A DNA stretch of 32,000 nt from Acaryochloris thomasi RCC1774 (lineage in GTDB: Bacteria; Cyanobacteriota; Cyanobacteriia; Thermosynechococcales; Thermosynechococcaceae), in the NCBI RefSeq assembly GCF_003231495.1, contig NZ_PQWO01000013.1, positions 30,001 to 62,000 of the forward strand, in the 5' to 3' direction. The notes below the pieces were generated by a model that searched no databases, was not told the origin of the DNA, and worked only from the letters and a program-made list of their open reading frames with translations. Position 1 is the stretch's first letter. Each line of letters opens with the position of its first letter. Shown here piece after piece: positions 1 through 32,000 of the stretch. The translations under genes were made by a program, and so were the position numbers.

Positions 1-150
1 GCACCGTTCAGTAAACCCTCAAGGTTTCTCTTAAAGTCTCTCTTTGGCAATGATGCCTAAAGGCGGGGGACATTGTTACAGTCAGAAATCTTGGGGGATT
101 ACTCCAATGCTGGCATCATAGAAGATGGTCTCAAGTTAGCTGGCGAGAGG

Positions 151-603
151 ATGACCATCTTTTTCTATAAGGTCACTGATCCCTACGGGTGCTTCTCCAA
201 TTTCTCGCTGCACAGCGTTCATCTGCAGGGGCACGATTGGCCCACATCAGAGCATTTCTATCAGGCGCAAAAGTATCGGGATGTTGATCAAGCACTTTGC
301 GATCGCATCAGACAAACCCCCACGCCAGAAGAGGCAGCAGCCCTCGGTCGCGGATCCCAGGTACCACTGCGCCCAGACTGGGAAAAGATTAAGCCCAAGA
401 TCATGTACGAAGTAGTCCGAGAGAAGTTTTCGACCCATGCCGATATCCGAGCCATTTTGTTAGCTACAGGTGAAGAATTGATCGTGGAAGATTCACCCAG
501 AGATGCCTACTGGGGATGTGGTTTAGACGGTACGGGACAGAATCAACTGGGGAAAGTTTTGATGCAGGTCCGTCAAGAATTGCGAGCCAAGACGGCAACC
601 TAA
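151..603 (+). CDS. NADAR / YbiA-like (DUF1768) family protein
   Basis: The ORF runs 73-603. An internal ATG at 151 is preceded by GAGAGG, and the family-typical N-terminus MTIFFYK begins there. Motifs seen: PYGCFSNFS, EHFYQAQKY, DSPRDAYWGCG. Confidence 0.8.
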   Translation: MTIFFYKVTDPYGCFSNFSLHSVHLQGHDWPTSEHFYQAQKYRDVDQALCDRIRQTPTPEEAAALGRGSQVPLRPDWEKIKPKIMYEVVREKFSTHADIRAILLATGEELIVEDSPRDAYWGCGLDGTGQNQLGKVLMQVRQELRAKTAT

Positions 604-619
604 CGGTCTGCCTTCTGTA

Positions 620-2407
620 CTATTCTTCAGATTGGCTGCGTCGCCCTAAATCTTGCCAAGTGCTGCCCACGCCCTGCAAAATGCCGCGACCAATCAGTCC
701 TAAACCACGCCCCACAACCTGAGTTAAGACGTATACAACACCTCGGCCTACAACGGTGAAGGTGGCCTGCAGAGGAGGTGCGATCGCATCTCTCGTCTCC
801 AGCGCCAGAGTCACTATAAACGGCAGTCCCGAAAGCTTCTGCAGTTCTGCATCACGGGTCGCATAGATTTCCGCTTTTCTTAGCCCCGTCTCTCCCAACA
901 CAATTAGCGGGAACTGACTTTCAAACATATTCTTCGGTTCATACACCATCCGCCGCAGCCGATACTTCCAGGACAGCGCATTGCGGAACCGCTCAATGTC
1001 GCGGGTCGATAAAAGTCGTCGATCATAAAAGCGCTGCTTAATCACCTCAGTGGTGGCAAAGTGATTGAGCAGCGGCTGCATCACTGCATTGGCAAGCTGC
1101 ACCAGCAGATTTTCTAGCAAAGCCTGGGCCTGGAACATCGCTTCAGGCGACCCCACCGCACAGGGACCGTTATTGACCAGCAAAGGGATCTGAAACAGCA
1201 GGTGGTTCAGTAGCTCCGTCACCTGAGGAATCGGGTCCAAAATCTCGCGGATCACCAGCTCCCGATCTTCGAGTAGGGTACTCACCATTTCCACCTCTGC
1301 CGCATCGGCCTGAGGTAAAGTCAAATACTTGCCAAAGTAATCCGTAATTGTGGCCTGCCAGAGATCGATTAGAAGATGCGATCTCTTCTCTAGTAGCTGT
1401 ACTTGGGACACCTGCGAAAACCTAAGGTCATCGAGCAGATCCTCAAACCGCTTCAAAATCAGCACAAACAGCTCTTGTTTCTTTGGCCGATTGAGAATAT
1501 CAATCTCTAACGGATCTCGGGTTTGATTCTCCAGGCTCGTAGATAGCTTGGCAAAAACGCCATCCAGAAGCAGGGTCTTGATCGTATCGAATTGCGGATT
1601 CGGCAAAGCGTTAAGATCACGACGCGCGAGGGGCGCATCACTCTTCGGCGACACCGGAGACTTCACCGTCGGCGGAGGCTGCTGCGGCTTAGCCACCGGA
1701 AGGCGACGAACCACCCACTGAGCCGCCCGCACTTCCCGTTCACGTCCGGTCAGAACCTGGCGCTCTAACCAAGACAAATTTGGGTTGCGAAGCTGATTTT
1801 CAAGATCTGTGAGGCGGGTCGATATTTGCTTTAAGCCAGAGGTGCGAGCAGACTGTCGAAGACTGGCAAAGGCACTCCAGCGCTTTTTCTCAGCCGGAGT
1901 CGGGGCAGAAACCATCGCCAACTGAGCGATCGCACTCGGCTCCCAACTTGTCTCTCCGGTCAGAATTGCTTGCATAACCTCCACTAGCTTTTCCAAGGGC
2001 GTTCCCTTCAGCCAATAGCCTTCAATGCCAAGCTGACGGACCTCTCTTAGCCCGGTCAGTTGGGCCGTCAAAATTAAGATCGGCAGCGTTGGGTAACGAG
2101 ATCGCAGTTGCTCACAGAGCAAGGTGCCTGCATCCTGCTCAAGATTGAGGTCTAAGACCACGAGATTGACTCGCCCTAGCATCGGTTCATCCATCCTCGA
2201 TGGATCCCAACGAAGTGAATCATCGAGGATGAGCTGTGGCAAAAGTTCAAAGACACTGCGCGGACTCGCCGCTTCAGCCACCACCTCCACCTGTGGGAAC
2301 GACGCTAACCCCGTTTTAAATCCCAATCGAAAAACTGGGTCAGAGTCCACCAGCAAAAGCTGAAAACTCTGGTCTAAGCTGGATTGGAGATTGGGCAGAG
2401 AATCCAT
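620..2407 (-). CDS. Response-regulator receiver domain protein with long C-terminal DUF3685/Ycf55-like region
   Basis: 595-aa ORF. The N-terminus is CheY-like (LLVDSDP, NLVVLDLNL, ILILTAQ, GYWLKG). The following helical region resembles the cyanobacterial DUF3685 family (from memory). The C-terminal tail is Gly-rich and hydrophobic. Confidence 0.72.
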   Translation of the reverse strand: MDSLPNLQSSLDQSFQLLLVDSDPVFRLGFKTGLASFPQVEVVAEAASPRSVFELLPQLILDDSLRWDPSRMDEPMLGRVNLVVLDLNLEQDAGTLLCEQLRSRYPTLPILILTAQLTGLREVRQLGIEGYWLKGTPLEKLVEVMQAILTGETSWEPSAIAQLAMVSAPTPAEKKRWSAFASLRQSARTSGLKQISTRLTDLENQLRNPNLSWLERQVLTGREREVRAAQWVVRRLPVAKPQQPPPTVKSPVSPKSDAPLARRDLNALPNPQFDTIKTLLLDGVFAKLSTSLENQTRDPLEIDILNRPKKQELFVLILKRFEDLLDDLRFSQVSQVQLLEKRSHLLIDLWQATITDYFGKYLTLPQADAAEVEMVSTLLEDRELVIREILDPIPQVTELLNHLLFQIPLLVNNGPCAVGSPEAMFQAQALLENLLVQLANAVMQPLLNHFATTEVIKQRFYDRRLLSTRDIERFRNALSWKYRLRRMVYEPKNMFESQFPLIVLGETGLRKAEIYATRDAELQKLSGLPFIVTLALETRDAIAPPLQATFTVVGRGVVYVLTQVVGRGLGLIGRGILQGVGSTWQDLGRRSQSEE

Positions 2408-2506
2408 GGTGATCGGCTAGCGGGTTAAGCCCATATCAATCGGCAGATAGAGCATGCTTAGCTGAGGATAGTGTACTTTTAGAAAGTTGGGTAGAAAAAT
2501 ACTGCC

Positions 2507-3214
2507 GTGGTCCCTCTGAACGATAACAATCCCACGCGGACGGTGCCCTATGTCACCTACGTGTTTATTGCTCTCAATGTCTCAATTTTTCTGTACGAAG
2601 CCAGCCTTGGCCCTAATCTTGAGGCTTTTTTTCGTACCTGGGCCGTCATTCCCCGCGCACTAACCTTCAGCTTTGCCGGTGAACCCACAGGACTCCCTGT
2701 TGCCCCCCCCCTCACGTTAATTACATCACAGTTCCTCCATGGTGGACTGCTGCACTTGGGGGGCAACATGCTGTTCCTATGGATCTTCGGCAATAATGTT
2801 GAAGATAAGCTAGGGCATATTAAGTTCGTGCTGTTTTACCTGACCTGCGGAGTCTTGGCTGCCTTGTCTCAGTGGTACTTCAGCATGGATTCTCTTGTTC
2901 CGTCTCTAGGTGCCAGTGGTGCGATTGCAGGGGTGATGGGCGCCTACATTCTGCGGTTTCCCCGCGCTGAAATCACGACACTGATTCCCCTGGGTATTTT
3001 CCCCTGGACCGTGAGGATTCCGGCCGTCTTTTTCTTGGGGTTTTGGTTTGTGCAGCAGACCTTCAGCGGCCTGATGAGTCTTGAAGCGCCGATGGATGTT
3101 ACCAGCGGCGGCGGCGGAATCGCCTACTGGGCCCATGCCGGAGGTTTTCTCTTTGGAGCCGTATTAGGCCCGGTTCTGGGTCTGTTCGCAGATCGATCTG
3201 AAGAAATTTATTAA
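2507..3214 (+). CDS. Rhomboid-family intramembrane serine protease
   Basis: GTG start. The protein is multi-TM with HGGLLHLGGNMLFLWIFG, the catalytic-serine motif GASGAIAGVMGAY and a downstream AHAGGF. Confidence 0.85.
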   Translation: MVPLNDNNPTRTVPYVTYVFIALNVSIFLYEASLGPNLEAFFRTWAVIPRALTFSFAGEPTGLPVAPPLTLITSQFLHGGLLHLGGNMLFLWIFGNNVEDKLGHIKFVLFYLTCGVLAALSQWYFSMDSLVPSLGASGAIAGVMGAYILRFPRAEITTLIPLGIFPWTVRIPAVFFLGFWFVQQTFSGLMSLEAPMDVTSGGGGIAYWAHAGGFLFGAVLGPVLGLFADRSEEIY

Positions 3215-3231
3215 CCTAATCTCATTGCTAG

Positions 3232-3732
3232 ATGAGACGCTTTTACCCCTGCAGAGATTGCTTAATGGACAATGCCACCACGAGTCGCCTGTTAGAAAAT
3301 CTCAAGAATTCAGATCCTCAGGTCCGCGACCAAGCCACTCACGAACTGTGGGAAAGCTGGTTCTGGCAGAAAGGGTTGAGCGGACTCAAGCGACTACAGC
3401 GAAGTCAGGACTTGCTAGATGCGGGCAAGCTTGAAGCCGCGAAATCAATTTTGAATGATTTGATAGAGCGCCAGCCAGACTTTGCCGAAGCGTGGAATCG
3501 ACGAGCGGTACTTCACTACACCCAAAAAAACTTCGATCAGGCTCGCCAAGACTGTGAAGCCGTGCTGAATTTGGTGCCGTTCCATTTCGGGGCGCTGCAT
3601 GGCATGGGGTTGTGCTACGCATCTTTAGGGAAATATCGAGAAGCAATCCACGCCTTTAAAGCTGCACTGGATGTTCAGCCGCATGCTTTGATCAATCAAA
3701 AGCTGCTGCTAGAGTGCTCAACAAAGCTGTAG
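3232..3732 (+). CDS. TPR-repeat protein
   Basis: 166-aa ORF with TPR-like helical repeats (AWNRRAVLHYTQKNFDQARQDCEAVL; GMGLCYASLGKYREAIHAFKAAL). An alternative start at M12 (3265) is possible. Confidence 0.65.
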   Translation: MRRFYPCRDCLMDNATTSRLLENLKNSDPQVRDQATHELWESWFWQKGLSGLKRLQRSQDLLDAGKLEAAKSILNDLIERQPDFAEAWNRRAVLHYTQKNFDQARQDCEAVLNLVPFHFGALHGMGLCYASLGKYREAIHAFKAALDVQPHALINQKLLLECSTKL

Positions 3733-3746
3733 CTTCCCTTATCGAT

Positions 3747-4616
3747 ATGACTGCACTAAAGCCCTGGGTTCTTCGCGATCGCAACTTTATTTGGGGCCAA
3801 AGAACCTACCTGATGGGGATTTTGAACGTCACGCCTGATAGCTTTAGCGATGGCGGCCAGTTTAATTCCGTTGAAGCGGCTCTAAAGCAGGCAAAGGATC
3901 TTGCAGCGGTTGTCGATATTATTGATATCGGCGGCCAGTCCACTCGCCCTCAGGCGGTTGAGATTGATCTAAAGACAGAATTAGAACGCGTCATTCCCGT
4001 AGTCGAGGCGGTTCGCAAAGAGCTAACGATTCCGATTTCTATTGATACGACTCGAGCGGAGGTGGCTAGGGTTGCGATCGCATCCGGGGCCGACCTGATC
4101 AACGATGTCTCTGGGGGCACCTACGACTCGCAAATGTTTGCCACTGCAGCTCAGCTCAAAGTGCCCATCATCCTGATGCATTTGCGGGGCACCTCCCAAA
4201 CCATGCAGCAGCTTACCGACTACAACGATCTGCTCAGCGATATCAGCAAGGCCCTAGAACAGCAGATTGCCGCTGCGGTTGAAGCAGGCGTTGATCGCTC
4301 AGCTATCGCATTGGATCCCGGCATCGGCTTTGCCAAAACTGGCCCTCAAAACATAGAGATTCTTCGGCGTCTCCAAGATTTTCAACGCCTCGGATGTCCC
4401 ATACTGGTTGGCCCTTCTCGTAAAAGCTTTATTGGCCATATCCTCGACAAAGATAGTCCCCAAGAGCGAGTGTGGGGCACCGCCGCCGCCTGCTGCAGTG
4501 CCATTGCCGGCCGAGCTGACATTCTGCGCATCCATGACGGTGCCGAGATAGCAGATGTCTGTCGCGTCGCAGATGCAATTTGGCGAACGTCACCGGAAGA
4601 GTCTTTGTTACAATAG
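3747..4616 (+). CDS. folP: Dihydropteroate synthase
   Basis: Motifs seen: MGILNVTPDSFSDGG, IIDIGGQSTRP, ISIDT, DLINDVSGG, DPGIGFAKT, GPSRKSF. I prefer the ATG at 3747, which avoids overlap with the upstream TPR gene, over 3714. Confidence 0.9.
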   Translation: MTALKPWVLRDRNFIWGQRTYLMGILNVTPDSFSDGGQFNSVEAALKQAKDLAAVVDIIDIGGQSTRPQAVEIDLKTELERVIPVVEAVRKELTIPISIDTTRAEVARVAIASGADLINDVSGGTYDSQMFATAAQLKVPIILMHLRGTSQTMQQLTDYNDLLSDISKALEQQIAAAVEAGVDRSAIALDPGIGFAKTGPQNIEILRRLQDFQRLGCPILVGPSRKSFIGHILDKDSPQERVWGTAAACCSAIAGRADILRIHDGAEIADVCRVADAIWRTSPEESLLQ

Positions 4617-4652
4617 TTAAAGTTTTTTAATCAAACCCTACTTTCATCAGCT

Positions 4653-4817
4653 ATGACTGAACCCAGCCGCATCCCCAAAGTGTCCCAATCTCGCTTTGGC
4701 TTCAATCGATTCGTTGAACGTCTCAATTCTCGGGTTGCCATGATGGCCTTTATCGGTGCTATCGTGCTAGAAATCGTAACCGGACAGGGCGTGCTAACCT
4801 GGCTGGGACTGCGCTAG
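4653..4817 (+). CDS. hli: High-light-inducible protein (one-helix CAB/ELIP/HLIP family)
   Basis: 54-aa ORF found by hand; it falls below the ORF-track length cutoff. Sequence: MTEPSRIPKVSQSRFGFNRFVERLNSRVAMMAFIGAIVLEIVTGQGVLTWLGLR. It contains the chlorophyll-binding ExxN(G/S)RxAMxxF motif and a single TM helix. Confidence 0.8.
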   Translation: MTEPSRIPKVSQSRFGFNRFVERLNSRVAMMAFIGAIVLEIVTGQGVLTWLGLR

Positions 4818-4832
4818 AAGGGACAATCAACC

Positions 4833-5333
4833 ATGCTGAAGAGTCTGACATTGGGGGCAGCGCTGTTATTGACGTGGGCACCCAGCCAGCCAGCGGCAGA
4901 AGCTTCAACAGCTTTGCTCAGGCAAGAGCAGCCCTTGCAGCTTGCCAAAAAGAAGAAAAAACCTGCTGACGTCGTGGTAATCGAGGCTGAAGTCACAGAA
5001 GAAGACATTGCCGGAACGCAGTATTACACGTTGTCAGGCAGCTTGAAGAATCGATCCGATGAGCCTGTGTTGAACCCACTGGTGTATTACGAAGTGTACG
5101 CAGAAGATACCGAGCAGATTGTAGCGGGCGGGTCGCTCTTGGTGCAGCCGTCCGTGATCCCAGGGAACGGGGAAGCCACGTTTAAAACCGACCTCAATTT
5201 CGGGGGGCGGGTCAGGATCACCCTCGTTCAATGGTTGACCCGTGAACGCGAGCCCAAGTCAAACGACCAGCGAGAGTTTTTCCCAAAAATTACGGATGAC
5301 ACTTCTGCAGACATTCCTGCAGAGGAAAAATAA
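4833..5333 (+). CDS. Exported hypothetical protein (signal peptide, Lys-rich linker, beta-rich domain)
   Basis: N-terminal signal-like MLKSLTLGAALLLTWAPSQPAAEA, then a KKKKKP stretch, then a beta-sandwich-like core. I do not confidently recognise a family. Confidence 0.55.
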   Translation: MLKSLTLGAALLLTWAPSQPAAEASTALLRQEQPLQLAKKKKKPADVVVIEAEVTEEDIAGTQYYTLSGSLKNRSDEPVLNPLVYYEVYAEDTEQIVAGGSLLVQPSVIPGNGEATFKTDLNFGGRVRITLVQWLTREREPKSNDQREFFPKITDDTSADIPAEEK

Positions 5334-5418
5334 ACGCCACAGGAACTTAATTCTGTGAACCGTAAAATTACGGAGGTCGCTCCCCTATCTCTAGACGATA
5401 CTGGTATTTAGACAAAAT

Positions 5419-5814
5419 TTGCAGTACCAGCGTCGAAGAACAGGGAGCGCCAGAGTGTCATTTTATCAACCTCAAACCTACACCAATGTCACGGAAATAT
5501 TGGTGAAAGCAGAGGTTCAGAAACAAACGGCAAATTTCAATGCGGATTGGGCTGAACACATGAGCATTCATGAGGTGATTGCCTACGCACTCAATCGATT
5601 ACCGTCCAGATATGCCACCAGTCAAGAAGGGTTCTATCGACTCAAGCAGCTTGTTGAGCAGAAAATAGGACCACAAATACAGGCAGTGGTTGCCCAAGCA
5701 CTCAAGGTTGTAAACGATCAGCCAACGCGTTTGACAACCCCCCTACGTCCGCTAGAGGAGATTGCGGCTGAGGAGGAAATTGCCAAGCTGGCACTGGATG
5801 CTTTGAGTGTCTAG
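5419..5814 (+). CDS. ComFB-family protein (late competence development protein ComFB-like)
   Basis: The N-terminus NVTEILVKAEV...IHEVIAYALNRLPSRYATSQEGF is typical of ComFB domains. No ATG precedes the domain, so the start must be TTG 5419 or GTG 5455. Confidence 0.68.
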   Translation: MQYQRRRTGSARVSFYQPQTYTNVTEILVKAEVQKQTANFNADWAEHMSIHEVIAYALNRLPSRYATSQEGFYRLKQLVEQKIGPQIQAVVAQALKVVNDQPTRLTTPLRPLEEIAAEEEIAKLALDALSV

Positions 5815-5846
5815 AGTCAGATTGCTTGCTCAAGACTGCCGGGACA

Positions 5847-5881
5847 GCATCTTTTGAACCACAGCTTGGTGCAAAAGATGC
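5847..5881 (+). terminator. Stem-loop downstream of the ComFB-like gene (possible terminator or RNA-stabilising hairpin)
   Basis: GCATCTTTTG pairs with CAAAAGATGC as a perfect 10-bp stem. A further 4 bp (ACCA/TGGT) lie inside the stem and leave a 5-nt loop. It begins 33 nt after the stop codon and has no U-tract. Confidence 0.35.
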
Positions 5882-6118
5882 GACCATCTCGGGTCCAACC
5901 TCCGAGAAGAGAGCGGAGTCCGATAGCCGTCCGCTCCCTATGTCAGCAGCCATCGTCTTGAAACAGGCCCATGCTCTAGATCCCTGACGGCATCAACAAA
6001 CAACGTTGCCAACCAGCGCTAGCCGCCGGGAATTCTGCTATCTCTAGCTTCATCTCAGTGAACGCAGCCTAACCAGGCAACACTTCTGACCGGGCATCGC
6101 AATAGAATGTGATAATAT

Positions 6119-6132
6119 AGTACAGGTGTTCC
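6119..6132 (+). promoter_or_regulatory. Cyanobacterial LexA box (RGTACNNNDGTWCB)
   Basis: AGTACAGGTGTTCC matches every position of the cyanobacterial LexA-box consensus. It lies 77 nt upstream of the lexA ATG and abuts a -10-like GATAAT/TAATAT at 6111-6118. Confidence 0.6.
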
Positions 6133-6208
6133 AGAGCCTCTAAGCGCTGAGCCGCGCTGTAGCTGGGCATCCTGGTATTTATATTTAGTCTAGGTTCTAG
6201 CATTCATC

Positions 6209-6823
6209 ATGGCCTCTCTTACAACAGTGCAGCGGGAATTGTTTGATTGGCTGGTGGAGTACATTAGCCAACATCAACACTCGCCCTCCATTCGTCAGAT
6301 GATGGAGGCTATGCGCCTCAAGTCTCCGGCCCCCGTCCAAAGTCGCCTCGACCATCTGCGAAAAAAGGGCTACGTTGACTGGGAAGACGGACAGGCGAGG
6401 ACGCTGCGGATTGTTCATCCTGATTTTGTCTCGTCAGAGTCGGTGCCGGTTTTAGGTGCGATTGCAGCCGGGGGACTGATCGAAGCCTTCACTGAAGCTG
6501 ACGAACACCTCGATCTCAGCCAAAGCCTTTTTGCAACAAACTGCTATGCCTTACGCGTCAACGGCGACAGCATGATCGATGCCCACATCGCCGACGGCGA
6601 TCTGGTGGTCATGCAGCCCGTTAACGAACCGAGAAATCTCAAAAACGGCACGATTGTGGCAGCTCAAGTGGAGGGCGAAGGCACAACGCTGAAGCGCTTT
6701 TATCTCAAAGGCCAGCAGATCACGCTAGAAGCTGCCAATACCGCCTATGAGCCGATCAAAGTCCCTGCCCATCGCGTTAGCGTACAGGGATCGCTAGTGG
6801 GTGTTTGGCGAGACTATATCTAA
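6209..6823 (+). CDS. lexA: LexA repressor
   Basis: N-terminal winged helix (LTTVQRELFDWLVEYI...PSIRQMMEAM), the cleavage region LGAIAAGG, the catalytic Ser in VNGDSM and the catalytic Lys in TLKRF. Confidence 0.9.
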   Translation: MASLTTVQRELFDWLVEYISQHQHSPSIRQMMEAMRLKSPAPVQSRLDHLRKKGYVDWEDGQARTLRIVHPDFVSSESVPVLGAIAAGGLIEAFTEADEHLDLSQSLFATNCYALRVNGDSMIDAHIADGDLVVMQPVNEPRNLKNGTIVAAQVEGEGTTLKRFYLKGQQITLEAANTAYEPIKVPAHRVSVQGSLVGVWRDYI

Positions 6824-6838
6824 CTCGAATAGAAAGCT

Positions 6839-7606
6839 ATGCCGAAACATTCGTTAGGATTGCCTGCTAACTCTTGGCTTGTCGATGAACAAAGTGTCGA
6901 TATTACCCGCTCTCCCTTAACGCCACGTCCGGTTTCTTTGACCACTCAAACGAAGCAGTTGCGGCTGGACCTCACAAAGTCAGCACTAGTCGTAATTGAT
7001 ATGCAAAATGACTTCTGCCATCCCGACGGTTGGCTGGCTCACATTGGCGTTGATGTCACCCCTGCCCGTCAGCCGATTCAGCCACTGCAAAGCCTTTTAC
7101 CTCAGCTTCGTGCAGTTTCGATGCCAATTCTGTGGGTGAACTGGGGCAATCGCCCCGATTTGCTCAACATTAGTGCCGGTCTACGCCACGTTTACAATCC
7201 TTCGGGGACTGGCGTGGGCCTTGGAGATCCGCTGCCGAAGAATCAGGCCCCGGTATTGCAGAAAGGGAGCTGGGCAGCAGCCGTGGTAGATGAGCTACAG
7301 CCACAGCCGGAGGATGTTCAGGTTGATAAATTTCGCATGAGCGGTTTTTGGGATACGCCTTTAGACAGTATCTTGCGCAATCTAGGGCTAACAACGCTTT
7401 TCTTTAGTGGCGTCAATGCCGATCAGTGTGTGATGGCCACGCTCCAAGATGCCAACTTTTTGGGTTACGACTGTATTTTGCTGGCCGACTGTACGGCAAC
7501 GACTTCACCGGACTATTGCTGGCAGGCAACGGTGTATAACGTCAACCAGTGTTTTGGGTTTGTGAGTGATTCTGGAGAGCTGTTGCGATCGCTCTCAGAA
7601 GTGTAA
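6839..7606 (+). CDS. Isochorismatase-family cysteine hydrolase
   Basis: Motifs seen: ALVVIDMQNDFCHPDGW and FFSGVNADQCVMATLQDA (Asp/Lys/Cys triad context). It starts 15 nt after the lexA stop on the same strand. Confidence 0.82.
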   Translation: MPKHSLGLPANSWLVDEQSVDITRSPLTPRPVSLTTQTKQLRLDLTKSALVVIDMQNDFCHPDGWLAHIGVDVTPARQPIQPLQSLLPQLRAVSMPILWVNWGNRPDLLNISAGLRHVYNPSGTGVGLGDPLPKNQAPVLQKGSWAAAVVDELQPQPEDVQVDKFRMSGFWDTPLDSILRNLGLTTLFFSGVNADQCVMATLQDANFLGYDCILLADCTATTSPDYCWQATVYNVNQCFGFVSDSGELLRSLSEV

Positions 7607-7815
7607 CTCGCCCGAGCGTGGGTGATCGCTTAGCTCCTCTTTTGTTCACTGCAAAGATCCGTCATATTGCCTGTCTACAGTTAGCTCCCTAAGATAAGCC
7701 GCATTCCGATGTTGCGATTTCTGTTGTTGCTTTAGGTGAATCGTTCATGTCAAGAGTCTAAAAGCCAGCATAAAGTAGAGAATATAGCTGGGCGCAAAAT
7801 TTTTCCCTGCGCCTA

Positions 7816-8577
7816 TTGTATATATTGTCGAGGTTTTTGGTGGCTCACTCTTCTCTTTATACGTCGGCTGCTCAGAAAATTATTGTGCCACTGGATGTGG
7901 CGTCTGAAGAAGATGCGATCGCAACCCTAAACAAACTCCCCGAAGTTCAATTCTGGAAAGTGGGCCTAGAGCTATTCGTAAGCTGCGGTCCTTCTATTCT
8001 GGAACGTCTCAAAGAACAACAAAAGCGCATCTTCCTAGATCTCAAGTTCCACGACATCTCTAATACCGTGGCCGGAGCCTGTCGGGCAGCGGGGCGCTAT
8101 GGCGCTGATCTTTTGACCGTACATGCAACGGCAGGGCGAACGGCCCTCAAAGCTGCCGTGACAGCAGCTCAGGAAGGTGCGGCAGACTCTAAAGTCGAAC
8201 CGCCGAAAGTGATTGCCATTACCTTGCTCACCAGCCTATCGGCGCGCGATTTAGCCTTTGATCTCAAAATTCCGGTGGAGCTGCCGGAGTATGCGCTACA
8301 GATGGCACTGCTGGCCCAGGAATCAGGCTTAGCCGGAGCAGTATGCTCACCCCAGGAGGCAGAGCAACTGCGGCAGGTGTGCGGTGATGATTTTCTGCTG
8401 GTGTGTCCGGGTGTGCGCCCGCAGGGAGCGGCGAAGGGAGACCAGATGCGATCGCAAACCCCCACCCAAGCTATCCAAGCAGGAGCAAACTACCTTGTCA
8501 TTGGTCGTCCGATCACCACAGCCCCAGATCCGGCTCAAGCCTTTCAAACTATTTGCCAGGAGTTAGAAGGAATTTGA
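7816..8577 (+). CDS. pyrF: Orotidine 5'-phosphate decarboxylase
   Basis: Motifs seen: [46 protein letters not shown]. The start is uncertain: ATG 7816, TTG 7837 or GTG 7840. Confidence 0.9.
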
Positions 8578-9143
8578 TGCACTGCAACCAAGTTTGGCCC
8601 GCGCCTGCTGGCTGCCGCAGAGCGTGGATTGGGATGATGTTAGCGAGTTCACTGCTGCTGTCGACAGGGCGGCGGGCAGAGTCACAACCCGCCTTGAATC
8701 TCAATCCCCGTCCTCAAACCTGTGCCCCCGATTTTCAAGGGTTAGTTCAGCAGATGCTGCCCGCCTTACCTAGCATTACCAACCGCATCTATACCCGGTC
8801 GAACCTAGAGCGGCAATACATGATCATAGCCAGTGCCCCCAACTTCGAAGCCCTGCCTCTCCAGTCTCGGTCGGAGCCGCAAGATCCCGCGGAATCAGAG
8901 CCGCAGCAGGTCTTTTTCACAACCCGGACTCGACGGTATCGGAACCAAAAGGTCGAAGAGTTGCAGGAATATCACTGGCTCTTTCTCACCCGCAGCGATA
9001 CGGGCTGGCGATTTTCTATGCTGTACTCCATTGCCGGACAGTATCCCCAAACAAATCCACCTTCTCCACCTCGAAACAGCAGTGAAGGGGCCGTTGCAGC
9101 TGCAATTCGGGACTGGCTCCGAGACTGTCGCTTAACGCGCTGA
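8577..9143 (+). CDS. Hypothetical exported protein
   Basis: The ATG at 8577 overlaps the pyrF TGA (TGATG). A hydrophobic N-terminal segment (WIGMMLASSLLLSTG) follows. The part of track ORF 8403-9143 that lies inside pyrF is rejected. Confidence 0.5.
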   Translation: MHCNQVWPAPAGCRRAWIGMMLASSLLLSTGRRAESQPALNLNPRPQTCAPDFQGLVQQMLPALPSITNRIYTRSNLERQYMIIASAPNFEALPLQSRSEPQDPAESEPQQVFFTTRTRRYRNQKVEELQEYHWLFLTRSDTGWRFSMLYSIAGQYPQTNPPSPPRNSSEGAVAAAIRDWLRDCRLTR

Positions 9144-9214
9144 TGTCGTTCTGTTTTGTGGATTAGGGCACGTTGAGAGAGATGAGACTCTCTATCCCTA
9201 TTGCTCTCTCCACC

Positions 9215-9946
9215 ATGACCTACAGCCCTAGAGTTCGAGATTTGCCCAGTTGCGATCGCCCTCGAGAACGTCTGATGACCCAGGGTTCACAATTTCTCAC
9301 CTCCGCCGAACTACTGGCAATATTGCTGGGGACCGGACAAGGAGCAGGAAAGCTCTCGGCCGTGGGCCTCGGTCAACTCATTCTCCATGAGCTAGGCGAA
9401 CACCAACATGAACCGCTTGCCATTTTGCGCAACATCAACGCAGCTGAGCTCATGCAGATCGAAGGGATTGGCCCCGCCAAAGCCACAACCATCTTAGCCG
9501 CCATTGAACTGGGGAAACGCGTGTTTCAAACTCGCCCCGCAGAGCTAACGATTGTTGATGATCCGGCAGTAGCCGCCGCCGCTCTGGCTGGGGAGCTGAT
9601 GTGGCAAACCCAAGAGCGCTTTGCCGTGGTTCTCTTAGATATTAAACACAGGCTGCTGGGCACCCATGTGATCAGTATCGGCACCGCCACCGAAACCATT
9701 GCTCACCCCCGAGATATCTTCCGCGAAGTCATCCGACAGGGCGCAACGCGCGTGATTGTGGCCCACAACCATCCCTCAGGTAGTATTGACCCCAGCCACG
9801 AAGACGTAGAGCTGACGCGCCAGTTGCTAGCCGCAGCTCAACTGCTGGGCATTCCGCTTTTAGATCATTTAATTCTTGGCAACGGAGAATACAGTAGTCT
9901 CAGGCAGACGACTTTACTATGGGATGAGTGTCCCCAAGGTGATTAG
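9215..9946 (+). CDS. radC: RadC-family JAB/MPN domain protein
   Basis: Motifs seen: [16 protein letters not shown], the HhH-like EGIGPAKA, and the JAMM motif [14 protein letters not shown]. The start is taken at [11 protein letters not shown]. Confidence 0.85.
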
Positions 9947-10070
9947 TCTTTTGTATCGTTGAGGCAGTCTCGAATCACCCTTAGGATTGGGGAGCCTTCT
10001 ACGATATGATAATTACGGTCATGATCGGTTGGATTTTTTGACAGTAGGAATTACGTAGAGGATAGACGCA

Positions 10071-11075
10071 GTGATTAGAGTAGCGATCAACGGGTTCGGG
10101 CGGATTGGACGAAATTTTATGCGGTGCTGGTTGCTGCGGGAGAACAGCAACATTGAGGTTGTTGCTATCAACGACACCTCTGATCCCAAGACAAATTCGC
10201 ACCTGCTACGCTACGACTCTATGCTCGGACGGCTTGATGCCGATATTCGTCCTGATGGCGATACCATCATTGCCAATGGTCACGTCGTGAAGTGTACCTC
10301 TGACCGCAACCCCGCCAACTTACCCTGGGGTGCTTGGGACATTGACATGGTCGTGGAATCTACAGGTGTTTTCGTCACTAAGGAAGGTGCTGGCAAGCAC
10401 ATTGATGCGGGTGCAAAGAAAGTTCTGATTACGGCTCCCGGCAAGGGTGGCGTGGGCATGTATGTGGTTGGCGTCAACCATGAAGACTATGACCCCAATG
10501 ATGCAATTCTCAGCAACGCAAGCTGTACCACTAACTGCTTAGCACCTGTTGCAAAAGTTCTGCATGAAAACTTTGGTATTGTGCAGGGCTTGATTACAAC
10601 AACCCACAGTTATACCGGTGACCAACGAATTTTGGATGCCAGTCACCGCGACCTAAGACGGGCGCGAGCTGCCGCGGTTAATATCGTACCGACTTCCACT
10701 GGAGCGGCGGCGGCTGTGGGTAGCGTGATTCCGGCACTGCAGGGCAAATTAAATGGAATTGCTCTGCGAGTTCCAACGCCTAACGTATCAGTTTGCGATT
10801 TCGTCGCTCAAATTGAGAAATCTGCGATTGCAGAAGAAGTCAATGAAGTGCTCAAAAATGCCTCGAATAACGGCATGAAGGGGATCATCACAGTCTGTGA
10901 CGAGCCTTTAGTCTCAGGTGACTTCAAAGGACATGATTCATCTTCAATTGTTGATGCGGCGTTGACCATGACCATGGGCGGCAGCATGATTAAGGTGATC
11001 TGCTGGTATGACAATGAGTGGGGCTACAGCCAGCGCGTTCTTGACCTTGCTGAGTACGTTGCTGCTAAGTGGTAG
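10071..11075 (+). CDS. gap2: Glyceraldehyde-3-phosphate dehydrogenase, Gap2/GapA (Calvin-cycle) type
   Basis: GTG start. Motifs seen: [43 protein letters not shown]. From memory it is closely collinear with Synechocystis Gap2. Confidence 0.92.
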
Positions 11076-11120
11076 TTTCTGCTATTTGAGCGCTCTGCTC
11101 GCTTGATCAGAAATTAGCAA

Positions 11121-11160
11121 GAAACCCTCGCCTGAGTCAGGCGAGGGTTTCTTTTATTTG
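11121..11160. terminator. Bidirectional rho-independent terminator between convergent gap2 and thioredoxin-like genes
   Basis: GAAACCCTCGCC (11121-11132) pairs perfectly with GGCGAGGGTTTC (11140-11151) around a 7-nt loop. TTTTATTT follows it and AAATTAGCAA precedes it. Confidence 0.78.
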
Positions 11161-11175
11161 AAATTTGGGGTGAGT

Positions 11176-11604
11176 TTACGATAGCTGCTCAAATTCATCG
11201 GCCAAAATGATCTGAGGAATCCGACCTACGAGGCTTTTTACTAAAGATTGTTGTTCATTGAGTAGTGTAAATTGTGGGACGCCCGTCACGTCGTATTGAT
11301 CCATCTGGGGGAGCCACTGCGCTTCGTCCACGTTGAGCATGACGAAGTTGATATCTTCACCATATTGCTGCTCTAGGGTTTGCATTGTGGGAGCCATAGA
11401 CTGACAGACGGAACACCAGTCAGCATAGAATTCTAGAATGGTGGGTTTTTGAGATGCGATCGCAACCTCATAGGGCACAGCATCTTGAGCCATCTCCTTC
11501 ATCACCTTGAGCCCCGATAGACTTGTTGCACTCGCTGGTTGAGCAGTCCAGCAACAGGTTATCAATATCCCAAGCAACAGAATACTTTTCAACAACTTAT
11601 GCAT
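11176..11604 (-). CDS. Exported thioredoxin-like protein (WCxxC)
   Basis: Signal or anchor sequence MHKLLKSILLLGILITCCW, then a thioredoxin fold with FYADWCSVCQSM and GVPQF. The start is taken at the internal Met (11604) rather than 11673. Confidence 0.8.
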   Translation of the reverse strand: MHKLLKSILLLGILITCCWTAQPASATSLSGLKVMKEMAQDAVPYEVAIASQKPTILEFYADWCSVCQSMAPTMQTLEQQYGEDINFVMLNVDEAQWLPQMDQYDVTGVPQFTLLNEQQSLVKSLVGRIPQIILADEFEQLS

Positions 11605-11747
11605 CAATTTTCTCCAGAAGCCCAGAGAGAATTGTAACAAAACCACTTTCAATAGGACGGATATTCCGGTCAAGAATCACCGCCAGCACCCAACCGTTGC
11701 TTTACAATCAGCGATAGTAAGATAGAAAAGCCGTTAAACCTTTTGCT

Positions 11748-13640
11748 ATGCCCGACCCCATTCTGGAGGTTAGCAACCTACAAGTACAGTTCAAAGCTGA
11801 GACCCAGACTGTCAAAGCAGTAGACGATGTCTCCTTTGTGCTTCATCGGGGCCAAACCCTAGGAATTGTGGGGGAATCTGGCTCAGGCAAATCAGTAACG
11901 TCTTTATCGCTCATGCGTTTGGTGCCCAGCCCACCCGGTGAAATTGTCAACGGTGACATCTGGTTTCACGGTCGCACAAAGAATGACGAGGCTCCCATCA
12001 ACCTGCTGCAGCTCCCACTTCGGGATATGCAAAAATATCGCGGCTCCCAGATCTCAATGATCTTTCAGGAACCCATGAGTTCCCTCAATCCCGTCTATAC
12101 CTGTGGATTTCAGCTCATTGAAGCCATCCTTCTTCATAAAGATATTTCTAAAGTAGAAGCCCGTCGCAGTGCCGTTGCCCTCCTGCAAGAAGTAAAGCTG
12201 ATCCCCAGCGATGCAGAACTGAAGCAGCTAGCAATACAGTCAAGCAGCACAGACATCAATGAAGCCGAGATTCAGCAGCAAATTAATCAGCAGAAACGCT
12301 CGTTTTTAGACCGCTATCCCCATGAACTGTCTGGCGGACAGATTCAACGGGTGATGATTGCGATGGCCATCTCCTGTGACCCCGCAATTTTGATCGCCGA
12401 TGAACCCACGACGGCACTGGACGTGACGGTACAGGCCACAATTTTAGACCTGCTGCGCGAACTGCGAGACAGCAGAGGCATGTCAATTATCTTCGTCACC
12501 CACGACTTGGGCATCATTGCTGAAATCGCCGATAGTGTCGCCGTCATGTTCCGGGGCAAAATTGTCGAAGTTGGCTCTGTTCAGCAAATTTTTTCTGAAC
12601 CTCAGCACCCTTACACCCAAGGTCTTCTGGCCTGTCGCCCCCAGCCCCACAAACGTCTTGAGTATCTGCCGACTATCAGTGCCTTCATGGCTGCCGCCGA
12701 ACAGGCAGAAACAGCAGAGAAAGATTTCAATCGCTCCGCCGCGTCCCCTCTGACCATCGCAGAAATTCCTGAGTCAGCCATCCAGCAGCGGCTCACGGAC
12801 TTGAAAAAGCACGAACCTTTAATGATGGTCCGAGACCTCCAGGTTTTTTTCCCGGTCAGGGGAATGTTTGGGCAGACCGCCCGCTACGTTACCGCTGTCA
12901 ACGGCGTCACCTTCAACGTCTATCCGGGTGAAACACTGGGCTTAGTTGGAGAGTCTGGCTGCGGCAAAACAACGCTAGGTCGCACATTGGTGCGCTTGAT
13001 CGAACCCACCAGCGGCTACATCAATTTTGAGGGGAACAACATCACCGCGCTGCGCGGGAAACCGCTGCGAACCCTGCGGCAAAATCTGCAGATCATTTTT
13101 CAAGACCCCAACAGCTCCCTCGACCCCCGCATGAGTATTGGGGCCGCAATTATGGAACCGATGAAAATTGCCGGTGGGGTACCTACTGATAACGGCTGGT
13201 CAAAAAATCGTAAAGAAATGCGCGATCGCATCGCCTACTTACTCGAACGGGTTGATCTCAACCCAGACGCCATGAATCGCTATCCCCACGAATTCTCTGG
13301 GGGCCAGCGGCAGCGCGTCTGTATCGCCCGTGCCCTAGCCCTCAACCCCAGATTTATCATCTGCGATGAATCGGTCTCGGCCCTAGATGTTTCAGTCCAG
13401 GCCCAGGTGCTCAATCTACTCAAAGAGCTGCAGAAAGAATTTTCGTTAACGTATATTTTTATTTCCCATGATCTGAGCGTTGTTAAATTTATGAGCGATC
13501 GCATCATGGTTATGAATCGCGGAAAGATCGAAGAAATTGGCCCTGCCGAAGCGGTCTATCAGGCTCCTGAGAAGGAATATACCAAGCAGCTGATTGCCTC
13601 TATCCCCACTGGAATTCCGCCAGAAGCCCTCTCTGCTTAA
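11748..13640 (+). CDS. ABC transporter ATP-binding protein with duplicated ATPase domains (Dpp/Opp D-F fusion type)
   Basis: Two complete NBDs: GESGSGKS / LSGGQIQRV / [12 protein letters not shown], and GESGCGKTT / FSGGQRQRV / [12 protein letters not shown]. Oligopeptide-type C-terminal motifs (HPYTQGLL) are present. Confidence 0.9.
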
Positions 13641-13738
13641 AGCTATTTTGGGGGGCTCCACTTTGCGACTAGCTAGTCACAGCCACTATGATAGTGGGTG
13701 CCCCGCCACCGCAGCTACTCTGTGCTGTCCGCCTATTC

Positions 13739-14893
13739 ATGGACAACGTCACCCTAATTTGTACCTTTATTCAACAAATTGTTAATCAACAGCCTGCCTT
13801 TTTATACAATTCAGAGCTGAGGATTGAGCCAGTTAGCGATGCTCTGCAATTAGTCGCCGCCTCAGGAGGGTTGGTTGCCGCTTCACAAGCGTTGAATGGA
13901 GTCGCTCAAGTTGCTGTCAGACACCAATCTTCTCACTGGAATACGGTGCATACGGCCATGGCCGAAGCCGGTTTCTTACCCACCGGTAAGTCACGCATGG
14001 CTGGATTCTACGATTATCAAAGTATTGCAGTCCCGGCTGGATATCAGGTCCGATTCACCGATGCCTTAGATATCTTACAAGCCTGGTGGAGCTACAAAAA
14101 TCCAGTCAAAATGCGGCCGATCATGGCAATGTTGATTCTCCATAGAGGTCACTGGTATGCCATACAAGATCTCACCTGTCAGCAGGGAACTTTGTTAATC
14201 CATACTCTCAAAGACACTCTGAAGCTCTACCCCCTTGATCGAATTATCTGGCTACAGAAAGGTGCTTCTCAGCCCGTGCCTGCCAAGGCGCAAAAGACCT
14301 CATCGGCCCGCTCGACGGCGGTCTCTGCATCAAATCCCCCAGAACAGCTCGAGCCGCTTCCCATATCCCATAGCAAAAAAATTGGCAGCTACCTTGTAGA
14401 AGCTGCATTGCTGACGACGGCTCAAACCGAAGTTGTTCTCTGCGATCAGCAAGCGACGGGAATGCGATTTGGCGAGATTTTAGTCAAGAGAGGTTGGCTA
14501 AAAGAAGAAACCATTGAGTTTCTAATGAAAAATGTGATTCTTCCCCAGCGAGCCGCGGCTAGGCGAGAAGCAGGGCTAGCAACTCAGAAAATTCGGAGAC
14601 GTGTCGCCCGCAAGATCCCGATATCCACACCGTCGCAGTCTACGCGAGTCAGCGTTCATAGCCGTTCAAAACCAGTTGTCACGAAATCAGAAGAGCCTCT
14701 TTCTTCACACCCAAAGCCACCCCCTACTGCGGATGCTCTCCACAATCGAGAGACACTTATTACCCGTCAGATTCCTGACTTTATCGATTTACCGGCTCAA
14801 GCTGCAGTCGCCTTACACAACCGTGAGACTTTAGTGACCTATGACCTTGATCTAGAAGATTCAAATTCTTGGGATGATTCTGAGCTTGTTTAG
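13739..14893 (+). CDS. Hypothetical protein with central T2SSE_N/MshEN-like domain and basic/Pro-rich C-terminus
   Basis: Long ORF 13688-14893 with the start at ATG 13739 or 13688. The central KIGSYLVEAALLTTAQTEVVLCDQ-QATGM-RFGEILVKRGWLKEETIEFLMKNV resembles the N-terminal domain of PilB/MshE ATPases. The N-terminal ~190 aa are unrecognised. Confidence 0.6.
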   Translation: MDNVTLICTFIQQIVNQQPAFLYNSELRIEPVSDALQLVAASGGLVAASQALNGVAQVAVRHQSSHWNTVHTAMAEAGFLPTGKSRMAGFYDYQSIAVPAGYQVRFTDALDILQAWWSYKNPVKMRPIMAMLILHRGHWYAIQDLTCQQGTLLIHTLKDTLKLYPLDRIIWLQKGASQPVPAKAQKTSSARSTAVSASNPPEQLEPLPISHSKKIGSYLVEAALLTTAQTEVVLCDQQATGMRFGEILVKRGWLKEETIEFLMKNVILPQRAAARREAGLATQKIRRRVARKIPISTPSQSTRVSVHSRSKPVVTKSEEPLSSHPKPPPTADALHNRETLITRQIPDFIDLPAQAAVALHNRETLVTYDLDLEDSNSWDDSELV

Positions 14894-15043
14894 ATGCCTG
14901 ATACAAGCGACTTTCAGCATCTCCTTCACGGTGGGGCAACCCGTTGATATTCTGATCAATCCATCACTGTTCCTCTCTCGAGAACTAAGTAGATAGGCTT
15001 AATTGACTTGAAGATTCCTGATTAAATTCAATATCGTTGCATT

Positions 15044-15103
15044 GGCCCTCACCCCCAGCCCCCCTCTCCCAATGTTGGGAGAGGGGGGCTGGGGGTGAGG
15101 GCC
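15044..15103. repeat. 60-bp perfect GC-rich palindrome (29-bp arms)
   Basis: GGCCCTCACCCCCAGCCCCCCTCTCCCAA (15044-15072) is the exact reverse complement of 15075-15103. Only TG separates the arms. Verified base by base. Confidence 0.95.
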
Positions 15104-15465
15104 ATGTAGAGCATTTGCTAATATCTGATCTTTAACTTGATTCTGCCTCGCTACTTATCTTGAATCAGAACGTTGAGTTCCGTAAATTTCACGATGAATA
15201 AAGACATTTCGCCGGTCAAAATAGAAGGAATAGTGCGACTCAAGCAAAAGCAGTGCCCCAGCGATGTAAGGCATACTCTGAAAGGCGGCCAATTAGGCCC
15301 GTTTTAATGCTGCGATCATTGGGCATTTTTTATAGATACTGGGCTTGAAAGATAAACGCTGAAAGGCATTAGTTTCTGAGCGATTTGCAATGAAGGATAT
15401 CAATATACCACTGCAGTATCAATTTGGAGGAATTCTAAACTGGCAGAGGTTGAGACTGTAACAGG

Positions 15466-16020
15466 ATGCCAAATTTTCTGCTAAGAGCCATAGCAAAAGG
15501 GACTGCTTTTCACATTGATAGAAAGATAGCCACTGACTCGGGCCGGTGGACGGCTGGCTTTACCTTAGTTGAGGTCCTTGTGGCCCTGATGATATCAGCC
15601 GTTTTTACATCGTTGACGATGCAGGCTCTGGTCACGGCAGCCGCTTTTCGAAGTAAGGCGTCTCAGTACGATGAAGCCGTGAGCTGGATTCAGGAAGATC
15701 TTGAAGCTGTCGTCAGTCAAGCCAGTCAGTATGAAAACAGCGTTCTCCCTTTTTCGAGTACCTGTAATGCCACTACGGCAGCCAATGGGATGGCAGCCAG
15801 CTTTATTAATAATGGTTTGGGGGGGCAAACAGCAACGCTGGGACCGAGAGATTTAGGAGGGAAGTCCTATACCCTTAATCGGGTCGCTGAGTTTGCAAGC
15901 ACTTCAGACCCGTTCAGGCTAATTGAACTACTGTACACCGTGACACCAACGGCTGGAGGGGTGCCCGTTGCCAACGTCCGTACTGAGGTGATTCCCTATG
16001 CTGTTTTGCGGTGTCCTTGA
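15466..16020 (+). CDS. Prepilin-type N-terminal cleavage/methylation domain protein, PilV-like minor pilin
   Basis: G|FTLVEVLVALMISAVF with Glu at +5, followed by the short globular domain typical of PilV-like pseudopilins. The predicted leader is about 31 aa, so the start is uncertain. Confidence 0.72.
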   Translation: MPNFLLRAIAKGTAFHIDRKIATDSGRWTAGFTLVEVLVALMISAVFTSLTMQALVTAAAFRSKASQYDEAVSWIQEDLEAVVSQASQYENSVLPFSSTCNATTAANGMAASFINNGLGGQTATLGPRDLGGKSYTLNRVAEFASTSDPFRLIELLYTVTPTAGGVPVANVRTEVIPYAVLRCP

Positions 16021-16054
16021 TTGAATGTTGGTAGGGGTTGTCAATACTTAAGCT

Positions 16055-16975
16055 ATGGCTAAGAAAATGGGTCTATTTCGATTTCTTCAATACTTCAGAG
16101 GGCGGTGGTCGACTCAACACTCAGGATTCACGCTGATTGAGAAAATGATCGTTGTCGCAGTGGTAGGAATCTTAGGGGCAGTGACGGCTCCTAACCTTTC
16201 AAAGATGCTGGATCGGGTCAAGCTTGATCAGGCGACCAAAGAGGTGAGAAGTGCCCTTGACGAGACCCAGCGAGAGGCCATTCGAGGCAATAAAAGCTGC
16301 ATGGTTACGCTTAATTTAGTTGAATCTAAGGTGACAGGAAACTGTTTACAGGCTGGAAATCGTGATCTTCCAGAGAGAATTAGTCTAGCCACGAATATGG
16401 TCAGTAACCTAGATGTCGGCCTACCCAGCGGCACGGCTGAAACGCTCCCTCCCGCAACTGAGATTGCATCCACGGTGACTGATGTTGACACTGGACTGGG
16501 CCTGTATCGCGATCGCCCCACAAAAGTGGCTGTTGCGACAGGACCGGTTGCACCAAAAGCATCCATGACCATTCAAATCATTAGTCAAGCTCCTGCCTGT
16601 TCTCAGACCGCTGGGCAACAAAGCAGCAACAACTGCGGGAATAAGTCAAATAAGGCCCAACAAGGGCAATCTAACCCTTCACCGTCGCCTTCACCTAGCA
16701 GTCCCCCGCCAGGGGTATCTGTTACACCCATTCCCATTCAGTATGGGGCTTTGGGAACGCCTAATTTTGCGGTGGTTAGCGAGCTATCGATACCGGCAGA
16801 TCCGACCGGTAAAATTGTTTTCTCTTTGGCCAACAATGAGAGTGCGGAAAGGAAGTGTATCGCTATTTCTAATACCTTAGGTCTCACGCGAATTGGTTCC
16901 TACCGTGGTGATCTAGAGCCTTCTAAGATTACAGATGAGGGGGCTTGTACTGCCACAAGCTGGACAACACAATGA
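16055..16975 (+). CDS. Prepilin-type protein, FimT/GspH-like minor pilin with Pro/Ser-rich linker and extra C-terminal domain
   Basis: G|FTLIEKMIVVAVVGILGAV, then a GspH/FimT-like segment (LDRVKLDQATKEVRSALDETQREAIRGNK), then the NPSPSPSPSSPPPG linker and about 90 further residues. Confidence 0.72.
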   Translation: MAKKMGLFRFLQYFRGRWSTQHSGFTLIEKMIVVAVVGILGAVTAPNLSKMLDRVKLDQATKEVRSALDETQREAIRGNKSCMVTLNLVESKVTGNCLQAGNRDLPERISLATNMVSNLDVGLPSGTAETLPPATEIASTVTDVDTGLGLYRDRPTKVAVATGPVAPKASMTIQIISQAPACSQTAGQQSSNNCGNKSNKAQQGQSNPSPSPSPSSPPPGVSVTPIPIQYGALGTPNFAVVSELSIPADPTGKIVFSLANNESAERKCIAISNTLGLTRIGSYRGDLEPSKITDEGACTATSWTTQ

Positions 16976-18015
16976 GCCAGAACGCCCGCTTCAGATGGCT
17001 TCTGCTCCGGAGAGTTGCCGCTCAGCTCAGCCGGTCTGAGCAGCAGGGATTCACGTTAATAGAATTGCTGGTTGCCTCAGCCATCACGACCATTGTTTTA
17101 ACAGTTGTTTTTATTGGTGTGCTCACGGCCATTAACGGCAATCGCCTTGCTGAAGCTAGAACTAGGCGGCGCATTGATCTCAGCCGGGCTTTTGATTTTA
17201 TCAGTAATGAGATTCGGATGGCGAACCGCATTAATCAAACAGCGACAACGGCTCTGGGGGGCTCAGTAACCTTAGAAGATGTGGTGACTAGTTCTGGTTT
17301 AACGATGGCAGAGCTGGGAAATCCCGACGCCATTGTTCTTTATCTAGAGATTCCGATCAGTGAGCCGGGGCCAGCAATTTGTCCAGCGGGTAGCCCCAAT
17401 GCAGGTGCTGCTCGTGCGCAAGTTGATCGGATTGTCTATGATGTTCGACCCAGCACTAACGGCTGGCTACCGCCGCGTGCAGTTCATCGACATGGCCGGA
17501 TTCCTAGGCTGGATGGCAGTATCGACCCCTGTAGCAGACCTGTCTCTAGCGATACGTTGGTGGATGCGATCGCAAATCAAGCCACTCCCCCTGAGTGCGG
17601 TACATCAGCGCGCCCCGGTCAGCTATCGGGAGCTTCGGGTTTCTATGCCTGCGTCAATGGGGCTGAAGTCGATCTCAATTTCAAAAGTGACGTGACGAAT
17701 TTAGAGGTTCACCGTCTTAGCAGCAAAGCGGCCTCTCGGGTGAGCAATAATATTGCGATTCCAGTGTTGAAGCGCGACGGGCGAACAGGCGATACTCTGG
17801 ACCTCTCCTGGACCTGGACCGGGGCTAGCGCAGGCGTCACCTACCGAGTCTTTCAAGCCGTCAACGAGACCCAAACTGAAGTTGCCAGTGAGACAAATCA
17901 GGCTGCTTCAGTGCCTCTAACAGGCAATATTGGGGAGAATCATTGTTACACAGTAATTGCGACCTTCGGGAGCCTAGCCAGTTTAGAGAGCGACCCACTG
18001 TGTGAAATCAAGTAG
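16972..18015 (+). CDS. Prepilin-type protein, PilW-like minor pilin with C-terminal FN3/Ig-like extension
   Basis: The ATG at 16972 overlaps the upstream TGA (ATGA). Motifs seen: QQG|FTLIELLVASAITTIVL and the PilW-like RRRIDLSRAFDFISNEIRMANRI. The C-terminal LDLSWTW..GVTYRVFQ..CYTVIA has a beta-sandwich pattern. Confidence 0.7.
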   Translation: MSQNARFRWLLLRRVAAQLSRSEQQGFTLIELLVASAITTIVLTVVFIGVLTAINGNRLAEARTRRRIDLSRAFDFISNEIRMANRINQTATTALGGSVTLEDVVTSSGLTMAELGNPDAIVLYLEIPISEPGPAICPAGSPNAGAARAQVDRIVYDVRPSTNGWLPPRAVHRHGRIPRLDGSIDPCSRPVSSDTLVDAIANQATPPECGTSARPGQLSGASGFYACVNGAEVDLNFKSDVTNLEVHRLSSKAASRVSNNIAIPVLKRDGRTGDTLDLSWTWTGASAGVTYRVFQAVNETQTEVASETNQAASVPLTGNIGENHCYTVIATFGSLASLESDPLCEIK

Positions 18016-18050
18016 GTTGTTCTCTTCATGCCGCAGTGATCCCTTTGCCA

Positions 18051-19283
18051 TCAACGACGAACCTGCAAAACCCGCACTCGCTCTCCAGGCTGAACAGTGG
18101 GGGACTGGGTCGTTAGCATAGCCAAGCCACTGGTGTGGATCAAGTTCATCAGATTCCCGGAGCTGTGGCTACCGCCCGCGAGGGAAAACTCATAGACACC
18201 GTTGACCAAGCGAAGCTGCCCCCACAGATAGGTCTCTCGCTGACCGCTGATCTGGAGTTCCTGCAGTGATTTCGCCTGTACAAAGGTAGGAGCCCATCCC
18301 TGAGACTGTCCAGATAGCTTACGGATGGCGGGTTGGACGAACCGCCAGAAGCTCACGAGTGCTGAGACCGGATTCCCTGGCAGGCCAAAGTAGAGAGCAG
18401 TAGCACCGTCAGAGGTTGGGACTGTGGCAACGGTCAAGGGTTTACCGGGCTTTACCGCCACCGCTCGAATGTGAATCTCTGCTCCTAGTTCGGCTAGGGT
18501 TTGATCGACAAAATCGTAGTCCCCCACCGATACGCCCCCTGAAGAAATCACTAAATCGGCGTGAAGAGCGTCTTGAATGGCGGCTCGCACGTCTGCAGGC
18601 CGATCGCCAACGGTGTCAATCAGCCGCACCTCCGCCCCCGTTTGCTGCACCAGTGCCGCCAGCGCATAGCGGTTGGAATCAATAATCTGTCCAGGCTGGA
18701 GCGGCTGGTCAGGAGCAATCAGTTCACTACCGGTGGAGAGAATCGCCACGATGGGGCGTCGATAGACAGGAATCTGAGTGCACTGGGCGGTGGCTAATAC
18801 GGCAATTTCAGGGGCGTTGAGAATCGTTCCTTGAGTTAAGAGAGGGCTACCGGCTTGATAGTAATCGCCTTGGTGACGTACAAAGGCTTGGGGCTTGGGC
18901 TGCTGCAGGATTTGTACCTGATGGCCCTGACGCTGGGTATGCTCCTGCATGACGACGGTGTCGGCACCGGGGGGCATCATGGAGCCGGTAAATAAACGGG
19001 CGGCCTGCCCCGCCTGGATGGTCTGCTGCGGTGCGGTTCCGGCAGGGATTTCGGTGACGACTTCTAGTACGGTCGGTGTCTCAGGGCTGCAGTTTTGCAG
19101 ATCCGCAAAGCGCACGGCATAGCCATCCATCGCGGAGTTGTCCCAGTAGGGGAAGTTGCGATCGCATCTCACTTCGGTCGCCAATACTCGCCGCGAAGCC
19201 GTCAGCAAGTCAACGGTCTCTCGATCTGAGAGAGGATGCGTCAGATTGAGAATGAGTGATTCAGCTTCAGCAACAGACAACAT
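18051..19283 (-). CDS. moeA: Molybdopterin molybdotransferase
   Basis: MLSVAEAESLIL N-terminus. Motifs seen: NSAMDGYAV, TGSELI, DSNRYALAALV, ISSGGVSVGDYDF, VAVKPGKP, GLPGNPVSALV. An alternative start lies at 19298. Confidence 0.88.
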   Translation of the reverse strand: MLSVAEAESLILNLTHPLSDRETVDLLTASRRVLATEVRCDRNFPYWDNSAMDGYAVRFADLQNCSPETPTVLEVVTEIPAGTAPQQTIQAGQAARLFTGSMMPPGADTVVMQEHTQRQGHQVQILQQPKPQAFVRHQGDYYQAGSPLLTQGTILNAPEIAVLATAQCTQIPVYRRPIVAILSTGSELIAPDQPLQPGQIIDSNRYALAALVQQTGAEVRLIDTVGDRPADVRAAIQDALHADLVISSGGVSVGDYDFVDQTLAELGAEIHIRAVAVKPGKPLTVATVPTSDGATALYFGLPGNPVSALVSFWRFVQPAIRKLSGQSQGWAPTFVQAKSLQELQISGQRETYLWGQLRLVNGVYEFSLAGGSHSSGNLMNLIHTSGLAMLTTQSPTVQPGERVRVLQVRR

Positions 19284-19368
19284 AGAGTGACCAGACAACA
19301 GACTAAGCTAACTCAAGATAATACGACGGTTTTCAATGGCAAAAGATAGAGCGCGGATTTTCAATGGG

Positions 19369-19815
19369 TCAAAAGTAGTTCTTGCGTTTGCGCTGGCTCA
19401 ACTCATCTTTTATGAAAAGTGAAAGTTGATACAGCTCTACAGCGACGGCTATACCCATTGTTAGCAGCACTAGCCTGTACCCCCATCTCACATAGTAAGA
19501 GAATAGTCCAGAGGCCCAGATATGATTTATGTGATGCATGAGTAAGTAAAAACTAACTCCAGCCGATAAAAGTCGGCAGTTCACCAGCCATAGATAGTCT
19601 CGTCCAAACCAGAGGTTGATAAAGAAGTACACCGGAAGACAAAGTATTTTTGGATCAATAAACACCATGAATCCCAGCGTTACGTAACCAATCATCTCTC
19701 CGCCAAAGCCGTAAAAGCCGGAATTGTAGCTCCAAGGCACAAATAGGCTTAGCGTCAGCGTAAGACAGATCAGAAGGCGGATGACTTTTAATAGACGACC
19801 GCTTGATAGCCCCAT
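19369..19815 (-). CDS. Hypothetical integral membrane protein
   Basis: 148-aa ORF with about 4 hydrophobic segments and a basic C-terminus (QRKRKNYF). GC content is lower than in its neighbours. No family recognised. Confidence 0.5.
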
Positions 19816-19884
19816 ACTGTCTACCCAAAAAGATTTATAGTGGAATACGAACGAACGTTACTAACGCGCCTAAGGAGTATCTCT

Positions 19885-19998
19885 GTGGTTGAGCCTCTAC
19901 TGTCCGGTATTGTACTGGGTCTAATTCCGATCACCCTCGCGGGGTTGTTTGTTGCAGCTTGGCAGCAATATAAGCGCGGAGATGAGTTAGGACTGTAG
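19885..19998 (+). CDS. petG: Cytochrome b6-f complex subunit 5
   Basis: 37-aa ORF found by hand, with a GTG start and AAGGAG at 19872-19877. Sequence: (M)[36 protein letters not shown], a near-canonical PetG. Confidence 0.88.
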
Positions 19999-20004
19999 GC
20001 GTTT

Positions 20005-20817
20005 CTAACCTTGCCCTGAGGTTTGCCTGCGATAGGGAGACAGCATCGCATCCCAGTTTTTGCGATGATCTTGAAAGTCTTTTTGGCACCGTTGCTGTTG
20101 ATCCAGCGACGGTGCTTGTTGATTGGAGCCACTCGCAGATTCTTCTAAATTGCTGTCAATCATGCAGCCAATGTTTGCGTAGCGCTGAGCATTGAAGCCA
20201 TGGGCATTCCAGAAGGATAGTTGTTCTAGTGCTGCTTGTTCAGCTCCATCCACGTCGAACAGCTCCATGCTGGTGAGCACGGCCTCTTCTTCTTTGAGGT
20301 CTGATAGCATTAGGGCCGCAAACGCATCGGCGGCATTTTCTTCGCTACCGGTAATAGGAAGCTGATATTGCTGGATAAATGTGTGGCCGAGTTCATGGAA
20401 GAGCGTTAACAGAGCCACGTCAACAGCAGCAGAGTTTGCGGCAGCAGCCGTCTGCGCATCTGCACCGAGGATATTGACATGCTGCTGCAGGAACTCATAG
20501 CAAAGCTCAATTTTGTTTTGTGCTGAACCGTTGGAGGCGTTTTCTCCGCATTCTTGAAAATAAACGGTCAGGGTTTGGGGCAGAGAAAATTTATTATTGA
20601 GATCGGATGCGATCGCATCCCATTCTCCAGACTGCTGAATTGCATGATGAATGGGTTGATAAACCTGACTCTGGGGAGGGACATGCTCAATCACAATTTT
20701 GCTCTCATCACCCACAGGTTTCGCTTCCAGCGTGAATGGAGGAGGGGAAGGGCTACAGGCTGTCACCCCTATCAGGGCTAGACCCGCAATATATTTAAGC
20801 AGCTGTTGATTTCGCAT
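20005..20817 (-). CDS. Lipoprotein, DUF4344-like putative zinc metallopeptidase
   Basis: Lipobox LIGVTAC. Motifs seen: FQECGENA, IELCYEF, FHELGHTF and SEENAADAFAALML, which fit the DUF4344 pattern from memory. Confidence 0.68.
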   Translation of the reverse strand: MRNQQLLKYIAGLALIGVTACSPSPPPFTLEAKPVGDESKIVIEHVPPQSQVYQPIHHAIQQSGEWDAIASDLNNKFSLPQTLTVYFQECGENASNGSAQNKIELCYEFLQQHVNILGADAQTAAAANSAAVDVALLTLFHELGHTFIQQYQLPITGSEENAADAFAALMLSDLKEEEAVLTSMELFDVDGAEQAALEQLSFWNAHGFNAQRYANIGCMIDSNLEESASGSNQQAPSLDQQQRCQKDFQDHRKNWDAMLSPYRRQTSGQG

Positions 20818-20859
20818 TACTCTCTCCCTTGAGAACGCGACGGTTTTGAAACCTCGATC

Positions 20860-21393
20860 CTATCGTCGAACATAAAACGTGACGGCGCTGTTGCCGTAGG
20901 TTTTGGTGCGTTGGGCGATGATGCCTTTCAATTCGAGCGGAAGTGCGTAGGCTGGGGTGTGTTCTACGCAGAGTTCTCCGTTGGGGGCTAGGAGGGTTTG
21001 AGTTGCGATCGCATCTAAAACTACTTCATAAATCCCAGAATCATAGGGCGGGTCAAAATAAATCCGATCAAACGTTTGCTTCAGTTTCGGAAGCCGTCGC
21101 GCCACATCGCCCCGAATCACCTGCCAGCTTTGTTCTGGCTTGGCCACGAGCTGCCAATTCTCCCGAATCACAGAGCAGGCTCGACCCGATTGTTCAATCC
21201 CGATCGCCAGACCTGCCCCCCGACAGAGTGCCTCAGCTCCCATCGAACCACTACCGCAGCAGAGATCAAGCCAGCAACAGCCTGCAATCTGCCCACGCCA
21301 GATCTCAAACACCGCCTCTCTCACCCTCGATGTCGTTGGGCGAGTGAGCCGTCCCGACAGGGTTTTGATCTGACGATTGCCGTAGATTCGCAC
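20860..21393 (-). CDS. rsmD: 16S rRNA (guanine(966)-N(2))-methyltransferase
   Basis: Motifs seen: MRIYGNRQIKT, RPTTSRVREAVFEIW, LDLCCGSGSMGAEAL, YFDPPY. Confidence 0.85.
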   Translation of the reverse strand: MRIYGNRQIKTLSGRLTRPTTSRVREAVFEIWRGQIAGCCWLDLCCGSGSMGAEALCRGAGLAIGIEQSGRACSVIRENWQLVAKPEQSWQVIRGDVARRLPKLKQTFDRIYFDPPYDSGIYEVVLDAIATQTLLAPNGELCVEHTPAYALPLELKGIIAQRTKTYGNSAVTFYVRR

Positions 21394-21405
21394 CGCTGGT
21401 TACCC

Positions 21406-21924
21406 CTAACTCTCAGGCTCCACGTAACCTTGTATATTTTCTAACTCAAACTGTCGCAAAATATCGGTGGCTTTATACGTCAATGTTTCTGCACCCTTGA
21501 CCACGATCAGATATTTGCCCGCATCCAGACGATTTCGGTAGCGCAAAGCGTCTCCGCCGCCCACCAGCAAGCCGACACCGCCGCCGACAAAAAAGCCGCC
21601 TGAGGCTCCAAATAAGGCTCCAACAAGCCCCCCCAGAATATGGCTGACGGTGGGGTAGGCCCAAGGGAACATCTCAGCTCCGGTCATCAAATGGAAGGTA
21701 GACCCTAAAATACATCCAAAGGGCACCAGCACATAAATCATCCCCAAAGCCTGCTTTTGGGCCGGTTCACTGGGGTTGATGAAGCCAAACTCATCAGCGC
21801 TTTTATACCCTCGCCCTAGGAGCGACACCTGTTCTAACGGCACATGAGCTGATTCTAGAGCAGTGTAAGCGGCCTCCGCTTCCATGCGATCGGGAAGGAC
21901 GGCAATCAGATAGTTTGAACTCAT
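21406..21924 (-). CDS. Hypothetical membrane protein with Gly-zipper segment
   Basis: 172-aa ORF immediately upstream of rsmD on the same strand. A central hydrophobic, Gly-rich region (GGLVGALFGASGGFFVGGGVGLLVGGG) is flanked by soluble alpha/beta segments. Confidence 0.55.
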   Translation of the reverse strand: MSSNYLIAVLPDRMEAEAAYTALESAHVPLEQVSLLGRGYKSADEFGFINPSEPAQKQALGMIYVLVPFGCILGSTFHLMTGAEMFPWAYPTVSHILGGLVGALFGASGGFFVGGGVGLLVGGGDALRYRNRLDAGKYLIVVKGAETLTYKATDILRQFELENIQGYVEPES

Positions 21925-21969
21925 AGAAACTGAATGATGGTGGGCGCTGGAATTCTCATCGCTTTGCTA

Positions 21970-22608
21970 CTAGGCCGGAACCTGGACAGTCGCATGAACC
22001 TGATGAATGAAGTTCGCTAAGAGCTGGAGACCATGAGTAGAGGACTTTTCAGGGTGGAATTGAACAGCGACTATGTTGTTTCGGGCAATTGCAGCTGTGA
22101 CGGTTTGACTACCGTGGGTCACGGTAGCGGCACAGACCTTAGCATCCACCGGATCGACGTAGTAGGAATGATCGAAATAGACCCAGGGCTGTGATGGCAG
22201 TCGCTCCCAAACCGGTAGCTGCTGCGTATAATCCAGTTGATTCCAGCCCATGTGGGGAATGGTAATGTCGGGTTCTGGCTGAAACTGCTTCACAGTGCCC
22301 GGAATGACGCCTAAGCCAGGCTCCTCTCCCTCATCACTCCCATCAAAGAGAATCTGGAGGCCCAGACAAATGCCAAAGAAGGGCTTGCCACTGGCGATGA
22401 TGTCCTTGATAGGTGAGATGAGATCGCGCGATCTCAAATGCTGCATAGCCGGATCAAATGCACCGACGCCGGGCAGAACCAGGGCGTCTGCCTGCTCAAG
22501 ATCCTGGTAGCGATCGCTAATAACGGTTTCAGCACCCGCTTTCTCCAATCCCTTACAGGCAGAATGGAGATTGCCCATATCGTAATCAATCACAGCAATG
22601 GTTGTCAT
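21970..22608 (-). CDS. hisH: Imidazole glycerol phosphate synthase, glutamine amidotransferase subunit
   Basis: Motifs seen: IAVIDYDMGNLHS, LPGVGAF, GICLGLQILF (catalytic Cys), HMGWN, VQFHPEKS. Confidence 0.92.
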   Translation of the reverse strand: MTTIAVIDYDMGNLHSACKGLEKAGAETVISDRYQDLEQADALVLPGVGAFDPAMQHLRSRDLISPIKDIIASGKPFFGICLGLQILFDGSDEGEEPGLGVIPGTVKQFQPEPDITIPHMGWNQLDYTQQLPVWERLPSQPWVYFDHSYYVDPVDAKVCAATVTHGSQTVTAAIARNNIVAVQFHPEKSSTHGLQLLANFIHQVHATVQVPA

Positions 22609-22663
22609 ACCGTCCTCCTGCAGTGCCTATCTCACTATAGAACCTTAGCTTAAAGGATCGATA

Positions 22664-22912
22664 TTATTCTGCTGTCGCTTCGCCCACGATGGTTGCCAGC
22701 CGATCAAAATCAGAGCTATCAGCAATCTGTTGAAGCTGCGCCTGCTGCAGCTTTTGTTCTGCAGGAACCTGCGCTAAAAGCCTATCAATGCAACCACTAT
22801 CCAGCATTGTTGCCGCGCGATACACGGCCTGCAGCCAAGCCATCGGCATCTCTTGGATCAGTGATTTGTCGCAATGGGGGTAGAAATTAGTGTGTTGTGC
22901 GATAGGTGGCAT
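22664..22912 (-). CDS. Small hypothetical protein (possible orphan tail of a signalling protein)
   Basis: 82-aa ORF. MPMAWLQAVYRAATMLDSGCIDRLLAQVPAEQ...DFDRLATIV resembles a C-terminal module I recall from cyanobacterial two-component proteins. The start could be M22 (22849). Confidence 0.35.
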   Translation of the reverse strand: MPPIAQHTNFYPHCDKSLIQEMPMAWLQAVYRAATMLDSGCIDRLLAQVPAEQKLQQAQLQQIADSSDFDRLATIVGEATAE

Positions 22913-22991
22913 CTAATATCATCAAGAAGATATGTTCTGCGACTGTCTACCGTATGACCATAGTTATACACCTTCTACTTCAAGGGTCGTT

Positions 22992-23573
22992 ATGAAACCA
23001 AATGCTATAGACGTATTCCGTGATTGGTTTGCACTCGCCTTGAAAGATAGTCCATTACAACATCCAAAAGCTATGTGCTTGTCCACTGTAAATGAAGATG
23101 CTATTCCTGAAGCCCGCTTTGTTGCGCTCAAGAAGGTGTCTGATGAAGGATTCGTTTTTTGTTCATCACTCGAATCACCCAAAGCTCTTTCGATTGCCAC
23201 CCATTCCAATGTCGCCCTTACATTTTGGTGGGATCATATCGAGCGTCAAGTTCGCATCAGAGGTCAGGCATCACAGATTTCTGATGCAGATGCCGAGTAC
23301 TACTTTCATGAAAGACGCCGAGATGCCCAACTGACAACCTTAGCCTCACAACAAAGCACTCCACTATCATCACAAGCTGAACTTGAGGAGAGCCTGCGCG
23401 TCATCAAGAAACGCTATGAGGGACATCAAATCCCACGCCCTCATACTTGGGGAGGTTACTGTGTGAAGCCTGAAAAAATAGAATTCCTCGAGTTTCAAAA
23501 AAATCGTTTACACATCCGAACGTTGTATATATTTAGCCGTGGGAAATGGTCAAAATTTCTATTACAGCCCTAG
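22992..23573 (+). CDS. pdxH: Pyridoxamine 5'-phosphate oxidase
   Basis: Motifs seen: ARFVALKKVSDEGFVFCS, FWWDHIERQVRIRGQA, YFHERRRDAQL, TWGGYCVKPEKIEFLEFQKNRLHIR, and the ending LLQP. The start is taken at MKPNAIDVF. Confidence 0.85.
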   Translation: MKPNAIDVFRDWFALALKDSPLQHPKAMCLSTVNEDAIPEARFVALKKVSDEGFVFCSSLESPKALSIATHSNVALTFWWDHIERQVRIRGQASQISDADAEYYFHERRRDAQLTTLASQQSTPLSSQAELEESLRVIKKRYEGHQIPRPHTWGGYCVKPEKIEFLEFQKNRLHIRTLYIFSRGKWSKFLLQP

Positions 23574-23874
23574 CTGTCACTGTGAACTATCCTCCTACGG
23601 GATTCCCGCAGATTGGCGGAAACAACAGACTGTAATTTTCTTGATTTTCTAGAATCTCTGTTGAGTAGTGTTTCCCGCGAACCAGACCCCAACTTATGAG
23701 AAATGCGAGGTGTGTTGGATTCCAGAAAGACCGAAGCTCAATCAAAATACAGAGTGTTATTTGACCGAATTACCTGTAATCTTTGTGGATACTAAGTTGC
23801 AGGCTCCCTAAGCTAGGACTGGTGAGAAATCCAGGTATTGCCCTCTCGATTCGTTAACTTCCATATCTTCAAAC

Positions 23875-24582
23875 TTGATCACGCTAACTCCCATTGCCCA
23901 CGTGCAATCGTGCTACCCTGAGCGGTTTGGCATCCCAAGACAGGCTGGCCTGGTGCCCTCTGCAACAGCCGCTATTGTCTTTTCTAAGTCAGAAAATCAC
24001 AAGCTCTCGTTACGGGGGCTTGAGCGTTTCTCCCATATTTGGGTAGTGTTTCTTTTTCATCAGGGATATGCCAAGACTAAACCGCTGGTACAGCCGCCTC
24101 GGCTAGGCGGCAAGAAAACAATGGGGGTCTATGCCACACGTAGTCCCAATCGACCGAACCCGATAGGATTGAGTGCGGTCTCCCTCGACCGAGTGGACTA
24201 TCAATCGGACAAAATTCTGATTCATATCCGTGGGGGCGATTTTCTCGATGGCACACCGGTGTTGGATATTAAACCTTACATTCCCTATGCTGATGCGATA
24301 CCCGAAGCAGACAGCGCCTGGGCAATCGCAGAGCCACCGCCGCTCTTGGTGCTTTGGAGTGCAGCGGCACAGTCCGCATTAGAAGCCAGTCAAGGGGTTC
24401 ATGTCGAACAGGTTCGAACTCTCATTGCTGAAACTATCGCTCAAGATCCACGCCCAGCCCATGAGCGTGGCAAGGACGGTCGCCCCGGCCAGCAGTGGAA
24501 TATGCGCGTTAAAGGGTTCGATGTGTTCTGGCAAGTTGAAGCGGGCGTTGCCACGGTCACTCACCTCACCCAATTATCATGA
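23875..24582 (+). CDS. trmO: tRNA (N6-threonylcarbamoyladenosine(37)-N6)-methyltransferase TrmO (TsaA/YaeB family)
   Basis: TTG start. Motifs seen: PIAHVQSCYPERFGIPRQ, FSHIWVVFLFH, GVYATRSPNRPNPIGLS, GTPVLDIKPYIPYAD. Confidence 0.85.
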   Translation: MITLTPIAHVQSCYPERFGIPRQAGLVPSATAAIVFSKSENHKLSLRGLERFSHIWVVFLFHQGYAKTKPLVQPPRLGGKKTMGVYATRSPNRPNPIGLSAVSLDRVDYQSDKILIHIRGGDFLDGTPVLDIKPYIPYADAIPEADSAWAIAEPPPLLVLWSAAAQSALEASQGVHVEQVRTLIAETIAQDPRPAHERGKDGRPGQQWNMRVKGFDVFWQVEAGVATVTHLTQLS

Positions 24583-24871
24583 ATTAAGTGAATAAGGAAT
24601 GCTGGGTCGAAAGCCTGGGTCGAAATACGAGACCTCCGGCGACTTCCGTTTGAGTGCGGGCTATGCTATCGGCAATTGTGTCGCTGGCTGGCAATATGCA
24701 GCTTTGATATCTCTGAAGGCTTGACTTCAAAAGGAATCAGAGCAGTGCAACTCCGGCATCCTGTTCGAAATGATGCGGGTTGTCATAATGATCTTAAGAT
24801 TCGCAGATATTTAAACAGCAGGTACAGGCAAGTAGCCTCATACTGAAAGTAGTTTTCCACTGCGAGAGCAG

Positions 24872-26059
24872 ATGACTCTTTGTATCAATCCTAACTGTCC
24901 CAATCCTCATAACATCGATGCTCATCTGTTCTGTCAGGGCTGTGGCTCTGAACTGCTGCTGGAGGGACGCTATCGGGTGACCAAGCAGCGCGGCAAAGGC
25001 GGCTTTGGTTCTACCTATGAAGTGCGCTTGCGTCAGGCCGAGACTAAGATTCTAAAGGTGCTGACGGATAATTTGCCCAAGCATGTGGAATTATTCCAAC
25101 GCGAAGCGTTCCTGTTAAGTCAGCTTCATCATCCCGGCATTCCAGCCGTTGAAGATGGGGCTTATTTTACCTATTACGCTAAAAACCGCTCCGAACCCCT
25201 GCACTGCATCATCATGGAGCATGTTGTGGGCTTGGATCTACAGGACTATCTTAGGCAACGTGGACAACCGATTGAGCAGAGATTAGCACTGCAGTGGCTG
25301 ATACAGGTTGTAGAAATCTTGCAAGTTTTGCATCAGAAGCATGTTCTGCACCGCGATATCAAGCCTTCTAACATTATGCTCAAGGCAGAAGGGAGCTTGG
25401 CGCTGGTTGATTTTGGCACGGCTCGTTCCGTCACCAATATCAGCGGTGATCCCAGTGGTCAGGCGGGTACCCGCGTCGTGTCATCGTTTTATACTCCGTC
25501 GGAGCAGATGTATGGTCAGGCTGTTGCTCAGTCAGATTTTTTCGCCCTCGGGCGTACCTTTGTTTATCTGGTGACGGCGACGGAGCTGGGCAAGCTGTAT
25601 GACAGCACGACCGATACTCTCAAATGGCACCAAGCTGCAACTGACCTAACACCAGAGTTTACAGACTTTCTTGACTATTTGATGATGCCAGCGGTGAATC
25701 AGCGCCCGACAACGACGGCGGAAATCCTGCAGCAGCTTCAACAATTACAAACGAGCTCCTCTTCTATACCGACGGTTCCTCTGGCAGATGCCCCGGCGGC
25801 TTTTGCTGAGGAGAAGGTTGATGAAGATGCTGCAATCCCACCTTCGCGGCAGATCCAGACTCCTAGAAAGCTAGATGAACAATTTGTAGAGCGATGCCAG
25901 AAAGAACTCGCTGAGTTTATAGGGCCGATTGCGGCAATCGTATGTCAGCAAGCGCTGGCGACCGATCCTACCGCCTCTGAAAGAGATTTTATCGAGGTTC
26001 TCTCTCGCCACATCAATAAGCACCAAGACGCTGACAACTTTAAACGGACCGTTAAATAA
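24872..26059 (+). CDS. Hanks-type Ser/Thr protein kinase with N-terminal 4-Cys zinc-ribbon prefix
   Basis: C4-x4-C9-x11-C21-x2-C24, then GKGGFGSTY, the Lys in KILKVL, HRDIKPSNIM and DFGTA. No TM segment. The C-terminal ~60-aa helical module reads FVERCQKELAEFIGPIAAIVCQQAL. Confidence 0.88.
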   Translation: MTLCINPNCPNPHNIDAHLFCQGCGSELLLEGRYRVTKQRGKGGFGSTYEVRLRQAETKILKVLTDNLPKHVELFQREAFLLSQLHHPGIPAVEDGAYFTYYAKNRSEPLHCIIMEHVVGLDLQDYLRQRGQPIEQRLALQWLIQVVEILQVLHQKHVLHRDIKPSNIMLKAEGSLALVDFGTARSVTNISGDPSGQAGTRVVSSFYTPSEQMYGQAVAQSDFFALGRTFVYLVTATELGKLYDSTTDTLKWHQAATDLTPEFTDFLDYLMMPAVNQRPTTTAEILQQLQQLQTSSSSIPTVPLADAPAAFAEEKVDEDAAIPPSRQIQTPRKLDEQFVERCQKELAEFIGPIAAIVCQQALATDPTASERDFIEVLSRHINKHQDADNFKRTVK

Positions 26060-26130
26060 GGCTGAAGGTCGCCGGAACGGATGCAATCGCTGTAGCCTAA
26101 AACATTGATGATTGCGATCGCACCGGGACA

Positions 26131-28746
26131 ATGTCGAACATAGCTGCAAGACTGGAAGTCTATCAGGGGAGCGTTTTAGTTCAAACGATTCACCTCAGTC
26201 AGGGATCTGTAACGCTGGGGCGAGCGCCGGACAACACGGTGCCACTCAATGATGATCTCACGGTTTCCCGCCGTCACGCTCAAGTTGTTTGGTCTACCGA
26301 TCACTATGTTCTGACCGATCTGTCGAGTTCGGTCGGCACCTCTGTTAACGATGTCAAGCTTGTCCCCCATCAACCTCAAGCGTTGGTGAATTGCGATCGC
26401 ATCTCCATCGGCACCTTTGAGCTGGTCTTTCAAGAATCCGCCGTCGGGCCAAAGCAAGCAGCCCCCAACCAAACCCTCAACCTCAAAGGTCGTCAGACTC
26501 TAAGTCTGGGGCGCGACCCGCTCAACGACATGATCATTGATCATCCCGCTTCCTCTCGCTTCCATGCCCAGATTCAAAAAGCGAAGGGAGACTATCTACT
26601 CGAAGATCTGAGCTCTACGAACGGAACTTTCGTAAACGGCAAACCCCTCTCAGAGCGGCGCGTTTTAAAGGTGGGAGATGTGATCCGCATCGGTCCGACT
26701 CATCTAACATTCAATGTTGATGAGACTCTCTTCAAGGTAAATGAGGCTGGAAATCTGCGCTTAGACGCCATCGACCTCAATAAAAAAATCAGCAAAGGAC
26801 TCAATTTACTAAACAATATTTCCCTTTCGATTCAGGCCCGCGAATTTGTTGCGATCGCAGGGGTGAGCGGCGGCGGTAAATCAACGCTGCTCGACGCCCT
26901 CAACGGATTTCGCCCCGCCACCAGTGGCTATGTACTCGTCAACGGGACTGACCTCTATAAAAACTTCAACGCCTACCGAAACGAAATCGGCTACGTGCCC
27001 CAGCGGGACATTGTTCATATGGAGTTGACAGTGGAGCAGGCCCTTGATTTCGCAGGCAAACTAAGGATGCCTGCCGACACCACCCGGGCCGAACGCAAGC
27101 AGCGCGTTGATGAAGTGCTCGTTGACCTAAACTTGAGCGCGCGCCGATCGGTACCGATTAAATCTCTGAGTGGCGGACAGCTAAAGCGCGTCTCCATCGG
27201 CGTAGAGCTGCTGACCAAGCCCAGTTTATTCTTCTTAGACGAGGCAACGTCGGGTTTAGACCCAGGCACTGAAACAGAGCTGATGCAGCTTTTGCGTAAG
27301 CTGGCCGATCAGGGCCGCACTATTTTGCTGATTACCCACGCTACTGAAAACGTCACGCTTTGTGATCAGGTTGTTTTTATGGCGCGAGGGGGTAATCTTG
27401 CTTACTTTGGCCCCCCCCAGGAAGCCACCCAGCACTTTGAAGTGGAGCGGTTTAACCAAATTTATCGGCGGGTTGAACATGAGCGCTCTCCAGAAGACTG
27501 GCATCAGACCTTTCAAAACTCACCGCAGCACCAGCGATATGTGGTCGAGCGCCAGCAGAACCTAGAACAGAGGAGCAAACCCCAGGGCAGGCGACTACGA
27601 CAGCAGGCACCTGGCGCAAATGTTAAGCGGGTTTCGGCTTGGAGACAGTTCCTAATCTTGTCTCAGCGGAATCTAGCGATTTTAGGACGCGATCGCATCA
27701 ATCTGATGCTGATGCTGGCGGTGGCCCCACTGATCGGTCTCTTAGATTTGATGACCTGGCGCAAGCCCTTATTCAGTACCGCAGACGGTACCCCCAGCCT
27801 GACGGTAACGATGCTGTTTACCACCGTGTTGTTCGCCGTCATGGTCGGGAGCTTGCCTGCTATGCGCGAAATTGTCAAAGAAATTGATATCTATAAACGA
27901 GAGCGCATTATTGGGCTGCAGATTATCCCCTACGTCCTTTCTAAAGTTTGGCTGAGCGTTGTTTTGGCGCTTTACCAGGCCGGTGTCTTTTTGCTATTCA
28001 AGGTAATTGCCGTCTCTGACTTTCCGACAGCTCCCAATATTTTGCTTGGGATGTACGTGACGCTAGTGCTGGCCTTCATTGGTGGAATGCTCATGGGGCT
28101 ATTCGGCTCAGCAATAGCTCCTAATCCGGGGGTTGCACCACTGCTAGTTCTCATCTTTTTGCTGCCGCAGATTATCTTTGGCGGTGGCGTTTTTCCTTTA
28201 GATACCTTTGGTCCCTCAGGGCAAGTGTTCAATCAATTCGCATTAACAAAATGGCCCTTTGAAGTCTTGGTGACTCTCTCTGATATGGGGCAAGATATTG
28301 CCAAAGACCCCTGCTGGATTCAGGTCATCAACGAAGAAAAAAAACTTGCTGATTTTGACGATCAGGCCAAGCAAGACTGTCCCTGCATGGGCGAGAGTAT
28401 TTTCAAGGACTGTGAGTTCCCCGGCATTCGTACCTCCTATAAGCCGGTTGTCGATGACCCCGAACCCACTGAGCCAACGAAACCAACGGGCACAGATGCC
28501 CGCTCGGCTTCTGTCCAGGACCAGTATGAGGCAGATCTCGATCAGTACCAAGAAGACTTCACGGAATGGACGCTGGAGCGTGAGGGAGCCATTAGCACGG
28601 CAGAAGGTAAGGTAGACGGCATTGCCAAGAAGTTTAGTCAGACTTTTGACGTTAATGTCCGTCAACACCTGATTATCTTTAGCAGTTTTCTGATGAGCAT
28701 TCTGGGACTCATTTTAGCGGTACAGAAAATCAAAGATGTCCTATAG
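26131..28746 (+). CDS. FHA-FHA-ABC transporter (ATPase fused to ABC-2/ABCG-like permease)
   Basis: Two FHA domains (LGRAPDN..SRRHAQV..GTSVN and LGRDPLND..SRFHAQI..STNGTFVNG). NBD motifs: Walker A GVSGGGKST, signature LSGGQLKRV, Walker B LFFLDEATSGLD. About 6 TM helices follow. Confidence 0.9.
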   Translation: MSNIAARLEVYQGSVLVQTIHLSQGSVTLGRAPDNTVPLNDDLTVSRRHAQVVWSTDHYVLTDLSSSVGTSVNDVKLVPHQPQALVNCDRISIGTFELVFQESAVGPKQAAPNQTLNLKGRQTLSLGRDPLNDMIIDHPASSRFHAQIQKAKGDYLLEDLSSTNGTFVNGKPLSERRVLKVGDVIRIGPTHLTFNVDETLFKVNEAGNLRLDAIDLNKKISKGLNLLNNISLSIQAREFVAIAGVSGGGKSTLLDALNGFRPATSGYVLVNGTDLYKNFNAYRNEIGYVPQRDIVHMELTVEQALDFAGKLRMPADTTRAERKQRVDEVLVDLNLSARRSVPIKSLSGGQLKRVSIGVELLTKPSLFFLDEATSGLDPGTETELMQLLRKLADQGRTILLITHATENVTLCDQVVFMARGGNLAYFGPPQEATQHFEVERFNQIYRRVEHERSPEDWHQTFQNSPQHQRYVVERQQNLEQRSKPQGRRLRQQAPGANVKRVSAWRQFLILSQRNLAILGRDRINLMLMLAVAPLIGLLDLMTWRKPLFSTADGTPSLTVTMLFTTVLFAVMVGSLPAMREIVKEIDIYKRERIIGLQIIPYVLSKVWLSVVLALYQAGVFLLFKVIAVSDFPTAPNILLGMYVTLVLAFIGGMLMGLFGSAIAPNPGVAPLLVLIFLLPQIIFGGGVFPLDTFGPSGQVFNQFALTKWPFEVLVTLSDMGQDIAKDPCWIQVINEEKKLADFDDQAKQDCPCMGESIFKDCEFPGIRTSYKPVVDDPEPTEPTKPTGTDARSASVQDQYEADLDQYQEDFTEWTLEREGAISTAEGKVDGIAKKFSQTFDVNVRQHLIIFSSFLMSILGLILAVQKIKDVL

Positions 28747-29118
28747 ATTGCAGAACAACTTCTAATTCTTATCAAAGAAGTGACATGCTCCCCAGGGTAG
28801 GCACAAGAAGCAATAAGGCATCTCTTGTTGAGAGTAGGTGCGCTATTTTTTCAATAATATGAACTCGTCAAGAATAGTGGCGTGCTGGAATCCGTGGTTT
28901 CGGACTGAGGCTGAACTTGATTTAAGAAATGTACACAATCGACACTTTTTTCTTACGCTTATCCTGACACGATCCCCAAGCGATCTATCACTCTCTTCTA
29001 TAATATTTACCTTGCCACTTCTGCGGTCTGGCTCAATTATTGACAAGCTCGAAGCTAGAACGGTAGGATATTTTTATTCCTCCGTAAAAATAGACTAAGC
29101 CATTAAAGAGAGCTAAGT

Positions 29119-30174
29119 ATGTTTAGAATCTCAGGCGAGAAGTTTAATACATTACTAAAGCAAGTCCGTCATCCCGACAAAATAATTAATGATCTTGGGA
29201 TGCGTGTTGGATATTTACTAAAACTCAAACATTTACCTTTTTTGCCATCAAGCTTAGAAGTTGAACCCATAAATAGCTGTAATTTTCGTTGTCCTCACTG
29301 CCAGGTTACCCATTGGGACAAGGAAGCTCTCAAACTCAAGATTGATAGATTTGAGGCAATTCTCAAGCAATTGCCGAAGCTAATTTGGGTCAAGCTTCAA
29401 GGCATGGGAGAACCTTTGCTCAATAGAGAGCTAATTCCCATGCTTGAGTTGGGGGAGTCTAAAAACATCAAAATGAGCCTTACGACAAATGGCTCTCTGT
29501 TGAGTGGCAAAGCAGCTCATTCGCTGGCGGATCTAACAAACACTTCCATTAACGTCAGTATTGATGGAGCATCTGCTCAAACATTTGAGCAGATAAGGGT
29601 GGGGGGCAAATTCGATGTTGTTTGCAAAAACATAAAAGAATTCATGAATTTAGTCGATCATAAAAACAAGTCGAATATCAATGCTTGGATGGTCTTGACT
29701 AAACGGAACTTTCATGAAGCAGATGATGTGGTAAAGCTTGTCAAAGAGCTAGGTCTTAAGTCGTTAACGCTTCAAATATTTATAAATGACTGGGGTAAAG
29801 ACGATCTGTCTGAATATGCTGACAGTATAAGTCTTGTTTCTGATGAAAGTTTCTCAAAGCAGCTCAATCAAGTCCTTTCTCAAGTGAAAGAAACTGCCGC
29901 AAAAGAAGATGTTGATTTAAGGGTCTTTGATGGAGACTTTTATACAGAGTCAAATATCTGCTCATGGCCGTGGAAATCCTCGTATATATGCTCCAACGGA
30001 GATGTTGTTCCCTGCTGCATGCTTGCCGACTCTGATACAGTAAAAATGGGAAATGTGTTTGAAGAAGACTTTAAAGATATTTGGAATTCAGAAAAGTACC
30101 AAGATTTTCGAGTCCGTCACATCAAGCACGATTTACCAAGCTATTGTCAGCATTGTTATACAGACGTTTCTTGA
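29119..30174 (+). CDS. Radical SAM enzyme with C-terminal SPASM/twitch-like Cys cluster
   Basis: CNFRCPHC (CX3CX2C) at aa 54-61. C-terminal CSWPWKSSYICSNGDVVPCC (CX12GX4C pattern) plus YCQHCY. AAAGAGAG lies upstream of the ATG. GC content is markedly low. Confidence 0.85.
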   Translation: MFRISGEKFNTLLKQVRHPDKIINDLGMRVGYLLKLKHLPFLPSSLEVEPINSCNFRCPHCQVTHWDKEALKLKIDRFEAILKQLPKLIWVKLQGMGEPLLNRELIPMLELGESKNIKMSLTTNGSLLSGKAAHSLADLTNTSINVSIDGASAQTFEQIRVGGKFDVVCKNIKEFMNLVDHKNKSNINAWMVLTKRNFHEADDVVKLVKELGLKSLTLQIFINDWGKDDLSEYADSISLVSDESFSKQLNQVLSQVKETAAKEDVDLRVFDGDFYTESNICSWPWKSSYICSNGDVVPCCMLADSDTVKMGNVFEEDFKDIWNSEKYQDFRVRHIKHDLPSYCQHCYTDVS

Positions 30175-30191
30175 GAAGATGCAGGGCTGTT

Positions 30192-30965
30192 TTAAGTTAG
30201 CAGCGAAAAAATAGAGTCTACTCGGTTAGCGAGCTTAGTGAGCGCGGTTTTGAGCGACTGGTAGCCCTTCAATCTCAGAATGTTAATAGCAAGGGTTCTA
30301 AAAAGTAACCAATTGAGCAAGACCTGTTCATCTTCAAGGCGATAATCATCTTCTCCAAAGACAACATCCTTGAGCCAATGGAGCCGATTTTTAATGCCCC
30401 AATGCCCCCTCACCGGCGATAGCCACTGGTGGGCACAAGCTAATGCTGAAATGAGCAAGCCATCTATCTGTAGCGTTTCGAGCGGTGTCTGCAGCACTTT
30501 AATCTCGCTACTGCCTTATTGGGTCAGTGCCTCTAGCTTCAAGGTGACGCCCACTTCGACGGCAAACAGACTCACTAGTCCCACAAACCGCTCTTTGCCA
30601 GCGGCATTCGTGAGACGTTGCCGAATGCGCTTGTCGTCAATGGAAGCAACACGATTGTCAGGGCTATCAATTGCGCCTTGAGACCCCATCCAATGCTCAA
30701 ATTGGTGGCTCAGAGCGAGAAAGTCAAGGCCCAGCATCACACGCCAAAAGGTTGAGTAGGAAGGAGCTGCGAGTTCCTTAAAGCCCAATAGTTGGCACAA
30801 TGACCGATGATGCTCTTCGACAAAGGTCTGGAGGGGACGGTAGCCATGATACCCAGCGAGTATCCCCATAATGATCAATAGCAACAGAACCCATAAGGGA
30901 TAGGACTTACCACGAGCTTTGCGAAAGTCTAGAATTTGCTTGAGTTCTGCAATCAGGCTCGACAT
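30192..30965 (-). pseudogene. ISAs1-family (H-repeat-associated) transposase remnant
   Basis: Two same-frame ORFs (30516-30965 and 30192-30497) are separated by an in-frame TAA at 30516-30518. The N-terminus matches the ISAs1 pattern (DFRKARGKSYPLWVLLLLIIMGILAG; SIDDKRIR). The C-terminus matches HWGIKNRLHWLKDVVFGEDD..AINIL. About 130 aa of DDE core are missing between ISALACAHQ and RGHWGI. Confidence 0.72.
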
Positions 30966-31000
30966 GAATCATTCCACAATCAAGGTTGGAGTGATTCATG
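30963..31000 (-). promoter_or_regulatory. Hairpin overlapping the transposase start codon
   Basis: CATGAATCATTCC (30963-30975) pairs with GGAGTGATTCATG (30988-31000) as a 13-bp stem with one G-T wobble and a 12-nt loop. The stem includes the transposase ATG (30965-30963, minus strand). Confidence 0.5.
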
Positions 31001-31052
31001 TTTTTCTACTGTCACTTCAAGAACCCTGGTAGAAGACAAGGTTATCAGTTAA

Positions 31053-31418
31053 GGTAGCGCCCTCAATCGCGGTCTGCTAACGCAAGCTGTTGTCGATGCC
31101 TATGCCCGCCGATCAGAGATCAAGGGCAATCATTTATTTGGAAAAGAAAGCTGTCCCCACTGTCAGCGTGCGAAGCAATACATGGCTGAGGCAGGCATTC
31201 AGTACACTCATCACGATGTCATTCGAGAACTACGCAGCCTCTACGAAATGCTCGCCAGAGTAATGCCAATACTGGGTCATAAAACACCGATCACGGTGCC
31301 GCAAATTTGGCTGAACGGTCAGTATGTTGGCGGCGCCGATCATCTGGGTGCCCAGATCTACTCGGGTACATGCTCGCTAGGGTCTCTTGTGCGGCTATTC
31401 TCTTGCGCTCTGGCTTAG
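31053..31418 (+). CDS. Glutaredoxin-like protein, 5' end unresolved (possibly truncated or non-canonical start)
   Basis: The frame is open from 31053. HLFGKESCPHCQRAKQYMAEAGIQY and TVPQIWLNGQYVGGADHL are glutaredoxin-like. The first ATG (31182) lies downstream of CPHC, and no in-frame ATG, GTG or TTG occurs between 31053 and 31181. Confidence 0.55.
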   Translation, partial: GSALNRGLLTQAVVDAYARRSEIKGNHLFGKESCPHCQRAKQYMAEAGIQYTHHDVIRELRSLYEMLARVMPILGHKTPITVPQIWLNGQYVGGADHLGAQIYSGTCSLGSLVRLFSCALA

Positions 31419-31435
31419 ACCTGCCAGGTCGTTGA

Positions 31436-31867
31436 CTAGGGTAGCCACTGCCCGCCTCGAAACCGCCAGCGAGGAAAGATCAGGCGCATCAAGCTCTGGG
31501 AGACCATAAAAACGCTCAGCCAAACCAAGCCATAATGGAGGCTAAACCACCCCAGGTTAAAGTCTTCGATTCCCGGTAGCCTAGCTTGAAAAATTTCAAA
31601 AAGAAGAACGAAGAAAAACCACTCCCATAGCGCAGCAAACCACTGCAGAGCGGCAGGCCAGTCATGGTCCCAGCGCCACTGCTGCAGCGCGTGGTAGAGG
31701 GCATCCCAGGCAATCCCAAACAGTAAAATATATTGCAGATAAAAGAAGGGCGCGAGACCAAAGCCGGGTCCAAGGATGCCGACACAAAAAAATAGCGTAA
31801 CCGTCAGTCCTACGGTTTCTAGTAGCAAGATTCGGGTTTGCCAACGTCCAAAAAGAGTGGGGGTCAT
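31436..31867 (-). CDS. Hypothetical integral membrane protein
   Basis: 4 hydrophobic, Trp-rich segments. The start is taken at M24 (MTPTLFGRWQTR) because an upstream same-strand frame appears to end at TGA 31880-31878. Confidence 0.55.
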   Translation of the reverse strand: MTPTLFGRWQTRILLLETVGLTVTLFFCVGILGPGFGLAPFFYLQYILLFGIAWDALYHALQQWRWDHDWPAALQWFAALWEWFFFVLLFEIFQARLPGIEDFNLGWFSLHYGLVWLSVFMVSQSLMRLIFPRWRFRGGQWLP

Positions 31868-31877
31868 GGTCTTTGAT

Positions 31878-32000
31878 TCACGAGGGTGTTTGGTTGTTGA
31901 TCCAGCGGAGCCATTGGCTGAGGGAATGGAGGCCATCCAGCCGTTTTACACCGGGTGCCCGCGCGGTGACGAGGCCATCCACGGCTCTTAAGGCGGAGTA
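31878..32000 (-). CDS. 3' end of an unidentified gene running off the window (partial)
   Basis: A minus-strand frame is open from the window edge (YSALRAVDGLVTARAPGVKRLDGLHSLSQWLRWINNQTPS*). It ends 10 nt before the next gene's ATG. Product not recognised. Confidence 0.3.
   Translation of the reverse strand, partial: YSALRAVDGLVTARAPGVKRLDGLHSLSQWLRWINNQTPS

Follow-up and report, generated by a model that had tools for sequence, protein, structure and literature searches.

A soluble Hanks-type kinase and an FHA-ABC half-transporter in Acaryochloris thomasi: an undescribed variant of the PknF-Rv1747 design

Two neighbouring genes on the same strand of the Acaryochloris thomasi RCC1774 genome, one encoding a Ser/Thr kinase and the other an ABC transporter with two FHA domains, raise the question whether they form a phospho-regulated export system and, if so, how the kinase would act on the transporter. 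The precedent for such regulation is the PknF/Rv1747 pair of Mycobacterium tuberculosis (PMC3138270, PMC7761784). There, a long intrinsically disordered region joins the FHA domains of Rv1747, and PknF phosphorylates two threonines, Thr-150 inside the disordered stretch and Thr-208 just before FHA-2 (PMC3138270, PMC7761784); envelope lipids or glycolipids have been proposed as the cargo class (PMC7761784). An earlier note on the window, the 32,000-nucleotide stretch of DNA analysed here, had drawn this comparison, and the coordinates, strand and 71-nt gap that it gave for the two reading frames were reproduced exactly (Table 1). The start codons of kinase and transporter are both backed by homologue alignments, and both genes are intact. 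No terminator-like site was detected in the 71-nt spacer, which carries a HIP1 palindrome (GCGATCGC) at positions 26114-26121. As the earlier note had supposed that no role was described in cyanobacteria, it is relevant that the literature searched contained no description of a cyanobacterial FHA-ABC transporter. The pair is genuine and represents an as yet undescribed version of a regulatory design that is already known. We estimate a probability of about 0.6 that kinase and transporter constitute a functional kinase-exporter module, which follows the PknF-Rv1747 design with different wiring.

Table 1 Features of the kinase-transporter locus. Positions are those of the window.
Feature	Residues	Position	Strand	Basis or remark
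Kinase gene, soluble Hanks-type Ser/Thr kinase		24872..26059	+	ORF, 395 aa
4-Cys prefix (C4/C9/C21/C24)	kinase 3-28	24878..24955	+	NCBIfam NF045510
Activation segment, conserved T188, T200, S204	kinase DFG180 to E211	25409..25504	+	
Ser/Thr/Pro-rich spacer, disordered, variable	kinase ~296-331	25757..25864	+	
C-terminal three-helix module, DUF8082-type	kinase ~333-394	25868..26053	+	
Spacer between kinase and transporter		26060..26130	+	71 nt
Transporter gene, FHA-FHA-NBD-TMD half-transporter		26131..28746	+	ORF, 871 aa
FHA1	transporter 6-102	26146..26436	+	beta-sandwich in AF2 model
Inter-FHA linker SAVGPKQAAPN, no Thr	transporter 103-113	26437..26469	+	
FHA2, fully canonical	transporter 114-204	26470..26742	+	
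ABC nucleotide-binding domain (NBD)	transporter ~205-475	26743..27555	+	ABC_tran 227-374, E=2.2e-28 (Pfam)
NBD-TMD connector, basic, disordered	transporter 481-499	27571..27627	+	pLDDT <50
ABC2/ABCG-type membrane domain	transporter 503-716	27637..28278	+	ABC2_membrane 505-714, E=6.5e-14 (Pfam)
TM5-TM6 loop, expanded, presumably extracytoplasmic, Cys-rich part and 46-residue helix	transporter 717-840	28279..28650	+	
C-terminal TM helix (TM6)	transporter 843-870	28657..28740	+	AF2 model and hydropathy scan

Among relatives with transporters 52-96% identical to that of A. thomasi, a kinase of the same 4Cys-Pkinase-DUF8082 build lies directly upstream on the same strand. Such pairs were found at four loci of Acaryochloris and Acaryochloridaceae (L001, L002, L009 and L054; transporter 65-66% identical), at L081-L084 (77-86%), in Lyngbya confervoides (L085; 59%) and at L087 (52%), and at L086 the kinase adjoins an A-type paralogue (52% identical to the A. 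thomasi transporter) that is followed in tandem by a B-type transporter of 60% identity. Kinase and transporter identities fall together (94/96, 79/86, 68-69/77-81, 52-57/65, 50/59 and 49/52%, respectively). The genes are separated by 80-190 nt in relatives or overlap by 4-8 nt at stop and start (8 nt in L086, 4 nt in L087). Paired loci show four different upstream contexts (TrmO, aminotransferase, PRK and others) and variable downstream genes; several cyanobacterial lineages have thus preserved the pair amid changing flanks. Kinase enrichment was assessed in an unbiased sample of 69 species-level FHA-ABC loci, where kinases accounted for 25 of 352 genes at most three positions from the FHA-ABC gene versus 7 of 378 at greater distance (odds ratio 4.1, Fisher p = 5e-4, in a test that ignores phylogenetic non-independence). 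Counted by position, kinases made up 15% of genes at -1 versus 2% at a distance of at least four genes. The pairing of kinase and transporter is more than coincidence. Three-FHA transporters of cyanobacteria and Chloroflexi are accompanied by other kinase types, an indication that the FHA-ABC family has recruited kinases more than once. Within the unbiased sample, the 4Cys-DUF8082 kinase stands upstream at just 3 of 20 two-FHA loci, and none of the 11 one-FHA loci (Nostocales) has any kinase nearby. The conserved adjacency on which the earlier note had made its proposal depend is thus real in related genomes with changing flanks, but confined to a minority of cyanobacteria.

The domain order FHA-FHA-NBD-ABC2 read from the sequence alone was borne out by Pfam profiles for FHA (two copies, E=2.3e-37), ABC_tran and ABC2_membrane, and the two FHA domains make up the N-terminal, cytoplasmic part of the transporter. 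In FHA2, G127, S142, R143, H145, N164, T166 and N169 are invariant in 51 of 51 relatives and R128 and G165 are conserved in 49; the domain matches OdhI/GarA (E=1.2e-9) and FHA-2 of Rv1747 (PDB 6cah, E=3.4e-7). FHA1 shares invariant G30, R31, S46, R47, H49 and N73 (51/51), with V68 in place of the canonical 'NG' Asn, a position occupied by D in 31 of 51 relatives. Phosphothreonine-binding residues, named earlier as a point to be checked, are therefore retained throughout FHA2 and as GR and SxxH in FHA1, which lacks the NG Asn. The NBD translation contains a Walker A (GVSGGGKST), a signature (LSGGQ) and a Walker B motif (FFLDEATSGLD), nearly all residues of which are invariant or present in at least 90% of relatives, and by these motifs the transporter is catalytically competent. 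Immediately after the NBD-TMD connector follows a K-R-[IV]-S502 motif (S502 is Ser in 49 of 51 relatives, K499 is Lys in 44), and it may be speculated that this region could be an alternative phospho-acceptor.

The AF2 model of the membrane domain comprises an elbow helix, TM1-5 and re-entrant helices. Best Foldseek matches of the transporter core were ABCG2, ABCG1 and ABCG5/G8, with E-values as low as 4.6e-19 and, within this group of best matches, target TM-scores reaching 0.76-0.82. The protein shares with these eukaryotic half-transporters an NBD placed before the TMD, an ABC2-type membrane domain with re-entrant helices and a Cys-containing TM5-TM6 loop, but differs from them in its N-terminal FHA domains, its bacterial inner-membrane setting, a loop that is far longer (about 125 residues) and a sequence identity of just 18-26%. 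The loop, probably located outside because ABCG topology would place it there, contains conserved C728, C750, C752 and C761, an F763-P764-G765 motif (F763 and G765 never vary, and at least 90% of relatives have P764) and a modelled 46-residue helix (793-838).

The kinase has a Pkinase domain at residues 34-287 (E=4.6e-30, Pfam), and its closest solved structures are the kinase domains of PknB, StkP and PknA. Invariance of K62, E78, HRD160-162, K164, N167 and DFG180-182 in 50 of 50 relatives marks it as catalytically competent. PknF is membrane-anchored, whereas a hydropathy scan detected no TM-like segment in the A. thomasi kinase, which is therefore regarded as soluble, in line with the earlier description. 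The AF2 model shows residues 186-203 of the activation segment as disordered; within the segment, all relatives have T200, followed by V/I/M at +3, and 47 of 50 have T188. T188, T200 and S204 may act as autophosphorylation and FHA-docking sites. A zinc ribbon had been proposed at the N-terminus, and the motif C4-x4-C9-x11-C21-x2-C24 is readable in the translation, its four cysteines invariant in 50 of 50 relatives. It is not novel, however, but corresponds to the curated family NF045510 ('4Cys_prefix_kin'; 37.6 bits versus a cutoff of 24), which also occurs on Pkinase-pentapeptide kinases of SpkB-like architecture at L082 and L033; zinc binding is an assumption. Judged via these SpkB-like architectures in relatives, the prefix is probably shared with SpkB, a redox-modulated Hanks kinase of Synechocystis sp. 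PCC 6803 that ends in pentapeptide repeats instead of DUF8082. By analogy with the N-terminal extension of SpkB, the prefix is likely an input site for a metal or thiol-redox signal. The Ser/Thr/Pro-rich spacer (pLDDT <50 at residues 306-331) differs in length and sequence across the homologue alignment and leads to a confident three-helix bundle at 336-394 (helices 336-364, 370-378 and 384-394, pLDDT 84-96). This module, earlier called distinct, is real but widespread: it is Pfam DUF8082 (PF26309), which precomputed annotation assigns to P0121 (94% identical) and to every close orthologue. Present in 290 representative clusters, often in 2-5 tandem copies, and carried by kinases, CHAT and nSTAND proteins, DUF8082 is a mobile three-helix module of signalling proteins.

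Could the kinase switch the transporter as PknF switches Rv1747, by phosphorylating T115 and/or T123 and so creating sites for the FHA domains of the same or another transporter molecule? The earlier note had assumed an inter-FHA linker of about 25 residues containing both threonines (in NQTLNL and RQTLSL). The position of T115 just before FHA2, with Leu at +3, indeed recalls Rv1747 Thr-208 with Met at +3 (PMC3138270), and most two-FHA relatives keep a [K/E]-T-[T/V]-hydrophobic motif in their longer linker. In the AF2 model, however, residues 104-112 are the sole low-confidence stretch between the FHA domains, and the two threonines sit in the first two strands of FHA2 (114-117 and 123-127), so that both the linker length and the linker threonines had to be abandoned; moreover, Thr is found at T115 in just 8 and at T123 in 20 of 51 relatives. 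The disordered linker of about 9-11 residues, without Thr, is the shortest in the family, in which the inter-FHA region otherwise consists either of some 45 linker residues that include the conserved Thr motif or of an additional, third FHA domain. Since the linker is this short and Thr-free, and since the motif has been deleted in the clade of the A. thomasi transporter, the multivalent linker mechanism of Rv1747 is improbable here. The analogy with the two-gene operon of M. tuberculosis thus holds for FHA-FHA-NBD-TMD in one polypeptide, for the Hanks kinase gene immediately upstream on the same strand and, by domain rather than full-length comparison, for the FHA binding residues (NG Asn of FHA1 excepted) and the match of FHA2 to 6cah, but not for the linker-phosphorylation switch; the expanded Cys-rich extracytoplasmic loop is a further difference. 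The missing NG Asn, the variation from one to three FHA domains across the family and the kinase-free one-FHA Nostocales loci would also fit FHA domains whose function does not depend on phosphorylation, such as oligomerisation or scaffolding, beside a kinase that is irrelevant to transport. This we consider very improbable, as GR and SxxH are kept in both FHA domains (R128 in 49/51) and the preservation of the FHA2 phosphothreonine contacts across 51 sequences makes phosphopeptide binding hard to avoid as an explanation.

It is also conceivable, if somewhat unlikely, that the adjacency is mainly inherited gene order, that the principal partner of the kinase lies elsewhere and that the transporter FHA domains read several kinases. 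TrmO is found upstream of the closest relatives of the A. thomasi locus as well, which indicates that part of the conservation is plain synteny. Furthermore, no FHA-ABC gene stands beside four kinase relatives of about 50% identity, one from Rippkaea PCC 8801 and three from metagenomic contigs: kinase relatives at L091 and L092 have a convergent gene for a small Tll0287-like+HAMP sensor protein, a candidate main partner, directly downstream, and at L090 the kinase adjoins an FHA-GAF-cyclase. As members of the Tll0287-like+HAMP family also lie just past the transporter at L001, L002, L009 and L084, the transporter looks as if set between two older neighbours. Against this stand the survival of the pair in four upstream contexts, the overlapping coding sequences of L086 and L087, the single 4Cys-DUF8082 type of all kinases directly upstream on the same strand, and the independent enrichment of other kinase types beside three-FHA transporters.

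For the kinase-exporter module, we propose that both genes would be co-transcribed and that the kinase would autophosphorylate its activation segment, in which T200 resembles an FHA-type ligand because it is invariant with V/I/M at +3. The canonical FHA2, possibly together with the atypical FHA1, might dock on an activation-segment phosphothreonine or, alternatively, on a phosphothreonine set by the kinase elsewhere on the transporter, and docking could alter dimerisation, clustering or the ATPase cycle of the exporter. Direct FHA-kinase docking is more probable as the switch than the linker-based mechanism. It is modelled on GarA and OdhI, the best solved relatives of FHA2, which bind with their FHA domain a phosphothreonine on, or placed by, their kinase PknB or PknG. 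GarA differs from the membrane exporter that contains FHA2 in being a small, soluble regulator of metabolism.

ABCG2, ABCG1 and ABCG5/G8 transport lipid, sterol and hydrophobic substrates. Lipid-themed genes (AsmA/DUF748-like, class-3 lipase, Lnb_N) neighbour the transporter at 5 of about 58 cyanobacterial loci, all in genomes other than that of A. thomasi. To judge from the ABCG fold and these neighbours, the A. thomasi exporter most likely carries a hydrophobic constituent of the envelope, either a lipid or a molecule linked to one, and the cargo class so proposed would resemble that of Rv1747.

The earlier note had read a kinase gene followed by a gene for a tandem-FHA ABC exporter, and both ORFs were recovered, separated by 71 nt on the same strand. 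This immediate adjacency is operon-like, and the start codons of both genes are backed by homologue alignments. The spacer carries the HIP1 palindrome GCGATCGC (26114-26121), as would be expected of cyanobacterial DNA; a promoter/terminator scan, which stayed at background level and is uninformative, revealed no terminator-like site in it. The closest database relatives of the two proteins, with 96% identity for the transporter and 94% for the kinase, are both encoded in the MAG 'Cyanobacteria bacterium P01_A01_bin.17', while second-tier relatives of the pair carry the labels Thermosynechococcaceae and Acaryochloris. Source annotations read only 'FHA domain-containing protein' or 'ABC transport system ATP-binding/permease protein'.

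Positions of the two ORFs in the window and of the structural elements of the transporter (residues).
Feature	Position	Strand	Length	Source
Kinase ORF	24872-26059	+	395 aa	
Transporter ORF	26131-28746	+	871 aa	
FHA1	residues 6-102			AF2 model
Inter-FHA low-confidence stretch (short, the only one there)	residues 104-112			AF2 model
FHA2 first strands	residues 114-117, 123-127			AF2 model
NBD	between FHA2 and basic connector			AF2 model
Disordered basic connector	residues 481-499			AF2 model
ABC2-type membrane domain	residues 503-716			AF2 model
Cys-rich region	residues 717-790			AF2 model
46-residue helix	residues 793-838			AF2 model
Final membrane helix	residues 843-870			AF2 model

The transporter carries two N-terminal FHA domains, an NBD and a TMD on one polypeptide. 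Pfam (FHA, two copies, E=2.3e-37; ABC_tran, residues 227-374, E=2.2e-28; ABC2_membrane, residues 505-714, E=6.5e-14) and the AF2 model (mean pLDDT 80.8) agreed on the order FHA-FHA-NBD-ABC2 that had been proposed from the sequence. A Foldseek search of the PDB with the model returned ABCG2, ABCG1 and ABCG5/G8 as top matches, with E-values down to 4.6e-19 and best target TM-scores of 0.76-0.82, and the protein is therefore an ABCG-like half-transporter. The position of the NBD before the ABC2-type TMD and the predicted ABCG fold are those of the ABC2 or type V class; the family model TIGR00955 scored 202 bits, which is under its cutoff. The TM5-TM6 loop is enlarged, and C728, C750, C752 and C761 are invariant. 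A local Pfam scan of the C-terminal 168 aa gave nothing useful at E<=10.

In the FHA2 domain G127, S142, H145 and N164 are invariant in all 51 aligned sequences, and R128 and G165 are kept in 49 of them. FHA2 thus has every canonical phosphothreonine-contact residue of the motif (GR, SxxH, NG) as defined in PMC1262709 and is predicted to be competent for binding. The expectation of two phosphothreonine-binding domains was only partly upheld for FHA1, in which G30, R31, S46 and H49 are invariant but the Asn of the NG pair is replaced by V68 (Asp in 31/51 relatives).

A different picture emerged for the proposed phospho-switch, in which Thr residues of a flexible inter-FHA linker (NQT115LNL and RQT123LSL) would be the targets of the kinase as in Rv1747. 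In the AF2 model both residues belong to the two beta-strands with which FHA2 begins, and their conservation is low (Thr in 8/51 relatives at position 115 and in 20/51 at position 123). The linker proper, SAVGPKQAAPN, contains no Thr, so that this mechanism fails for the protein studied here. Most relatives with two FHA domains have a linker of ~45 residues with a [K/E]-T-[T/V]-hydrophobic motif, and it is this segment that is deleted in the immediate clade of the window protein (P0001-P0004). In some other relatives a whole third FHA domain is inserted exactly at the site of the short linker. The number of FHA domains varies between one, two and three across the family (transporter alignment A1; loci L012, L017, L021-L031, L042-L078; L057-L079), with one in Nostocales and three in many Oscillatoriales, Pseudanabaenales and all Chloroflexi homologues.

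The FHA domains of Rv1747 are joined by a long disordered region. PknF phosphorylates Thr-150 inside this region and Thr-208 shortly before FHA-2, and both sites have a hydrophobic residue at +3 (PMC3138270, PMC7761784). This long phospho-acceptor linker is a defining feature of Rv1747 and is absent from the window transporter; the window pair shares the outline of PknF/Rv1747, but its kinase is of a different kind. Rv1747 could be compared by its FHA-2 fragment alone (PDB 6cah), and the match to the window FHA2 (E=3.4e-7) was no closer than those to GarA/OdhI. Actinobacterial FHA-ABC proteins occur at 43-50% identity (L038, L077, L080).

With the linker set aside, we infer that the kinase's own T200 is a better candidate ligand for the FHA domains than T115 or T123. 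Pfam places the kinase domain at residues 34-287 (Pkinase, E=4.6e-30), and the GKGGFG loop, K62, E78, H160-R-D162, K164, N167 and D180-F-G182 are invariant among 50 relatives, which gives the protein the full residue set of a predicted active Hanks-type kinase (Gly-rich loop, beta3 Lys, alphaC Glu, HRD...N and DFG). In the activation segment, T200 is invariant in all 50 relatives and followed by V, I or M at +3 in every one, and T188 is kept in 47. The AF2 model (mean pLDDT 80.8) is confident in the core and shows the activation segment as disordered (residues 186-203). A further possible regulatory site, alternative to these, is S502 of the transporter: a K-R-[IV]-S502 motif closes the basic connector just before the membrane domain (27571-27636, residues 481-502), and the position is Ser in 49/51 relatives.

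The absence of a TM anchor from the kinase, suggested earlier, was supported by a hydropathy scan, in which the transporter showed its expected membrane segments and the kinase showed none. Both accessory parts of the kinase are already catalogued in databases; a Foldseek search with the whole model matched kinase domains only and was uninformative on either part. The N-terminal C4-x4-C9-x11-C21-x2-C24 motif is present as first described, its four Cys being invariant in 50 relatives, and residues 3-28 match NCBIfam NF045510 ('4Cys_prefix_kin') with 37.6 bits (curated cutoff 24). A local Pfam scan of the N-terminal 33 aa at E<=10 gave nothing useful. In related genomes the same prefix also heads kinases with Pkinase and pentapeptide domains, which is the architecture of SpkB. 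For SpkB, a Cys-rich N-terminal extension is reported to be a thioredoxin target in redox regulation (as cited in PMC10651672). Zinc binding, assumed in the earlier note, is one possibility for the function of the 4-Cys prefix, and thiol-redox sensing is another.

The C-terminal helical module, which had been taken as distinct, is a real three-helix bundle (residues 336-394, confident in the AF2 model), preceded by a disordered, variable, Ser/Thr/Pro-rich spacer (residues 306-331), but it is not new. PF26309.1 (DUF8082) is annotated on the 94%-identical orthologue P0121, on ~115 of 120 relatives and on transporter-adjacent kinases in related loci, all in precomputed annotation, and a profile of the C-terminal region recovered all transporter-adjacent kinases. 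Going by these relatives, the C-terminus corresponds to DUF8082. Our local Pfam scan of residues 301-395 gave no match at E<=10, the PF26309 model probably being missing from the copy scanned. A phmmer search of the full library with the C-terminal 69 residues returned 290 representative clusters (proteins P0241-P0387), in which DUF8082 often occurs in 2-5 tandem copies. Its hosts include the ends of diverse kinases, some of them fused to CHAT or cyclase domains, CHAT proteases and one nSTAND1 NTPase. DUF8082 is thus a mobile signalling-associated module that is not specific to the kinase-transporter pair. A literature search on DUF8082 found nothing. DUF8082 has two near-invariant Cys, which are C342 and C358 in the window kinase.

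To follow the pair across genomes, we compared 80 loci from species-representative genomes, chosen via the transporter alignment, together with extra contigs for specific relatives. An orthologous kinase with the 4-Cys prefix and DUF8082 lies directly upstream on the same strand in Acaryochloris and other Acaryochloridaceae (L001, L002, L009, L054; transporter identity 65-66%). The same-strand upstream orthologue is also found in closer relatives (L081-L084; 77-86%), in Lyngbya confervoides (L085; 59%) and in a metagenomic lineage (L087; 52%). In a second metagenomic lineage (L086) it adjoins an A-type transporter (52% identity to the window protein), with a 60%-identical B-type paralog next in tandem. 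Identity to the window drops in parallel for kinase and transporter across these relatives, and in L086 and L087 the end of the kinase gene overlaps the beginning of the transporter gene, by 8 and 4 nt respectively. The flanks vary, with TrmO, aminotransferase, phosphoribulokinase or other genes upstream of the kinase and varying genes downstream of the transporter.

The adjacency is thus conserved in an Acaryochloris/Thermosynechococcaceae-like clade, L. confervoides and two metagenomic lineages, but only in a minority of cyanobacteria overall. In the unbiased sample the kinase was upstream in only 3/20 two-FHA loci, four two-FHA loci had a second, divergent FHA-ABC gene next door instead, and no kinase was nearby in any of 11 one-FHA loci. 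Likewise, none of four kinase relatives at ~50% identity, from Rippkaea orientalis PCC 8801 and three long metagenomic contigs, adjoins an FHA-ABC gene; one of them has an FHA-GAF-cyclase gene upstream. Two others have a ~300-aa Tll0287-like+HAMP protein as convergent downstream neighbour (L091, 7226-8113(-); L092, 7332-8255(-)), and such a gene lies just beyond the transporter in L001, L002, L009 and L084 (5538-6443(-)). This placement suggests that the kinase and a Tll0287-HAMP sensor formed an older pair, and that this pair either gained the FHA-ABC gene by insertion or lost it.

Across 69 unbiased loci, kinases were nevertheless enriched close to FHA-ABC genes, with 25 of 352 genes within three positions against 7 of 378 farther away (odds ratio 4.1, Fisher p=5e-4, a test that ignores phylogeny). 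Their share of the genes is 15% at position -1, rises above background again at +2 and +3 (11-12%), and is 2% at four or more genes away. These counts are based on a kinase-domain profile; single-sequence phmmer with the window kinase under-detected kinases, and BLAST single-linkage clustering called too many of them, as it chained in WD40, pentapeptide and TPR proteins. The type of neighbouring kinase depends on the clade: next to three-FHA cyanobacterial transporters the kinases are longer and vary in orientation, and Chloroflexi (L042, L044-L047, L050 and others) have a conserved three-gene order of a 3-FHA ABC protein, a ~340-aa protein without Pfam match and a ~780-aa Hanks kinase. Such repeated recruitment of different kinases argues that the FHA-ABC family is generally kinase-regulated. 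Downstream DapB/shikimate kinase (c39/c40) and fructose-bisphosphate aldolase (c25) genes were recurrent neighbours, and we rejected them as partners because they reflect housekeeping synteny. Further FHA proteins lie near the modules (L081, 11154-13603(-); L005/L007, 3617-4568(+); L090, 4172-5785(+)) and include 638-aa and 166-aa FHA proteins, cyclase-FHA fusions and FHA-GAF-cyclase.

The operon of L086 and L087 runs from the kinase through two FHA-ABC genes, and in L086 an AsmA-like gene comes after them. The window transporter groups with the B paralog (60% identity, versus 52% to the kinase-adjacent A), so that the window looks like a reduced version of this longer operon. FHA-ABC paralogs are commonly paired, in tandem as A then B (L086, 3295-8688; L087, 6001-11136) or divergently (L003, L005, L007, L016), and they fall into at least three paralogous subfamilies, which share 46-65% identity with the window protein. 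The pairing of distinct paralogs suggests heterodimeric half-transporters. Downstream of the window transporter lie a radical-SAM/SPASM maturase-like gene (29119-30174(+); 39% GC versus ~51% in the window) and two fragments of a DDE_Tnp_1-associated transposase (30192-30965(-)). This patch probably arrived by mobile insertion and reshaped what lies downstream of the transporter; any original partner there may have been displaced.

Nothing in the window indicates the substrate of the transporter. In diverse other cyanobacteria, recurrent neighbours of FHA-ABC transporters include ~250-aa AsmA/DUF748/YhdP-N-like proteins (L006, 10763-11464; L085, 8688-9440; L086, 8793-9563; L088, 5586-6119(-)), class-3 lipases (L006, 11533-12669(-); L017, 12380-13528; L088, 4459-5589) and Lnb_N proteins (L017, 11278-12348; L088, 3428-4459), which hints at a lipid-related function. 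A lipid role has also been proposed for Rv1747 (PMC7761784). Together with the ABCG fold, this makes an envelope lipid or lipid-linked molecule our best guess for the cargo, a thin one, as the neighbours occur in 5 of ~58 cyanobacterial loci.

These observations can be joined into one speculative scheme. The 4-Cys prefix would make the kinase a sensor of thiol-redox state (thioredoxin or photosynthetic electron flow) or of metal, direct docking of FHA on its activation-loop phosphothreonine would gate the ABCG-like exporter, and the exporter would pass an envelope lipid to an AsmA/YhdP-like bridge protein. The ancestral operon would then have comprised the kinase, FHA-ABC(A), FHA-ABC(B) and the AsmA-like gene. 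We consider this complete scheme unlikely, with a chance of roughly one in eight. If true, it would give cyanobacteria a phosphorylation-controlled route for carrying lipid from the inner membrane to the outer. To our knowledge, the movement of lipids to the outer membrane of diderms and its physiological tuning are poorly understood, especially in cyanobacteria, and cyanobacterial Hanks kinases have very few known substrates.

The window pair itself is a real variant of the PknF/Rv1747-like design, conserved well enough to merit experimental work. It is no great surprise to specialists, since clustering of FHA and kinase genes and FHA-ABC fusions have long been known. As the earlier note had supposed, our literature searches turned up no described role for the module in cyanobacteria and no published cyanobacterial FHA-ABC transporter, only mycobacterial work and generic surveys. 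The pair offers a concrete candidate kinase-substrate relationship, in which the putative input domain of the kinase relates to the redox-sensitive extension of SpkB and the transporter has a lipid-handling ABCG fold. The Rv1747 design extends beyond Actinobacteria: it is widespread among Cyanobacteria and Chloroflexi, whose versions have between one and three FHA domains. The current mycobacterial model of phase separation and clustering centres on the long disordered linker, and the window pair represents the design in a form that lacks it.

Elsewhere in the window, a 630-aa ABC protein (11748-13640(+)) with two ABC_tran domains and oligo_HPY is of the peptide-importer ATPase type and unrelated to FHA-ABC; it had clustered with the family through its NBDs only. 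Two adjacent genes at 16055-18015(+) encode proteins with an N-terminal methylation motif that are type IV pilin-like or pseudopilin proteins.
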